A program made the translations under genes and the position numbers. From a virus (taxonomy: Duplodnaviria > Caudoviricetes): 53,065 nt of DNA. Positions within the stretch are counted from its first letter, which is position 1. Every line of letters begins with the position of its first letter. Positions 1-53,065 of this stretch are shown here, one piece after another. The notes beneath the pieces were generated by a model. That model worked only from the letters and a program-made list of their open reading frames with translations, was not told where the DNA came from and did not search any database. The DNA lies in the IMG/VR virus record IMGVR_UViG_3300031999_000029, positions 1-53,065 of that record; one strand, 5' to 3'.

Positions 1-141
1 CGACGCGGAGCGGTTGCGAGCAGTAGAGAAAGCGGCGAAGGCGATGGTCGAATACGCTGATCGATGTAATGACGACAGCACGGAACTGGAAAACCTACGA
101 GGGGCCTTCTCAGGTCGAGGCCCAGAAGGAAAGGTGAAGAC

Positions 142-582
142 ATGAGCTTGGTAGAACATGCAGTAGCAGAAATGCGATCCGTGGGCTTGTATGACAACGA
201 CAGCGACTATGCCGGAATGCTCGGCAAGGCAGTAGAGGATCTCGTGCGGGTGTTTGCCGCTCAAGGGCACAGCGGGTTTTCAGCGCATCAGACGTTGAGA
301 ATCTTTGGCATCGTGGCGCGTTTCAAACCACTCGGGCCGCTCACAGACAACCCCGATGAGTGGATGGACGTGTCGAAGTATGGCGGAACAAACGACCCTG
401 CCATGTATCAGAGCAGGCGGCAATGCTCTTGCTTTTCGTGTGATGGAGGAAAGACCTACTATGACGTCGATGAGCGACAGGCGTGGTGGCGGCGATTGCT
501 GCCGCGTCGCGCGCCTTTGACGTGGAGGTTGAAGCATAGGAAGACCGGGAAAACTGCAACAGAGTTGAAGCCCGCAGCGTGA
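142..582 (+). CDS. Phage hypothetical protein
   Basis: 146-aa ORF, purine-rich RBS-like sequence upstream, ATGA overlap with a partial upstream ORF (2-145). Confidence 0.75.
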   Translation: MSLVEHAVAEMRSVGLYDNDSDYAGMLGKAVEDLVRVFAAQGHSGFSAHQTLRIFGIVARFKPLGPLTDNPDEWMDVSKYGGTNDPAMYQSRRQCSCFSCDGGKTYYDVDERQAWWRRLLPRRAPLTWRLKHRKTGKTATELKPAA

Positions 583-589
583 GGAATCT

Positions 590-805
590 ATGACCAAGCA
601 ACGTAAGCAACAATCAAAACGCGATCCTGCATGGCTCGCGTTGGTGCAACGCCTAGCCGACGCCCACGCAGAGGTGAGCGGCGCGATATTAGAATCGGAC
701 CCGTATGGTCCGAGTTTGGCTGTGTTGTGCGAGGCGCAGATGCGCCGCACGCTGCAAGTAGAGGCCAAAGCGGCGGTAGCCGCGCCACCGGCGGGGGGGC
801 CGTGA
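590..805 (+). CDS. Hypothetical protein
   Basis: GAGGA RBS; tightly packed between neighbours. Confidence 0.55.
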   Translation: MTKQRKQQSKRDPAWLALVQRLADAHAEVSGAILESDPYGPSLAVLCEAQMRRTLQVEAKAAVAAPPAGGP

Positions 806-996
806 TCGATCTCGTGCGAATGACCAAGTCACAACTGCGCATGTGTAAAGGGGGCGCGCAGTTTGTGCTCCGCTTGTCGCGGCGGCGCTGCAAAGTGGCG
901 AGAGATGTGTTGAGAGCGGAAGAGAACCGCATTGCACGGGCGAACCAAAGGATCGTTTGTGTCGATAAAGAGTTGAAGAGAAGGAACGCGAAGTGA
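802..996 (+). CDS. Small basic hypothetical protein
   Basis: GTG at 802 overlaps the upstream stop (GTGA); in frame with ORF 631..996. Confidence 0.45.
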   Translation: MIDLVRMTKSQLRMCKGGAQFVLRLSRRRCKVARDVLRAEENRIARANQRIVCVDKELKRRNAK

Positions 997-1391
997 ACCT
1001 CGGCAAGTCAGAACCTTTTGAGCAAATGTGCGACGAAGTGAAGCTCGTGGCGACGAGACTCACGGCTAGGGGCGTTCCCCTTTCGATCGCTCGGGGTGTG
1101 GTGATCTATTCGTCATTGTGCTCGTGGTCGCAAGGGCTCGTGTGCGACCGGGCTCGGCGTAAGGCGTGCAAGGAGATTGTCGAGGATTGGATCGATCGGC
1201 TCGCGTCGATTTGGAAAGCGCGAGAGGCGAGCGACGCGCTAGCCGCGTTGGCTGGAGGGGCAGACTTGAAAGACGACGGGTCGGCGTTTCTGTCAGAGGC
1301 GCAAGCGTCGCTAGTGGCGGCTGCGGCGAAGCGACAGGGGCCGCCGCCTCGTTGGTATCAAATTTTGGAGGGGGCAAGATGGCGTCGGTGA
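993..1391 (+). CDS. Hypothetical protein
   Basis: 132-aa ORF, GTGA overlap coupling. Confidence 0.55.
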   Translation: MNLGKSEPFEQMCDEVKLVATRLTARGVPLSIARGVVIYSSLCSWSQGLVCDRARRKACKEIVEDWIDRLASIWKAREASDALAALAGGADLKDDGSAFLSEAQASLVAAAAKRQGPPPRWYQILEGARWRR

Positions 1392-1693
1392 TCGTCGTGT
1401 ATGTGATCGGCCCGTACCGTGGCGCGAACGCGTGGGAGGTAGAGAACAACATTCGGCAGGCCGAGATCGTTTCGATGCGCGCGGCGACGCGTGGTTTCGT
1501 GCCGTTGTGTCCGCACACGATGTTCCGATATTTCAACGGGACACTGACCGAGCAATGGTGGCTCGATGCGACTTTGAAGTTGTTGGAGCGCTGTGACGCG
1601 GCGACGTGCGCGCCGCGTTGGAAAGAAAGCGAGGGTTCTCGTGCTGAAGTGGATTGGTGCCGTACTCACAACATTCCGATCTTGGATCTCTGA
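1379..1693 (+). CDS. DUF4406/DUF1937-like protein (nucleoside 2-deoxyribosyltransferase-like fold)
   Basis: ATG 1379 after GGAGG; motifs VYVIGPY, PLCPH, LLERCDA, W..SEG...E typical of this phage family. Confidence 0.7.
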   Translation: MASVIVVYVIGPYRGANAWEVENNIRQAEIVSMRAATRGFVPLCPHTMFRYFNGTLTEQWWLDATLKLLERCDAATCAPRWKESEGSRAEVDWCRTHNIPILDL

Positions 1694-1700
1694 GGGACAC

Positions 1701-1988
1701 ATGATTGTGATCCGCGACGGCAAGGCGGTGCAGGTGGCGGTCGAGAGCGCGGTCGATGATCGTACTCTCGCACTCGTGGACGAATTCACCGAGCATTGGG
1801 AAACGATGCATCGCCGTCATGGGAAAGAGATCGCACAGCACTGGAGCGCGGAACGGTCGACGGCGTTCGAGGGTTGGGCCTTGCAGAAGATTGCCGGGTT
1901 GCAGCTTGCGGTCGAACATCTCACGGCAGTTTTGTCGGCCGTCGACAAGGAAATGAAAGCGAGGGCAAATGCGCAACGGCAAGGGTAG
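1701..1988 (+). CDS. Hypothetical protein
   Basis: ATG 1701 after GAGGG, in frame with ORF 1593..1988. Confidence 0.55.
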   Translation: MIVIRDGKAVQVAVESAVDDRTLALVDEFTEHWETMHRRHGKEIAQHWSAERSTAFEGWALQKIAGLQLAVEHLTAVLSAVDKEMKARANAQRQG

Positions 1989-2211
1989 TGCGCAGAGGCG
2001 GCGACAGATTCCTCTACCGGAGTACGATCGCCGATGGTCGCTCGCGTTTCGCCGCTGTCAGTTGTGCGGCAAGGGCGACGAGCTTGTCGATTGCGTTGTG
2101 GGTGGACGAAAACTGTACGCCCATGTAGATTGCGCCCGCGAGATCGATTCTATGCAGGCGGAAAGGCGCGACGGGGCGCCGGGAGCTATGAATGCGCGAC
2201 CCTCTTGGTAG
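1969..2211 (+). CDS. Small putative Zn-binding protein
   Basis: CxxC...HxxC pattern. Confidence 0.4.
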   Translation: MRNGKGSAQRRRQIPLPEYDRRWSLAFRRCQLCGKGDELVDCVVGGRKLYAHVDCAREIDSMQAERRDGAPGAMNARPSW

Positions 2212-2401
2212 GTTGTGGCGTGTGAGAGCAGACGGACACGTGCGCTTTGTTTGTTACAGCAAGACCGACGCGGGGGAGAAGGTGCACTCCGAGTTAACGG
2301 AGCCGATCGCTCCGGCCAGAAAGTGTCCGTGCGGTGGCGACGCGTGGTCGCTCGGGACGTTTTTCCTGTGCGCCAAGTGCGCGGCCGAGGTGCGGCGATG
2401 A
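2192..2401 (+). CDS. Small Zn-ribbon protein
   Basis: CxC...CxxC; overlaps neighbours. Confidence 0.4.
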   Translation: MRDPLGRLWRVRADGHVRFVCYSKTDAGEKVHSELTEPIAPARKCPCGGDAWSLGTFFLCAKCAAEVRR

Positions 2402-2706
2402 AGACGGGACGACGCATCGGTCGTTGTGAAAAGCGCTTCAGCGGTAAGTGGGTGACGGCTCGCGGTTTGTCGCTGACTCGACTCTGGTACGAACGCGAGT
2501 TTGGCGTGGAAATTCCGAAGACGTTTCACCGAACGTCGAGGATCAAAAAACAGATTACTCGTAGGACGGTTGACGTGTACCGGTTCGGGAGCACGCGCTT
2601 TCATTTGGGTGACATTCACGTCGAGCTACGGCGGATTGTCGAGAACGCAAAAAGGGATGCCGACAACGCTAAAATTTTGGCGTTACCTGTCGAAAATTTG
2701 GCGTAG
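2398..2706 (+). CDS. Basic hypothetical protein
   Basis: ATG 2398 overlaps the upstream stop (ATGA), GAGG RBS. Confidence 0.5.
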   Translation: MKTGRRIGRCEKRFSGKWVTARGLSLTRLWYEREFGVEIPKTFHRTSRIKKQITRRTVDVYRFGSTRFHLGDIHVELRRIVENAKRDADNAKILALPVENLA

Positions 2707-2800
2707 GCGCCTTTCGTTTCCTACATCAACGCCAAGCTCTGTCGCCGCAACGCAAAAAACTCGGCAACTTTGTTGCCTAACGCAAATTGTTTGGCGTAGG
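2676..2800. repeat. Cluster of TTGGCGT motifs (possible operator/binding sites)
   Basis: TTTGGCGTAGG at 2697-2707 and 2790-2800, TTTGGCGT at 2676-2683, inverted ACGCCAA at 2729-2735. Confidence 0.45.
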
Positions 2801-2825
2801 ATGTCTGTCTGAGGGAGATCGATCA

Positions 2826-3623
2826 ATGCCGCGACACGAAATCCGCCAGGAACTATGGGACAAACTGATCGCTTCGTTTCGCATCGCCCCGGGCAACGCC
2901 GGCCGCGCCGCGACCGCCGCCGACTGCGACTATCGCACCGCGCGCCGCGCGTGGGAGAGGGGTTTTTGGTGGGCCAAGCATCTCCCTTATCGCCAACCCA
3001 TGCGCGAGATCATCGATCACGAGCAAGAGATCGCGCGAGCGCGCCTCGCCGCCCTGCGCGACGAATCGGCCGTGCAAATCGTCAAGGCCGAAGAGCAACT
3101 CGCCATCGACGAGAAGCAACGCGAGATCGATCGTCGGCGCCAGGCGGAAACCGACGCGACCGATTCCGTTGTCGAAGAGGCGCAGCTCGTGCGCCTCGCG
3201 CGTGGCAGCGCACTCTCGATTCTCGGCTCTATGCAATCGCTCGCCGAGGGCGCCGCCAAGGTCGGAATCAAAGTGCAGGAGTCACTCGCGTCCTATTGCG
3301 TAGTCGAGGAAGACGGCACGCCGCGCAAGCTCACGCCGTTGGAGCTGGGATCGCTTACGCGCGTGATCGCATCCCTCACGTTGTCGCTGAAGCAAGCGAT
3401 CGACGCATCAGCCCGAGCAATGGAAATGGAGCGCCTGTTGCTCGGCGAGCCCTCGCGCATTATCGGGGTGCGGCACAGCGTCGACGATGTCTCTATGGCC
3501 GAAGCCGCCAGGCGTATCCGCGCAGCGTACGAGGCTCTCGAAGCCGCGCGTGCCGAGGGGATCGTTGTGGACTCAGAGACGCCCTTGTTGACGTCAGGAG
3601 GGAACGGGACAAGCGCACATTGA
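2826..3623 (+). CDS. Probable terminase small subunit (N-terminal HTH plus coiled coil)
   Basis: GAGGGAG RBS; HTH-like GNAGRAATAADCDYRTARRAW; helical body ending MERLLLGEP; lies upstream of the large terminase. Confidence 0.55.
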   Translation: MPRHEIRQELWDKLIASFRIAPGNAGRAATAADCDYRTARRAWERGFWWAKHLPYRQPMREIIDHEQEIARARLAALRDESAVQIVKAEEQLAIDEKQREIDRRRQAETDATDSVVEEAQLVRLARGSALSILGSMQSLAEGAAKVGIKVQESLASYCVVEEDGTPRKLTPLELGSLTRVIASLTLSLKQAIDASARAMEMERLLLGEPSRIIGVRHSVDDVSMAEAARRIRAAYEALEAARAEGIVVDSETPLLTSGGNGTSAH

Positions 3624-3985
3624 AACACACTGTAAGCATAGCAATATCAAGGGCTTGTCCTGATCTTGTCTGATAAGACCTATTATGTAAACTCTTAGAG
3701 ATTTCGCAACGATTACGCACGCTTGCGAAAGCGTATGCGACATTTCATTACCTGAACAAAATGAGCGCGCGCCTTGCGCGAGGGTGGGGCGCACGCTCAC
3801 GCGCGAGACGCGCGAGAGGTCGCAGCCTGAACCCCCCGGCACCCCCCGGCGCGGCGAGGGCGAGGACTACCTACCCCGACTCGCGCGCTCGCGCGGGTGA
3901 CGCAAAGCGTATTGACAAAAACCCTACAGTATGAATCGGCACGCCTCCCCGCGTCAAAAATTTGTACGCGCGCCGTGTGAATGTG
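3624..3985. other. Non-coding region, candidate packaging-initiation or genome-end site
   Basis: AT-rich part, inverted repeat TTTCGCAA/TTGCGAAA (3702-3730), CGCG-rich tract, tandem ACCCCCCGGC x2 (3831-3850), AAAAATTT; directly downstream of the putative TerS. Confidence 0.35.
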
Positions 3986-3987
3986 TG

Positions 3988-4016
3988 TTGACATTAACCT
4001 CACGGTTTGAGACACT
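3988..4016 (+). promoter_or_regulatory. Sigma70-like promoter
   Basis: TTGACA-N17-GACACT upstream of the GGAGGAG RBS of the 4063 gene. Confidence 0.6.
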
Positions 4017-4027
4017 GACCGTGAGGG

Positions 4028-4241
4028 AAACGAACCGCGCCCGAGGGCGCACGGAGGAGACCGTGGTATTCATTCGAACGCACGAACAGGCGAAACAAAT
4101 TTTGGCCGACGAGCATATTGTGGATCCAATATGGCTCGGAGATGTAGACGATCCGGACCGTCTCGGTTGTTACCTAGACGAGCACATCGAGTGGTTGCGG
4201 ACAGAGGACGAACCGGAGCTGCGGACGTGGGCCAGGAGCGT
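4028..4241 (+). repeat. 214-bp dispersed direct repeat, copy 1
   Basis: Matches 21974-22187 with 2 mismatches (4109 A/G, 4205 A/C). Confidence 0.97.
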
Positions 4242-4458
4242 ACGTGATGATCTCAACGGGACGGGCGGTGACCCCATGACTACCCATAAAGCGGCGAAAG
4301 GGCCCGAGAGGATTTTTTGCGGCGGCACCTTCGACAACACACCGGGGAAGGTTGCGGTGCGGTGTCGTCGGTGTGGCCGGGTCTGCTACGAGAAAAACGA
4401 GGGAGACATTTGCTACGCTCCGGCGGCGAACGCACCGGAGGTGAAGGCGATCCCATGA
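4063..4458 (+). CDS. Hypothetical protein with C-terminal Cys cluster
   Basis: GTG 4063 after GGAGGAG; first ~60 aa nearly identical to ORF 22009; C..CxxC..C..C tail. Confidence 0.6.
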   Translation: MVFIRTHEQAKQILADEHIVDPIWLGDVDDPDRLGCYLDEHIEWLRTEDEPELRTWARSVRDDLNGTGGDPMTTHKAAKGPERIFCGGTFDNTPGKVAVRCRRCGRVCYEKNEGDICYAPAANAPEVKAIP

Positions 4459-4739
4459 CCGACCTCACAATCGTCAACACAATCTGGAGCCAGATCCCGA
4501 TCGCAATCAAGCTGGCGTGCGGCGCCCGTGACCCGAAAGCCGCCGACGAGCACACCTTGATCTTCACCGTCGCCCGGGGTCTCCGCTACGTCCAAATCCA
4601 GTTGAACGGGCGCGACCTGTACGACATCAGGCACTTCCGCCTGAAGCGCGGCACGCTCGAAGCCATCCCGATCGATCAACGCGGCGACGTCTATGCCGAG
4701 GATCTCGGAGAGTGCCTTTACCACATGATCAACAAGTGA
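4455..4739 (+). CDS. Phage hypothetical protein
   Basis: ATG 4455 with ATGA overlap; strong GC3 bias; DLYDI and DVYAEDL motifs. Confidence 0.7.
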   Translation: MTDLTIVNTIWSQIPIAIKLACGARDPKAADEHTLIFTVARGLRYVQIQLNGRDLYDIRHFRLKRGTLEAIPIDQRGDVYAEDLGECLYHMINK

Positions 4740-4770
4740 CTTTTGCACAAGTCACAGGAGGCAAGACATC

Positions 4771-5121
4771 ATGAAACGCGGCTATGACATGATCAAACGA
4801 GAGCGCGAGAAGCTCACAAAATTGGTTGGAGCGTTTTTGACGGCCAGGGGCGCCGTGCGAACGCCTCGCGCCCTCTACGACTATCGCCTTCTCACGCTCG
4901 CGGGTCCGTTTCTGGTGAGTGTTGGGCAGGGGGGCGGCGCCATTTTCGGCAGGTTCGACGATCCGAAACGCGCCGCCTCCGTCTTGCCCTCGTTCGGTTT
5001 CGCGTCTCTCAACACGTACTCGGGCAAGTGGAATCACCACTTCAATCGGTGCACCGCAGAGCAAGCGTTCGAGATTTTCAAGCGAGACTTTGAACCCCTT
5101 GTCGTCGAGGTGAAGCCGTGA
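4771..5121 (+). CDS. Phage hypothetical protein
   Basis: AGGAGG RBS; IFGRFDDP and N.YSGKWNHH motifs. Confidence 0.7.
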   Translation: MKRGYDMIKREREKLTKLVGAFLTARGAVRTPRALYDYRLLTLAGPFLVSVGQGGGAIFGRFDDPKRAASVLPSFGFASLNTYSGKWNHHFNRCTAEQAFEIFKRDFEPLVVEVKP

Positions 5122-5909
5122 CCGCAACCGCTGCGCAACAATCCTTTCCCTTTCCCACCCGCAACCGACGCGAGTGGCAGGTCGCCGTCCGCGCCGCCGC
5201 TCTCGGCGACCTCGACGCCAAAACCTACGTCGACGACGTGCGCTACGCGTTCAAGCATTACGTCGAGACCGCCCCAGGCACTCTCGGCAACAAGCTCACC
5301 AGCAATCGGTTGCGGGAGTTTTCGCTTTTCGATCGAGCGCAGCGTCACCTGGAGCACAAGCAAAACCGTTTCCGGCTCGCCTCCGAAGCCGCCGCCCGCT
5401 CGGCCGATGTGTGGCACTCCAAACCGCGCTCTATCGGCATCGTCGAACGCCTCGCCGCCGTGCGAGAAGACATCGCATTCGAGTTGTCCGACGCCTTTGT
5501 GCGATGTCGCTACCGCCGCCCGAGCGACAAGTGGGTCGGCGGCAAGTTCGATTTCCAGGTCGAGATCCGCTCGAAGCTGCCGCCGACGGTGAAGGTATTT
5601 TCACAGCGAGGGTGGCACAAAAATCGTCGTTGGACGGGACAGAACGTGCGCGTGACCGCGTCCGTTGGCCTGGACTACCGCAAGATCCCCGGCGAGCTGC
5701 GCGTCGTCGACGGCCTTCTCGTGCTCCGGGTTCGATCGATCGGTCCCGAGACGTGGTCGGCTGTCGTCGCCGAACAGGGTCGCGGGCTCGACATCGTCTG
5801 CCGCGAGTGCGTCTTGCTCCGGAGCGGCGGGGAGATTTTCAAAGCGAAGACGCTTCGGGCTGCACGAATTCGAGCGAAAGCACAAGACAGGGAACGAGGG
5901 CAGCCATGA
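5118..5909 (+). CDS. Hypothetical protein
   Basis: 263 aa, GAGGTG RBS, GC3 bias, coupled to both neighbours. Confidence 0.7.
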   Translation: MTATAAQQSFPFPTRNRREWQVAVRAAALGDLDAKTYVDDVRYAFKHYVETAPGTLGNKLTSNRLREFSLFDRAQRHLEHKQNRFRLASEAAARSADVWHSKPRSIGIVERLAAVREDIAFELSDAFVRCRYRRPSDKWVGGKFDFQVEIRSKLPPTVKVFSQRGWHKNRRWTGQNVRVTASVGLDYRKIPGELRVVDGLLVLRVRSIGPETWSAVVAEQGRGLDIVCRECVLLRSGGEIFKAKTLRAARIRAKAQDRERGQP

Positions 5910-6112
5910 CCGAACGCATCGAACACTATCGCCGCCCGTCTCGTGTCGAGGCGAAGATCCGGATCCGGAGAGCGCGGGCCTTTGCGCGATTTTTGACTTT
6001 GCGCGCCAATCGTGCGCCGTTCGATCGGATCGATCGAGCGTGGGGGGGGGTGTTGGGATGGGACTCGGCGCTACCTCCGGCGTCGGGTGAGTACGTGGCG
6101 GTGTCGAAATGA
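5906..6112 (+). CDS. Hypothetical protein
   Basis: ATG 5906 with ATGA overlap. Confidence 0.4.
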   Translation: MTERIEHYRRPSRVEAKIRIRRARAFARFLTLRANRAPFDRIDRAWGGVLGWDSALPPASGEYVAVSK

Positions 6113-6312
6113 GCCGGGCGCGCGAGATCGTCAAAGCTCAAGTCGAGGATCCCGGCCTGTGGTTCGAGGCGCAAACGGCGCCAGAGGCGTACCTGCAACA
6201 AGCGCTGCGCAAGCTCCACGCGGCTATCGAGTCCGACTCGTGCGGTCACCCGTGGCACGACGAGATCGAGCACGTCACGATGGCGTGCCCTAGGTGCAAG
6301 ACGAATCGTTGA
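6109..6312 (+). CDS. Small phage hypothetical protein
   Basis: EDPGLWF.A.TAPEAYLQQALRKLH motif, C-terminal CxxC. Confidence 0.6.
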   Translation: MSRAREIVKAQVEDPGLWFEAQTAPEAYLQQALRKLHAAIESDSCGHPWHDEIEHVTMACPRCKTNR

Positions 6313-6337
6313 CAACCGCCCGCCGTTGCCGTAGTGC
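6309..6337 (+). promoter_or_regulatory. Sigma70-like promoter upstream of the large terminase
   Basis: TTGACA-N17-TAGTGC. Confidence 0.4.
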
Positions 6338-6349
6338 TTTCGTCAACAC

Positions 6350-7801
6350 ATGAGTTGCTTGTCGCAGACGGACGAGGATCGCGTTCGCGCCGCCGATCTC
6401 CTACACCTGGGTTTGGCGCAAAAATCCGCTAGCGCGTTCATGAGCTACGTGCTGCGCGACGAGAAGACGAACGAGCGGATCAAGCAAGCCCCGATTCACC
6501 AGGCGTGGCAGGCGTTGATCAATCAACACCGCCGCTTGCTCATATGGTCGTCGGTGGAGAGCGGGAAAAGTTCGCAAGTGAGCGTCGGTCGCACGCTCTT
6601 CGAGCTTGGCCGGAATACCGGTCTCCGTTGTTGCATCGTCTCGAACACGCAAGGTCAGGCCGGCAAGATCGGCGGAATGATCGCGAAGTACATCGAGGGG
6701 TCGGTCGACTTGCACGAGGTGTTCCCCGATCTGTTGCCCGACGAGCCGTGGACGAGTAGTCAGCTATTCGTGAAGCGGCAGACGATGGCGAAAGATCCGT
6801 CGGTGCAGGTGTGCGGCATTCACGGCAACATTACCGGATCGCGTCTCGACGTGCTCATCCTCGACGACGTGCTCGACTACGAAAACTGTCGTACGCCCGG
6901 GTTGCGGCAGGACTTGTGGGACTGGTACCACGCGACGCTGTCGGGGCGTCTGACGGCGGACGCTCGGGTGATCGTGATCGGCACCGCCTATCATCCCGAG
7001 GATTTTTTGCACCGCCTCGCGCGCACCGGAGGGTGGGCGGCGTTTCGGTACCCGGTGATCGATCCGGACACGAACGAGATCCGTTGGCCCGAGCGTTGGC
7101 CGGAATCACGCATCGAAGCCAAGCGCATCGAGCTTGGCCCTCTCGAATTCGCGCGACAGATGATGTGCGTCGCCAGAGACGACGCCGAAGCGCGGTTCAA
7201 GAAGGAATGGATCGATCTATGCCTGGCGCGCGGCGCCGACCGCGAGCCGCGCCCGAGCCTCGAAGCCGTGCCGCCGGGTTGCCGCACAATTACCGGAGTA
7301 GACTTGGCGGTGTCGCGCAAGAAGATTTCGGGCGACACCATTTTCTTCACGATCTTGGTGTACCCGAACGGGGACCGCGAATTGTTGTGGATCGATGGCG
7401 GGAAGTACAGCGGGCCCGAGATCGTCGACAAGTTGGTCGACACGCACCGACGATTCGGATCGGTGATGTACGTGGAGAACAACGCGGCGCAAGAATACAT
7501 CCTGCAATTCGCGCGCAGTGAGAGTGCGGTGACGGTGCAGCCGTTCACGACGGGGCGCAACAAGGCCAACCCGGAATTCGGCATCGAGTCTCTCGCCGTC
7601 GAGATGGCGAATGGCAAGTGGATCATCCCGTGCAAAGATGGCCATATTCACAAACAAGTGTCGATGTGGATCCAAGAGATGCTCTACTACTCGCCGGCGG
7701 CGCACACGGGCGACCGTCTCATGGCTTCGTGGTTTGCCCGCGAGGGTGTCGGCCGCGCCAAAAAGAGAGCGTGGGTCGGAAGGATAAACAACGCTCGCTA
7801 G
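6350..7801 (+). CDS. terL: Terminase large subunit
   Basis: Walker A-like SVESGKS, ITGSRLD and Walker B VLILDD, motif C IGT, nuclease acids in GVDLA, VENN and HTGDRLMA. Confidence 0.93.
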   Translation: MSCLSQTDEDRVRAADLLHLGLAQKSASAFMSYVLRDEKTNERIKQAPIHQAWQALINQHRRLLIWSSVESGKSSQVSVGRTLFELGRNTGLRCCIVSNTQGQAGKIGGMIAKYIEGSVDLHEVFPDLLPDEPWTSSQLFVKRQTMAKDPSVQVCGIHGNITGSRLDVLILDDVLDYENCRTPGLRQDLWDWYHATLSGRLTADARVIVIGTAYHPEDFLHRLARTGGWAAFRYPVIDPDTNEIRWPERWPESRIEAKRIELGPLEFARQMMCVARDDAEARFKKEWIDLCLARGADREPRPSLEAVPPGCRTITGVDLAVSRKKISGDTIFFTILVYPNGDRELLWIDGGKYSGPEIVDKLVDTHRRFGSVMYVENNAAQEYILQFARSESAVTVQPFTTGRNKANPEFGIESLAVEMANGKWIIPCKDGHIHKQVSMWIQEMLYYSPAAHTGDRLMASWFAREGVGRAKKRAWVGRINNAR

Positions 7802-7856
7802 GTGACTCGCGCATTGAAAACGTGGTACACCCGGAGAGCATTCGGAGGAGAACAAA

Positions 7857-8285
7857 ATGTCAGAGATGAACGAAGAGCAGTTGAAGGAAGCATTGGATCA
7901 TGACGCTGCGATCAAAGCTGGCAACGGCGGGGCGAAAGCTCCGGAAGCTGTGGACCCGGACGAAGCGATTTTTGCGAACCCGGCTGCGGCGGCGAAAGTC
8001 ACGGGTCAGATCGAGACCCGCAACTCGGTTCTAGCCAAGGATCTCGTGACGAGCTTCATGCAGGTAGCTCGGGAGTTTTCGGGCCTGGCTCTCATGACCG
8101 GAAAACCGAACATCCAAAAAGACAAGAAGGGCGAGCACGTCGTGCACTACGACCCGCCGAAGCCGGACGCGGCTTTGAAGTGTCTCGACGCGGCGTTGCG
8201 CGCAATGGAATTGGCGAGAATGGCCGACGCTCTCGGCGACCGGGCAATTTTCCGGCAGGGAGTCGTGCCCAAAAAAGCGGAGTAG
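7857..8285 (+). CDS. Hypothetical protein
   Basis: GGAGGAG RBS, 142 aa. Confidence 0.7.
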   Translation: MSEMNEEQLKEALDHDAAIKAGNGGAKAPEAVDPDEAIFANPAAAAKVTGQIETRNSVLAKDLVTSFMQVAREFSGLALMTGKPNIQKDKKGEHVVHYDPPKPDAALKCLDAALRAMELARMADALGDRAIFRQGVVPKKAE

Positions 8286-8288
8286 CCC

Positions 8289-8579
8289 ATGGTGGCATAT
8301 CGCGGCGAAGATTCTGAAGATGACAACGGCGGCGACGGGAACGGAGGTGATTGGGATGAGTACAAGAAACTCGTGCTCTCGCAGATCCGCGAGCTGCGCC
8401 ACGACAATCAGGAGATTCGCCGCGACGTGTCCGATTTTCGATCCGAAGTGGTCGACAAGTTCTCGACGGTGAAAGAGGATCTGGCGCGGTTGAACGTCAA
8501 GGCCGGTTTGTGGGGCGCGCTCGCGGGCGCCCTCTTCGCCGGCACGTCGATTTTGATTCAGATGATGTCTTCGAAGTAG
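8289..8579 (+). CDS. Coiled-coil protein with C-terminal transmembrane helix (holin/XhlA-like architecture)
   Basis: Heptad region followed by AGLWGALAGALFAGTSILIQMM. Confidence 0.55.
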   Translation: MVAYRGEDSEDDNGGDGNGGDWDEYKKLVLSQIRELRHDNQEIRRDVSDFRSEVVDKFSTVKEDLARLNVKAGLWGALAGALFAGTSILIQMMSSK

Positions 8580-8589
8580 GGCGGCGAAC

Positions 8590-10344
8590 ATGAGTAGCGC
8601 AACGAGAGTAGAACCACGCGGCGTCAAGCGCATGCTGAGTGCTCTTGCCGACAAGCTCTACAAGAGCGGCGGCGCCAAGCAAACGGAGACGATTGCGAGC
8701 GCGATGCAGAAGATCGCGCGCCTCGGCATGAGCCCGAGGCAGCAAATGCTCAATCGTTTGTGGGCATGGTATCGCTGCGAGAACTACGCCACGCGGCGCG
8801 TGGATTGGAACGGGCACGAAGTCGTCGACGCGCTTTCTCAGGAGTCGATTTCGACCGCCGGCTTCATCCCTCCGGGGTTCTACGACGCCGGAGCCAACCT
8901 GCCGATCAAGTTCCGCAAGCCGACGGCGCCGTACGCGTTGGTCAAGGTGATCGTCGACCGCTTCACCGAGTTGCTTTTCAGCGAGCGCCATCACCCGTTC
9001 ATGCGAGTCGAGGGTGATTCCGATACGGAGAACTACGTCGGAGCGCTCATCGAGGCGTCGCGGCTGTGGCCGAACATGATTCAGGCGCGGCAGTACGGCG
9101 GCGCCATGGGCACGGTCGCCATCGGGTTCGAATTCGTCGAGGGTGTGCCCGAGGTCGAGGTGCACGATCCACGCTGGTGCATTCCGGACTTCAAGGATCG
9201 CACCAAGCTGATCCTGAATTCGATCGAGAAGCGGTATATGTACGTCGTCGAACAGCGCGACGAAGTCACTGGCGAGTACGAAGAGATCGCCATGTGGTAC
9301 CGGCGCGTGATCGACACGGAGCGCGACGTTCTCTTCAAGCCCGCCCCCGTGGGCGACGGCAACGAGCCGCAGTGGGAGGTCGACAAGGAGACCGTGCACG
9401 GGTTCGGATTCTGCCCCGTGGTGTGGATCCAAAATCTGCCGGTGCAGGACGACATCGACGGCGACTCGGACGTTCTCGGCATCTATGACACTGCCGAATC
9501 GATCGATTCGTTGCAGTCGCAGGCGAACCTCGGCACGATTAGCAACTGCGATCCGACGCTCGTGGTCGTGACCGAAGACGAAATGCCCGAGATCAAGAAG
9601 GGCAGCGACAACGCGATCAAGTTGTCGAAGGGTGACGCACACTACATGGAGTTGCAGGGCTCCGGCGCCAAGTCTGCGATCGAGTTGGCCGACAAGTTCC
9701 GAAGCCAAGCGCTCGAAGTGGCGCAATGCGTGCTCGAACATCCGGACATGAGCCAGCGCACCGCGACCGAGATCGAACGCGCGTACTCTTCCATGATCTC
9801 GAAGGCGGACGTTCTTCGAGAGCAATACGGCGAGAAGGGACTGAAGCCGCTCATCATGATGATGATCAAGGCTGTTCGCCTCTTGCAAGAGGGGAAGATC
9901 AACGCCGAAGAGGGAGTCATCGAGAAGTTCGAGATCCTGTTGCCGCCGAGAGTGGTCGACGACGAAAACGGCGAGACGAAAACGGAGCCGCAGAAGCTCG
10001 GGCCCGGCGGCGTCTTCAAGTTGCAATGGCCGAAATACTTCGAGCCGCTTCTCGCCGACGTCGAGCTGGCGACGCGGTCGGCGGTCGCCGCGAGCGCCGG
10101 CGGTCTCGTCGATTTGGAGCACGCGATCAAGTTCGTGGCCGAATACTTCAAGGTCGGCGACGTCGACGCTATGATCAAGCGCATCAAATCCGAGCAACAG
10201 AAGGCGAGCGGGGCGACGGCCGATCAGACGTTGCAGATGCTCGGCGGCGGTTCGATGCCTGGCAGACCGATGCCGGGCCGCCAGACGTTCGGCAGACCAA
10301 TGCCGGGACGCCCGATGTCGAGCCCGTACGATTCCGAAGAGTGA
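8590..10344 (+). CDS. Portal protein
   Basis: 584 aa after TerL; KVIVDRFTELLF and HGFGFCPVVWIQNLP...DGDSD motifs resemble SPP1-like portals. Confidence 0.88.
   Translation: MSSATRVEPRGVKRMLSALADKLYKSGGAKQTETIASAMQKIARLGMSPRQQMLNRLWAWYRCENYATRRVDWNGHEVVDALSQESISTAGFIPPGFYDAGANLPIKFRKPTAPYALVKVIVDRFTELLFSERHHPFMRVEGDSDTENYVGALIEASRLWPNMIQARQYGGAMGTVAIGFEFVEGVPEVEVHDPRWCIPDFKDRTKLILNSIEKRYMYVVEQRDEVTGEYEEIAMWYRRVIDTERDVLFKPAPVGDGNEPQWEVDKETVHGFGFCPVVWIQNLPVQDDIDGDSDVLGIYDTAESIDSLQSQANLGTISNCDPTLVVVTEDEMPEIKKGSDNAIKLSKGDAHYMELQGSGAKSAIELADKFRSQALEVAQCVLEHPDMSQRTATEIERAYSSMISKADVLREQYGEKGLKPLIMMMIKAVRLLQEGKINAEEGVIEKFEILLPPRVVDDENGETKTEPQKLGPGGVFKLQWPKYFEPLLADVELATRSAVAASAGGLVDLEHAIKFVAEYFKVGDVDAMIKRIKSEQQKASGATADQTLQMLGGGSMPGRPMPGRQTFGRPMPGRPMSSPYDSEE
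10255..10320 (+). repeat. 15-nt degenerate tandem repeat (MPGRP) in the portal C-terminus
   Basis: Encodes MPGRPMPGRQTFGRPMPGRPMS. Confidence 0.85.
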
Positions 10345-10373
10345 GAGAGTGGTCAAACTAACAGGAGGATGTC

Positions 10374-10763
10374 ATGAGTGAGGCACTGAAGACGATGGCG
10401 GACGTGGCGAAGAAAACCTATGGCGGCGTGGCGCAGAAGCTCTTGCAGTTGTTCGGCGGGCTTTTCATGGAGATGAAAGACGAAGACGGCGACGGCAAAG
10501 CCGTGTGGGTCGTCTCCATGACCCGCATGATCACGTGGATTGTGTTCGGTCACTGCATGTTCGTGTGGAGTCGCGCCGTCATGGCGGCGGCGCCGACGGC
10601 CGCAGACGTGGCGACCGCGACGAAGGCGATGCTCGACGTGGCACCGCAGGAATTCTACACGCTGTGCGCCTTGCTCGGCCTGTCCGGCTTGAAGATCGTC
10701 GGGTCGAAAGCCGCCGACGTGGTGGCGGCACTGAAAGACAACGCCGGCGGCGGTGCGGCGTGA
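10374..10763 (+). CDS. Membrane protein, putative holin
   Basis: AGGAGG RBS; two hydrophobic segments after an S.TR motif. Confidence 0.5.
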   Translation: MSEALKTMADVAKKTYGGVAQKLLQLFGGLFMEMKDEDGDGKAVWVVSMTRMITWIVFGHCMFVWSRAVMAAAPTAADVATATKAMLDVAPQEFYTLCALLGLSGLKIVGSKAADVVAALKDNAGGGAA

Positions 10764-11086
10764 CCTTTCTTTTGTGGCTCAAGGATCACTGGTACCTTCC
10801 GGTATTCGTGATCTTCATCGTTCTGGCGTGGGCTCTCGGCCGGCGCTCGGCGGGCAACCCGTTCGAGACCGTGCGCCGAGAGGTCGACGCCATCAACGCC
10901 GGCGCCGAGATTCGGAAATTGGAGGCGGAACGTGGAACCGCGCAAGCGAAAGCAGAAGTCGAATCCAAGTACAAGGCGCAGCTCGCCGCACTCAGCGAAG
11001 AGCAGAAGCAACAGGCGGTGGCTTTGGCTGCCAGCCCTGTTGATCTCGCAAAGTTCCTGGTCCGCGCTGGCGGCGGAAACGTCTGA
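10760..11086 (+). CDS. N-terminal TM plus coiled coil, i-spanin (Rz)-like
   Basis: GTG 10760 (GTGA overlap); WYLPVFVIFIVLAWALG followed by a helical region. Confidence 0.5.
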   Translation: MTFLLWLKDHWYLPVFVIFIVLAWALGRRSAGNPFETVRREVDAINAGAEIRKLEAERGTAQAKAEVESKYKAQLAALSEEQKQQAVALAASPVDLAKFLVRAGGGNV

Positions 11087-11474
11087 TCCGTCTGCGGCGG
11101 CGAAGCTGCCGGTGTGCGACGGAGCGTTGTGCAGCGCCCCCTTGGTGAAGGGCCAGGCGGCGCCGTTCGACGGCCAGATTTTGACGGTGCCGCTCGCCAT
11201 CAATCTCGGCCAGAGGGCGAACGCGTGCGCGACCGTGACTGGCATCGAGGTAACTCGTGCCGTGCAGCTCGCTAAGGCGGATCTTGACTGGGAGAAGAGG
11301 TTGCGCGGCATCGACAACGACGCGGCGAAGATGCGAGAGGCGGCGTACAAGAAAGCCGCTGAAGATGTGAAGCCGAAGTGGTACGAGTCGCCGATATTCG
11401 TTTCGTTGGCGTCCGTGACCGTGACCATCGCTCTCGTGGTGGCAACCGGGTACGCCGTGAAAACTGTGAGGTGA
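10932..11474 (+). CDS. Exported or membrane protein overlapping the Rz-like gene (start uncertain)
   Basis: Signal-like RRWLWLPALLISQSSWSALAA, coiled coil, KWYE and C-terminal TM. Confidence 0.5.
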   Translation: MEPRKRKQKSNPSTRRSSPHSAKSRSNRRWLWLPALLISQSSWSALAAETSDPSAAAKLPVCDGALCSAPLVKGQAAPFDGQILTVPLAINLGQRANACATVTGIEVTRAVQLAKADLDWEKRLRGIDNDAAKMREAAYKKAAEDVKPKWYESPIFVSLASVTVTIALVVATGYAVKTVR

Positions 11475-11478
11475 GGCA

Positions 11479-12057
11479 ATGGCACACGCGGAGACATCGG
11501 AAGAGAAAATTGCGCGGGTTTGTCACGAGGCGAATCGCGCCTACTGCTCGACGATCGGCGATCACTCGCACGCGACGTGGGACATGGCGCCACCGTGGCA
11601 GAAAGATAGCGCCGTCGCCGGGGTGAAGGCGGCGATCGCCGACCCGGCGCGCACGCCGGCCAAGTCTCACGAAGAGTGGGCCGAGCACAAGCGCAAGGCC
11701 GGGTGGAAGTACGGGCCCGAGAAGCGGCCCGAGGTGTTGGAACACCCGTGCCTGGTGCCGTACGAAGAGCTGTCGACTGAACAGCGGATCAAGGACGCGC
11801 TCTTTCTCGCTGTCGTTCGCACTCTGGCGCCGGCGGCGTCCACGGAGAAGCCCGCGACGGTTCTTTCCGAGTTGCCGCCGATGCCCAAGCGCGGCGACGA
11901 CACCCTCGAAGTCGGCATCCTCACGGCCGAGGGCGAAGTGGTGAAGGACGGCGAGATTTGCGTGGCCGTGAAGCAGGAGACGGCACCCGAGAAGGTTCTG
12001 GAAAACCTTCCGCCGACGGCGTTCGAAGTGAAGGCAAAGAAGAAACGCCGAGGGTAG
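11479..12057 (+). CDS. RyR-domain protein
   Basis: IARVCHEANRAYC...SHEEW...GWKYG...HPCLVPYEEL...KDALF matches the phage RyR-repeat family pattern. Confidence 0.82.
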   Translation: MAHAETSEEKIARVCHEANRAYCSTIGDHSHATWDMAPPWQKDSAVAGVKAAIADPARTPAKSHEEWAEHKRKAGWKYGPEKRPEVLEHPCLVPYEELSTEQRIKDALFLAVVRTLAPAASTEKPATVLSELPPMPKRGDDTLEVGILTAEGEVVKDGEICVAVKQETAPEKVLENLPPTAFEVKAKKKRRG

Positions 12058-12059
12058 CA

Positions 12060-12530
12060 ATGCACATCGCCATCGACCTCGACGGCACCGTGGTGAGCAG
12101 TGCCCACGCGTACGACGATCTCGACACGCCGTTGCGTTTGTTGCCTGGTGCCAAAGAGGGCTTGCGTGCGTTGAAGCGTGCCGGGCACCGCCTGATCCTG
12201 TACTCTGCCCGAGCCAATCGATCGCTTTGGGAGGATCCGAATCTCGACCCGCTCGTGCGCGTCGGCGTCGTCCGAATCAATCGATCGGCGTGGGAGAAGT
12301 CGAAAGAGCTGCACCTCGCCCGCTATCGGCAAATGATAGACTTCGCAAACGCCGAGCTTCCTGGTATCTTCGACGCCGTTGACGACGGGAAGCAGGGCAA
12401 GCCCATGGCGGATCTGTTTCTCGACGATCTCGCAATCCGCGTCGGCCACGGTGCCGCCGCTTTGACTTGGCCGCAGGTGGCGGCGATTTACGGAGAGCCC
12501 GACTATGCCAATCGACCCGAAACAGCTTGA
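12060..12530 (+). CDS. HAD-superfamily phosphatase
   Basis: Motif I DLDGT, motif II YSAR, motifs III/IV GKP.ADLFLDD. Confidence 0.85.
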   Translation: MHIAIDLDGTVVSSAHAYDDLDTPLRLLPGAKEGLRALKRAGHRLILYSARANRSLWEDPNLDPLVRVGVVRINRSAWEKSKELHLARYRQMIDFANAELPGIFDAVDDGKQGKPMADLFLDDLAIRVGHGAAALTWPQVAAIYGEPDYANRPETA

Positions 12531-12690
12531 GGCGTTCTCGGCGGTCGAGAAGCCGGTGGCGACGCAACAGTTGACGAAGGCGCGGCGCACGAAGCCGACG
12601 GCGATCGGCACGCTGCGCACCGGACGCGGTATTCGCATCGGGTCCGGCCGCTTCGCCGACATGCGCGACGATCTAGACAAAGCGGAGTAA
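12505..12690 (+). CDS. Small basic hypothetical protein
   Basis: GGAG RBS, 61 aa. Confidence 0.55.
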   Translation: MPIDPKQLEAFSAVEKPVATQQLTKARRTKPTAIGTLRTGRGIRIGSGRFADMRDDLDKAE

Positions 12691-12693
12691 CCC

Positions 12694-14142
12694 GTGGCCC
12701 GCGAAGACCTGATCCCCGTGAAGCGCGCCGTGACCCGAATGGGCACGTCGTACGAGCAGACCTATTGGGTGCGCGCTCGGGAGCTGCGCGAGACGTTCGA
12801 GAAGAGCGGCGCGACGGCGGCGTTGAATCGAGCATTGGGGTCCACAACGGGGGAAGGATCGGAGCAGTGGTCGACCCGTTATCGTCAACGGCTACTAGAC
12901 AAATTGGTAGAGGCGGGGTTTTCTGCTGAAGTGGTCGCTACGTGGCCGCAAAGCCGCCGAGAGCAAACACTGACTCCAACGGAGTTGGCTTCGACGAAAG
13001 ACGCTTTGAGCAAGGAAATGTTGTCCGAGGCGTCTTCAGGAACGAAAACCGCCAAGACTATGCTCGACGATTGGGTTTCGTCTCCCGGCGAAGAGCGGAC
13101 GGCGAAGCTCCGCTCTCTCGCCACGACGATCGCATTCGAGGATCTCGACGGTGAAGAGTGGGACAAAGCCGTGCAGCAAGAGCGCGATCTCTTGGCCGAG
13201 AACGCGACGCACCACTACGACAAGCACTATATGTCTTCGTCGATTGCGGAGTATCGAGGCCAGTTCAAGCGCGAGGCGTACGCCGACATGCGCGACGAGG
13301 TGATGAAAACTCTCGCCGACGAATCGGTGAGTGAAGACGAAGACGTGGCAGAGAACGCCAAGGAGATTTTCGAGCTTCGTCGAAGCACGAGTCCCGAGCT
13401 GCGCAAGCAAGCCAACGACATGATCAACGAGCGCGTCTCGTACGAGCTGGAGACGCAAGGGAAGACCGAAGATGCGAAGTTGAAGGCGGACGAAGCCGCC
13501 GAAGCCGACCGCGACGAGTACGTGAAGCGCGTCGACAACGAATTCATGCGCTACACGGACGAGGACATTGAAGCCGTGTACGCTCTCGCGGCGGTGTCGC
13601 AGTCTCTCTACGACGAAGACACGGTCACGCTCTATCGCGGCATCAAAGGCGAGTACGCGAAAGACATTCGAGAGGCGGCGATCGACGCCGTAGCCAAGAG
13701 CGGCGCTCTAGATCAAGCGGAGCTGTTCCCCAAAGACACCCCTCTTCCGGTTGCCTACGAGGAGAATTTGGTCAAAGTCGAAACAGGAGTGATGTGCTCG
13801 TTTTCTGAAGACGTGAACAAGGCCAGGGGATTTACGGGCGACGACGGCGTTGTGATGAAAATGACGGTGCCGAAGTCGTCGATCTTGGCGTCGTATCGTC
13901 TTGGGTCGGAGGTCATGCACCAAGGCGAGAAAGAGGTCATTGTGCTGACGAAGGGGGAGTTTCAGATCAACCCTAATGACATCGAAGATGCCAAGGCGAA
14001 AGACTCTGCCTCTCCATTTCAACCCATGTTCGAAGAGGGGCATTGGCGGCAAATCGCTCGTGGTCGTGGACAAGATTTGTCCGGCCCGTTGCCGCCGCGA
14101 GAGGAAGAGTACCAAGAATCAGAGGGCGAGTGGGCCCCGTAA
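12694..14142 (+). CDS. ADP-ribosyltransferase (R-S-E clade) with N-terminal tag and acidic helical middle
   Basis: C-terminal VTLYRG, CSFSED..KA..F and QGEKEVIV give R, SxS and ExE in the expected order. Confidence 0.75.
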   Translation: MAREDLIPVKRAVTRMGTSYEQTYWVRARELRETFEKSGATAALNRALGSTTGEGSEQWSTRYRQRLLDKLVEAGFSAEVVATWPQSRREQTLTPTELASTKDALSKEMLSEASSGTKTAKTMLDDWVSSPGEERTAKLRSLATTIAFEDLDGEEWDKAVQQERDLLAENATHHYDKHYMSSSIAEYRGQFKREAYADMRDEVMKTLADESVSEDEDVAENAKEIFELRRSTSPELRKQANDMINERVSYELETQGKTEDAKLKADEAAEADRDEYVKRVDNEFMRYTDEDIEAVYALAAVSQSLYDEDTVTLYRGIKGEYAKDIREAAIDAVAKSGALDQAELFPKDTPLPVAYEENLVKVETGVMCSFSEDVNKARGFTGDDGVVMKMTVPKSSILASYRLGSEVMHQGEKEVIVLTKGEFQINPNDIEDAKAKDSASPFQPMFEEGHWRQIARGRGQDLSGPLPPREEEYQESEGEWAP

Positions 14143-14157
14143 GCGAGGGAGAATACA

Positions 14158-14571
14158 ATGGCAGACGAAGCAATCAAGAAACCGGAAACCATTCACATCA
14201 AAAAGTTCGCCGACGGCAAAGAGACGCCGCTGGAGACTCACCAGAAGCTCGCTTGGAACAGTGCGCGCTGTCCGTGCGGTGCGCCGGCCGTCGTGCGCGC
14301 GATCTCGTTCGCTCCGTTCAAAGAGCTGAACGATCAGTGCCCCGAGCTTCTCGTGAAGATGGCGCACTCGAACGGCGGGCAGATCCCGATGGTCGAATTC
14401 AAGTACGGGAAGTTCGTTCGCATCGGCACCGCGTTCGCGTGCGCGCGGTGCAAGAAAGACCTGGCGAAAGCCATGAGCAAGAAGCCGTCGTGGGTGTTGT
14501 GTGAATTCGATTACGGGCCGAAGCCGATCAACGAACAGGTTTTGGTTCCGGGGGCGTTGGTGAAACCGTGA
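14158..14571 (+). CDS. Putative Zn-binding hypothetical protein
   Basis: GAGGGAG RBS; CxC and CxxC. Confidence 0.7.
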   Translation: MADEAIKKPETIHIKKFADGKETPLETHQKLAWNSARCPCGAPAVVRAISFAPFKELNDQCPELLVKMAHSNGGQIPMVEFKYGKFVRIGTAFACARCKKDLAKAMSKKPSWVLCEFDYGPKPINEQVLVPGALVKP

Positions 14572-14948
14572 GTGAGAACCTTGCGAAGTGGGTCAAGCTG
14601 AAGACGCAAAAGCCCGACGAGAACGAAGAGAAGCCGCTGCATCCGGATGAGAGCAAGGCTCTCAAGAAGTTGCAGCGCGAAGCCAAGGCTGCCGGCGCGA
14701 CGCTGGCCACCGGTGGCAAGGGCGGATTGAGCCCGTCTCTCGTTCTCGGGGTCATGCGCCGCGACGAATTCAAGTGCAAAAAGTGCGGCAAGCAAGAAAT
14801 GCTGAGTGTGCACCACAAGGGTCACCTCGAAAACCCCGCGTCGAAGTGGCTCGCCAAGAAGGGCAAGAGCAACGACCCGAACGCAATCGCCACCATTTGC
14901 GCGTCTTGCCACGACGACATTCACGAGGAAGACCGCGAGAAGGGCTAG
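14568..14948 (+). CDS. HNH endonuclease
   Basis: RRDEFKCKKCG...LSVHH...NDPNAIATICASCHDDIH. Confidence 0.85.
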   Translation: MSENLAKWVKLKTQKPDENEEKPLHPDESKALKKLQREAKAAGATLATGGKGGLSPSLVLGVMRRDEFKCKKCGKQEMLSVHHKGHLENPASKWLAKKGKSNDPNAIATICASCHDDIHEEDREKG

Positions 14949-14951
14949 TGT

Positions 14952-16130
14952 GTGAGGGTCTCGCCGCAAAAGCTGTCCGCTCTCGTGCAAGTCGAGAAGG
15001 AAGTCACGCGCGGCGGACGCACGCATACGCAACACTATTGGGTGCGGGGGGATAGAGATGAGGCGGAACTTGGTAAGGCGGGGGTGCCGCGTTTAGACGT
15101 TGGACCGAAAGCGACGGGACACCCCAAAGCGCCTAAATTTGAGGTGGATTCCTCCGTTCGATTCGGGATTCAAGAGAAACTGAAGGCAGCGAAAGAGGAA
15201 GTGCAAAAAGCCGAGCGATGGGTTCGAACAGATCATCCTGAATTCACGTCTCTGTCGGATATTTCCCGTCGTGCGACTATTCCTTTTGAGGCGCAGCCCG
15301 CAATTAACGCAAGCACGATGGCCGTGACTGCGGGGGCAAGGGTTTTGTCTCACGAATTGCGGACGACGTTTCACGGAGACGGCAACGGGTTGGAGACGTA
15401 CGAGGCCCGAGACAAACTAGAAAACGAAGGCTGGCTCGGTTCGTGTTCTTCTACGGGCGACGTGAAGTTGCGCACGGATCAGCACTTGGCGATTTGGCGG
15501 GCGATCGATCGTGGCAAAGTGGAGTTCGAATCCGAGTACGAAGCATTCCACACACTGACGCACGAGCTGTTTCACAGCGTGAACTATGCGCAGTCCGAAT
15601 CGAAATCCGAAACGCTTCATCCGAAATCCGCGATTGAGGAAGCCATCACCGAGATCGATGCCCGTCAGTACACGGAATCAATCATCAAAGCATACGGCTT
15701 GAAGCTGAATCCGGAGCTGCATCGAGACGCCCCGCTTTATACGGATTCGTCCGTTTACAACATGACTGTTACGCGTTCGGTGGCATACACGAGTTTCGTG
15801 CAGAATTTCGGGCGCACCGTGTCGGCAATCGAATTTGGATCGCCAGGTCAGATAGGGACCGAACAGATCAAGGGAGAAGACGCACACGAATGGGCGACGG
15901 GGTGGGCGGCAAAACTCAAGAGTGTGGGAGCCGATGAACGATACGAGACTTTGGCCGAGCGGGCTTTCGAGACATTTCGCGTGCCGGAGACGGCGCCTGA
16001 TTACGAGAATCAAAAACGACAGCTCGCCAACGACATGAAATTTTGGCTTGAAGGGAAAGGCCCGGAGACTATTTCTGGAATGAGGCGCGTGATTCAAGAG
16101 CGCGCAACGCGGGCGAAGGAGTTTGTGTGA
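14952..16130 (+). CDS. Zincin-like metallopeptidase domain protein with N-terminal tag
   Basis: TLTHELFHS (HExxH) plus downstream IEEAITE as likely third ligand. Confidence 0.65.
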   Translation: MRVSPQKLSALVQVEKEVTRGGRTHTQHYWVRGDRDEAELGKAGVPRLDVGPKATGHPKAPKFEVDSSVRFGIQEKLKAAKEEVQKAERWVRTDHPEFTSLSDISRRATIPFEAQPAINASTMAVTAGARVLSHELRTTFHGDGNGLETYEARDKLENEGWLGSCSSTGDVKLRTDQHLAIWRAIDRGKVEFESEYEAFHTLTHELFHSVNYAQSESKSETLHPKSAIEEAITEIDARQYTESIIKAYGLKLNPELHRDAPLYTDSSVYNMTVTRSVAYTSFVQNFGRTVSAIEFGSPGQIGTEQIKGEDAHEWATGWAAKLKSVGADERYETLAERAFETFRVPETAPDYENQKRQLANDMKFWLEGKGPETISGMRRVIQERATRAKEFV

Positions 16131-16378
16131 TGGATCCCATCATCCAAGCCTTGATCGAAGCCGAGCGCGTCATCCTCGACACCAGAGCGACGCACGGAGA
16201 GATCCAAGCCGCGATCTCCAAAGTCGACGCCTTGAACAATGCGACGGCGTCGGCCGCGATCCGCCTCACGGCCGGCGAGTGGCATTCTCCGGAACACATG
16301 AACGGCAGCGGAACGCCGCAACCCGAGCCGAGCCCGAAGGCGAAAAGGCTCTCGACTTTCTTGGACCGAAACAGGTAA
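16127..16378 (+). CDS. Hypothetical protein
   Basis: AAGGAG RBS, GTGA overlap. Confidence 0.55.
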   Translation: MMDPIIQALIEAERVILDTRATHGEIQAAISKVDALNNATASAAIRLTAGEWHSPEHMNGSGTPQPEPSPKAKRLSTFLDRNR

Positions 16379-16387
16379 GGATCTAGT

Positions 16388-17380
16388 ATGTCGGACACCT
16401 GGCAAGAAGAGCTGCATCCTCGAAGCGAAGCCGGCAAGTTCGCGGCGAAAGCAGAAGCCGCGCAAAATGCCGCGGAAGAGTCGATTGCAAAAGAGTCGGA
16501 GGCGCTGTCAAAGCTGTACCGCGCGAAGTCCGGCCCGAAAATTCCGAACGCTACGCCTGGTGTCTCGGAAGCAGATCGCACGAAAGCTATCGCCAAGGGA
16601 AAGGCGATTAGCTCCCTCTGCGGTGACAAGATAAAGGATCAGACGATTCGTGACTTGCTCGACGAAGGACGTTGGGATCTTGAGGCTTCCGAGAGGAAAA
16701 CGATGTACCGGTCGCCCGGTGAAATTTTCGAAGTGACGATTACACCGCGCGCGACAGAAACCGTCAAAGAAACAAGATCCCAATGGAGTGACAATCCGAT
16801 TTACTACGACGAGAGCCTTTCCGAGATCGGCGAAGACGGCTATCCGAAACTCCGCTCGGATTCTGGGTATTCGGAGAGTATCCCCGAGGAAGCCGGCGAG
16901 CCTGGTTTCATCTATCGCGGTGTTGGCCATGCCGAGTATCAAAGCATCGTCGAGTCGGGGAAGGTGCAATCTCGCGGCGCGTACAACATCGGTGATCGGC
17001 AAGTTGGGTTGACGTATTTTGCCGACCGCGGCGGAACGGCAGCAAGCTATGCCGGCGGGTTTCAGCCTTATCACAAGTTGCCGACGTTCGAAGAGCCGTC
17101 GTATATTGTGAAGATCGCGCGACCGCCGGATGAATTGATCGACAAGACCGCTGCGCCCGAGGGGGAGGTTGGTGTTCGCGGTGCGGTTCCCACAACCGAA
17201 ATTGTTGCGGTGTACGAGGTTCGCCCCTACATGATGAAGAGTGGTTCTGTCGAGTTGATGCGCGGCTACTCGAAAGGCGAGACGGTGTATGGTGAGGGAA
17301 GCCGCGCGTCGCCGAGCGTGCATGTAGCCTACAAAAAGGTCTACGATTCGCGCGAGAGCGGCGCTACTACGAAAGAGTAG
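16388..17380 (+). CDS. Putative ADP-ribosyltransferase-fold protein with WxEELHPR...GKF tag
   Basis: FIYRG...SIVESG...TYFAD...AASYA...YIVKI...EVGVRGAVP pattern. Confidence 0.6.
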   Translation: MSDTWQEELHPRSEAGKFAAKAEAAQNAAEESIAKESEALSKLYRAKSGPKIPNATPGVSEADRTKAIAKGKAISSLCGDKIKDQTIRDLLDEGRWDLEASERKTMYRSPGEIFEVTITPRATETVKETRSQWSDNPIYYDESLSEIGEDGYPKLRSDSGYSESIPEEAGEPGFIYRGVGHAEYQSIVESGKVQSRGAYNIGDRQVGLTYFADRGGTAASYAGGFQPYHKLPTFEEPSYIVKIARPPDELIDKTAAPEGEVGVRGAVPTTEIVAVYEVRPYMMKSGSVELMRGYSKGETVYGEGSRASPSVHVAYKKVYDSRESGATTKE

Positions 17381-17382
17381 TC

Positions 17383-18603
17383 ATGCCTTCCAAGTCTCGA
17401 GTCTACCAGGCGACGATGAACGAGCACCGGCGCCGGCTTGCTCGGGTGGTAGACCGCGGATCTGTGCCGCAGCTTCGCAAGCTCTACGATGATGCCGGCA
17501 AGTTCGCGGCGAAGGCTGCCGGGGACGCCGCGAATCGAATGGCGGCGCTCAAAGACAAGTGGCCGAAAGCCGAGTTCTCGGGAGACCTGTCGTCTGACGA
17601 AATCAATAGTGCGTTGCAACACGATCGCGACAGGCACCGAGACATCACTCGGGCGTTCTCCCACGGCGAGCTGTCTTCTGATGAGGTCAAAGAGTTGGGC
17701 GTCTCCCTCGGTTCGAATCTTCCGATCAAGTTGGATCCGGATCGGGACTACTACCACGTGACGACCGGCGCCTCGGGCGTTCTCGAATCGGGGCTGAAGA
17801 CGCGGGACGAGCTTGGGGGCGTGGCGTCCGGTCTCGGCGGCGGTGCTTCCGATACCATCTCCCTTACTGACGATCCCGCAGTGGCGCAAACCATTTACGA
17901 CACGATGCGAGAAGGGCAACAGGTGGCGAGGGGGGAGATCAAACCGATCGATCTCTACAATGCGGCGTTCGAAGGCAAAGGGGCGAAGCGCGCGTTTGCC
18001 GAGGATCTCATTCGAATGCACGACGCCCACCATTCTCCTGGCGATCCGCTTCCTTCGGGAATGGATCTGGCACTAGCCGAGAGGCGAAGCGTGCGCGCGA
18101 ACGAATCGAGTACGGATTCGACCGTGCCGCGAGTCGGCATGGGCATGTTCTTTCCGGAGCCTGCTTTGCCGGCTGGTGCCGAGGGCTTCAACCTGCACAC
18201 GACCGCCGACGGCAAAACCGTGTTCGGCGGGTATGTTCGGGGAATGACAGACGAAGAGAAGCTCGACAGCCGCATGGAATTCTACAAGCGGTTCCTGATG
18301 GTGCGAGAGGGCGCCGGCGGTCCCGAGGATCCCCTTTTCTACATGACGGACTATCACGCACTCGCGGCTAAACCTGTCGAAGACATCGCCTTGCTGAAGG
18401 TCCGCGCCACCCCCGGATCCCAAGGCTACCGCATGAGCGCACTCGGAGAGATCCGCGTCTACACCGGCGACGTTCTCAAGGTGACCGACGTGGAGCGCCG
18501 CCCGATGTCTTCTCGCCACGTGGCTCCCGAGGTCTCCAAGCGCGGCGACAAGGAAGAGACGGCGCAGCTCGCCCGGCTGTCGAAGGCTAAGAGAGCTGCA
18601 TGA
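17383..18603 (+). CDS. Putative ADP-ribosyltransferase-fold protein fused to a MuF-like N-terminus
   Basis: YYHVT...VLESGLKTR...ISLTDDP.VA...LGEIRV; first 35 aa paralogous to the 19491 gene. Confidence 0.55.
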   Translation: MPSKSRVYQATMNEHRRRLARVVDRGSVPQLRKLYDDAGKFAAKAAGDAANRMAALKDKWPKAEFSGDLSSDEINSALQHDRDRHRDITRAFSHGELSSDEVKELGVSLGSNLPIKLDPDRDYYHVTTGASGVLESGLKTRDELGGVASGLGGGASDTISLTDDPAVAQTIYDTMREGQQVARGEIKPIDLYNAAFEGKGAKRAFAEDLIRMHDAHHSPGDPLPSGMDLALAERRSVRANESSTDSTVPRVGMGMFFPEPALPAGAEGFNLHTTADGKTVFGGYVRGMTDEEKLDSRMEFYKRFLMVREGAGGPEDPLFYMTDYHALAAKPVEDIALLKVRATPGSQGYRMSALGEIRVYTGDVLKVTDVERRPMSSRHVAPEVSKRGDKEETAQLARLSKAKRAA

Positions 18604-19415
18604 ACGGCGTCGCCGAATGGACTGAAGAGCTGCACCCGCGCGGGCCGGGCGGCAAGTTCGCGTCGAAATCCGGCGCCGCCTCTCGCATCTCGAAAGAGAG
18701 CGAGTGGAAAGAGACGCGGACGCTTCGACGTTTGAGTGAAGCCAAGAGCAAGCCGCAATCTCCGCGAGACGCGTCGACGCGAATCGACTGGGAATACGAC
18801 GACAGGATGCGGGCGGTGCGCCCGGATCAGTACGTTCCGACGCGAGCCTCTCTCACCGAGGCGGAAAGTCGGATGAAGGGCTTCGATGTGGAGCACGCCG
18901 CCGTGTACGACGTCGAGGGCAACATGCTTTGTCGCTTGACGGACCGCAAAAGTGATAGCGTGGCGATCACGCCAGAGTTGCGCGATGAGTGTAGGAAGCG
19001 CGGCGACGCGGTCTTCACGCACAACCATCCGGAGGGCGACTATTTCAGTGGGGAAGATTTGATGCTGGCGAATGCCGCCAATCTGAAAGAAATGCGTGCC
19101 GTGCGCCCGAGCGGAGAGACGATCGTCGTCGCGCGTCCCGAGACCGGTTGGCCGAAATTGGCGGCGAACGAAGCACTTGCAGACGATCTCAACACGGCGT
19201 ATGCCCAAGCCAATCAGTCGATGCGAGATCGCATGGGCGTCGTCGTTACCGCTGCCGGCGGCAAGCCGTGGGAAGGGTCGTCGGCAAAAGGATACTCAAA
19301 GGAGTTGTGGAATGAATTCCGATTCGAAGAGGCGCACAAATATCTTACACCGGCTCTCGAAAAACACGGGATCCGCGTTGCGATCGTTCCGGCGGGCCAT
19401 CGACCCCAAGCATGA
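18600..19415 (+). CDS. JAB/MPN+ metalloenzyme domain protein with WxEELHPR...GKF tag
   Basis: EHAAVYD...FTHNHPEGDYFSGEDL is E...HxHP...SxxD. Confidence 0.72.
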   Translation: MNGVAEWTEELHPRGPGGKFASKSGAASRISKESEWKETRTLRRLSEAKSKPQSPRDASTRIDWEYDDRMRAVRPDQYVPTRASLTEAESRMKGFDVEHAAVYDVEGNMLCRLTDRKSDSVAITPELRDECRKRGDAVFTHNHPEGDYFSGEDLMLANAANLKEMRAVRPSGETIVVARPETGWPKLAANEALADDLNTAYAQANQSMRDRMGVVVTAAGGKPWEGSSAKGYSKELWNEFRFEEAHKYLTPALEKHGIRVAIVPAGHRPQA

Positions 19416-19490
19416 TCCGCGCGAAGTGATCCACTTGGATCAGTCTCACGCCGATCTCGTGTACGGTCCGCCGAAGGGCAGGATCTAGTC

Positions 19491-20447
19491 TTGCCAAAGC
19501 TGCCAGGCGTCTACCGCTCGATGCTCACGGAGCATCGCCGTCGGCTCGACCGTCTCGTCGACCGGCAGGGGCTCGTCAGTCTCAAAAAGCTGTACGCGAA
19601 CGCGCAATCCGAGCTGGAGCGTCAGCTCCGAGTGCTGCCGAAGCGTCTCGGCAACTCGTTCACAGCGCACCATTCGCGGATCATGCTGGCTCAAGTGAAG
19701 CAAGGCCGAATGATGTTGGCGCAGAAGATGGCTGGGGAGATGGCGGGATTGACGCGGCAGGCGCAAACGGAGTCGTTGCGCGGATTGATCGTTGACTTGA
19801 CTACGCTCGAACGTGAGTTCACGGGCGCCGACGTCGTGTTGCCCATCGAGGACGCGGCTCTGTTTCAAGGCGTCATCGACGGCCGGCGCGAGTCCCTGTT
19901 GCGCACGAACGACGAGAGCTTGGCTTACTACACCGCCGATGTGGTCGAGGGTATCGAGGACGATCTTTCGTTGGCCTTGGCGATCGGAGAAACGACGTCC
20001 GACACGATCGATCGAGTCATGGACGGGCTCGACAACGAGTGGTGGCAGGCCGAGCGCATCGTTCGCACCGAAACCCTTTGGGCCGCGAATTCCACGCAAG
20101 CCGACGGTCTCGAAGCGTCGGCCGAAGTGTTCGACGATTTGCACATGCGGTGGGAAGAATACGTTGACGATTCCACGGGGCAGCCGTTGGACGAGAGGGT
20201 CGACGACGATTCTCTCGCCATGCACGGGCAGATCATTCGCCCCGGCGGACAGTTCTACTTTCCCGACAGCTACATCGATCGTTCGGATCCGAAAGTTGCC
20301 AAGCGGCTCGAACGGTTTCGCGGTCAGTCGTGGGCGTTCCCCCCCATGCGACCGCAAGATCGAGCTACGGTGAGTCCGGTACGTCCGGGTTGGGGGATCC
20401 CCGGTTGGCAATGGGTGGACGGAGATCGGGTTGTGTGGCCCGTATGA
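19491..20447 (+). CDS. Head morphogenesis protein (MuF / SPP1 gp7 family)
   Basis: AERIVRTE, MHGQI and PP.RPQDR motifs; located between portal and scaffold; TTG start. Confidence 0.85.
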   Translation: MPKLPGVYRSMLTEHRRRLDRLVDRQGLVSLKKLYANAQSELERQLRVLPKRLGNSFTAHHSRIMLAQVKQGRMMLAQKMAGEMAGLTRQAQTESLRGLIVDLTTLEREFTGADVVLPIEDAALFQGVIDGRRESLLRTNDESLAYYTADVVEGIEDDLSLALAIGETTSDTIDRVMDGLDNEWWQAERIVRTETLWAANSTQADGLEASAEVFDDLHMRWEEYVDDSTGQPLDERVDDDSLAMHGQIIRPGGQFYFPDSYIDRSDPKVAKRLERFRGQSWAFPPMRPQDRATVSPVRPGWGIPGWQWVDGDRVVWPV

Positions 20448-20611
20448 TTGTGTTAAACGGTACCCATGGCAAAGTATAGAGATGGGTTTGGGGTGTTTCG
20501 TTCGACATTGAAGGTGTCTGCGAAAACGGTCGTGGCTTTGTATGAGTCGGGGCTGTCGCAAAACGCGGTTGCAGTAGTACATTGCCGAGCAAGTAATTTG
20601 AGGAGGCCAAT

Positions 20612-21076
20612 ATGGCGGTCGGCGGCAAGAAGTTGAAAGCTCTCGTGGAACGCGATTCGTCACCTTTCGGCGGCAAGAAGTTCAAAAAGCCCGTCGAGGA
20701 AGAGCCCGAAAAGGACGAAGAGGGCGAAGAGGACGAAGCGGCCGAAGAGGAAGACAACCCCGGTAACGAAGACGAAAGCGAAGAGGGAGAGGGCGAAGAG
20801 GTAGACGTCGCCGCCATCGGTTCCGAAGTCCAAGAGGGTCGCGGCGAGCCCGAGATCATGGAGCTGACCAAGGGCTACGATCCCGAGCAACACGGCAACC
20901 CGCCGTCGTGGGTCGAGGACGAAGAGATTTGGGAGAAGGCCAAGGAAGCGGTCGATCCCGAGGGTGACGGTTCGAAGTACGATCAGCCGTGGGCCGTCGT
21001 GGCGCACGTCTACTCCCGTATGGGCGGCGGCTTGAAGTCCGAGGGCGGTGGCGACGAAGAGGAAACGGAAGAATAG
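20612..21076 (+). CDS. Highly acidic hypothetical protein
   Basis: GAGGAGG RBS; Glu-rich, with a DEEIWEKAK...WAVVAHVY..MGG module. Confidence 0.8.
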   Translation: MAVGGKKLKALVERDSSPFGGKKFKKPVEEEPEKDEEGEEDEAAEEEDNPGNEDESEEGEGEEVDVAAIGSEVQEGRGEPEIMELTKGYDPEQHGNPPSWVEDEEIWEKAKEAVDPEGDGSKYDQPWAVVAHVYSRMGGGLKSEGGGDEEETEE

Positions 21077-21078
21077 TC

Positions 21079-21228
21079 GTGGCGCGCAGCTACTACGTGG
21101 GCCCGACAGGGCAGCACATCTACATGAAAAGCAACCCCGGTCCGGTAGTCGTCGGGCACATGCGCAATCAAATCTTCCGCCAAGGGTTGCCGATGTCGGC
21201 ACACTTGGCGGAACCGAAACGACGATAG
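21079..21228 (+). CDS. 49-aa protein, paralogue of the C-terminal half of ORF 22009
   Basis: GTG 21079; YY...G...Y.KSNPGP...GHM.NQ.F.QGLPMSAHL.EP shared. Confidence 0.65.
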   Translation: MARSYYVGPTGQHIYMKSNPGPVVVGHMRNQIFRQGLPMSAHLAEPKRR

Positions 21229-21257
21229 TTGACGAAACTCTCTCTCGCGTGTAGGTT
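21229..21257 (+). promoter_or_regulatory. Sigma70-like promoter, possibly for a near-leaderless mRNA
   Basis: TTGACG-N17-TAGGTT, 6 nt before ATG 21264. Confidence 0.55.
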
Positions 21258-21263
21258 CAGACC

Positions 21264-21497
21264 ATGGCACACTCTTATGGAAACACGGGAATGCCGGTCG
21301 ATACTCCGATTCTGATCCGGCCCGGCGTCACGCACAAAGAAAGCGACTTTCACGGCAACGGCAAGCACTACGCGTTGCCGCCCGAGCACCCCGAGCGATC
21401 CGCCAAGGGCGATCTCGGGTTGAGTGTGATCCCGGGGCTGGAGACGAAGCCGACCGACCATCCCGGCTTGCCGTTTGAATTGAAGCCGAAGGTGTGA
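21264..21497 (+). CDS. Small Pro-rich protein
   Basis: 77 aa, ends LPFELKPKV. Confidence 0.6.
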   Translation: MAHSYGNTGMPVDTPILIRPGVTHKESDFHGNGKHYALPPEHPERSAKGDLGLSVIPGLETKPTDHPGLPFELKPKV

Positions 21498-22093
21498 CCA
21501 TGAAAGATCCTCACAGCGGTGACCCGATGTGGCACACTCGATCTGCCGAGTGGAGAGGGGCGCAGCGCCGTGCAGAGGACACGGCAAAGCAGTTGCGTAG
21601 GCAGATCGAACCCAAACTCAAAGGGATGGGGCCAGAAAAGCGGCGCGAAATGGAAGGGCTGATTCGATCTGTGGAAGCTGCGCCGCGCGGTGTGCAAGTC
21701 GAGTTGCTGCCGGTAACTCCGACCCCGATGGATACGCCGGAAGCGTTTGTTTCGAGAGTGTTCAAGGAAACGGAACAAGACACGATCGCAAAAGCTGCCG
21801 AGCACGCTGACAAGGGCGAGATGTCTTCGAGCGCGAAGCTCGCGCTGTCTGACGCGCGCAAGCTGTCTGCAAAGGGGGATCACGCGAACGCTATGAATAG
21901 GGCGCGCGATTCTCTCAAGTATTCTGTCGGTGTGCTGCATCCCGACTATCAGAAAGCCGACGCGCTAGCGAGAAAACGAACCGCGCCCGAGGGCGCACGG
22001 AGGAGACCGTGGTATTCATTCGAACGCACGAACAGGCGAAACAAATTTTGGCCGGCGAGCATATTGTGGATCCAATATGGCTCGGAGATGTAG
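21494..22093 (+). CDS. Hypothetical protein whose C-terminus runs out of frame through repeat copy 2
   Basis: SSAKLALSDA...A..RARDSLKYSVG..HPDY module ends just before the repeat at 21974. Confidence 0.6.
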   Translation: MTMKDPHSGDPMWHTRSAEWRGAQRRAEDTAKQLRRQIEPKLKGMGPEKRREMEGLIRSVEAAPRGVQVELLPVTPTPMDTPEAFVSRVFKETEQDTIAKAAEHADKGEMSSSAKLALSDARKLSAKGDHANAMNRARDSLKYSVGVLHPDYQKADALARKRTAPEGARRRPWYSFERTNRRNKFWPASILWIQYGSEM

Positions 22094-22187
22094 ACGATCC
22101 GGACCGTCTCGGTTGTTACCTAGACGAGCACATCGAGTGGTTGCGGACAGCGGACGAACCGGAGCTGCGGACGTGGGCCAGGAGCGT
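21974..22187 (+). repeat. 214-bp dispersed direct repeat, copy 2
   Basis: Matches 4028-4241 with 2 mismatches; includes RBS and start codon. Confidence 0.97.
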
Positions 22188-22392
22188 CGGAAGCGGCGCA
22201 CGAGATTCTGCGGCACAACAAAAGTCGATCGAAACCGGCACCCGTGGCGGTCGCTACTACGTCAGCGCGACCGGCGCCAAGGTCTACGTGAAAAGCAATC
22301 CCGGTCCCATTCACCTCGGCCACATGCAGAACCAAACCTTTTACCAGGGGCTTCCGATGTCGGCGCACCTGAATGAGCCGCGCAGAAAGTAG
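22009..22392 (+). CDS. Chimeric hypothetical protein
   Basis: N-terminal half from the repeat, then TGTRGGRYY and a 21079-like C-terminal half. Confidence 0.7.
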   Translation: MVFIRTHEQAKQILAGEHIVDPIWLGDVDDPDRLGCYLDEHIEWLRTADEPELRTWARSVGSGARDSAAQQKSIETGTRGGRYYVSATGAKVYVKSNPGPIHLGHMQNQTFYQGLPMSAHLNEPRRK

Positions 22393-22395
22393 GAG

Positions 22396-22638
22396 ATGAC
22401 CATGGTATTCAAAGCGACCCCCGGCGTTCACCGCACTCCGCGCACCCGCGCTCTCGAAATCGGCACGCGTCCCGAAGGCTTCACCGAGCATTTGCCGTAC
22501 AACGCCGCCGCCGGCGTTCCCGAGGCGCAGCCAGGCATGGCACCGGCCGGCACCTACCGCGAGCTGCCAGCACAGGTGACCGACGCCGGAGCCAAGCCGA
22601 TCGAAAATCCGAAACCCTTCAACGTCAGCAAGAGGTAA
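22396..22638 (+). CDS. Small Pro-rich protein
   Basis: AGGAG RBS (true start may be the second ATG at 22402); ends PKPFNVSKR. Confidence 0.7.
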   Translation: MTMVFKATPGVHRTPRTRALEIGTRPEGFTEHLPYNAAAGVPEAQPGMAPAGTYRELPAQVTDAGAKPIENPKPFNVSKR

Positions 22639-22642
22639 GCAC

Positions 22643-22831
22643 ATGAGCCATTTGCCAAACTGGAAAGAGATGGGCCCGCCCGTGGTCGGACAGGACGCGA
22701 CTCTGAAAGAGCCGGTCGAGGCGTTCGACAAGAATTACGGGAGCTACAAGCACAGCGACGCCGGCAAGCCGACGAAGGCGATCGCGTCGCTCCCTGCCGA
22801 GCCGAAGCCATTTTCGGTTTCCAAGAAGTAA
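22643..22831 (+). CDS. Small protein
   Basis: GAGG RBS; ends PKPFSVSKK. Confidence 0.7.
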   Translation: MSHLPNWKEMGPPVVGQDATLKEPVEAFDKNYGSYKHSDAGKPTKAIASLPAEPKPFSVSKK

Positions 22832-22841
22832 GGAGATTCCA

Positions 22842-23048
22842 ATGACGATGAATGATATGAGCGACGTGGGCCAGGACAAGACGCACAAGGAAGCGGTCGA
22901 GAAGTACGACGCCGAGTGCGGCACCTACAAAGAGAGCATCGACACGGTGCCGACCGACGATCGCCTGCCGACCGCGCAGATGCCGAAAGCTCCCGAGAGT
23001 ACGCCGTTTGTGGTGGGTCCGCTGACTCCCGGTGGCCGCGCGGCGTAA
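22842..23048 (+). CDS. Small protein, paralogue of 22643
   Basis: AAGGAG RBS; VGQD.T.KE.VE..D...G.YK shared with 22643. Confidence 0.7.
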   Translation: MTMNDMSDVGQDKTHKEAVEKYDAECGTYKESIDTVPTDDRLPTAQMPKAPESTPFVVGPLTPGGRAA

Positions 23049-23072
23049 TAGCCGAAGCGGCAGGAGGGCAGC

Positions 23073-23453
23073 ATGGCCGATCAATTCAAGTTGTCGGGTG
23101 GCTACACGACCACGCCGTTAGACGGCGTGCAGTCGTTCGACCCGAACATCGACGCCGTGATCGACGAGAGCCTCGTGCTCATCAAAAAGAATTTCGAGCA
23201 GATCGATCTGAACGTCGACACTCCGGTGGTCGTGCCGTTCGGCGGCGTGACGAATGCGAACGTCGTTCTGCTGAAAGCCGTTGGCGGCAAAGTGAAAGCT
23301 CGTTTCACGAGCGCCGACGGCACGCAACAGGCGGTGCCGTTCGACACATACCTGATCCTGATGTCTCTCGCCTCGCCGATCACGGCGATTGATCTTGTTC
23401 GCACACCCGCGACGCCGGCGACGGTGCGCGTGTTTCTCGGGGAGAGGGCATAG
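23073..23453 (+). CDS. Putative virion structural protein (beta-rich)
   Basis: AGGAGG RBS; position in the head module. Confidence 0.7.
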   Translation: MADQFKLSGGYTTTPLDGVQSFDPNIDAVIDESLVLIKKNFEQIDLNVDTPVVVPFGGVTNANVVLLKAVGGKVKARFTSADGTQQAVPFDTYLILMSLASPITAIDLVRTPATPATVRVFLGERA

Positions 23454-23522
23454 AGACGTTGCAATTCGTTGTCGATTTCGTGTACCTTCACCGCATTCCG
23501 TCAAGGAATACAGGAGAACAAA

Positions 23523-23954
23523 ATGCCAGTGACAACCGTAGTGAAAGACACCGTCAAGTCCGTGCTCGACAAGGGCAACTTGAATCAGGTCGGCGACGCC
23601 CTCGCTCTGGCGAAGCTCGGCACGATCCTGACCCCTACCAAAGTGACGCTGACCGGCTTGACCGGCACCACCCACAACATCACCGATGCTGCTCACGGCG
23701 GCCACCCGGCGATCTTGTCGGTCATCGCCTTGCGCGTCACCGCCGCCACCACCGCCGGCTCCGTCGGCGCGTACGTTGCTGGTGACGCCGGCGCCACCGT
23801 CGTTTCTCCCGCCGCCAGCACAGTCGTTGGCGTCGCCAAGCTCAGTGACGACGGCACGACGCTGACTTTCGCCACCGGCGACGTGACGGCGTTCGTGATC
23901 GAGTACGTTCCGCGAGCGGCTGTCGACATGACTGCCCCGTTCGCGCGCTCGTAA
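23523..23954 (+). CDS. Putative head decoration or structural protein
   Basis: AGGAG RBS; Ala/Thr/Val-rich; TTGCAA-N18-TACCTT promoter-like element at 23459-23488. Confidence 0.65.
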   Translation: MPVTTVVKDTVKSVLDKGNLNQVGDALALAKLGTILTPTKVTLTGLTGTTHNITDAAHGGHPAILSVIALRVTAATTAGSVGAYVAGDAGATVVSPAASTVVGVAKLSDDGTTLTFATGDVTAFVIEYVPRAAVDMTAPFARS

Positions 23955-23977
23955 TAGTGCAGGACAGTGCAACGTAG

Positions 23978-24001
23978 CGAGGTCGGGGAATCTCGACCTC
24001 G
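23978..24001 (+). other. Stable hairpin in the scaffold gene leader
   Basis: CGAGGTCGGG-GAAT-CTCGACCTCG, 10 bp with one G-U. Confidence 0.55.
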
Positions 24002-24123
24002 TGAATTTCAGCACGTCCCGACGGTGCGTCTTTCGGCGCCCGGCGTGATCTGTCGCCAACGTGTACGACGGCGGTGAATCAGTCGGAGACCGGATGGGTA
24101 TCGCAAGGGGCTAAGAGGAAGCA

Positions 24124-25065
24124 ATGCCGGACAACGTGCAGGTAGAGAACCAAGGAACAGGGACACCAGGAACAGGACAAGGGGCGGTAAACCAAGGGGC
24201 ACCAAATCCCCAAGCCGCACCGCAGAATCCACCGGCGGCTGCCGGAGGCGACAACGGCGGAACCGCGAACGCGGCTCCCGCGACGTCGCAATCGAACATC
24301 GGAAAGGTTGGCGGCGGCAAAAACCTCGTCATCCCCGAGCACAGCATGAAGCGCATCAAAGAAGAGCACTTCACGAAGGGGAAGAAAGAGGCATTGTCGG
24401 CGTTGGCGAAAGAGCTTGGCTACTCTTCACCGGAAGAGATGCAAGGGGCTCTCAAAGCCGTCCGCGCGAAAGGCGGATCGACCCGTTCTGATAACGGCGA
24501 CGGAGAACCCAAGCCGAATCAGAATCCGCAGAATCAGCCGAACGGCGGGAAGAATGCTCAACAGGCGAAGGGCAACAACTCGAACGTCGACAGACGCTCG
24601 TGGGAGAAGCTCGACAAAGAGCAGAAGCGGTGGGGCGAAGAGCGGGATCAACTCCTGAAGCAGATCCGATCGGAATCGTCTCGGCGGAAAGAGTTGCAGC
24701 AAGCGCTCGACGCGAAAGAGGCGGAAATGGCGTTGCGCGAGACCGCAGTGATCTCGGGCGTCAAAGACGTCGACTACGCGATTCGTTTGCTCACTCGTCA
24801 CTTGGACGGGAAAACCGAAAAGGAGCTTGCCACGTTCGACGAGAGCAAGTTCTTCGGAGAGCTGCGGACTTCCCACCCGTACCTGTTCGGTGAGGTTGTG
24901 AAGGCGGCAAACACTGGCACCGGCACGAACGGAAACCCGCCCGCGCCGAAGCCGGGAGCTGCCGCAGGCGCAGCCGCAGCCGGCGGACAAGCGGACGCGA
25001 AGAAAATGTCGCGCGAGGAATTCCTCGCTCACATCGCCAAGCGCGGTTTGAGCGTCGGACCGTAG
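24124..25065 (+). CDS. Capsid scaffolding protein
   Basis: Disordered N-terminus, coiled coil, HPYLFG and terminal AKKMSREEF; immediately upstream of the capsid gene. Confidence 0.8.
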   Translation: MPDNVQVENQGTGTPGTGQGAVNQGAPNPQAAPQNPPAAAGGDNGGTANAAPATSQSNIGKVGGGKNLVIPEHSMKRIKEEHFTKGKKEALSALAKELGYSSPEEMQGALKAVRAKGGSTRSDNGDGEPKPNQNPQNQPNGGKNAQQAKGNNSNVDRRSWEKLDKEQKRWGEERDQLLKQIRSESSRRKELQQALDAKEAEMALRETAVISGVKDVDYAIRLLTRHLDGKTEKELATFDESKFFGELRTSHPYLFGEVVKAANTGTGTNGNPPAPKPGAAAGAAAAGGQADAKKMSREEFLAHIAKRGLSVGP

Positions 25066-25093
25066 CGCGATCTTCGATTCGTGCTTCTCTTGC

Positions 25094-25123
25094 TTGACGG
25101 CCGCACCCTTTTAGCCGTATCAC
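25094..25123 (+). promoter_or_regulatory. Sigma70-like promoter upstream of the capsid gene
   Basis: TTGACG-N18-TATCAC. Confidence 0.45.
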
Positions 25124-25168
25124 TTAACGTGTACCGCAAAAGCGGCCAAACCAAAGTAGGAGATCACG

Positions 25169-26572
25169 ATGCCTGATTTTTCAACGATTTTGATGGCTCC
25201 GGACATCCGAGCGCTCACTCAAGAAAACATTCTGGAGCGCGCCTTTCACGACGCACTCTATCCACGGAACCTGTTCCGTGGTGAGGCCATGCCGCAACTG
25301 TGGCCCAACAACGTCGGCGACACGATGGTGTTCACCGGCACCGGTCTTCTGAAGACGAAGCAGAAGGCGCTCGTGCCCGGCACCGATCCGACCCCGAGTC
25401 AGTTCCAGTATGAGCAGTGGACGGCTCAGTTGCAGCAATACGCGGACGCGATCGACACGCACATGCCGTCGAGCATCACCGCGATCGCTTCGCTGTTTCT
25501 CCGCAACGCGCAGCAACTCGGCCTCGGCGCCGCGCAGACGCTCAACCGCATCTCGCGCAACAAGATGTACAACGCGGCTCTCTCCGGCTCGACCGTCGCG
25601 GACGGCGGCCCGCAGAGCGGCACGACCCTTCGGGTCAAGCGGCTGAACGGCTTCACCCGCGCCCGCCGGCCGGATCTTCCGCTCGGCAGTGCGGTGCGTT
25701 TCGACACCGTGTCGCCGAACAACAAGTTGGCGATCCGGGTGTTCGACAACGGCGCTGACGCGGCGTTCAACGTGATCGGCTTCTCGGCCGACACCGCCGG
25801 CGACGAGGCGGGCCCCGGCACCTTGACTCTGGAATCCGCGATGACGGCAGTGGCCGCTCGCGCCTATGTGGTCGCAAACGACCGCACCGTTCTGGTGCGT
25901 GTCGGCGGCGGCCTCAAGGTCGACGATGTCGGCTCCGGTGACAAGTTCACCCTGGCGGACATCCGATCGGCAGTGGCGCGGCTCTGGTCGCAGAACGTGC
26001 CGGAGCAAGCCGACGGTCGCTTCCACTGTCACATCGATCCGATCAGCCAGGCTCAGATTTTCGCCGACGATCAGTTCGCTCGGCTGCTGACCTCGTTGCC
26101 GGATTTTTTCATGTACCGGCAATTCGCCATCGGTGAGCTGCTCGGCACCGTGTTTTTCCGCAACTCCGAGTGCCCCGGCCCGGACACCGTCGAAGGCGGT
26201 CTCACGGCGTCGTACTCGCAGGACGATCCGTTCGCCGGCGAGCTTTACAACGACGGCACCACGAGCGGCGTGAAGATTCATCGTCCGCTGTTCGTCGCGC
26301 AAGGTCTACTCATGGAATACTACCAGGATCTTTCCGGCCTCATCACCGAGGCGGGGATCACGGGTGCCGTGGGCGAGCCCAAGGTGACGAACAACGGCAT
26401 CGAGATTTACAGCGATCGGATCCAGCTCATCATCCGTTCGCCGCTCAACCGGTTGCAGGACATGGTCAGTACCGCGTGGAAGTTCATCGGTGACTGGCCC
26501 ATCCGAACCGACAGCGTGACGGGCGACGCCGCCAGGATCAAGCGCGCTCTGATCGTCGAGCACGGAGAGTAG
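25169..26572 (+). CDS. Major capsid protein (HK97 fold, N4-gp56-like features)
   Basis: 467 aa after the scaffold, AGGAG RBS, strong codon bias; GDT..F, LQQY, IGEL.G..F and PLNRLQ...WK motifs. Confidence 0.88.
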   Translation: MPDFSTILMAPDIRALTQENILERAFHDALYPRNLFRGEAMPQLWPNNVGDTMVFTGTGLLKTKQKALVPGTDPTPSQFQYEQWTAQLQQYADAIDTHMPSSITAIASLFLRNAQQLGLGAAQTLNRISRNKMYNAALSGSTVADGGPQSGTTLRVKRLNGFTRARRPDLPLGSAVRFDTVSPNNKLAIRVFDNGADAAFNVIGFSADTAGDEAGPGTLTLESAMTAVAARAYVVANDRTVLVRVGGGLKVDDVGSGDKFTLADIRSAVARLWSQNVPEQADGRFHCHIDPISQAQIFADDQFARLLTSLPDFFMYRQFAIGELLGTVFFRNSECPGPDTVEGGLTASYSQDDPFAGELYNDGTTSGVKIHRPLFVAQGLLMEYYQDLSGLITEAGITGAVGEPKVTNNGIEIYSDRIQLIIRSPLNRLQDMVSTAWKFIGDWPIRTDSVTGDAARIKRALIVEHGE

Positions 26573-27120
26573 TGATCAATCCTCTTTCGCCCCCCGTCGC
26601 CCTCGGGCGGCGGGGGTGCGAGGGGCGAATGGATCAGGGGTTTTCAAGTTGCTCTCCTTGTGGGAGCATTTCGAGCTGCGAGATACCTTCGGGGATCTCT
26701 TTCGATTCGCACTGGCGTGTTGAATCGGCGGCTCAACCGCTCGCTACTGTCTTCGGACGGTTACGCCAACGAGCGGGGTTTCGCCACTCTTTGTTTCGGC
26801 TCGTGCGTTCCCTTGTTCTGACACTCTTCGGTCAAGAGTTGACGACGTTCGGGAACCTTGTTGCCGAAAGACCTTCGGGTTTGAGTGGCGTGGTATTTGC
26901 GCAAACCCTGGCTTACGCCACGGAACCGCGCAGAGTTTTGGCAGCCAGTCTGATGTGTCCGGCTGTGCCGGGGATACACGGATGACTCGGGGCCTTGTGT
27001 TGTCGGTCTTCGGACCGATCGCCTGGAGTGGGACACGAGATTGACGGGCAACTTCCCAACGGTCGGGATAATGATCGGTGCCCATCTAATTTGTGTCTCA
27101 CTCCGCTGCCTTTTAATCGC
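26573..27120 (+). ncRNA. Candidate large structured non-coding RNA
   Basis: No credible ORF in ~560 nt; four cUUCGg-capped stems, nested multi-branch helices and a 15-bp stem (27025-27039/27090-27104) with G-U pairs that favour the + strand. Confidence 0.68.
26591..26616 (+). terminator. Strong GC hairpin after the capsid gene (terminator, processing site or first stem of the RNA)
   Basis: CCCCCGTCGCC-CTCG-GGCGGCGGGGG; no adjacent U-tract. Confidence 0.4.
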
Positions 27121-27133
27121 ATAGGAGGATGCC

Positions 27134-27472
27134 ATGGCCAGGAAAGTGAATCCGCAACTCAGCATCAAGCCGATACCGATGTCGAGCGAAAACTCGAAGC
27201 CCACGGATCCGGGCGTGAAGGCGGCGGCTCCGGCCGCTCCAGAAGTTGCTCCGGCCGCTCCCGAAGCTGCCCCGGTTGCCCCGGCCGCTCCGGCGGCGGC
27301 GCCTGTGGCCGAGAAACCGGCGAGCCGGTATCGGGTCAAGACGCAAAAGTCGTTCTCGTTGCACGGACAGATCGTGACCTGGCACGTAGGCGACGTCGTC
27401 GAGGTGTCGAGCTACGGTCTCGACGGGATCAAGCGCGCAATCGACGCGGGCGTGGAGCTGGAGAAGTTCTAA
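27134..27472 (+). CDS. Head-associated protein with Pro/Ala-rich linker
   Basis: AGGAGG RBS; APAAPE repeats at about 27221-27305. Confidence 0.75.
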   Translation: MARKVNPQLSIKPIPMSSENSKPTDPGVKAAAPAAPEVAPAAPEAAPVAPAAPAAAPVAEKPASRYRVKTQKSFSLHGQIVTWHVGDVVEVSSYGLDGIKRAIDAGVELEKF

Positions 27473-27877
27473 ATGCCGCTAGATGCCAGAGAGAAAGAGC
27501 GGGTGCGGTATCATCTCGGCTACCTAGCCGTGCAGCCAGCCGCTTCACTCTCGTTCGGCATACCCCGTCCGTTGCAAACGATCTTTCTTGTCGATTCGGC
27601 GATGTCGTATCTTATCGAGGACGCCGTCGATCGCGTGCGTCGCGTGCTCAAGATCATGGACGATCTGGAGCTGAAGTTGATTGATTCTCAGGATCGTCTC
27701 GCTGCCATACAGCTCGACTCACTCAAGTTGCGAGAGAACGAGCCGGATCAGCTCGAAAAGGAATATGCGCGTTGGGGCTTTCGTCTTGCCGATATTCTCG
27801 GCGTGCCTGTTTACCCCTACTCGACGCGCTACCGAGTCGCCATGGGCGTGCGCTCCGGGTCGATCCCGGTGAGGTAG
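27473..27877 (+). CDS. Head-tail adaptor (connector)
   Basis: EKERVRYHLGY N-terminus, helical, position after capsid. Confidence 0.65.
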   Translation: MPLDAREKERVRYHLGYLAVQPAASLSFGIPRPLQTIFLVDSAMSYLIEDAVDRVRRVLKIMDDLELKLIDSQDRLAAIQLDSLKLRENEPDQLEKEYARWGFRLADILGVPVYPYSTRYRVAMGVRSGSIPVR

Positions 27878-27883
27878 CCTGTC

Positions 27884-28411
27884 GTGGCAACCAAGTTCAC
27901 CGATCTCACCGCGAAGCAAATCACCGCGACGCTGGCGCAACGGCTGATTCCAGTAGCCGATCGCGTGCGCGATCTTTTCACTCGCTTCGGAATGCGGCCC
28001 TATAAGATCCGCATCGTGCGCGTGAGGTGGAGCGACGGGTCGCGCGGAGTCGGAACGCCGATTGTCGAAAACACTCTCGACTTGTTGCCGACGCCGCTGG
28101 TGCAAGACTTGACCACGTTGACGGAGATCGTGCAGCCGGTCGGGCTCGACGAGGTCGGCAGCATTCTCGTGTCGGAAATCAGCGGACGATTCACCGACAA
28201 CGATCTTCGCTTCTTGTCGGCTGACGGGCGCCCCCCGGATCCGGACGTCGAAGTGTACTACGAGATCGAATTTCCGAAGCTCGACGGCACGAGCGACAAG
28301 CGGCGCTTCTTTCTTCGTTCGGCGCCGCACTACGCCGCCGGTCGTTTCATGTGGCAGTTGCGTTTAGAGAAGGCTCACGAAGATCGGGCGCGCAACGGGG
28401 ATCCCGAGTGA
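27884..28411 (+). CDS. Putative head closure / stopper protein
   Basis: Synteny, beta-rich 175 aa. Confidence 0.55.
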   Translation: MATKFTDLTAKQITATLAQRLIPVADRVRDLFTRFGMRPYKIRIVRVRWSDGSRGVGTPIVENTLDLLPTPLVQDLTTLTEIVQPVGLDEVGSILVSEISGRFTDNDLRFLSADGRPPDPDVEVYYEIEFPKLDGTSDKRRFFLRSAPHYAAGRFMWQLRLEKAHEDRARNGDPE

Positions 28412-28935
28412 TGGCGACCATTACCGTCAACATGACTCTGGAGCAGTGGCAGGCGTACATGCGTGACCTGGGGAAAAATTTCGTTCCGATGGCAGTGCGC
28501 GGGGTGCAATCGGGAACCCTTCGGTGTGTGAAAGTCATGCAGGACCGTACGAAAGAGGCGCCACCCGCGAGCGAGCGCGGGAAAACAGGGGCTTTCAACT
28601 ATGGTCGATACCACGCGTCATGGCGATCGAACCCGCTGCCGAACGGCGCCGAGGTTCGTAACGACGCTCCCTATTCGTCCGTGATCGAGTACGGACGTCG
28701 GCCCGCCGCTGTGAGTCGGCAGGGTAAAGTCAGTCTCGAACGATGGGCGCAACGAAAGCTCGGGTTGAATGCCGTGCAAGCGAAAGACGCCGCGTGGGCC
28801 ATCGCGCAGACGTTGAAAACCCGACCATTGCGGGCGCGCAAAGTGATGTCGGGCGGGTTGGATCAGATGGTCAAGATCGTGAATGACGAGGTCGATGCCG
28901 AGATGCAAAGGGCGCTCGGGAGGAAGCCTAAATGA
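28411..28935 (+). CDS. HK97 gp10-like tail completion / neck protein
   Basis: ATG 28411; G.Y..SW and V.NDAPYSSVIEYGRRP motifs. Confidence 0.72.
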   Translation: MATITVNMTLEQWQAYMRDLGKNFVPMAVRGVQSGTLRCVKVMQDRTKEAPPASERGKTGAFNYGRYHASWRSNPLPNGAEVRNDAPYSSVIEYGRRPAAVSRQGKVSLERWAQRKLGLNAVQAKDAAWAIAQTLKTRPLRARKVMSGGLDQMVKIVNDEVDAEMQRALGRKPK

Positions 28936-29621
28936 GCGACGGGGCACAGGTGCGCGCCACGCTTGTCACCTCTTCCGAGGCGGCGCCGACTGTCACGGAC
29001 GTGCGCGAAACCGATGTTCGCACGGCGTTGACGCGAGGGCTCGCCGACTATCTCACCACGTCCGTCTTTCGTGCCCCCGGAGGGCGAGAGATCCGTTTCA
29101 AGAAAGTGTTGTCGACGTGGGCCGAGCCGGAAGATCCGGCGGCGTATCCGGCGGCGGTTGTCTACTCTCCCGAGCCGGGGTTGTACGACGCTAGCCGTTT
29201 GACGCCGTCGATGCCGAACGCTCGGAATCGGATCGGCACCTCGAATTTCTATCTCGTGAGTTCGTGCGAGTTCGTCATCGATCTCCGCGTGGAGATTTGG
29301 GCGAACGATCCAAAAGAGCGCATGGAGATCGTCGCCGGGCTGGAGCGATCCCTTAGTCCGGTCGACTTCATGTATGGGTTCAAGGTTTTGTTGCCGTACT
29401 ACTACGGGCAGCTTGCCGTCTTCGAGCCGAAGTCGATGCAGTATATCGACTCGGAAGAGGACGCGATGCGCCGCTACCGCCGTGCGGTTTTCGTCATCAC
29501 CGGCCAGTTGCCCGTCGGGAACGTGTTCGAGTATCCGATCGCCAAGCCCAAGGTACTCTTGGACGAGGTCGGTCCGGATGTGGTAATTACAGGACCGAAT
29601 GTTGTGGTGCAGGATTGCTAG
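28932..29621 (+). CDS. Putative tail terminator protein
   Basis: YPAAVV motif; immediately before the sheath gene. Confidence 0.55.
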   Translation: MSDGAQVRATLVTSSEAAPTVTDVRETDVRTALTRGLADYLTTSVFRAPGGREIRFKKVLSTWAEPEDPAAYPAAVVYSPEPGLYDASRLTPSMPNARNRIGTSNFYLVSSCEFVIDLRVEIWANDPKERMEIVAGLERSLSPVDFMYGFKVLLPYYYGQLAVFEPKSMQYIDSEEDAMRRYRRAVFVITGQLPVGNVFEYPIAKPKVLLDEVGPDVVITGPNVVVQDC

Positions 29622-29643
29622 AATCTTTGGAAAAACGTACACT
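29615..29643 (+). promoter_or_regulatory. Sigma70-like promoter upstream of the sheath gene
   Basis: TTGCTA-N17-TACACT. Confidence 0.55.
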
Positions 29644-29685
29644 GCCGTTGCCGAATCGGTAGGTTCAAAACTGTAGGAGGCCGTC

Positions 29686-31698
29686 GTGGCTGGTTTCATT
29701 CGTCGCTTTCAGTCGTTCCCCGGTGTGGAAGTCATCACAGCAATCGAGGGTGTAGTGATCGTCGATCTTCCGCCTCCCGGCAGCATCAACGGTGTCGGCG
29801 TCGGCACGGTCGCCATCGTTGGTGAGTTTGCGGACATGACGTTCGCAACGTCTGTCGACTCCGTCGGCGTCGTTTCCACCAATCCGATCCCCGTCGAGGT
29901 TTTGACCGGGCAGGACATGCTCAACAAGGTGGGCGGCTTCGACTCCACGATCGGCGACACCGGTATCTCGGGCGGCAACGGCTTCATCGCGCTGCGCAAC
30001 AAGAAGTTTTCGCGGCTCGTCTTGGTGCCGATCAATCTGGCCTCCCCTCTCGGCGTGCGGCTCGCGCGATTCTTGCCGACGAACAAGGGTTCGACCAATC
30101 CGACCCCGGCGGTGCCGATCGCGGCTGCGACGGTGGCGGCGGGGCGCGAATTCAAATCGTCAACCAACCGCGCGCGTCTCGGCGCTCGCGTGGTCTTCAC
30201 GGACGCCGGCCACTACAAGCAAGGCGTCGACGGCGCCGTGACCGTGGCGGGCTCTCCCGCCGCGACGCAACTTTTCACCGCTGCCGGCGGCGCGTTCACT
30301 ACGGCGAAGAATGGCGGACCGGTTCAAGAGGGTGACATTCTGGTGGTCGGAGTCATCGGCGCGGCTGGTGCGCAAGGCAACAACGCCGGAGCCGGTTTGA
30401 ACTACGGCAATTTCAGAGTCGCCGCCGACGCAAGCTCGGCGACGCAACTCACTGTCGAGATGATCGACGGCATCAACTTCGATTGGGCGACGTCTGGCGG
30501 CAGCCTGGCGTGGCGCATTCATCCGTCCACCGACGCCGACACCGGCCTCAACCATCAGATGTCGGAAGCCGCTGGCTACACACTGCCGGCGCGGCCTCTC
30601 GATTCGACGATCGCCGCGAGCATCACTCTCGGCCCGACTCTCTCTCCACCCGTGCCGACCGCGTCGTCGTGGGATCCGCTGTCGGGCTTGCTCATGAAGA
30701 CGTCGCCGACGTCTCCCGGGCTGGCGTACGACGCCGATGTGCAGGCTCCGAATGCCGTGAGTCACGCGAAGCTCACGGCGCTCTATTCGACCGCGATTGA
30801 CGCGTTGCTGACCGACGATCTGCCGGCCCGCGATGTCAACATCGTGGTCGCGGCGAGACACAACTCGGACATCCGAACGAAGCTCAAGTCGCACGTGCTC
30901 ACCGCGAGCACGCAAGGCGTTGGCCGAGTGGCGGTTGTGTCGCCGGAGCTGACAACCCTATCGATCGATACGGTGGTCGGCGACAGCGATCCGGGCGTCG
31001 GGGCCAATCGCAACGAGCGCATTTTCTACGATTGGCCGGGCGCTCTCACCTTCATTCCGGAGGCGGTGGGCTTCAACATGAAGGGAGCCGACGGCAAGCT
31101 CTACGCCGACGGCAACGTCGACACGCATTTCGACGCGTGGATGGCGAGCATTTTGTCGGTGCTCGCTCCCGAGCGCAACCCCGGGCAAGCGGCGCCGCCG
31201 ATCCCCGAGATCCTCGCCCCCGTGAAGGGCGTGCAGCGCGGAGTGACCAAGTTGCAGATCGGCGACTACACGTTGCTTCGGCAGCGCGGAGTCGCGGCCT
31301 TGCGAATCGATCGCACGGTCGGGCCGATCATTCAATCCGGAATCACTTCGTCTCTCATTTCGGGCGAGAAGAACATCAATCGTCGGCGCATGGCGGACTT
31401 CCTCGAAGACTCCATGTCGCAACGGCTGGTGCAGTTCTCCAAGTTGCCGCTGACCCCGGCTCTCAAAGACACCATCGTCGGTGAAATGGATGCGTTTCTC
31501 GCGGGTCTGTTGTCGATTAACAACCCGCCGGCGCAGCGCATTGCCGGGTACATCATCGACGACAAGAGCGGTAACACGCCGGATCTCGAAGCCAAGGGCA
31601 TTTTCGTGGCGATTGCGAAAGTGCGCACGTTGGCGACGGCCGACTTCATTGTGCTCCAGGTGGAAGCGGGCGAGGGTGTGAACGTCACCGCGAAGTAG
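29686..31698 (+). CDS. Contractile tail sheath protein
   Basis: PGV...V.IVD..PPGSI.GVG...AIVGEF N-terminus; INRRRMADF and IDDKSGNTP C-terminus; 670 aa. Confidence 0.9.
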   Translation: MAGFIRRFQSFPGVEVITAIEGVVIVDLPPPGSINGVGVGTVAIVGEFADMTFATSVDSVGVVSTNPIPVEVLTGQDMLNKVGGFDSTIGDTGISGGNGFIALRNKKFSRLVLVPINLASPLGVRLARFLPTNKGSTNPTPAVPIAAATVAAGREFKSSTNRARLGARVVFTDAGHYKQGVDGAVTVAGSPAATQLFTAAGGAFTTAKNGGPVQEGDILVVGVIGAAGAQGNNAGAGLNYGNFRVAADASSATQLTVEMIDGINFDWATSGGSLAWRIHPSTDADTGLNHQMSEAAGYTLPARPLDSTIAASITLGPTLSPPVPTASSWDPLSGLLMKTSPTSPGLAYDADVQAPNAVSHAKLTALYSTAIDALLTDDLPARDVNIVVAARHNSDIRTKLKSHVLTASTQGVGRVAVVSPELTTLSIDTVVGDSDPGVGANRNERIFYDWPGALTFIPEAVGFNMKGADGKLYADGNVDTHFDAWMASILSVLAPERNPGQAAPPIPEILAPVKGVQRGVTKLQIGDYTLLRQRGVAALRIDRTVGPIIQSGITSSLISGEKNINRRRMADFLEDSMSQRLVQFSKLPLTPALKDTIVGEMDAFLAGLLSINNPPAQRIAGYIIDDKSGNTPDLEAKGIFVAIAKVRTLATADFIVLQVEAGEGVNVTAK

Positions 31699-31700
31699 GC

Positions 31701-31730
31701 TTGACTCTGTTCGTGCGGCAGTGGCATTCT
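31701..31730 (+). promoter_or_regulatory. Promoter-like element between sheath and tube genes
   Basis: TTGACT-N18-CATTCT. Confidence 0.4.
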
Positions 31731-31773
31731 AGCCACTGAATCACGGCTTCACCCTCGCGTTTCGTGAGGGGAT

Positions 31774-31820
31774 AGGGCGCGTGAAGAGGCTTCGGCCACT
31801 TCACGCGCCTTTTTGTTTTT
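31774..31820 (+). terminator. Rho-independent terminator
   Basis: GGCGCGTGAAG-A-GGC-TTCG-GCC-A-CTTCACGCGCC followed by TTTTTGTTTTT. Confidence 0.85.
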
Positions 31821-31848
31821 GCACGGGCTGTGGCCCGAGGAGTGAAAA

Positions 31849-32280
31849 ATGGCGGACCAACGCATTAAAGGACAAGAAGTTGAAGTGCTACTCGTGGTCG
31901 ACGGTGATGTGCAGGACACCGTCACCGACGTGCGCTCGTTCGAGGTGGCAGCCAAGCTCGAATTGAAGGAAGAGGGCTACCTCGGCGAGAAGACGAACCG
32001 CTACGACGAAATCTTCAACGGGGTTCGCGGTCGCGTCGAGCTGCATTTCGAGAACAGCGACGTGTTCAGCACGATCCAATCGATCATCGACCGTGCCAAG
32101 CGGCGCACCCCGGGCACTCAGATCAACATCAAAGCGACGCTCAACTTCCCCAACGGGGACCGGCCTCGCGTGATGATCTCCGACGCGTTTTTCGGCGAAG
32201 TGCCGATTTCGTTCGGCAGCCGCGCCGACTACGGCACGGTCGGGCTCGACTTCTCGGCGTCGGACATCAGCATTCTGTAA
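31849..32280 (+). CDS. Tail tube protein
   Basis: 143 aa directly after the sheath, GAGGAG RBS, beta-rich. Confidence 0.8.
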   Translation: MADQRIKGQEVEVLLVVDGDVQDTVTDVRSFEVAAKLELKEEGYLGEKTNRYDEIFNGVRGRVELHFENSDVFSTIQSIIDRAKRRTPGTQINIKATLNFPNGDRPRVMISDAFFGEVPISFGSRADYGTVGLDFSASDISIL

Positions 32281-32310
32281 CCCAAGCCATTCACTTAAAC
32301 GGAGGGTGTC

Positions 32311-32685
32311 ATGGCAAACGCGATCAGAGAAAAGATAGAAGCGGCGAAAGCAGTACGACCGGTTTACGTGTACGAGATCCCGGCGTCTCTCGGCGACGAG
32401 GTCAAGACGATCGGGCTCGTGCAGCTCACGGCACACGAAGAAATGATGTGCGCCAAGCGGTCGAACGGCGACACGTTCAAAATGGCGTACGAGCAGTTGA
32501 AGCAGGCGCTCGTGGAAGTGAATGGGGAGACCGTGAAGATCGCCGACGGCTCGGCCGACGCTGCTTTTGGCAAGATGAGCCCACCCGTTCGACAGCTTCT
32601 CATGACAGCGCACGCGAAGCTGCATGCGCCGCCGGAGGAAGCGGTCGAGGATTTTCTGGCGAGTCGGCAAGTTCGGGTGGGCTAG
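32311..32685 (+). CDS. Tail assembly chaperone (gpG-like)
   Basis: Between tube and tape measure; GGAGG RBS. Confidence 0.75.
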   Translation: MANAIREKIEAAKAVRPVYVYEIPASLGDEVKTIGLVQLTAHEEMMCAKRSNGDTFKMAYEQLKQALVEVNGETVKIADGSADAAFGKMSPPVRQLLMTAHAKLHAPPEEAVEDFLASRQVRVG

Positions 32686-32906
32686 TCCATTACGGGGCGT
32701 TCCTACTCGCCACGAGCCGACTCGGGAGCGTGGACGAACACATGCGCCGGATCTGGCGCCTCGTGGCCTTCCTCGGGAGGTATGGGCATCAGCCGGTTGA
32801 GGATTGTTTGCACATGACGTTTGCCGACCTGTGCAGTTTGGCTGAAGGCGTCAGTGAATTGCTTCGGGAAGAGAGCGACGCGATGAGGACAAACGCCAAT
32901 GGTTGA
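32649..32906 (+). CDS. Tail chaperone -1 frameshift extension (gpT-like)
   Basis: G_GAT_TTT heptamer at 32649-32655; -1 frame stays open to 32906 (IWRLVAFLGRYGHQP). Confidence 0.6.
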   Translation, partial: GFSGESASSGGLVHYGAFLLATSRLGSVDEHMRRIWRLVAFLGRYGHQPVEDCLHMTFADLCSLAEGVSELLREESDAMRTNANG

Positions 32907-34740
32907 CGTTGTCAATAATGTCTCTACCCGATTTTCGGTTGTAGACCAAGCGTCGCAACCGCTCGCGGCGATGTCCGGAGCCGCCGGCCGCATTTCCGGC
33001 ATGTTTGATCGCGCTTCGTCCGTACTCGGTTCGTTCGGCGTGTTGGCCGGAGCCGCTGCCGGGGCGTTTTCCGCCGTTGGCGCCATTAAAGGCACGATCG
33101 GCTTTCTGGAGTCGGTAAAGAAAGTTCGTGACTTCACAGGCATGGCGGCGAAAGAAGCCGGGGGGTTGATCGACGTTCTCGGGGATGCCGGGATCACGGG
33201 GCAAGAAGCCGTGACGGCGATGAACCGTCTCGCCATGGCTGGCAATAAAGCGAAGATGGCTGCCACCGGTTTCGGTGGCGCAACGCGCGGGAATCTGAAT
33301 CTCTTTAAGCAGTTTGGTTTGGCGGGGAAGACGCCGCAGCAACAATTTATGCAGCTCGCAAAGTCGGCACAAGCCCACAAGTTGTCGATTCAACAGTTGC
33401 AACAGCTCTATCGACTGCCCCCCGAAAGCGCGAGAAAGCTCATTAACGTACTCAAAGAGGGCCCAGGCGAGATCAAAAAACAGATCGACGAGTTTGACAA
33501 GCTGGGGATTTCTACCGACGAGCACGTGAACAGCGTGGCTCGAATTCAGAAATTGCAACGGCAGATCGCGTCGGGGTGGGAAAAAATTCAACTCGTGTTG
33601 GTGACGGAGCTTCTCCCGTACATTGAAGACGCCATGGATTACGTGGTGAAGAGGCTGCCGGAGTGGATCGAGAAAGCCAGAGAGTACGGGAAGATGTTCG
33701 GCGACTTTTTGCGCGAGCACCTCGACCTCGTCAAAGCCATCGGCAAGGCGATGATGCTCAACTTTTTTCTCCAAAAAGCTACGGGTCAAGGGCTTGGCGC
33801 GTGGGGAGGAAAGGCGGGGGGTCTCGCCAAGCGCTTTCTTGGTCAAGCGGGTGGCGCGGCAATAGATCCGATGTCTGCTGGCAGATTGGGGCGGGGTGCT
33901 GCGGCATTAGGAAAAGGGGCACTAGCGACGCCACGAGCGATTGCCGGCGAGTTTACGTCTTTATTCGAGCGCATCGTAGCCCGGTTTTCAGGTGCGAAAG
34001 TGTTGTCGGGAGAGTCTTTGCCTTTTGTCAAAGCAACGCCGATATGGGCGCGCATCACCGCAGGTCTTGGTCGTGTGTGGCCGGGGCTGCTGCGCTTTAC
34101 GACGGCAGCGTTGCGACTGGCGGGACCATTGGCGCTGCTGATGCTCGTCATCACTATCATATGGAAAGCCGTCAGCTTGATTCGAAGTAACTACGAGGGC
34201 ATTCGCACGCATATGTCGCAGCTCATCGAAACCATCATGGCTCGGTTTTCTGTCATTGGCGACATGCTCAGTCCCATTTTCGATGTGTTTGGTGATGAGG
34301 GCATCATAGGCAAGTTCTTCACACAGACCGTTTTCGTCGTGATCATGGCTTTAGGGGATATGCTGGACGGGATCATGCACGTCATTCAGACGATTATCTA
34401 CATGTTCTCGCACTGGACCAAGCTCGTCACGCATCCGATTGAGACGATGAAGAAGGGATGGGCAGAGACAGCGCGCCTCACTGCCGAGAAGGAGCGCCTA
34501 GCCGGAATCAAGGCGGCTATGGATCTCGGGCTAGAGCGCAAGAAGAAGACGGATGACGCCACCGCCGAAAAGCCTCCGGAGAACCACATTGATTTCCGTG
34601 GCAGCAAGTTCGACATCACGCAAACCTTCGCCGAGGGTTTCGATCCCGATCGTATCGCCGTCGCTTTCTCGAACGACTTGGCCGCGCTTGCTGATAAAAA
34701 AATCGGCCAGGGGTTCAATCCGTTGTTTTCGGGAACGTGA
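32899..34740 (+). CDS. Tape measure protein
   Basis: F.VVDQASQPL N-terminus, Ala/Gly-rich helical sequence with hydrophobic segments; synteny. Confidence 0.85.
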   Translation: MVDVVNNVSTRFSVVDQASQPLAAMSGAAGRISGMFDRASSVLGSFGVLAGAAAGAFSAVGAIKGTIGFLESVKKVRDFTGMAAKEAGGLIDVLGDAGITGQEAVTAMNRLAMAGNKAKMAATGFGGATRGNLNLFKQFGLAGKTPQQQFMQLAKSAQAHKLSIQQLQQLYRLPPESARKLINVLKEGPGEIKKQIDEFDKLGISTDEHVNSVARIQKLQRQIASGWEKIQLVLVTELLPYIEDAMDYVVKRLPEWIEKAREYGKMFGDFLREHLDLVKAIGKAMMLNFFLQKATGQGLGAWGGKAGGLAKRFLGQAGGAAIDPMSAGRLGRGAAALGKGALATPRAIAGEFTSLFERIVARFSGAKVLSGESLPFVKATPIWARITAGLGRVWPGLLRFTTAALRLAGPLALLMLVITIIWKAVSLIRSNYEGIRTHMSQLIETIMARFSVIGDMLSPIFDVFGDEGIIGKFFTQTVFVVIMALGDMLDGIMHVIQTIIYMFSHWTKLVTHPIETMKKGWAETARLTAEKERLAGIKAAMDLGLERKKKTDDATAEKPPENHIDFRGSKFDITQTFAEGFDPDRIAVAFSNDLAALADKKIGQGFNPLFSGT

Positions 34741-34748
34741 GATAGGCC

Positions 34749-35867
34749 ATGGGTAGCCCGAGTTCATTGTCGATTAAGGAGCTGACCGGAGAAAGGCGAA
34801 AGCTGATCTTGCAGGGGCGGGCGCTCCCCTATAGGCCGCTCAAGCTCTCTGGAAAAATGCGTGCCGAATTCACGTGGTATCCCGGTAATCCGATCGCTTC
34901 GATTCAAATGCTCGGTACGCAAGAGGACGCGACTACGATCAACGGCATGTGGAAAGATCGCTTCTTGAAGACTACCACGGACAGCGGTTTGCCCGTGTTC
35001 GGACAGACTGCCGTGGCTCTCTATGAAGGGGCCGCAGTGCGGGACGTTTCCGATCTGGCGAAGGTGGTCGACGGGTTTCGCATGCGCGGACAGCTTCTCG
35101 AAGTGAAATGGGACGAAATCACCCGTCACGGCATCATGACGCAATTCGAGCAGACGTGGCAGCGGCGCGAAGACCTAGAGTGGTCGATTGAGTTTCAGTG
35201 GTCGAGTCGTGGCGAATTGGTTTTGCCCGTGGGTTTTGGCACGTCGTTGTCGATCGTCGACATCATCAACAAGATTCTTAACGCCGTTCAGGCGCTTTTA
35301 GACGCCGTGCAGGTGATCAAAGACGCGTTCGCCATGGTGGCGTCGATTATCAACCTCGTGAACAACGCCATCGACGCGATCGCCGATGCCGCCGCCGAGC
35401 TTTCGTCGATGGCGCAGCAGTTCGTCAATCTGGCGATGTCGGGTCCGGAGACGTTTCGCAAGGTCATTTCGACTCTGGAAACATTCAAAGACGAGGCGCA
35501 GTCGATCGTTTCGGCGTTTCAAAGTATTCCGGCTCGGGCACAGCGTGCCGTCACCGACGTTTCAACGGTCACTCAGGAGCAAGCAATCGACTCGGAAGAG
35601 AAGACACGCAAGGCCCGTCTTGCCGCCCGCAAGTTGCAGCGAGAAGCTGCTCGCCAGCAACAAGAGATGCTCGCCAACTCGTATCAACAGGCCACGCTCG
35701 CCGCGTTCGTGGCGCGCGAGGGACAGGACTTGCGCGACGTGTCGTCGCAATACTACGGCACCGCGAACGAATGGCGCCGTCTCGCGACGTACAATCACAT
35801 CAGCGGGAGCAGGCTCCATGCCGGCACGGTGGTTTTGGTGCCGAAACTCGGAACGGAAGGAACCTAG
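34749..35867 (+). CDS. Baseplate tube-initiator protein with C-terminal LysM-like domain
   Basis: YPG near N-terminus; EGQDLRDVSSQYYG...WRRLA.YN...G..V.VP. Confidence 0.75.
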   Translation: MGSPSSLSIKELTGERRKLILQGRALPYRPLKLSGKMRAEFTWYPGNPIASIQMLGTQEDATTINGMWKDRFLKTTTDSGLPVFGQTAVALYEGAAVRDVSDLAKVVDGFRMRGQLLEVKWDEITRHGIMTQFEQTWQRREDLEWSIEFQWSSRGELVLPVGFGTSLSIVDIINKILNAVQALLDAVQVIKDAFAMVASIINLVNNAIDAIADAAAELSSMAQQFVNLAMSGPETFRKVISTLETFKDEAQSIVSAFQSIPARAQRAVTDVSTVTQEQAIDSEEKTRKARLAARKLQREAARQQQEMLANSYQQATLAAFVAREGQDLRDVSSQYYGTANEWRRLATYNHISGSRLHAGTVVLVPKLGTEGT

Positions 35868-35869
35868 TC

Positions 35870-37672
35870 GTGCCGAGCCCGATTTCCGTTGCGTCTGTCT
35901 ACTACCCGAGTCTCGTGGTCAACTGCCAGATCCGCTTCGACAGCAAGCTCACGATCGCCCAACCGATTTCTGCGGACGAGCTGGCAGACAAAACCGGAGA
36001 CACGGAGCCCTCGTCGGTGCCACAGCCTCTCATTCTCTCGAAGTCTGGCAAAGACGACATGAGCGTCGTGGTCGGGCTCGTGCCGGTATCCGCCTCCGTC
36101 GAGATCCCCGGATACCGCAACGCCGGGTCGTTCGAGCTGGAATTTCTGTTTCGAGACTTCCCGATTGATCCGCGTGCAGTTCGAGCGATCGGCGTGGCAA
36201 TTCACCTCGACGCCGTGCCGGCTCTCGAATGGTCTTTTGGCATGACGGGGCACACCAGTCTCGGGCGCCGACGATCGATTGCTCAAACGACCGTCGACAA
36301 TCTGCTCTTAGCCGGTGTAGTCGACGACATTGTGACTGAGTACAACGACAGCGGCAGTCGCGTGAAGCTGTCGGGGCGCGACTTGCGCGGGATCCTGGCC
36401 GATACGAGCGCGACTGAGAAAACACTGAAGCAAATCGATCTGCGCGAGCCGCTAGACAAAGTGATCAAGCGGCTCGTGAACGAGCTGCACCCTCTCGGCA
36501 AGGGCATTCAAGTCGAGATCGATCCAAGCGAATGGCCGGATAAAAAGGTGCCGACCCCCTATGTCGAAGGGGATCTCACCCGTCCAAATTTCGACGCCGC
36601 CGGCCCTACAAAGCAGACGTCAAAGAAAAGCTCCGGCTCGAAAACCCCCTCTAAAACGAAAGGAGAGGCTGGGCGGATCAATTTTTGGGATCTAATCGTT
36701 CAGTGGTGTTTTTTGTGTGGCGCCGTGCCATATTTTGTTGGTTCAAATCTTCGGCTCCGGCCAACCCTCAATCTCTACGATCAACGCCGTCTCGACAAGG
36801 CTTTCGATCCTCGCTTCCCGACTCCGTTTTCAGGGGGTCACCCGAGAGACTTGGATCCGCCAACGGTGAAAGAATCGGAAACATTCGGATACCGGCGACT
36901 CGTTTTCGGTCGAGACATTGCCTCGTTGAAGTTCGATCGCAAAATTGGTGGCGTCAAGGTGCCTGTAATCGAGGTCAGTTCGATCGATACGGACAACACT
37001 ACAAAGGGGGTGAAGCAGAGATGGATCAAGGCGCAATACCCATCCGAAGAGGAAATCGAAGCCCGAGCCACGACCGTCGGCCCTAGCGGGGAAGCTGCCG
37101 AAACCTCTGTTTTGAGAGTGGCATACCCCGGTTGCAAAAATCAGGATCAGCTCTTGAGAGTCGCCAAGTCTCTACACGCCGAAATCGGGCGCCAGGAAAT
37201 CGGCGGCTCGTGCGAGACGAAGAACCTGGCGAGCTTCGGAGGCTCGAACCAAGATGCCGACATGCTCAAGATTCGACCTGGCGATCCCGTCGAGATCCGC
37301 ATGGATGGCTCAGGTCTCGGGACGTACCCGCCGATTATTTCGGAGCTGAACCAGCACTCGGCGCGGAGCTTCGAGGAAGAGGTCAAAGAGGTGGCGGCGA
37401 GACTCGGTGACGAGCATTTGGCCCGCGTGCTCGTCTCCACCAATCGGAAGATGATCACGGAGTTGCAACAGACGTTCCGCGTGGCCAACGTCCGATTCAC
37501 GTGGGATTCGAAATCGGGAGCCAAAGTCGAGTTCGATTTCCAGAACTACGTTGAAGCCCGTTTCACTGATCCAGACGACATGCCCGCACTGGTTCCGATT
37601 CCTCCGGCGTCGGTTCCGATTCCTCCGGCGTTGGTTCCGATTCCTCCGGCGTTGGTTCCGATTCCAGAGTGA
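35870..37672 (+). CDS. Baseplate hub protein (gp27 / gpD-like)
   Basis: GTG 35870; G.VD...VKLSGRDLRGIL.D and IRPGDPVEI motifs; synteny. Confidence 0.72.
   Translation: MPSPISVASVYYPSLVVNCQIRFDSKLTIAQPISADELADKTGDTEPSSVPQPLILSKSGKDDMSVVVGLVPVSASVEIPGYRNAGSFELEFLFRDFPIDPRAVRAIGVAIHLDAVPALEWSFGMTGHTSLGRRRSIAQTTVDNLLLAGVVDDIVTEYNDSGSRVKLSGRDLRGILADTSATEKTLKQIDLREPLDKVIKRLVNELHPLGKGIQVEIDPSEWPDKKVPTPYVEGDLTRPNFDAAGPTKQTSKKSSGSKTPSKTKGEAGRINFWDLIVQWCFLCGAVPYFVGSNLRLRPTLNLYDQRRLDKAFDPRFPTPFSGGHPRDLDPPTVKESETFGYRRLVFGRDIASLKFDRKIGGVKVPVIEVSSIDTDNTTKGVKQRWIKAQYPSEEEIEARATTVGPSGEAAETSVLRVAYPGCKNQDQLLRVAKSLHAEIGRQEIGGSCETKNLASFGGSNQDADMLKIRPGDPVEIRMDGSGLGTYPPIISELNQHSARSFEEEVKEVAARLGDEHLARVLVSTNRKMITELQQTFRVANVRFTWDSKSGAKVEFDFQNYVEARFTDPDDMPALVPIPPASVPIPPALVPIPPALVPIPE
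37583..37666 (+). repeat. 21-nt tandem repeat x4 (PALVPIP) at the hub C-terminus
   Basis: Consensus CCGGCGTTGGTTCCGATTCCT. Confidence 0.95.
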
Positions 37673-37693
37673 GGCTCGCGGTGCAGATTTAAC

Positions 37694-38386
37694 ATGAGAA
37701 AAACCCGCATATCTCGCACTCCGGACGTTCATCGCATGGGCATGGCGATGTCGTATCCCGGCATCGATCCGCGCACGTGGGTCTCGCTCGCCGTCGCTCT
37801 CGGTGACTCCGTCGTCGACAAAGATCACGGCGTCTACGTCGACGTGCAGCTCTTGCCGACGGGGGAAACGATGTCGGCGCGCGTGTCGGCAGACTACGTC
37901 GGCCAGGGCTTCGGCTTCTACGCAAAGATCAAAGATAACGACGATCTCGTGGTGGTCGTGCCGTCGGGAGACTCGGCACACGGGCCCGTCGTGGTGGCGC
38001 GACTGTGGTCTGCCGCCGATACGCCCCCGACCGAAGCTACCGACGATCCGACCGAAGTGATGCTCGTGATCGAGAAGGACAAGAGCTTGCGGCTCAAGGT
38101 AACTGGTTCTGGCAAGCTCTTCCTCGATGCGCCGGATGTCAGTATCGGGGATGTAGAAGCTGACGATTCCAAAGTCACGATGCTCGACGGCTCAAAGAGC
38201 GTCACCATTGCCGAGAATCTGCAAGATCTCTACGAAAAGGCTCTTGTTGGGATCAAAGCCATTTTCGATAACCATACCCACTCGACAGGCACCGGACCGT
38301 CCGGCCCGCCACTGGCTCCGAACGCCGCATTCCCCGCATGGGATTCCGCTATCAACTCCACAAAGATCAAGATGCCGAACGGGTGA
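37694..38386 (+). CDS. Baseplate central spike (gpV / gp138-like)
   Basis: OB-fold-like N-terminus (VDVQL...G.GFY...D.LVV..P.GD) and apex HxH motif DNHTH. Confidence 0.82.
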   Translation: MRKTRISRTPDVHRMGMAMSYPGIDPRTWVSLAVALGDSVVDKDHGVYVDVQLLPTGETMSARVSADYVGQGFGFYAKIKDNDDLVVVVPSGDSAHGPVVVARLWSAADTPPTEATDDPTEVMLVIEKDKSLRLKVTGSGKLFLDAPDVSIGDVEADDSKVTMLDGSKSVTIAENLQDLYEKALVGIKAIFDNHTHSTGTGPSGPPLAPNAAFPAWDSAINSTKIKMPNG

Positions 38387-38389
38387 CAG

Positions 38390-38902
38390 ATGCCGGGCAA
38401 GGTCGCAAACACACTCATCAACGGGCTCGCGAGCATGGGCATCTTTTCTACCGAGCCCGCTGCGATCCAAGGGTGGACGAACGCTTGGAATACCTACTTC
38501 ATCGACGCGGTGTGCAACGGCATCCCGATCAATGCGGCAATTTTGCCAGTAGCGAAATCCGCGATGATTGGCGCGCTAGCCGGGCTCTCGGGCTCTATGG
38601 GCACGACTATTTTGCAGGCTGCGATCTTTGCCTGGTGGGGAGCGCTCGCGCCGCCGGCATCGGTCTTTGCCGGTGCGTTGGCGATTGTTCCGCCACCGGG
38701 GCTTGCTGCCGTCAAGGCCGACATCGAAGCGGCGGCGAACTACAACCGCGACAACAAACTGTCGACGAATGCGGCATTCACGAACATCGTGAGCGGCGGG
38801 GTTCCGCCGCCACCGGGTATGCCGAATCTTGGCTTGCACATTTTGAACCTAACCGGAGCATTGGCGACCTTTCCTCTCGGAATCACGGCGCCGATTTTAT
38901 AG
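38390..38902 (+). CDS. Spike-associated hypothetical protein
   Basis: 170 aa, Ala/Gly/Pro-rich, follows the spike gene. Confidence 0.6.
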   Translation: MPGKVANTLINGLASMGIFSTEPAAIQGWTNAWNTYFIDAVCNGIPINAAILPVAKSAMIGALAGLSGSMGTTILQAAIFAWWGALAPPASVFAGALAIVPPPGLAAVKADIEAAANYNRDNKLSTNAAFTNIVSGGVPPPPGMPNLGLHILNLTGALATFPLGITAPIL

Positions 38903-38911
38903 GAGAGACCG

Positions 38912-39757
38912 ATGACGTTACAACTTGGTTGGGGTCTCGACCCGTACGGCACCGGAGGATTTGGCTCGGCGCCGTCAGTCGTCGGCGTGAGTTTCGTTTC
39001 GGCGGTAGCTTTGAGCACGAACGAGGTGCGCGTCACGCTGTCGGCCGAGCCTCTTCACACGGTGTCAGTGGGAGAGGGCGACGCCTTCAACCCGAACACG
39101 TGGACGGTGCAGCGTCTCGACACGCTTGAATTTTTCAACGTCGTTCGCGTCGACGAAATCTCGCCGACCGTCTACAAGCTGACGGTGTTGCAGCCGTTCG
39201 GCTCGGCTCTAGTGGCTCACCAAGTATCTTCGGCGACGCTACGCGACGCCGGCGGCGGGATCCTATTGCCTCCTCGAAAAGCGAATTTTGCGGGGGCGTT
39301 AGCAGAAGAGACCGCGACACCAGATGCGAAACTCGCAAGCCAGAACGCGCAAGTACGAGACGTCGCCAATCCGCCGCTTCCCGTCAGCGCTCCGGATTTG
39401 ATCGGTGGCACGCTTGTGGTCGGCGCGTCCGGCGACTACGAAAACGTGTCCGGTTCGGACCTGCTTCGGAAGCTGATCATTCGTAGATTGATTACTATGC
39501 CCGGAGACTTCTTTCATCTCCCCGATTACGGAATCGGGCTACGAGTGAAAGAGCCGATCCCGTCCGGGGATTTAGTGAAGCTCAAGGCCGACATCGATCA
39601 GCAAGTGTTGGCCGAGCCCGAAGTGAATAACGTGAACACTTTCCTCTCCCTCACAACCGATAACGTGCTATACGTGCAGGTTCGGGCGCAGTTGAAAAAC
39701 ACGGGTCAACAAATAGAGATCGGCGTGCCGATACCTACCTCCGGAGTTGTACTATAG
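38912..39757 (+). CDS. Baseplate wedge protein (C-terminal gp25 / gpW-like)
   Basis: GDY..VSG...LRK.I.RRL.T.PG...H.PDYG.GL. Confidence 0.78.
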   Translation: MTLQLGWGLDPYGTGGFGSAPSVVGVSFVSAVALSTNEVRVTLSAEPLHTVSVGEGDAFNPNTWTVQRLDTLEFFNVVRVDEISPTVYKLTVLQPFGSALVAHQVSSATLRDAGGGILLPPRKANFAGALAEETATPDAKLASQNAQVRDVANPPLPVSAPDLIGGTLVVGASGDYENVSGSDLLRKLIIRRLITMPGDFFHLPDYGIGLRVKEPIPSGDLVKLKADIDQQVLAEPEVNNVNTFLSLTTDNVLYVQVRAQLKNTGQQIEIGVPIPTSGVVL

Positions 39758-39766
39758 GAGACAGCC

Positions 39767-40975
39767 ATGCCGGACTTTCCGTCGTTCAATGACTTGTTTC
39801 GACTCGGGCGCGATGAAGTGCTCGTGCGCAACGCGCGCATCTCTCGTGAAGCAGTCGAGCGAGACGGCATGGACGCCAACATTCTTGTGGCTGCCGCCGC
39901 CGCCATGGCTGACGAAGTCGTGGGCCAACTCACCGATTTGTCGGCCGCTCTCTATCTCGATTCCGCTACGGGTACGGCTCTCGATCGTCTCGTGTTCGAT
40001 CGATACGGCATGACCCGCAAACCGGCGGCGGCGTCGTTCGTGTCCGTGTCGTTCTCGACCACGGTGGCGAGCCCGACCACGTTCACGATTCCGACCGGAA
40101 CGATCGCGCAGACGGCGCAAGGCGTGCAATTTGTAACCATCGAAGACTCTATTTTCTTGGTCGGCACCGTCGGTCCGTTGGTTGTCGGAGCCCGCAGCGT
40201 GCTCGCTGGTGCCACACAAAACGTCATCATCGGTTCGATCAACAGCGTCGTGAGCACGATTCCGAGTGCCGCGAGCGATCTCGTGGTCACGAACCCTCTC
40301 GCCTCTGCCGGTGGCGACGACTCTGAAAAGGACGAGGCGCTTCGCGATAGGGCGCGACGTTTCTTTGCCGCCGCACGACGCGGCACCAAAGACGCCGTTG
40401 AGGCGGCGGCTTTGGGTGTTCCAGGGGTGCGAAAAGCGAGCGCGTTCGACGTGATCGATTCGCTTGGGCGCCCGGCGCGGTTTTCATTGCTGTCGGTCGC
40501 CGACGCGTACACAGAGCAGTTTGCGGACTACAGCACGGTGCCGCCACGCTATCAGTTGCAAAGTCAGCTCTTGACGTCCGCCGTCTACGACGCTCTCAAC
40601 AAATATCGAGCGCTTGGGATTTTCGTTCAGGTGACGGTTGCCAACGTCATTTTGCAGCCTGTGCAGCTCGCCCTCACGTTCTTAGCCGGAGTCGATGTCA
40701 ACCTCGCGTCGCTTCAGGCCCGCGCCGCCATTGTGACCTACATCAATTCGTTAGCTCCAGGGAAGCCGTTTCTCGTCGTCGACGCGAGCGCGGTGTTACG
40801 AACCATTCCCGGTCTCGTATATACCGGTACAGAGCTTTTGAGCCCGGCGGGAGACATCGTCGCCAAGCCGCTTCAAGTGATCCGCGCTTCTCTCGGGTTG
40901 GTGAGCGCTCTCGCGGCGCAAACCAATCTTCCGATCATCACCGGGACCAATCCGGATGCGTACTCGCTCGCGTGA
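39767..40975 (+). CDS. Baseplate J-like protein
   Basis: LDSATG.ALDRL, GGDDSE.DEALR.R and RGT..AVE.AAL.VPGV. Confidence 0.9.
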   Translation: MPDFPSFNDLFRLGRDEVLVRNARISREAVERDGMDANILVAAAAAMADEVVGQLTDLSAALYLDSATGTALDRLVFDRYGMTRKPAAASFVSVSFSTTVASPTTFTIPTGTIAQTAQGVQFVTIEDSIFLVGTVGPLVVGARSVLAGATQNVIIGSINSVVSTIPSAASDLVVTNPLASAGGDDSEKDEALRDRARRFFAAARRGTKDAVEAAALGVPGVRKASAFDVIDSLGRPARFSLLSVADAYTEQFADYSTVPPRYQLQSQLLTSAVYDALNKYRALGIFVQVTVANVILQPVQLALTFLAGVDVNLASLQARAAIVTYINSLAPGKPFLVVDASAVLRTIPGLVYTGTELLSPAGDIVAKPLQVIRASLGLVSALAAQTNLPIITGTNPDAYSLA

Positions 40976-40982
40976 GGATTGA

Positions 40983-42146
40983 ATGGCCGAGATTTCTAAC
41001 CCGATCGTAGCCCTTACGGAACAGGATTTTTTGGACCTGATCGATCGGGTGTTTCCCGAGCACTATCTTGCGCCGTTGAAATCTCCGGGGCCGGGATATG
41101 AAATCCTCCAAGCCTACGCAAAAATTTTCGCCCGAGCCTCTCGCGCCATCGAAATTGCCGGCCAGAACGCGCAAATTGCCACGGCTGCGAGCGGTTCAAA
41201 AGCGACCGGGACGGTGTTTTTGTCTCGGCCGTCGCCTCATCCGGACGGGATCGCGGTAGTGGTCAAAGCAGGTTCGACCGTCACGTGCAGTATCGGTGGG
41301 CAAGACTTCGTGACGCTGCAAGATGTCGCCTTCGGGCCGACCGACTTGGGTCCGTTCTCCGTGCCAATTCAAGCGATCTCCGTGGGCTACGAATGGAACG
41401 TAAAGGGGAGCGTGCTGACTGCTTCCGGGGAGACGCTGCCGGGGGAGATCGATACGATCAAGGTGTTGATCGAAGCGCCAGACTACGGAGACACCACGAT
41501 CACCGTTTCCCAAACCACGGACACGACTGGCGGAACCGACGCCGCTCTCGATGCGCTCGGAAGCGATCGCGGATTGTTGCGTCTCGTGAATGAAACCGAT
41601 GCCGCCTACAGGGCTCGTTTGCGAGCGCTGCCAGACACCGTCAGTCCCGAGGCTTTTTTTCGTGTGATCACCACTCTACTCGGAACGTATGGCGCAGGTT
41701 TCGACATTATCGAGACGTGGCAAATCACCTACCAAACCTGTTGGGACGCTCCGACGCAAACAATTTCCGGGTCTCTTTACGATCCGAATTTGTTCTGCTA
41801 CGACGATCCTCGCAACCCTTATCCGTTTCGCAACCGATGGCTTGACGAATCAGACTTCCGTGGCGGAATCGTTGTCGTGGTCGAGTCGATTCAGCCCTTG
41901 ATAGACACCGGAATGGTGTGGGACGACGCCGCGATCAACGCGGCTGCCTTGATGAGCGTTGCTTCTGGTGGCAAACGCTCCGTCGGTGCGTGGGACGTGC
42001 CGAGCAATCTCGGCTTCGGCTTCCTTCAGGGGGGCTTCGATGGGTTCGACCTTCAACTCCAATCCGTGTATAAAGGGCTACTCGACACCCTTCGTCAAAT
42101 CGTGGCGGCGGGGGCGGCGGTAGCAGTAGAACAGAGAGGGCAATAA
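40983..42146 (+). CDS. Second baseplate wedge protein (J/I-like)
   Basis: KATGTV...G..V and LDALG.DRG..R...ETDAAYRARL. Confidence 0.72.
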   Translation: MAEISNPIVALTEQDFLDLIDRVFPEHYLAPLKSPGPGYEILQAYAKIFARASRAIEIAGQNAQIATAASGSKATGTVFLSRPSPHPDGIAVVVKAGSTVTCSIGGQDFVTLQDVAFGPTDLGPFSVPIQAISVGYEWNVKGSVLTASGETLPGEIDTIKVLIEAPDYGDTTITVSQTTDTTGGTDAALDALGSDRGLLRLVNETDAAYRARLRALPDTVSPEAFFRVITTLLGTYGAGFDIIETWQITYQTCWDAPTQTISGSLYDPNLFCYDDPRNPYPFRNRWLDESDFRGGIVVVVESIQPLIDTGMVWDDAAINAAALMSVASGGKRSVGAWDVPSNLGFGFLQGGFDGFDLQLQSVYKGLLDTLRQIVAAGAAVAVEQRGQ

Positions 42147-43261
42147 TGGCAAACAACGCTTTTGACCGTACCATCATCAACACGAGAGAGCGCCCGGCGT
42201 CTAGCGACATCAACCGATTGGTGTCAGAATCCGATCGCACTCTGCGCGAAGTGCTCACTCAAATCTTCTTGAGTCGCGCAGTCATCTACCCCGACGATGC
42301 GGCAGCCCCGATCACCGGATTCGTCGGTGGCGGTTTCAAAACAAGACCGGCAGGTCCACCGGCTATGGCAGCCGTAGTCAAGGCCGGAATTGGTTTTGTC
42401 TATGATCCAGCGACGGCATCAGACATCAACGGCATCTCGGGAGTGAATGACCTTTCGCAGTGGAAGCCCATCACTCTGAACGCCGATCACCAATTCAACT
42501 TGCCTGCTGCGCCGTCGGCGCCCAACACTCGAATCGACATCATTGAGGTCAAAACGAACCGCTTGGTGGGCGAACCAAGTTCCAGAGACGTCCTCAACAT
42601 CAGCACAGGCGTGTTCGATCCCGCCTCCGTTAATAAAACCCTGTCTTGGAGTCTCGACAACAATATCGGACAAGTGACCGATCCGGCACAGTCGACAGCC
42701 GCCCTCAGTCTCAAAATAGGAGTAGCAGGAAACCCGGGCCTGGAGCCGAGCCCGTCCGCTGGTTACACTAAAATTTCGCGCATCAATGTGGGGAGTGCGC
42801 CAATCACAACACTCGATGCCGACACAATAGTAGACTATCGCCGGATGCTTTGCCCCGGAGGCACCGGACAATTCGCAGCCATGATCACTATGGCAGCAGG
42901 GGGAATCCCTGTGATTATGACGCGGCTCCACGCACCGCCAGGATTGGTGGTCTCTGCGGTGGGCATCAGCAACAACCCTGTTTCTGTCGAGTTGTATTTC
43001 TTCCCCGGTGACGCCACAATCGCGTCCCCTTTGTGCGTTGCGAACGCGATTGCTGCGGGGACTATTCAGACAGCGACCATAGGATTGTCCGCAACCGGGT
43101 TGGTGGATTCTGTCATTCAATCGGCGGTGGCGGGCGTGAACGCTTCGCCACAAGTGAAGGTCGCCATAGGGCAACCCTACTGGAAATTCCTACTTTACTG
43201 CGTCGCAAACGGAGCCGCTACTCTTAATTCGTTTCAAGTCGTCGGCCACATGATGCTGTAA
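42146..43261 (+). CDS. Baseplate or tail-fibre attachment protein
   Basis: A......RIDII motif, synteny. Confidence 0.6.
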   Translation: MANNAFDRTIINTRERPASSDINRLVSESDRTLREVLTQIFLSRAVIYPDDAAAPITGFVGGGFKTRPAGPPAMAAVVKAGIGFVYDPATASDINGISGVNDLSQWKPITLNADHQFNLPAAPSAPNTRIDIIEVKTNRLVGEPSSRDVLNISTGVFDPASVNKTLSWSLDNNIGQVTDPAQSTAALSLKIGVAGNPGLEPSPSAGYTKISRINVGSAPITTLDADTIVDYRRMLCPGGTGQFAAMITMAAGGIPVIMTRLHAPPGLVVSAVGISNNPVSVELYFFPGDATIASPLCVANAIAAGTIQTATIGLSATGLVDSVIQSAVAGVNASPQVKVAIGQPYWKFLLYCVANGAATLNSFQVVGHMML

Positions 43262-43276
43262 CAGAGAGACATACCC

Positions 43277-45652
43277 ATGACGCAAGCTCGCATTGAGATC
43301 AATGGCACACCCGGAAGCAACGATGCGTTGCCGATTAACGCACTCGTGCAGCTTTCCAACGACGACAACCTCGGCGAGCTGACATATTTGTGGTCGATCC
43401 TCGATCAGCCGCCCGGCCCTGTCGATTCCTTGAGTGCGACGAACATTGAAAACCCGACGTTCACACCAAAGAAAGAGGGTTCGTACCTCCTTCAGTTGAT
43501 CGTCAACTTCGGCCTGCCAGACGAGAAGATCGATAAGGCCATCGTTGGAATCCGACAACTCAAGACGCTTGAGCGCATTCCCGCAGCCGGCGAAACGGTT
43601 GAAGTGGATCTTGCGGACGGGTGGGCCTCCGCGATGAATTCCCTTCTCCGTCGCATCGACGCGCTACTTTCCGATCCCGGCTCCCTCGTCGGAGAGAACA
43701 CGTCGGGAGGGGTGCTCACGCACGGCGATGTGGTTCGCGTCACAAGCGGAGCAGTCATCAAAGCCGGCTTGCCCGGCCAAGAAACGGTTCCCGGCTTCAC
43801 AAAAGCGCTCGCCAGCTCCCTCGACAATATGGACGAGTTGTTGTGCGTGGTGGAAGGCGACGTTGCCGGCAATCTCAGCGTGTCGGCCGGCGAGCTTGCC
43901 AAGGTCCGATACATCGGGCGCATCGCAACTGTTCCCCTCGGCTCCGGTGCGATAGGCGATCCTGTCTACGTGAGCAACACCGCGACCTTGAGTGTCTCCC
44001 CGGGTTCGTACCGCCGCCAGGTTGGCAGCATCATGTCGGTAAGCGGAGGCAACCGCGACGTGTGGTTCGATGGTGTGGGCGGCGCGGACATCACCCCTAT
44101 TGACCGTGCGTACATGCTTTATGGTGCTCCTTCCAGTGGAATGTTAAACGCCCATCGGTTTGATGGGAACAACGCCACGCCAGGCGCTACCGTAGGCGTC
44201 CCCTACGTGTTCAAGGCCGGTGACGCGGCAACTGTCGCGCTCGTGGCCAAGCGGTTCAACGCGGGCGGGGCAGATCCTTTCCAGGTACAGACCGAAGCCG
44301 GTGTGCCACTCACGTGGTTCACGGCAGCGGGCAACCTCGATCTGAACCTGAAAGAGCTGTACCGTTCAGTGATTCGCTCGCCCGCTGATGCCACTGTAGC
44401 AAACATCGTCAAGCGTTGGAGCGGTACGCAAACCGCCGATCTCTCGCAATGGCAAGATGAGCTTGGCACCGCGCTTCTGAAAGTAACCTCGTCCGGGGCC
44501 TTGACCCTCATCGCGTCCGACTTGGACGCCAACACGAAGCGCGTGGTGAACCTTTCGGATCCGGCGCTGGCCCAAGATGCTGCGACGAAAGCCTATGTCG
44601 ATTTACGCCCCGTTCAGAACTACATCGAGAATGGCGGCTTCGATTTCTTTCAACGGTATGAGAGGACAACTTTGAGTTTGACCAATGTGCGGGCGGTGGG
44701 GTTTCACGCGGATCGCTGGTCGACGTTCAACGCCCCTACCGTTGCGGTTCAAGGTGGCGATAGTGGCCCTTATGTGCTCTCGTCCGTCGAACGGGACGGG
44801 TCGGGAGACTTGCAAGGGATAGCCGTACGATGTACGGGCGGCACGGTGCCGAAAACGTACTACACCACGCAAGAAATCAATCGCGACTACATGAGCAAGT
44901 TGGCGGGGCAGCCGACAATTTTCACATTCAAAGCGCGGCGCACGTCGGGAGGCCCCACTACAATCACGGCGAGGGTCGCGTCGGCCACCGTTTTCAACCC
45001 GTCTGCCGCCACTCCGGACTACCCCACCACTCACCAGCAAGACGCGCTCGCTTCCTTCACGCTGACGACGAGCTGGCAGACGTTCTCTTTGGTTGTTCCG
45101 GCATTTCGCGCCGGCATTTCCGGCGTGTCGATTCAGCTCTACTACACATTCGCTACCACGAGCGCCTCTGAGTACGTGCAGATCCGGCAGGCGATGTTGG
45201 CAGTGGGTGCGCTCGTGCAGCCGTGGGTGAGGTGTGCTCGCGTGTATAGAGAAGAGCTAGGGCTGTGCATGGCGTTTTTCGAGAAATCTTTTGAGGCTGC
45301 CGATTGGTACACGGCAGTAGCGAGCTACCCCCCTCCATACTCAAACAATGAGTCGATACACGAAACGGTATTTCTACCGATCGCAATCGCAAACGGGCAA
45401 ATCTTGCCTATCGTTCCCCCGCGTTTCCTCGTGCAAAAATCGAGACCCCCGAGCGTTGCCGTGTACTCGGCCGTTGTCGGTTCGGCGAACACCGTGTACG
45501 ACGTCGGCGGCGCTGCCACTCGGGCCATAATAGTGTCGAACATCAGTCGAAGAGGATTCAATCTTCTCAGTAACCAAGGCCCTCCGTCCTACACGCCCGC
45601 ATCCCCGAACATTTGTCGATTCCATTGGACCGCTTCGGCCGAATATGTGTAG
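43277..45652 (+). CDS. Tail fibre / receptor-binding protein
   Basis: PKD-like N-terminus (YLWSI..QP...G.Y.LQL.V), DAATKAYVD knot, N.I.NGGFDFFQR carbohydrate-binding-like domain, EL.LC..FFEKS. Confidence 0.78.
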   Translation: MTQARIEINGTPGSNDALPINALVQLSNDDNLGELTYLWSILDQPPGPVDSLSATNIENPTFTPKKEGSYLLQLIVNFGLPDEKIDKAIVGIRQLKTLERIPAAGETVEVDLADGWASAMNSLLRRIDALLSDPGSLVGENTSGGVLTHGDVVRVTSGAVIKAGLPGQETVPGFTKALASSLDNMDELLCVVEGDVAGNLSVSAGELAKVRYIGRIATVPLGSGAIGDPVYVSNTATLSVSPGSYRRQVGSIMSVSGGNRDVWFDGVGGADITPIDRAYMLYGAPSSGMLNAHRFDGNNATPGATVGVPYVFKAGDAATVALVAKRFNAGGADPFQVQTEAGVPLTWFTAAGNLDLNLKELYRSVIRSPADATVANIVKRWSGTQTADLSQWQDELGTALLKVTSSGALTLIASDLDANTKRVVNLSDPALAQDAATKAYVDLRPVQNYIENGGFDFFQRYERTTLSLTNVRAVGFHADRWSTFNAPTVAVQGGDSGPYVLSSVERDGSGDLQGIAVRCTGGTVPKTYYTTQEINRDYMSKLAGQPTIFTFKARRTSGGPTTITARVASATVFNPSAATPDYPTTHQQDALASFTLTTSWQTFSLVVPAFRAGISGVSIQLYYTFATTSASEYVQIRQAMLAVGALVQPWVRCARVYREELGLCMAFFEKSFEAADWYTAVASYPPPYSNNESIHETVFLPIAIANGQILPIVPPRFLVQKSRPPSVAVYSAVVGSANTVYDVGGAATRAIIVSNISRRGFNLLSNQGPPSYTPASPNICRFHWTASAEYV

Positions 45653-45661
45653 GAGGCTATT

Positions 45662-45835
45662 GTGAAAATATATTGGCGGTACACTGTGACGGCTGACGGC
45701 GCCATTGCCGTATTGGACGTCGATGCAAACGTCTGGTTTTCGGACAGCTCGGACTTCTACGATCAAATGCTGCGGGAGGTATCGGAGGAAGAAGCCTCCA
45801 TTACCGAAAAGACTGTGCCCCCCGAGGAAGAATAG
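45662..45835 (+). CDS. 57-aa protein after the fibre gene (not in the ORF track)
   Basis: AGGAGG RBS, GTG start, open to TAG 45835; fills the gap exactly. Confidence 0.55.
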   Translation: MKIYWRYTVTADGAIAVLDVDANVWFSDSSDFYDQMLREVSEEEASITEKTVPPEEE

Positions 45836-45841
45836 CGAGCC

Positions 45842-46843
45842 ATGCGGATCACACTCACCGGCATCTTGGCAGACGGAACGCCGCCAAAAGCGGGCGTACC
45901 CACCGATCCACGAAAGACTCTGAACGTGCCGAAGGGCACCGACGTGGAGCTGCGAGTGAACATCGTCGGCCAGAACGGGGCTCCGGTAGACCTGTCGAGC
46001 GCCGGCACCGAAGTGCTGCTCACCATCAAGAAGAAGCCGCGTCAGGATTGGCCTCGCGTAGTCAAACAGGGATCTATCTCTGGCAGCATGGCGACATTCC
46101 TGATTGAGCCCGGCGACTTCGCACAGGCACTTCCCGGCCTGTTCGCCTATGATGTTTGGCTCACGAAAGATGGCAGTCGAGATCCTGTGATCCCGACCTC
46201 GCCGTTCAACCTGTTGCATAGCGTCGCCGAGACACCGATCCGCCCGCCGCCGCCGACTGTGCAACTTGTCGCCAACGACACCGAGCCTATGATTCTCGAC
46301 TTCTCGGGAGTCAACATCACGGGTTGGGTCATTGAGGCGCACATCGGCTACATCACGCCGCTCGTGCGAACCGCTGTGCTCACCGATCCTGTCAACGGCA
46401 TCGCAGAGGTGCAGTGGCAGGTTGGCGACTTGCAGCAAGGGGTGTGGGGCGGCGAGATCCGAATCACCAAGCCGGCAGACGGCACGCAAACCTCGGATGA
46501 ATTCATCTTCGACATCCGGCAGTCGATCACAGGCACGAACTATCTGTACTTCGGCGCGAGCTTGCCAGGTGCCGATGATGAGGCGTTCATCAAAGCTCTG
46601 GCGAATCAGCCTCTCTGCTCAAGCCGTCAAGTGGAGTTCAACGTCACGGCAGGCGTCGGAGAGTACATCTACTATGCCGCGCCGATAACCTACGGGTCGC
46701 CGGTGTTCGTGGTCGATGGGTTCGTTGGTGGCTTCAGCCAGGTGGCGACCGTGATGGTGACAAACCTTTCAGGCACTCAGAATTATGGGCTCTGGAAGAG
46801 CGACTATCCGAACCTCGGGCTCACGAATGTGAAGGTGCTGTAG
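45842..46843 (+). CDS. Tail protein with BppU-like / Ig-like domains
   Basis: G.PVDL...YDVWL pattern; C-terminal domain paralogous to ORF 51801. Confidence 0.65.
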   Translation: MRITLTGILADGTPPKAGVPTDPRKTLNVPKGTDVELRVNIVGQNGAPVDLSSAGTEVLLTIKKKPRQDWPRVVKQGSISGSMATFLIEPGDFAQALPGLFAYDVWLTKDGSRDPVIPTSPFNLLHSVAETPIRPPPPTVQLVANDTEPMILDFSGVNITGWVIEAHIGYITPLVRTAVLTDPVNGIAEVQWQVGDLQQGVWGGEIRITKPADGTQTSDEFIFDIRQSITGTNYLYFGASLPGADDEAFIKALANQPLCSSRQVEFNVTAGVGEYIYYAAPITYGSPVFVVDGFVGGFSQVATVMVTNLSGTQNYGLWKSDYPNLGLTNVKVL

Positions 46844-47589
46844 TGCCTGTTGAAGTCATCAGCACAATCATCCCGAAGAATGCCGGCAGCTTCCCGGTTG
46901 TGGAGGACGTCAACATTCTTGGTGGCTGGCACATTGTCGCCACGCTCACAGACCGAGATTTGATCCCAAGCCTTCGCCGCAAAGAAGGGATGCCCGTCTA
47001 CGTGGTCGCCAACGGGCTCGTCTACAAGCTCACGGGCGGGATTGCGAACACGAATTGGGTTTCGTGGCTGAACCTCTCGGCTATCAGCGCGCACCTTGTC
47101 GATGTGAACAACCCGCACGTCACGACGCTGGAACAAGCGCGAGTGGCTGGCGCGACCCTGGCCGGCGACATCAACATGGGGGCGCACGGTGTCGAGAACA
47201 TCGGCATCGGTTCCAACGATCAAGCCGCAGCGCAGCGGCGATGGGTGCTCGACCGGCTGGCTGGTGGCTACGCACCGTCACTGTCACCGCTGAATCGCGG
47301 GATGCAGGCGACCGTCACCTTGGCCGACAACAGCCTCGCGTGCATCACGCCAATTCTTGCCGCGCCGCCTGTGAACGCCTGGCTCGTCGTGATGGTGAAC
47401 GGCGTCGGCTACCCAATCGGGAACGGGACAAAGGCGGGCGTGCCGTGCTATTTCAGTCACGACGGTGGGCTCACCGCAAGAGCGACAGGCGCGATTGTGA
47501 CAGGTGACTTGCTCTATTGGAACGGTTCTGTGGCCGGGTTTCAACTTGGCGTGACAGACCGAATTGATTTCATCTTCGAGGCCCTGTAG
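46843..47589 (+). CDS. Fibre-associated structural protein
   Basis: N-terminus paralogous to ORF 52558; NPH.TT.EQ motif; C-terminus paralogous to 47599. Confidence 0.7.
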   Translation: MPVEVISTIIPKNAGSFPVVEDVNILGGWHIVATLTDRDLIPSLRRKEGMPVYVVANGLVYKLTGGIANTNWVSWLNLSAISAHLVDVNNPHVTTLEQARVAGATLAGDINMGAHGVENIGIGSNDQAAAQRRWVLDRLAGGYAPSLSPLNRGMQATVTLADNSLACITPILAAPPVNAWLVVMVNGVGYPIGNGTKAGVPCYFSHDGGLTARATGAIVTGDLLYWNGSVAGFQLGVTDRIDFIFEAL

Positions 47590-47598
47590 GAGATTCTG

Positions 47599-48927
47599 AT
47601 GGCAATCCAAGGCAAACAACTGGCAGACCTGGCGATCTCGACCGCGAAGATCGCGGATAATGCAGTCACGTCCGGCAAGGTCGATTCGTCCGTCATTGTG
47701 GCGGGCGGCGGGAACCCGCTGACTTCCGATTGGGCTGTGGGGAACAAGAAGATCACCGGGCTCAAAGACCCCGACAACGATCAGGACGTGGCGAACAAGC
47801 GATACGTTGACGCTTCGGTGCAGGGGCTCGACGTCAAGCAATCATGCCGCCTGGCAACGGCAGCGGCCCTGCCGGCCAACACGCGCACGGGCAACATCCT
47901 CACGGCGTCTGTCAGCGGTTCAATCAACGTCGTAGGCATCGACGGCAAGACCGACATCGCGTTGAATCAGCGCGTCCTGGTGAAGAATGAGGGCACCGGC
48001 GCGAACAACGGGCTCTATTTCGTGAGTGACGTAGGTTCTCCGACAACCCCCTGGACCTTGACGCGCACGACCGACGCCGACACGTCGGCCAAAGTCACGA
48101 GCGGCGTCTACACCTACGTCGAGGAAGGATCAGCAAATCAGACGTGCGGGTACATCCTCTCGACACCGAATCCGATCACGCTCAACTCTACATCCCTGAC
48201 CTTCACGTTGTTCAGCAAGGCCGGGATCGTAACCGCTGGCGCGGGCTTGCAGATGTCGGGAAGCACGATCAACCTCGTGATCGAAGCCACTTCGGGTGGG
48301 TTGACTGCGAACACCGACGATCTCCAAGTCAACTACGCTCTCGGAACCGATCTCGCGGCTACTGACGCGGGCGCGGCCGATGCGGGCAACGGGCAAAAGA
48401 TCCCGCGCGCCAATCACAAGCATCAGGTGTCTACGGCAGCGCCGAGCGTCGGGATCTCGGGCGGCACGACAGCCGACAGCGGCTCGGCTACTACCATGCT
48501 TCGCTCCGATGCGCGGTTCGGCGTCACGCTCGGAACACCTGTCAACGTCGGCACCTCCAACACGGCGGGTTCGGCGGCGAACCTCGTTGGCGCGAACCAC
48601 GTTCACGCGGTTCCTGTAGTCACACCGTCGAATAAGAACATGACGGCGAGCGTGACCGTGGCCGATGGCGATCAAGCGACGGCAACAACTGTCGTAAGTG
48701 CCAACGCGCTCGGCGGGCGCATTGCCGTGACCGTGAATGGCGTGTGCTATTCGGTCGGCAACGGCACGAAAGTCGGCGTGTGCTGCTACTTCTCGGGCGA
48801 TGGTGGCACGACGGCGCGGGCGTTCAGCGCGGTTGCCGCTGGCGACACGCTCCGGTGGAACGGCTCGGTTGCCGGCTTCCAACTGGCAGCGACCGACGCT
48901 ATCGACGTCGACATGGATACCTTCTAA
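47599..48927 (+). CDS. Tail or head fibre protein
   Basis: ANKRYVD..QGLDVKQS, RVLVKNE...NNGLY...W.LTR..DAD and RA.H.H motifs. Confidence 0.78.
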   Translation: MAIQGKQLADLAISTAKIADNAVTSGKVDSSVIVAGGGNPLTSDWAVGNKKITGLKDPDNDQDVANKRYVDASVQGLDVKQSCRLATAAALPANTRTGNILTASVSGSINVVGIDGKTDIALNQRVLVKNEGTGANNGLYFVSDVGSPTTPWTLTRTTDADTSAKVTSGVYTYVEEGSANQTCGYILSTPNPITLNSTSLTFTLFSKAGIVTAGAGLQMSGSTINLVIEATSGGLTANTDDLQVNYALGTDLAATDAGAADAGNGQKIPRANHKHQVSTAAPSVGISGGTTADSGSATTMLRSDARFGVTLGTPVNVGTSNTAGSAANLVGANHVHAVPVVTPSNKNMTASVTVADGDQATATTVVSANALGGRIAVTVNGVCYSVGNGTKVGVCCYFSGDGGTTARAFSAVAAGDTLRWNGSVAGFQLAATDAIDVDMDTF

Positions 48928-48936
48928 GAGGGGCGC

Positions 48937-49413
48937 ATGGCGGGAAAGCTACACCCGAAACAACTGGCGCAAGCCGGCGCGACGAACGGGCAGGTGCTCG
49001 GGTACAACACGACGAGCAATCAGTGGGGACCGACCACGAACAGCGCCAGCATTTCGTCTTCCTCGGCTTCGGCCACCGGCTCGACCACGACAGCGAGCGC
49101 ATCGGATGCGCAAATTGACAGCATGACGCTCACGCCAGGTGCCGGCACGTATCTCGTCATGTTCTCGACTTCGGTGGCACACTCTGCGACGCAAAGTCTC
49201 TACGTTTCTATCTACGCGAACGGTTCTAAGGTGAATGAATCGGAGTGTCGATTGACGGTGACTGATATGAAAGTGCAGGCCAGTGTGTTCCCGCTTTCGA
49301 CGCAAGCGGTGGTGACCGTCGCGGCAGGACAAGTGATCGAAGTGAAGTGGCGCACGACGGGAGCGACCGCGACCGCGTATCAGCGCATCCTGACGCTTCT
49401 CAAAATAGGGTAG
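48937..49413 (+). CDS. Short fibre or spike with C1q/BclA-like beta tip
   Basis: GQVLGYN....W.P linker; G.YLV.F...GQVIEV.W. Confidence 0.6.
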   Translation: MAGKLHPKQLAQAGATNGQVLGYNTTSNQWGPTTNSASISSSSASATGSTTTASASDAQIDSMTLTPGAGTYLVMFSTSVAHSATQSLYVSIYANGSKVNESECRLTVTDMKVQASVFPLSTQAVVTVAAGQVIEVKWRTTGATATAYQRILTLLKIG

Positions 49414-49420
49414 GTGGCCA

Positions 49421-49906
49421 ATGGCGATTCGACGGAAAGACTACGACAGGCCCGACGCCCCACCGTCGCCTGCTCCCGTTTACATCACCGATGAAGCCAA
49501 GAAACCGGCTACCATCGACGCCGATGGCACGTTGTATGTAGCCATGTTGCCGGGGAAACAGGGGCGCAAGATGTGCGTCACCGGCATCATGTTCGACGCG
49601 CCTGCCGGCGAGGAAACAGACGGCGATCTCACGTTTCCCGAGACGCGGGAGATTCAAGGATCTGGGATGGAGGTCACCAATCACCAACCCGGCGACTACG
49701 CCGAGTTGCACATTTGCGCTCCAGATGGAACATCGGTCGGGCAGTTTGGCGAGACGGTCTACATCCCGCCGAGCGGCAAGATCGATCAGATCGTGTCTGA
49801 AGGCACGGTAGGGTTCCCGCCAGGCTTCAGGTTGCGTCTTCGGTTCGTAGCTGCGGAGGCGGGCGGTGTGCGAACAGTCTACGCCTGGCATCGTTTGAGG
49901 AAGTGA
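49421..49906 (+). CDS. Hypothetical, probably virion protein
   Basis: 161 aa, AGGT RBS. Confidence 0.65.
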   Translation: MAIRRKDYDRPDAPPSPAPVYITDEAKKPATIDADGTLYVAMLPGKQGRKMCVTGIMFDAPAGEETDGDLTFPETREIQGSGMEVTNHQPGDYAELHICAPDGTSVGQFGETVYIPPSGKIDQIVSEGTVGFPPGFRLRLRFVAAEAGGVRTVYAWHRLRK

Positions 49907-49915
49907 CTCGCACGA

Positions 49916-49944
49916 TTGCGATACGGCTCAGAAAAGTGTAGTTT
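49916..49944 (+). promoter_or_regulatory. Sigma70-like promoter
   Basis: TTGCGA-N17-TAGTTT. Confidence 0.4.
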
Positions 49945-49968
49945 GACACCCAAGTTCAAGGAGATACC

Positions 49969-50328
49969 ATGCTGGTTCATATCTACAAGGAAACGGTCAG
50001 TCGAAGCGGTACAGGGACGGAAGCATTCGGCTGGGAAGTCAAAGACAAACACGATCACGACGTACAGGGGCAACTTCTCTTCGAGTGCTCGCTGTGGGAT
50101 GAGCCCGAGTGTGTCACGCCGTCCACGACCGCCACGTTCGTCGCTGGCGCACAGCGCGGGCAACTCCTGGCTGGCGCTGCTTCGACGGCCGCCAAAGTGC
50201 TCACTGACAACGAGGCAAAGTTCTACGGTCAGGTGACGGGCACGGGCACGACTTACCTGATCGTGAGTATGACCGAAGCCGGCCCGCTCGTGGAACAAGC
50301 CGAAATCATCCCGATCAAGCTGTCGTAA
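49969..50328 (+). CDS. Hypothetical structural protein
   Basis: AAGGAG RBS. Confidence 0.7.
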   Translation: MLVHIYKETVSRSGTGTEAFGWEVKDKHDHDVQGQLLFECSLWDEPECVTPSTTATFVAGAQRGQLLAGAASTAAKVLTDNEAKFYGQVTGTGTTYLIVSMTEAGPLVEQAEIIPIKLS

Positions 50329-50334
50329 GGAGAG

Positions 50335-50886
50335 TTGACCATGTTGCATCTCATCGCAAAGAATCTGAAAGACCTCGACGTGCTCGGCAAGGTCCACACT
50401 GGCGGCATCCTCAAGCGGCTGCGGGACGTAGAGACCGGCACAGGCGGGCAGAGCAAATGCTCGCGCTGTCTGACACAGGCGTTGTCGGGCAGGCTGCTCC
50501 TCAAGGCCGTCCCTGCACAGTCGGTGGACATCGACATCGCGGAAGCGAACGCCGCTGCCGTGGGCACACTCAAACGGCAATTCGCCGTATCGCTCGAAGA
50601 CACGGGAGGCATGGTTGCCGAGTGGGCGGCATTCGCGCCCGTCATTTCGACCGCCGAGGTCGTGACTGATGCGGACGTGGATGCTCCGGTCGTGACCGGG
50701 ACTCCGACGTTCAACAAAGGTCGGATGCTGATCGAGATCACGCTCGACACCGACGAGGGCGACGAAAAGGTTTACGCGGACGGCGACAAGGTATCGGTGA
50801 CCGTCAAGACAACGGCGGACAGCAAGCTGTTGGGATGGCCGGTCGCAGATCTCGTGTGGGAAGTGAATTTCGTTGACCTGACCTAG
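50335..50886 (+). CDS. Hypothetical structural protein
   Basis: AAGGAG RBS; true start may be ATG 50341. Confidence 0.7.
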   Translation: MTMLHLIAKNLKDLDVLGKVHTGGILKRLRDVETGTGGQSKCSRCLTQALSGRLLLKAVPAQSVDIDIAEANAAAVGTLKRQFAVSLEDTGGMVAEWAAFAPVISTAEVVTDADVDAPVVTGTPTFNKGRMLIEITLDTDEGDEKVYADGDKVSVTVKTTADSKLLGWPVADLVWEVNFVDLT

Positions 50887-50974
50887 CGCATCTCCGGGCG
50901 GTTGCCTGGTTGACCGGAGCGTTGGCTCCAGACGATAGAACAACAACGCGAGCCCGGCTCGCAGGAGAACGATC

Positions 50975-51730
50975 ATGAAACTGATGCTGGAATTTGACCT
51001 GGCCATGCAACCTGCCGAATTGACGCTCAGTCAGCTCACGGCGAAGATCAATGCGTTCGTCGTGGAGCACGAGATCAACTCGCTGCAAATCCATGAGGTG
51101 CGCCGCACCAAGAGCAGGCGGCTCGATGAGGCGTTCCTGACCTGGGGGGTGGGCGAGCTGGACGAGGAGCATGTCGCGCAACTGATGGCGATCCTGGCCT
51201 CACAGTTTGGGCTGGTCGGCTACACCAATCCCATCCCTTCGCCGCTCGTGATGGTGGGCGGCGCGAACCCCACTGCCGGCTTGATCGTCGCGGCTACTCT
51301 CCCGGTGGGCGGGGACGTTAGCGGCGTGATCGTTTCGGTTGGCGAGTCACGCGGCGGTGGCAGCTACGGGGCCTCTGGCCTGGTCAAGAACGTGGGCGCT
51401 GGCAACGTCTACGAGTTCATCCAGGCGCTAGTGACTGGGGCGTACCCCCTGGCCATCCAGATCGAAAACTGGTCGTCCAGCCCGTTCACATTCCCTGCGA
51501 TCCCAACCGCGTACACGGTCAAGGACACGGCCCCGACCACACAACAGTTGAAGTTGGCGAACGCCCTCACGATTCCTGCGTCAGTGCCGTGGGGCGGGAG
51601 CGTGTTGGCGGCGTACAAGGGGCTGTACCTGGCTCAAACCGGCGATCTGTACCTGGGCTACCAGTACGGAGCGTATCAGCAGAGCATCTTCTACACGTTC
51701 GACGAGGCCGCGCAGTTCCCGGCTCTGTAG
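50975..51730 (+). CDS. Hypothetical protein
   Basis: AGGAG RBS, 251 aa. Confidence 0.7.
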   Translation: MKLMLEFDLAMQPAELTLSQLTAKINAFVVEHEINSLQIHEVRRTKSRRLDEAFLTWGVGELDEEHVAQLMAILASQFGLVGYTNPIPSPLVMVGGANPTAGLIVAATLPVGGDVSGVIVSVGESRGGGSYGASGLVKNVGAGNVYEFIQALVTGAYPLAIQIENWSSSPFTFPAIPTAYTVKDTAPTTQQLKLANALTIPASVPWGGSVLAAYKGLYLAQTGDLYLGYQYGAYQQSIFYTFDEAAQFPAL

Positions 51731-51749
51731 TCTGATCTGAAGTTGTGAA

Positions 51750-51780
51750 GGCGGGCGCGGAGACACAATCTGCGCCCGCC
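51750..51780 (+). terminator. Intergenic 12-bp hairpin (terminator or processing site)
   Basis: GGCGGGCGCGGA-GACACAA-TCTGCGCCCGCC; weak U-tract. Confidence 0.45.
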
Positions 51781-51800
51781 CTCTCGCTTGTGAGGCTTGA

Positions 51801-52556
51801 ATGGCCCGCATTGTCCTGAAGCCGACAACCGAGAAGCTCTCGCTGGTTTCGCTGTGCAAGCTCGGAACCGCTGGCGGCCTCCCTACCGTGACAGGTAATG
51901 ACGGCTACGCCGTGATCGAGGTCGGGAGCGTCGCCGCGTTTCGACCTATCAAGCAAAGCTACATCGTTGCGTCGTTTGCAGTCTCGGCATTCGGAGGGCC
52001 GAGTACGCAGGAGGTCGGGCAGACACTCACGAATCCTGCCTTCTCGGCCAGCTACAATCGGACGCCCGAGACGGCGTTCGTGCAGGACGATCAGGGCAAC
52101 CCGGTGCTCGACGTGAGCACGACTCCGACAGCGTTCTCCTATCTGCACGCCTACGCCAAGACGGCAAACAACGCGACCGTGACCTGGAATCTGGCGGCAA
52201 GCGAGGGCGGCGAGATCGGTACTCGTGCCACGTCCGCCGCTTGGCGACCGCGAGTGTTCTACGGCATCGGAGTTGCCGGGCTCTCGACTGAGGCCGACAT
52301 CGAAGGGCTGGCCAATCAACCGTTGCTGCCGAGTCGTGCCGTGACGTTCACGGTCGCGCCCAATGTTGGTGAGCATATCTACTTTGCCGCGCCAACCAGT
52401 TATGGTACGCCGACGTTCACCGTGGGCGGCTTTGAAGGCGGCTTCGATTTCGTTGGTACAGTGTCGGTGACGAACATCTATGGGGTTACTCAAAACTATG
52501 ACCTGTACCGTAGTACCAACAGTAATCTTGGTGCTACGACGGTTCAAGTGAGTTGA
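51801..52556 (+). CDS. Ig-like structural protein, paralogue of the 45842 C-terminus
   Basis: LANQPL..SR.V.F.V...VGE.IY.AAP..YG.P.F.V.GF.GGF...TQNY....S...NLG.T.V.V. Confidence 0.72.
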   Translation: MARIVLKPTTEKLSLVSLCKLGTAGGLPTVTGNDGYAVIEVGSVAAFRPIKQSYIVASFAVSAFGGPSTQEVGQTLTNPAFSASYNRTPETAFVQDDQGNPVLDVSTTPTAFSYLHAYAKTANNATVTWNLAASEGGEIGTRATSAAWRPRVFYGIGVAGLSTEADIEGLANQPLLPSRAVTFTVAPNVGEHIYFAAPTSYGTPTFTVGGFEGGFDFVGTVSVTNIYGVTQNYDLYRSTNSNLGATTVQVS

Positions 52557-52557
52557 T

Positions 52558-53065
52558 ATGGCGGTGACGATTATTGACACTCTCCGTGCCAAGAACGCCG
52601 GCACGTTTCCCCTCGTTGAGGATGTCGATCAACTTGGCGGCTGGCGCGTTGTAGCTGATCTGACTGCTCGAGACGCGATTCCTTCCAGCAAACGTAAAGT
52701 AGGGATGTGGGTCGCTGTCATCTCCGATGGAAAAGTCTACGAGTTGGTCGGCGGCATCGGGAATCCGAATTGGGGCGAGAAGACGTTTGGCGGTGGGGGT
52801 GGCGGCGTCACCACATACGCGACTGAGGCCGCGCTACTGAGCGCCGCGCCGGCCAATGGAGCGCTCGGCTACGCCACCGACTCCAAACATTTCTGGGAGC
52901 GCGCGGGAGGACAGTGGCAGCCCTTCGATGGTAGAGGTCTCACGACATACCCGTCAGAGGGGGATCTGTTGGCCGACACACCGGAACCGGGCGCTCAGTC
53001 CTATGACTACGAGGCCGATCTGCTCTCCGACATGCCGCCTGTGGGCACAATCGGCTTTGCGCTTG
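52558..53065 (+). CDS. Fibre-like protein, partial (runs off the window)
   Basis: ATG 52558; MAVTIIDTLRAKNAGTFPLVED paralogous to 46843; internal E.(A/D)LL...P repeats. Confidence 0.7.
   Translation, partial: MAVTIIDTLRAKNAGTFPLVEDVDQLGGWRVVADLTARDAIPSSKRKVGMWVAVISDGKVYELVGGIGNPNWGEKTFGGGGGGVTTYATEAALLSAAPANGALGYATDSKHFWERAGGQWQPFDGRGLTTYPSEGDLLADTPEPGAQSYDYEADLLSDMPPVGTIGFAL

Follow-up and report, generated by a model that had tools for sequence, protein, structure and literature searches.

Proteins injected together with phage DNA govern the first minutes of infection, including anti-restriction and host takeover, and they are hard to recognise from sequence. In T4, internal proteins destined for the head and for injection carry an N-terminal capsid targeting sequence, which the prohead protease removes. 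Conserved junction motifs are also familiar from the CdiA (VENN) and Rhs (PxxxxDPxGL) proteins, in which the motif marks the border of the constant and variable parts, its DNA supplies the homology for swapping, and orphan cassettes are found. In the "linker" model of Susskind and Botstein, short conserved sequences between modules are said to direct homologous exchange. Polyvalent proteins, as the main text of Iyer et al. 2017 (PMC5512222) describes them, combine 2 to 15 effector domains within a single polypeptide and are predicted to be loaded into the head and injected. The diversity of polymorphic toxins is described as arising through cassette recombination (Zhang et al. 2012, PMC3482391).

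The window analysed here, the whole 53,065-nucleotide stretch of tailed-phage DNA, contains a short recurrent peptide, Tag 2, which the first-pass annotation had read both as a protein address and as a DNA crossover point for swapping C-terminal domains, as in polymorphic toxin systems. Judged by its sequence, Tag 2 is the local copy of a widespread phage motif; it is likely to be an effector-module header whose DNA mediates the in-frame gain, loss and swapping of modules.

The gene order in the window is TerL (6350-7801), portal, cargo, MuF and MCP (25169-26572). The cargo region is bounded upstream by the portal gene (8590-10344, + strand; PHROG portal families, best E=8e-10) and downstream by a MuF-like head morphogenesis gene (19491-20447, + strand), which matches Pfam Phage_Mu_F at E=0.003, below the cut-off, and is 42–48% identical to its relatives in contigs L004 and L005. 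Three tagged ORFs are present on the ORF map, all on the + strand. ORF A (16388-17380, 330 aa) consists of the full tag, a linker of ~30 aa and body A; ORF B (17383-18603, 406 aa) is a chimera of a MuF-like N-terminus, a half-tag and body B; and ORF C (18600-19415, 271 aa), whose start codon and the stop codon of ORF B overlap (ATGA), consists of the full tag, a linker and body C. Just upstream of the first tag, the ORF map and the alignment of relatives identify an ORF of 83 aa (16127-16378, + strand), whose last ~44 residues also terminate a 1088-aa protein of contig L038; it contains a mosaic breakpoint at 16247, where sequencing run X2 has a loose end. An HExxH motif was seen by eye in the ORF at 14952-16130. 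As in the polyvalent proteins of PMC5512222, the cargo is encoded with a portal-terminase packaging module. Unlike those proteins, the modules of the window are separate ORFs with one body each, rather than 2 to 15 domains in a single polypeptide; motif-bearing relatives elsewhere do have the multi-domain polyvalent layout.

Placement of the motif puts copy 1 of the tag, WQEELHPRSEAGKFAAK, at 16400-16450 (+ strand, residues 5–21 of ORF A) and copy 3, WTEELHPRGPGGKFASK, at 18618-18668 (+ strand, residues 7–23 of ORF C). Full tags thus head the ORFs starting at 16388 and 18600, as first proposed; position 17383, given for the half-tag, is instead the start of ORF B, and the half-tag AGKFAAK itself lies at 17494-17514 (+ strand, residues 38–44). 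The exact 20-mer GCCGGCAAGTTCGCGGCGAA occurs in two copies, at 16430-16449 and 17494-17513, and with its flanks the first forms a 26-nt stretch (16427-16452) in which 24/26 positions are identical. A third copy with two mismatches, at 18648-18667, contains a 13-nt exact core at 18650-18662. These positions, including the core, were recomputed and agree with the original claim, and a repeat search of the window recovered the same 20-mer family independently (D3, D5). By chance, 0.03 matches to the 20-mer are expected, and at least three were obtained in 0 of 100 shuffles.

Downstream of the tag, divergence had been described as complete. This holds for A and B, which show no significant similarity when compared beyond the tag, but A and C align with 25/49 identical residues (E=3e-11), and their similarity continues for ~30 residues past it. 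The 38 N-terminal residues of ORF B (17383-17496, + strand) share homology with the N-terminal ends of three MuF proteins (alignment; BLASTP, 19/38 identical), correspond to a part of MuF upstream of its Pfam domain region, and end their homology exactly after A38. ORF B would be the scar of a second, illegitimate join, from MuF codon 38 to tag codon 12; in short-form relatives, described below, body B bears a full tag (386-aa ORF).

Comparisons with nearly identical phages provide the principal evidence for recombination at the tag. In blastn alignments, window position 16452 is joined to 17491 in L038, L079 and L098/L099, three contigs from separate assemblies, and precisely the 1,064 bp separating the 20-mers are therefore missing from them (16450-17513 or, equivalently, 16430-17493; blastn, junction alignments and an X2 contig). 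The segment is present in the window and in L104, and contains body A with its stop codon, and also the MuF-like N-terminus. In the three contigs lacking it, sequence from upstream of the first tag passes, within the 20-mer itself, into sequence from downstream of the half-tag, and the short form is an in-frame gene with the full tag and body B. One upstream context and tag can thus carry either body A or body B, an in-frame C-terminal swap. Both forms also occur in a single sediment run, X2, where one contig spans the whole insert (16423-17522) and another continues from 17494 onward but is preceded by the 10 letters upstream of copy 1. The 1,064 bp are therefore a presence/absence polymorphism with its switch point inside the 20-mer, and the crossover point originally proposed is borne out in natural variants. 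The junction at the exact 20-mer, being common to three contigs, may reflect a single inherited ancestral event, either a deletion or an insertion.

It is barely credible that the DNA is ordinary here, with the 20-mer identical through the codon bias of a conserved peptide, and the short form an assembly artefact or a random in-frame deletion. GC-rich codon bias does favor identity (P~0.011 for a second copy with exactly these codons), and selection favors in-frame survivors wherever joints arise. Nevertheless, given identical residues and the codon usage of the window, six identical codons have P~0.003 (a single post-hoc observation), and at the codon level the DNA identity of the 20-mer exceeds what protein constraint demands. 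Nor does an artefact account for a junction shared by three contigs of independent assemblies and by Logan contigs from another run: an exact repeat of 20 nt is shorter than the usual assembly k-mers and cannot collapse an assembly graph. The switch falls exactly within the repeat, and its flanks differ in divergence; mismatch densities relative to the window on the two sides of the junction are 0.69 vs 0.08% (p=0.005), with further pairs of 1.22 vs 0.49% (p=0.03) and 5.3 vs 0.7% (p=0.03).

Other variants fall at or near the tags. First, the third tag is followed by body C in the window and by a long body with an N6 DNA methylase in L098/L099; blastn and junction alignments place the breakpoint at 18718-18719, 51 nt after the tag, and run X3 has a loose end at 18718. 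Second, L104 and run X3 (joint 17514 to 19251) share another natural deletion, of 1,728 bp (17523-19250), with its junction at the 8-nt microhomology GCTGCCGG (17515-17522, repeated at 19251-19258). Third, protein P0002 carries an identical 17 residues fused to an unrelated kinase-like body. The tag zones make up 5% of the region and hold 3/5 distinct breakpoints (p~0.001, for zones defined post hoc); the other two, at 16247 and 17633, lie away from the tags. This concentration, expected if the 20-mer is a crossover point in related loci, is seen in close relatives; in an all-against-all blastn of 33 viral loci the ends of homology are not generally clustered at tags. In distant loci, the tags are islands of 39–71 nt at 82–90% identity. 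The exact 20-mer was found among viral contigs only in that of L038. With two IUPAC letters it matches 71 metagenome stretches, with tag context in five loci on three contigs (L078/L079, L098/L099 and L104); the other 66 stretches are unrelated and have no tag context.

At the protein level, the general motif is [WF]-x-[EP]-x-x-HPR-[DG]-x-x-G-[KR]-F, spans ~20 residues and is usually followed by a Gly/Ser/Ala-rich linker. The profile search suggested in the first pass, run against 1.84 billion representative proteins, showed the motif to be widespread (375 proteins at E<=1e-3, 28 of them at E<=1e-10), with 1–9 copies per protein in proteins of median length 985 aa and maximum 3673 aa. The stricter pattern ELHPRxxxGKF matches 33 viral loci, and 34/35 matches (32/33 loci) are in frame in ORFs >100 aa, with the aromatic residue that the pattern does not require. 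In cellular genomes it gives 63 matches against ~70 estimated by chance (34 bits of pattern information, ~1.2e12 positions), 2–3 of them tag-like. With P0001, the protein of the window itself, left out, a total of 348 instances, spaced at a median of 275 aa, occur in 145 of 149 listed proteins that were examined. In phage polyvalent effector proteins, the motif stands either at the N-terminus or in the stretches between domains: the first instance is at most 60 residues from the N-terminus in 74–78 of the 145 proteins, and in proteins <450 aa it lies inside the first 42 residues in 16/20. Overlap with Pfam domains occurs in 2/74 cases vs 11.8 expected at random placement, a value as low being reached in 0.05% of 2000 trials.

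The domains found with the motif match the repertoire of polyvalent proteins set out in the main text of PMC5512222 (ART-PolyVal, InPase, Kinase-PolyVal, RadC/JAB, NUDIX and zincin peptidases). Among 85 motif proteins, ART is present in 20 and Zeta toxin in 10, and further proteins carry NUDIX, InPase, SAM lyase, TopoIB, kinase, MuF (4) or portal (1) domains. Because ART and Zeta toxin domains are common, and MuF-associated toxins are reported from temperate phages (Jamet et al. 2017, PMC5576092; PMC3482391), the tagged genes could be a strict polymorphic toxin system, in which MuF-type toxins serve bacterial competition with immunity genes and orphan cassettes. The two share a head-assembly context and variable C-terminal effectors. 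In the MuF toxins of those papers, the MuF domain is itself the N-terminal trafficking part, whereas here a motif of ~20 residues precedes every module and is also present on portal fusions and unfused proteins. Phage_Mu_F is absent from ORFs A, B and C in Pfam searches, and ORF B has only the 38-residue N-terminal piece. The tagged genes abut or overlap with no immunity-like small ORFs between them on the window ORF map, and the ORF maps of the window and L038 contain no orphan cassette arrays. SAM lyase, NUDIX, InPase, TopoIB and DNA methylase are moreover of anti-defence or takeover type, and a strict toxin system is highly improbable. What stands of the original analogy is the conserved junction motif with variable bodies exchanged at it (the A/B swap and the kinase-like and methylase bodies), as in CdiA and Rhs. 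In those secreted bacterial proteins the motif occurs once, before the C-terminal toxin, and orphan cassette arrays and a secretion-system trafficking domain accompany it; the header is repeated, in proteins of a phage head module whose virion location is predicted from their genes.

That context is consistent: a head or packaging gene (portal, MuF or capsid) lies within 4 kb at 21/24 motif loci, in agreement with the linkage of polyvalent genes to portal-terminase genes in PMC5512222, and in HHTV-1 gene 13 lies between the portal-position gene and Mu gpF. This fits an address and, equally, a signal for processing. In the latter case, polyvalent proteins would be cut at or near the headers by a prohead protease or a zincin-type cargo peptidase, which would free their domains, N-terminal copies on single-domain ORFs being gene-fission leftovers or short propeptides. 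Up to nine copies per protein at domain boundaries, with Gly-rich linkers next, have the layout of polyprotein cleavage sites, and zincin-like peptidases are predicted to process polyvalent proteins in the text of PMC5512222. Head maturation proteases adjoin several motif loci, and the window has the HExxH ORF. In contrast, the scanned ORFs of its head module include no detected protease, and in the 78/145 proteins headed within 60 residues, 12 of them within the first 10, nothing upstream is left to remove. Protease specificities usually differ among phages, and the motif is kept across unrelated portals and hosts. Cleavage at the header therefore seems unlikely, if still worth serious consideration.

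The core of the motif (HPR, G[KR]F and the aromatic residue) is kept in phages of very different hosts, haloarchaea included, which points to a partner or a chemistry that varies independently of head proteins. It is conceivable, but quite improbable, that the header acts only after injection, as a docking or refolding element for each delivered domain in the host and with no part in capsid loading. Any partner that archaea share with many bacterial phyla would need to be almost universal, and there is no indication of one; head-assembly modules also accompany the genes at the 21/24 loci noted above. The T4 capsid targeting sequence is likewise a short peptide on otherwise unrelated proteins, and the header's N-terminal position in 78/145 proteins and its head-gene context are compatible with such a signal. 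The T4 sequence is confined to the N-terminus and has no likeness to the header, which is also internal and repeated.

The preferred explanation is that a header precedes each effector module of polyvalent proteins encoded between the portal and MuF/capsid genes. In many phages, one giant protein links the modules in a row, with up to nine headers, whereas in this phage they are separate, closely packed ORFs with a header at each start. Because every module begins with a header, genes that are otherwise unrelated share short patches of identical DNA at their headers, and recombination at these patches would remove, insert or swap whole modules in frame. Whereas the modules of the Susskind-Botstein model are gene blocks, those here are protein domains, and the header DNA that links them encodes protein and is selected at that level. 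It is a real possibility, somewhat short of an expectation, that the header is an address, a handle for the loading of each module into the capsid, its retention there or its release. Proteins already fused to portal or MuF also carry the motif, although an address would seem superfluous in them. More tentatively, the header could be a near-universal loading and ejection signal of bacterial and archaeal tailed viruses that doubles as a recombination linker for polyvalent arsenals.

A header before each effector module would serve as a simple sequence flag for cargo in metagenomes, and exchange at the header would account for the assembly and break-up of giant polyvalent proteins. The variants described here represent a rare natural, population-level case of linker-mediated modular exchange, in near-identical genomes from the same sediments, and the header offers a concrete peptide for questions of capsid loading or processing. 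If it is a loading signal, its 20 residues would mark injected effectors in whatever phage genome they occur, and would offer a way of loading reporters of choice into capsids.

Neither a model of the header motif, in Pfam, NCBIfam or the PDB, nor a paper on it was found. Four tag segments gave nothing relevant in Pfam at E<=10, NCBIfam on seven proteins returned no model covering the motif, and the tag profile had 0 matches to PDB sequences at E<=10. Literature searches on the motif strings and on packaging signals of polyvalent proteins found no relevant paper, and no recurrent header motif was found in the main text of PMC5512222. Megablast of 12–22 kb of the window against cultured phages gave no match, and tblastn of the 29-aa tag against them gave six records at E 2–5 only, although HHTV-1 (gene 13) and the Gordonia phages GodonK/Phendrix (gene 67/66) are cultured viruses with the motif; tblastn of P0003 found 36 records, all through its MuF domain. 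A word-indexed protein search with residues 1–40 of ORF C gave two candidates only, and with the whole ORF only itself. No relatives of ORFs A and B were found among viral contigs. The closest relatives by MuF, L004 and L005, have Tag 1 and lack Tag 2, and Tag 1 is present in 0/149 proteins of the Tag 2 set, which sets the two apart as separate systems.

No Pfam match at E<=1 was obtained for bodies A, B and C. The Atlas look-alikes of ORFs A and B score 0.78–0.85, below 0.9, and are leads only, including the weak lead that body A is ART-like. A match of the neighboring ORF at 12694 to DRAT (E=1.7e-4) falls short of the cut-off. Because the AF2 model of ORF C, made with no alignment, is unusable (pLDDT 39.6), the suggestion that body C is a candidate JAB/RadC-like domain draws on a BLASTP stretch that is not significant and on visual recognition of an HNHP..S..D motif. 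For the tag alone, AF2 gives moderate values, with a pLDDT of 67 overall and 77 in the core.

In head-module genes, the motif W-x-EELHPR-x-x-x-GKFA-x-K (Tag 2) stands as a header ahead of effector modules, and the DNA encoding it serves as a recombination joint that changes the body behind a given header. The window is ~60% complete (CheckV; 53,065 bases) and carries its head module in the left half; megablast with its 12–22 kb stretch finds no cultured phage that matches closely. The large terminase (6350–7801; phrog_38, E=6e-63) and portal (8590–10344; PHROG scan) are followed by a MuF-like gene (19491–20447; Pfam E=0.003, below cut-off) and the major capsid protein gene (25169–26572; family scans). 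The ~9 kb between portal and MuF is tightly packed with plus-strand ORFs that have weak family matches or none, and the final three of these are tagged. ORF A (16388–17380, plus strand, 330 aa) and ORF C (18600–19415, plus strand, 271 aa) start with the full tag; ORF B (17383–18603, plus strand, 406 aa) contains the half-tag AGKFAAK as residues 38–44. A 20-mer within the tag DNA is exact at 16430–16449 and 17494–17513 and recurs with two mismatches at 18648–18667. Three such matches occur in 0 of 100 shuffles, and an independent repeat search also recovers the family, bearing out the tag and repeat reported in the first-pass annotation. The DNA identity exceeds that expected from peptide conservation, because six identical codons at the six shared residues have P ~0.003 under window codon usage. 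Complete divergence downstream, also claimed there, holds for A and B, which have nothing else in common outside the shared tag part by pairwise comparison, but not for A and C, whose likeness persists ~30 residues past the tag (25/49 identical, E=3e-11).

Residues 1–38 of ORF B are homologous to the N-terminal ends of the MuF proteins encoded in the window and in the related loci L004 and L005; eight columns of the four-way alignment are invariant. This homology ends exactly after A38, where the MuF proteins begin to differ and ORF B continues with GKFAAK. Judged from the alignment, ORF B is a chimera.

Comparisons with related loci provide direct population evidence supporting the crossover role proposed in the first-pass annotation. 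A metagenome scan with the 20-mer returned 71 stretches, 66 of them unrelated matches; five loci from three contigs are near-identical relatives. A degenerate motif search of viral contigs yielded a further locus, L038, in which the body of ORF B directly follows a full tag. First, contig locus L079 is 99.3% identical to window 13430–16452 and then 99.9% identical to 17491–18812 (blastn), and the 26-nt overlap of the two alignments includes the 20-mer. Second, the joints in L098/L099 and L038 are identical to that in L079 (blastn and junction alignments). Since the alignments meet in this overlap, the short-form contigs lack exactly the 1,064 bp between the repeats; they encode an in-frame 386-aa gene joining the full tag to body B. 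The three short-form contigs may have one ancestral event in common. Third, the sides of the joint differ in mismatches to the window, left versus right, in L079 (0.69% and 0.08%, p=0.005), L099 (1.22% and 0.49%, p=0.03) and L038 (5.3% and 0.7%, p=0.03). With different histories on either side, the joint is better explained by exchange between lineages than by clonal deletion alone.

Other variants lie nearby. Locus L104 has the long form, like the window, and a second deletion, 17523–19250, at an 8-nt microhomology starting 2 nt past the second 20-mer. L098/L099 diverge from the window 51 nt beyond the third tag copy (18618–18668); the long body that follows there contains an N6 DNA methylase domain (Pfam E=8e-6, above cut-off). 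Three of the five distinct breakpoints in 13430–19424 fall within tag zones covering 5% of the region (p ~0.001, with zones set post hoc), and those at 16247 and 17633 lie elsewhere. Window 16247–16378 corresponds to L038 3839–3970, with homology beginning abruptly at 16247, a mosaic joint without link to the tag. It encodes the final ~44 residues of the 83-aa ORF that lies ahead of the first Tag 2 copy; in L038 these residues form the C-terminal end of a much longer protein (1088 aa). In L038 (4388–6801) the ORF B body ends after ~80 residues (window 17633), and two ORFs resembling DNA methyltransferases by eye follow.

Parts of the tagged stretch are present in nineteen sediment sequencing runs, and contigs from four of these were compared with the window. 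Run X2 contains a contig spanning the whole insert (16423–17522, depth 20) and a second in which 17494–17633 has directly upstream the ten bases found just before repeat copy 1 (depth 133); long and short forms therefore coexist in one sample. Run X3 contains the joint 17514 to 19251 and a loose end at 18718. Assembly-graph collapse is ruled out as a source of the joint, because the repeat is shorter than the assembly k-mers. Immediately after the second 20-mer, position 17514 exhibits a G/A polymorphism. L104 and the X2 long-form contig have A, matching the base after copy 1, so their exact repeat is 23 nt; this hints at conversion between the two copies.

The motif extends well beyond this group. 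The pattern ELHPRxxxGKF identifies 33 loci in viral contigs, and 34 of 35 matches are in frame within long ORFs and share features outside the pattern, namely an aromatic residue 2–3 positions before E and D or G after R. In 596 Gb of cellular genomes there are 63 matches, close to the ~70 expected by chance (estimated from a pattern information of 34 bits and ~1.2e12 positions), and only 2–3 are tag-like, from a Gemmatimonadota MAG and Halorientalis persicus. The profile search that the first-pass annotation had suggested, run with a profile built from 26 tags on a set of 1.84 billion representative proteins, retrieves 375 at E<=1e-3, of which 28 reach E<=1e-10. Among the matches listed, excluding the window's own protein, 145 of 149 contain 348 motif instances, 1 to 9 per protein, with a median spacing of 275 aa and a three-residue spacer in 339. 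A Gly-rich stretch comes after the consensus, which reads [ED]-[WF]-[DN]-[EP]-x-x-H-P-R-[DG]-x-x-G-[KR]-F. The header lies within 60 residues of the start in 78 of the 145 proteins and within the first 42 in 16 of 20 short proteins.

Pfam scans covered 24 of 30 distinct viral tag ORFs (the other six being near-duplicates or very short) and 85 of 150 listed proteins. ADP-ribosyltransferases occur in 20 of the 85, Zeta toxin kinases in 10 and MuF in four; portal fusions are also seen, together with NUDIX, InPase, SAM lyase, topoisomerase IB, 2H phosphoesterase, GNAT, kinase, peptidase and RadC/JAB domains. These scans revealed no conjugation markers. Of 74 cases, two have a header overlapping a Pfam domain stretch, where 11.8 would be expected. 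At 24 loci, 81 of the 107 ORFs nearby were scanned with PHROG (the 26 omitted being overlapping alternative frames), and 21 loci have a gene for head formation or packaging no more than 4 kb away; L023, L029 and L033 have no such neighbour within that distance, and in L029 the tagged ORF is itself fused to a portal. HHTV-1, a cultured haloarchaeal virus, carries the motif in gene 13, which has the terminase and portal-position genes on one side and Mu gpF on the other. L004 and L005, the closest window relatives by MuF, have a separate N-terminal tag (Tag 1) and lack Tag 2, so the Tag 2 cargo is accessory.

Each module would need its header for capsid handling, whether loading, retention or release. 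Such an address is a plausible if tentative reading of the sequences, and is favoured over a pure cleavage site because only 2–10 residues precede the header in many proteins. Proteolytic processing at the header is rather unlikely; repeated copies between domains do resemble polyprotein cleavage sites, and fusions to portal or MuF carry headers too, which counts against an address. Action after injection is more doubtful still. An AF2 model of the tag alone, in which a small hairpin-like turn links R to F (moderate confidence; pLDDT 67, core 77), favours none of these roles. Parallels to the header are the CdiA/Rhs junction motifs, the T4 capsid targeting sequence and the Susskind-Botstein linker model.

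The header motif, its breadth and its recombination-linker role appear to be undescribed. Pfam, NCBIfam and PDB have no entry over the motif, and literature text searches on motif strings found nothing relevant. What is already known is the general kind, polyvalent or virion-borne effectors. The proteins that bear the motif fall among the phage-type polyvalent proteins of Iyer et al. 2017 (PMC5512222); no mention of the header was found in the main text of that paper. MuF polymorphic toxins, as presented in PMC5576092 and PMC3482391, are alike in context and logic, but the window's tagged genes are not members.

Other repeated elements occur in the window. Tag 1, V-x-R-x-G-...-YWV[RK], at 12694–12780 and 14952–15050, opens ORF 12694–14142 (weak DRAT-type ART match) and ORF 14952–16130 (HExxH, by eye), and recurs in L004 (~4503) and L005 (~1779 and ~2656). 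It is absent from all 149 Tag 2 proteins and thus represents a separate system. Directly after MuF, a 9-nt periodic repeat (20696–20813) encodes a highly acidic Glu/Asp-rich stretch of ORF 20612–21076, which has no family match in the window scans and is possibly scaffold-like. Two ORFs between MuF and the capsid gene close with a ~35-residue peptide, SNPGP..GHM.NQ.F.QGLPMSAHL.EP (~21100–21228 and ~22290–22392, from translations), each followed by small ORFs ending KPF.VSK[RK]. Finally, a 214-nt direct repeat (99% identity; 4028–4241 and 21974–22187, 17.9 kb apart) encodes a 60-residue segment, 95% identical between ORF 3931–4458 (aa 45–104) and ORF 22009–22392 (aa 1–60). It is another module common to different bodies, and large deletions could use it as a substrate.

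Follow-up and report, generated by a model that had tools for sequence, protein, structure and literature searches.

A conserved structured non-coding RNA between the major capsid gene and the following gene of uncultivated phages

The stretch of viral DNA analysed here, referred to as the window, comprises the 53,065 nt of IMG/VR record IMGVR_UViG_3300031999_000029 (Caudoviricetes). Its plus strand carries a major capsid protein gene (467 aa, 25169..26572), which lies downstream of a scaffolding-like gene (24124-25065), immediately upstream of the element described below, and matches the PHROG family phrog_1357, 'major head protein' (E 1.1e-13). In tblastn searches the closest cultured capsid protein was the annotated major capsid protein of Streptomyces phage Kromp, which is 31% identical to that of the window; in this phage the gap at the corresponding site measures only 58 nt. 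In the window the capsid stop codon TAG (26570-26572) and the next start codon ATG (27134) are separated by 561 nt that hold no credible gene, and on a crude GC3-based gene map this gap (26573-27133) is the largest non-coding one. It was originally predicted that about 560 nt without a credible ORF lie directly 3' of the major capsid gene, a claim borne out by the length of the gap and by the lack of a conserved reading frame. The only comparable apparent gap, at 34741-35770, was rejected, as it holds a 372-aa ORF. The gene that follows the element in the ORF list, p112 (112 aa, 27134..27472, plus strand), gave no match to a Pfam or PHROG family; in tblastn comparisons of related loci, p112 homologs were found to follow the element in most relatives.

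We have found that 26573-27133, in the late structural operon, encodes a conserved, structured, plus-strand non-coding RNA element. In the comparison with dinucleotide shuffles proposed along with the original prediction, the minimum free energy (MFE) of the plus strand was -254.3 kcal/mol against -215.9 +/- 6.7 in 100 shuffles (z = -5.7), none of which folded as well (0/100). The minus strand also folds well (z = -7.2), and thus energy alone does not give the strand. Every stem named in the original prediction is contained in the plus-strand MFE fold, including 26680-83/26696-99, the three UUCG-looped stems 26746-51/26756-61, 26869-73/26878-82 and 27002-08/27013-19, the stem 26737-43/26770-76, and a nested domain in which 26782-89/26883-90 enclose 26795-800/26863-68, 26807-12/26851-56 and 26823-28/26834-39. 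CTTCGG occurs five times on the plus strand (26687-27013), and the four hairpins said to be capped as cUUCGg are present in the fold, the fifth copy (26826) lying partly in a stem and forming no tetraloop, as had been implied. Across the whole window, both strands counted, there are 68 CTTCGG sites against 45.5 +/- 5.6 in shuffles. Among 24 non-redundant family members (13.7 kb) there are 57 copies of CTTCGG against 3 of the complement CCGAAG, and of the plus-strand tetraloops closed by 4 or more bp, UUCG is the most frequent (41 cases); this asymmetry of the tetraloop settles the strand as plus. The same strand had been proposed from G-U pairs; in the core stem these show no clear preference, with 14 G-U/U-G against 11 A-C/C-A.

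Directly after the capsid stop the RNA opens with a hairpin (26573..26636, plus strand, MFE) that has an 11+8-bp GC-rich stem, a CUCG cap and a 5-bp outer stem (helices 26573-77/26632-36, 26583-90/26618-25 and 26591-601/26606-16). Judged by eye and uncounted, a long GC-rich hairpin opens most of the listed family members. It is followed in the MFE fold by a variable plus-strand array (26637..26895) of stable hairpins, three of them cUUCGg-capped, together with the nested domain (26782-26890). The sequence and length of the array differ between relatives, in which the distance from the capsid stop to the core ranges from 106 to 850 nt, and in a k-mer search of the 5' domain the only shared k-mers were UUCG-loop contexts, with no further conserved block. 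The conserved architecture is limited to about 240 nt (26896-27133), and the 5' 320 nt are a variable hairpin array.

The conserved part begins with a core hairpin (26896..26934, plus strand), identified by covariation, by RNAalifold and by the covariance model R1. It consists of a covarying outer stem (26896-26902/26928-26934), a nearly invariant internal loop (AAAC 26903-06 / AACC 26924-27), two C-G pairs (26907-08/26922-23), a bulged pyrimidine (26921) and a covarying upper stem (26909-12/26917-20) that carries a variable loop. Covariation in the post-capsid regions of related phages, on which the original prediction had been made to depend, is found in this hairpin. In alignment A8 (28 distinct sequences) 89.0% of the core cells are paired against 36.7-40.3% when the alignment is slid (86.6% against 35-40% in alignment A2), compensatory double changes occur in 11 of the 14 core pairs, and the covariation score comes to 0.538, where shuffles give 0.134 and 0/500 attain the observed value. 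RNAalifold independently predicts the same hairpin; given 13 full 3' modules it recovered the core only, as the variable junction defeated the alignment by MAFFT. At the core, which is single-copy in the window, the score of model R1 is 63 bits. Many members were retrieved by a pattern that fixes 21 core bases, so that identity there is by construction; the core is likewise invariant in 5 lineages that were retrieved via the capsid protein alone. In two loci (L105 and L106) precisely the core hairpin has been lost and the rest kept, which indicates that at least one lineage can do without the core. A pairing of the AAAC loop with a downstream GUUU was dropped, as it was present in only some loci of A2.

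Downstream of the core lies a multi-helix junction closed by the P2 helix, in which the 5' strand GGCAGC (26940..26945, plus strand) pairs with 27105-27110 in the MFE fold of the window. When 20 loci were folded separately and inspected by eye, a similar junction and the long-range P2 helix were each seen in most folds, the P2 sequences varying from GAUGGC/GCCGUC to GGUGGC/GCCACC and GGAGGU/ACCUCC. In an own-versus-cross test the mean score of P2 was 19.3 against 17.0 +/- 3.9, which is not significant because both strands are partly sequence-conserved, and P2 therefore rests on positional consistency across the separate folds. Within the junction the plus-strand MFE fold places two variable hairpins (26948..27024), one at 26948-26983 and one at 26990-27024 that includes a cUUCGg hairpin (27002-27019). 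The number and sequence of these hairpins depend on the locus, and they are missing from three short forms (L019, L020, L073).

P5 (27025..27104, plus strand, MFE) is a long hairpin with a 15-bp stem (27025-39/27090-104) and a further stem (27046-50/27079-83), and it carries a pseudoknot at its tip; by eye, a long stem surrounds the pseudoknot sequence in nearly all of the 20 separately folded loci. The pseudoknot (27055..27077, plus strand) was found in 22 of 31 unique loci. In the window its first stem, S1, pairs CCC (27055-57) with GGG (27065-67), S2 pairs CGGTC (27060-64) with GATCG (27073-77), and the loops L1 and L3 read AA and ATAAT. Covariation in both stems identifies it as H-type: S1 also occurs as GCG/CGC, CCG/CGG and CGAG/CUCG, and S2 is represented by 14 distinct 5-mers, whose own complement lies downstream in 19/22 loci against 19% (84/432) in cross-locus comparisons, this control being the safeguard for a search that itself required complementarity. 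The pseudoknot was counted by script, because MAFFT misaligned its loop 3. At the 3' end (27105..27133, plus strand) the second P2 strand, GCTGCC (27105-10), is followed by a U-run (27111-14), the RBS AGGAGG (27123-28) and the ATG at 27134. A tract rich in pyrimidines or U behind the closing helix is a recurrent feature of the family, and in 16 of 17 loci the end of the pseudoknot lies 44-89 nt from the next start.

The covariance-model search with Rfam 15, which had been put forward as the first check and whose 4227 models include ROOL, GOLLD, pRNA, Mu-gpT-DE, riboswitches, ribozymes and group I/II introns, gave no match at the gathering threshold in the whole window or in 14 diverse family loci (96 kb); at E <= 10 the region 26400-27300 yielded only five minus-strand matches, which were weak (11-17 bits) and in no case to a phage-associated RNA family. 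ARAGORN found no tRNA or tmRNA gene in the window. No group I or group II intron model matched, and the capsid gene and the next gene are uninterrupted, in keeping with the earlier observation that hallmarks of tRNA, tmRNA and group II introns are missing. Literature searches returned nothing on the motif. According to one report (PMC10690425), 8,495 candidate structured RNAs were obtained from IMG/VR, the collection that holds this family, and that catalogue might list part of the element. Judged from the sequences, with no Rfam, tRNA or tmRNA match and with compensatory changes in relatives, it is reasonable to regard the element as a possibly new RNA class, as was originally suggested. A consensus scan called neither a canonical terminator nor a sigma-70 promoter inside it. 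The 3' strand of P2 runs into UUUU (27111-14), and that helix closes a 160-nt multiloop, which is unusual beside the U-run of an intrinsic terminator.

The family comprises at least 28 distinct core sequences, which were found solely downstream of capsid-gene homologs, in uncultivated phages. In each of the 33 assessable viral stretches the exact core is on the same strand as the capsid gene and either follows a capsid homolog or precedes homologs of p112 or p134. Gene context was available for 27 of 45 metagenome stretches, all with the same placement; the other 18, without phage context and some of them coding in other organisms, were treated as chance matches. A pattern scan of genome contigs returned 11 stretches, one of which had capsid context (L057, on a MAG contig labelled Gemmatimonadaceae), and model R1 found no match in 150 further genomes of that MAG's phylum. 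With the 561 nt as query, blastn found no match among cultured phages. The stretch is listed as contained in 18 sequencing runs, all of them of sediment DNA. In a tree of the capsid proteins the element is present on the deepest branches, with two element-free groups nested among them (2 changes against 5.6 in shuffles), a pattern which fits vertical inheritance with two losses. In at least 6 of 10 short-gap relatives the same position is taken by a GC hairpin that is followed by a U-tract and an RBS.

We tentatively favor the reading that the element is a cis-acting intercistronic attenuator or leader with a postulated binding partner. It would correspond, in elaborated form, to the simple terminator hairpin found at this position in sister phages, and by control of termination or translation, we infer, it would set how much of either continues beyond the capsid gene, which is very highly expressed, into the genes for head completion. 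The array of 5' hairpins might protect the 3' end of the capsid message, and the invariant internal loop and the pseudoknot might form the recognition site for the postulated trans factor, a protein or a ligand, which would tune this passage. The 3' module is held at 44-89 nt before the next start, with a distance from the capsid stop that varies from 106 to 850 nt, and the anatomy thus leans towards a cis-acting element; in keeping with this tie to the downstream gene, the HNH gene of locus L014 and a 236-aa ORF of L022 are both placed ahead of the module and not between it and that gene; the end in a helix, U-run and RBS, with a plain terminator at the same spot in relatives, likewise points to a cis role and to equivalence with a terminator. 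Several observations speak against an attenuator. A plain one needs neither an invariant internal loop nor a pseudoknot, the element was lost in two clades and its core in L105 and L106, and the scan without a canonical terminator, the multiloop closed by the U-run helix and the non-significant P2 test count against it as well.

The main rival, and the idea of the original prediction, which proposed an abundant late RNA with a structural, decoy or catalytic role, is that the element is a stand-alone stable non-coding RNA, co-transcribed with the capsid gene or made from its own late promoter and then processed, which would act in trans, for example on a host or phage protein for which it is a scaffold or decoy; such an RNA would be discrete and 3'-UTR-derived and end at the U-run. 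We consider this possible, if doubtful. Its size of about 240-560 nt, the pseudoknot, the junction and the nearly invariant loop exceed what a simple attenuator needs, the very stable UUCG-capped hairpins would prolong its half-life, the helix and U-run could be its 3' end, and it sits behind the most strongly expressed late gene. Nonetheless, the scan found no promoter-like site inside the element, the 3' module sits as close to the downstream start codon as is typical of a leader, most of the loops are inert UUCG caps and not conserved interaction loops, and the phage lineages persist after two losses of the element and one of the core. It was also considered, as a rather unlikely outcome, that the element represents a new and ornate RNA class, either a specific RNA-protein or RNA-ligand switch, formed by the nearly invariant internal loop and the pseudoknot, that couples capsid assembly to head-completion expression, or a stable trans-acting late RNA of novel function. 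In such a switch, unassembled capsid or head protein might, for example, bind the RNA of its own operon as feedback.

Readings that assign the conserved part to a ligand sensor or to message processing seem improbable. In a sensor of the riboswitch type, the ligand-binding aptamer would consist of the core loop, the junction and the pseudoknot, with the P2 3' strand, U-run and RBS as the expression platform of the downstream gene; a conserved junction and pseudoknot placed directly before the U-run and RBS, 44-89 nt from the start, and nearly invariant unpaired nucleotides are what such a sensor would have. No Rfam 15 riboswitch family matched, however, the downstream head-region gene has no metabolic link, the core can be deleted with the rest kept, and no conserved alternative pairing was found. 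Even less probable is a processing element by which the capsid message would be cut apart from the downstream one, either as a self-cleaving ribozyme or through a dedicated RNase site. Nearly invariant loop nucleotides between covarying helices resemble catalytic or recognition cores, and the intercistronic position would suit differential message stability, but no Rfam ribozyme family matched and the conserved nucleotides form one small internal loop, not a multi-strand catalytic core.

A mobile or selfish insertion without function for the phage, whether intron-like or a target or passenger of a homing endonuclease, is very improbable. Presence of the element varies among close relatives, in L014 the HNH endonuclease gene (Pfam HNH, E 2.8e-9) separates the capsid gene from the element, and cysteine-rich ORFs occupy the same place in L022, L166 and L181. 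Against insertion stand the missing match to group I or II introns, the single copy always at one site, the capsid tree, which fits vertical descent with two losses, and strong purifying selection on structure. Moreover, whether or not a locus has the element, its capsid protein aligns end to end (residues 1-467) and its next gene is complete, which leaves nothing to be spliced. A signal at the level of DNA (packaging site, origin or recombination hotspot) is likewise, in our estimate, highly improbable: both strands fold well and a mosaic boundary between the window and L086 lies directly after the element, yet the strand asymmetry of UUCG (57 against 3) is a property of RNA folding, and the pseudoknot and helices covary as the primary sequence drifts.

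Coding was rejected on frame and shuffle evidence, and the reading of the region as a protein-coding gene (ORF 26572-26985 or another frame) or as a C-terminal extension of the capsid protein by read-through or frameshift, to which we give next to no weight, has already been largely refuted. An open frame of 100-200 codons does cross the region in most family members, and in about half of 28 loci the observed length is reached by no more than 25 of 200 dinucleotide shuffles; but the frame over the core differs between loci, with core lengths of 26-29 nt and 1-2-nt indels inside the core that shift it, in L018 and L026 no frame that spans the core exceeds 60 aa, family loci show no consistent frame behind the capsid stop, and the ORF at 26572-26985 has no PHROG family. 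Shuffles give mean longest open frames of 73-175 codons, near which the observed lengths lie, and the long ORFs are largely explained by the A-poor composition (A content only 11-22%).

Structured RNAs that are conserved in phage structural operons have barely been explored. The element is well defined and large enough for a specific partner, with a hairpin whose internal loop is nearly invariant, a covarying pseudoknot, a fixed position and natural deletion variants. If it regulates the step from capsid to head completion, it would solve the stoichiometry problem of virion assembly by means of RNA and provide a compact, portable module for tuning expression; should it instead be a stable RNA that acts in trans, the few known families of large phage non-coding RNAs would gain a new one. 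The covariance model and the natural variants (the core-less L105, class-B cores and element-free relatives) provide concrete constructs for heterologous tests.

Among known systems, ROOL and GOLLD are large phage or prophage RNAs without known function, and phi29 pRNA has a structural role. Like these, the element is a large, intricately folded, phage-encoded RNA; unlike them, it has no Rfam match and no neighboring tRNA genes, it holds a fixed operon position beside an RBS, and only about 240 nt of it are conserved. The Mu-gpT-DE RNA motif is an Rfam structured RNA found downstream of Mu-like major head genes. The element is similarly an orphan structured RNA just 3' of a head or capsid gene, possibly a 3'-UTR element or a small RNA, but it has no Rfam match, belongs with another capsid family, and is much larger, with a pseudoknot and an invariant internal loop in addition.

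Intercistronic stabilizer hairpins, such as the REP sequences in malEFG and those of the puf operon, set differential expression within operons. By analogy, stable hairpins between a high-demand gene and low-demand genes make a similar role plausible for the 5' array; the malEFG and puf hairpins are simple and, unlike the element, have no conserved loops or pseudoknots. The terminator of the element-free relatives shares with the element its position, a helix followed by a U-rich tract, and an RBS and start codon within about 10-25 nt, and differs in that the U-run helix of the element closes a large junction and is not called by a simple terminator scan. Translational operators bound by phage or ribosomal proteins include the leader pseudoknot of T4 gene 32, the MS2 coat-protein hairpin and the S15 and S4 operators. 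Unlike in these, the pseudoknot of the element excludes the RBS and start codon; like them, the element has, within about 60-230 nt before a start, both a compact H-type pseudoknot with a first loop of 1-3 nt and a hairpin in which one base is bulged and unpaired bases are conserved.

Between the stop of the major capsid protein gene and the next start lies a stretch of 561 nt (26573-27133), here called the element, which forms a conserved RNA structure on the + strand, present as a single copy and tied to one operon position. On a crude gene map it is the largest non-coding gap of the window, a linear 53-kb IMG/VR virus record. The capsid gene (25169-26572, + strand) was identified by its match to the PHROG 'major head protein' (E 1e-13); its product shares 31% identity with the capsid protein annotated in Streptomyces phage Kromp, and a scaffolding-like gene lies ahead of the capsid gene. 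Three small + strand genes follow the element (27134-27472, 27473-27877 and 27884-28411). The 112-aa downstream gene contains three tandem 21-nt repeats (27227-27298), which encode an Ala/Pro-rich low-complexity stretch at the N-terminus of the protein.

The original prediction described a large structured RNA, and the stems that it listed were all found in the minimum-free-energy fold of the element, which reached -254.3 kcal/mol compared with -215.9 +/- 6.7 kcal/mol for shuffles (z = -5.7). The five copies of CTTCGG are indeed present on the + strand, all inside 330 nt, and four of the five form UUCG tetraloops capping stems. It had also been proposed that the RNA may belong to a new class, and Rfam 15 gave no match at the gathering score anywhere in the window; at E <= 10 the element region had only five weak matches, all on the minus strand, and no tRNA or tmRNA was found in the window by ARAGORN.

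In a first search for relatives the capsid protein alone was used, so that the result was independent of the RNA, and 14 loci with a capsid identity of 63-70% were recovered. Seven of these (L004-L008 and L013-L015, which make four sequence groups, L013 and L015 being identical in this region) had, like the window, 500-1700 extra nt separating the capsid gene from the next gene's homolog, while in six (L002, L003, L009-L012) the spacer was just 25-82 nt. When the inserts were aligned, one block, GCAAACCCTGG-(loop)-CCAYGGAACCGC (window 26901-26929), proved invariant in surroundings that were otherwise almost unalignable. The block belongs to a core hairpin (26896-26934, + strand), of which the window has one copy and the six loci with short spacers have none. 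A scan with the core pattern retrieved 33 stretches in IMG/VR, 11 in species genomes and 45 in metagenomes. All 33 assessable IMG/VR stretches were on the capsid-gene strand, either 170-850 nt past a capsid homolog (42-73% identity) or, where the contig lacked the capsid end, before homologs of the downstream genes. A capsid-operon context was found for 27 of the 45 metagenome stretches (none for the other 18) and for one of the 11 in species genomes, a contig of a Gemmatimonadaceae-labelled MAG; matches without capsid-operon neighbours were taken as chance. As the pattern fixes 21 bases, identity at these positions among the loci it retrieved proves nothing.

A second, unbiased sample was taken from a capsid-profile search and comprised the best 80 of 142 relatives. 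R1, a covariance model of the core hairpin, matched 35 of these 80 on the + strand just past the capsid gene, 34 at E <= 0.0023 and one weakly (19 bits). Seven loci were unassessable, six with 6-198 nt after the capsid stop and L169, with 1029 nt but no homolog of the downstream gene p134. A short gap of 387-484 nt holding the next gene only was seen in 10, and a longer gap with no R1 match in 28. Variant cores occur in nine of the 28 (L109, L113, L114, L116, L119, L120, L158, L159 and, doubtfully, L150), including a 'class B' (GCAAC-UCC-stem-U-GGA-UCGC) missed by R1, in which the 3' loop strand is shorter and U-A replaces a C.A opposition. In five others of the 28 (L130, L134, L143, L152 and L182) the gap is accounted for by a hairpin and a ribosome-binding site together with a longer downstream ORF.

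Covariation supports the hairpin in both alignments of the core. In A2 (29 sequences) 86.6% of cells were paired, compared with 35-40% when the 3' partners were slid, and the covariation score of 0.414 (0.104 in shuffles) was reached by none of 500 shuffles. In A8, which is core-independent and holds 28 distinct sequences, 89.0% of cells were paired (37-40% when slid) and compensatory double changes were seen at 11 of the 14 pairs; here upper-stem pairs that seemed invariant in the pattern-retrieved set do change (U-A to G-C, C-G to U-A). RNAalifold, run with no supplied structure, returned the same hairpin with its bulged pyrimidine and 4x4 internal loop. Near-constant features are the G-C and C-G pairs atop the outer stem, the AAAC/AACC loop strands, two C-G pairs and the bulged pyrimidine. 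Two loci (L105, L106) match L073 at about 90% identity over the whole element, minus exactly 42 nt that make up the complete core hairpin, outer stem included; this natural deletion indicates that the core is a discrete module, dispensable in that lineage.

A pseudoknot of the pattern CCC-(N)A-CGNNN-GGG-(2-9 nt, A/U-rich)-N'N'N'CG-G was found 40-180 nt 3' of the core in 22 of 31 unique loci (window stem 1, 27055-57/27065-67; stem 2, 27060-64/27073-77). With the search anchored on stem 1 alone, a complement to the five nucleotides preceding its 3' strand was sought within the next 18 nt; it was present in 19 of the 22 loci, compared with 84 of 432 cross-locus combinations (19%), and the three that lack it are those with a 4-bp stem 1. 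Fourteen distinct stem-2 sequences occur, and stem 1 carries compensatory changes in L030, L044 and L068. When 20 loci were folded separately, most, as judged by eye, shared a plan in which the core is followed by a long-range closing helix, P2 (26940-45/27105-10), inside which lie 0-3 variable hairpins as well as a long one (27025-39/27090-104) that carries the pseudoknot at its tip; of these, the short forms L019, L020 and L073 have the long hairpin only. P2 differs in sequence between loci; as its two strands are each partly conserved, the own-versus-cross statistic did not reach significance, and the helix is rated likely but not proven. After P2 come a pyrimidine/U-rich tract, a ribosome-binding site and the start codon, and for 16 of the 17 loci the pseudoknot ends 44-89 nt from the next start, with a median of 59 nt. 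The distance from capsid stop to core varies from 106 to 850 nt. The 5' domain is a variable hairpin array, in which a k-mer search across the family found nothing conserved except UUCG-loop contexts.

A quick IQ-TREE tree was built from 30 capsid proteins, with SH-aLRT as its only measure of support; on it the element is found on the deepest branches, and the element-free groups (L002 with L003, and L009-L012) form nested, well-supported clades. Two changes suffice to explain its presence, compared with 5.6 in shuffles, which fits an ancestral element lost twice; the sample is biased towards carriers. Element-free spacers usually hold a strong GC hairpin, then a U-tract and then a ribosome-binding site, arranged like a canonical terminator (L122, L141, L146, L149, L151 and L009 at least), and the end of the element has the same order of helix, U-run and ribosome-binding site. 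The near twin L086 is 99% identical to the window in capsid, 100% in scaffold, 99% in p175 and about 97% in the element, while identity falls to 80% and 75% in the next two genes (27134-27877), a mosaicism that places a recombination boundary at the 3' end of the element. The 3' end of the capsid gene seems to be a hotspot for ORF insertions: between capsid gene and element lie an HNH ORF in L014 (3906-4526; Pfam, E 2.8e-9) and a 236-aa ORF in L022 (2257-2967) with a Cys-x-x-Cys-His-like motif seen by eye and no Pfam match, and similar Cys-rich ORFs stand just past the capsid stop in L166 and L181. In L044 an ORF of 51 codons that has a good ribosome-binding site separates the element from a 132-aa downstream gene.

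The evidence points to a role in cis at the transition from capsid to head-completion genes, since the 44-89 nt to the downstream start are short and narrowly distributed, element-free relatives have terminator-like hairpins in its place, and the inserted ORFs of L014 and L022 sit upstream of the 3' module (26896-27133). The element might act by attenuated termination, or by control of translation, between these genes, and the 5' hairpin array might protect the 3' end of the capsid message. A specific, putative partner is implied by the invariant loop and by the pseudoknot. As the main rival, and a plausible one, a stable RNA would be cut out of the late transcript by processing and would act in trans; a riboswitch, a ribozyme or processing site and a selfish element are less likely.

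A protein-coding region is also less likely. Long open frames are common across family elements; which frame is open over the core varies from locus to locus, none can be kept across it because the core length is 26-29 nt, and L018 and L026 have no open frame of more than 60 codons there. Adenine is strongly depleted on the + strand of the window and family elements (11-22% A), and in dinucleotide shuffles the longest open frame averaged 73-175 codons, many loci having a modestly longer observed frame than this and some a shorter one. This depletion alone yields open frames of 100-200 codons, which could mislead gene callers. Frames past the capsid stop are inconsistent among loci, which argues against a read-through or frameshift extension of the capsid. 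As to strand, fold energy is no guide because the reverse strand of the element also folds well (z = -7.2), and the G-U pairs first offered as an argument for the + strand proved uninformative when counted against A-C in the core stem. Across 24 non-redundant elements there are 57 copies of CTTCGG and three of CCGAAG, and among the tetraloops on stems of 4 bp or more UUCG is the most frequent; as the exceptional stability of cUUCGg is a property of RNA, this asymmetry points to a + strand RNA, in the sense of all neighbouring genes. A DNA signal is likewise less likely.

Our literature search found no description of the motif. The supplements of a study that predicted 8,495 candidate structured RNAs from IMG/VR (PMC10690425), of which we consulted a part, may already list part of the element. 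The family is a real, conserved structured RNA, apparently undescribed. Comparable in kind, though not family matches, are intercistronic stabiliser hairpins, operators formed by a pseudoknot (as in the T4 gene 32 leader) and two large phage-associated RNAs, ROOL and GOLLD. Closest in type is the Mu-gpT-DE motif, a structured orphan RNA that follows Mu-like major head genes; by Rfam it is not a family match either but resembles the element in its place behind a capsid gene.
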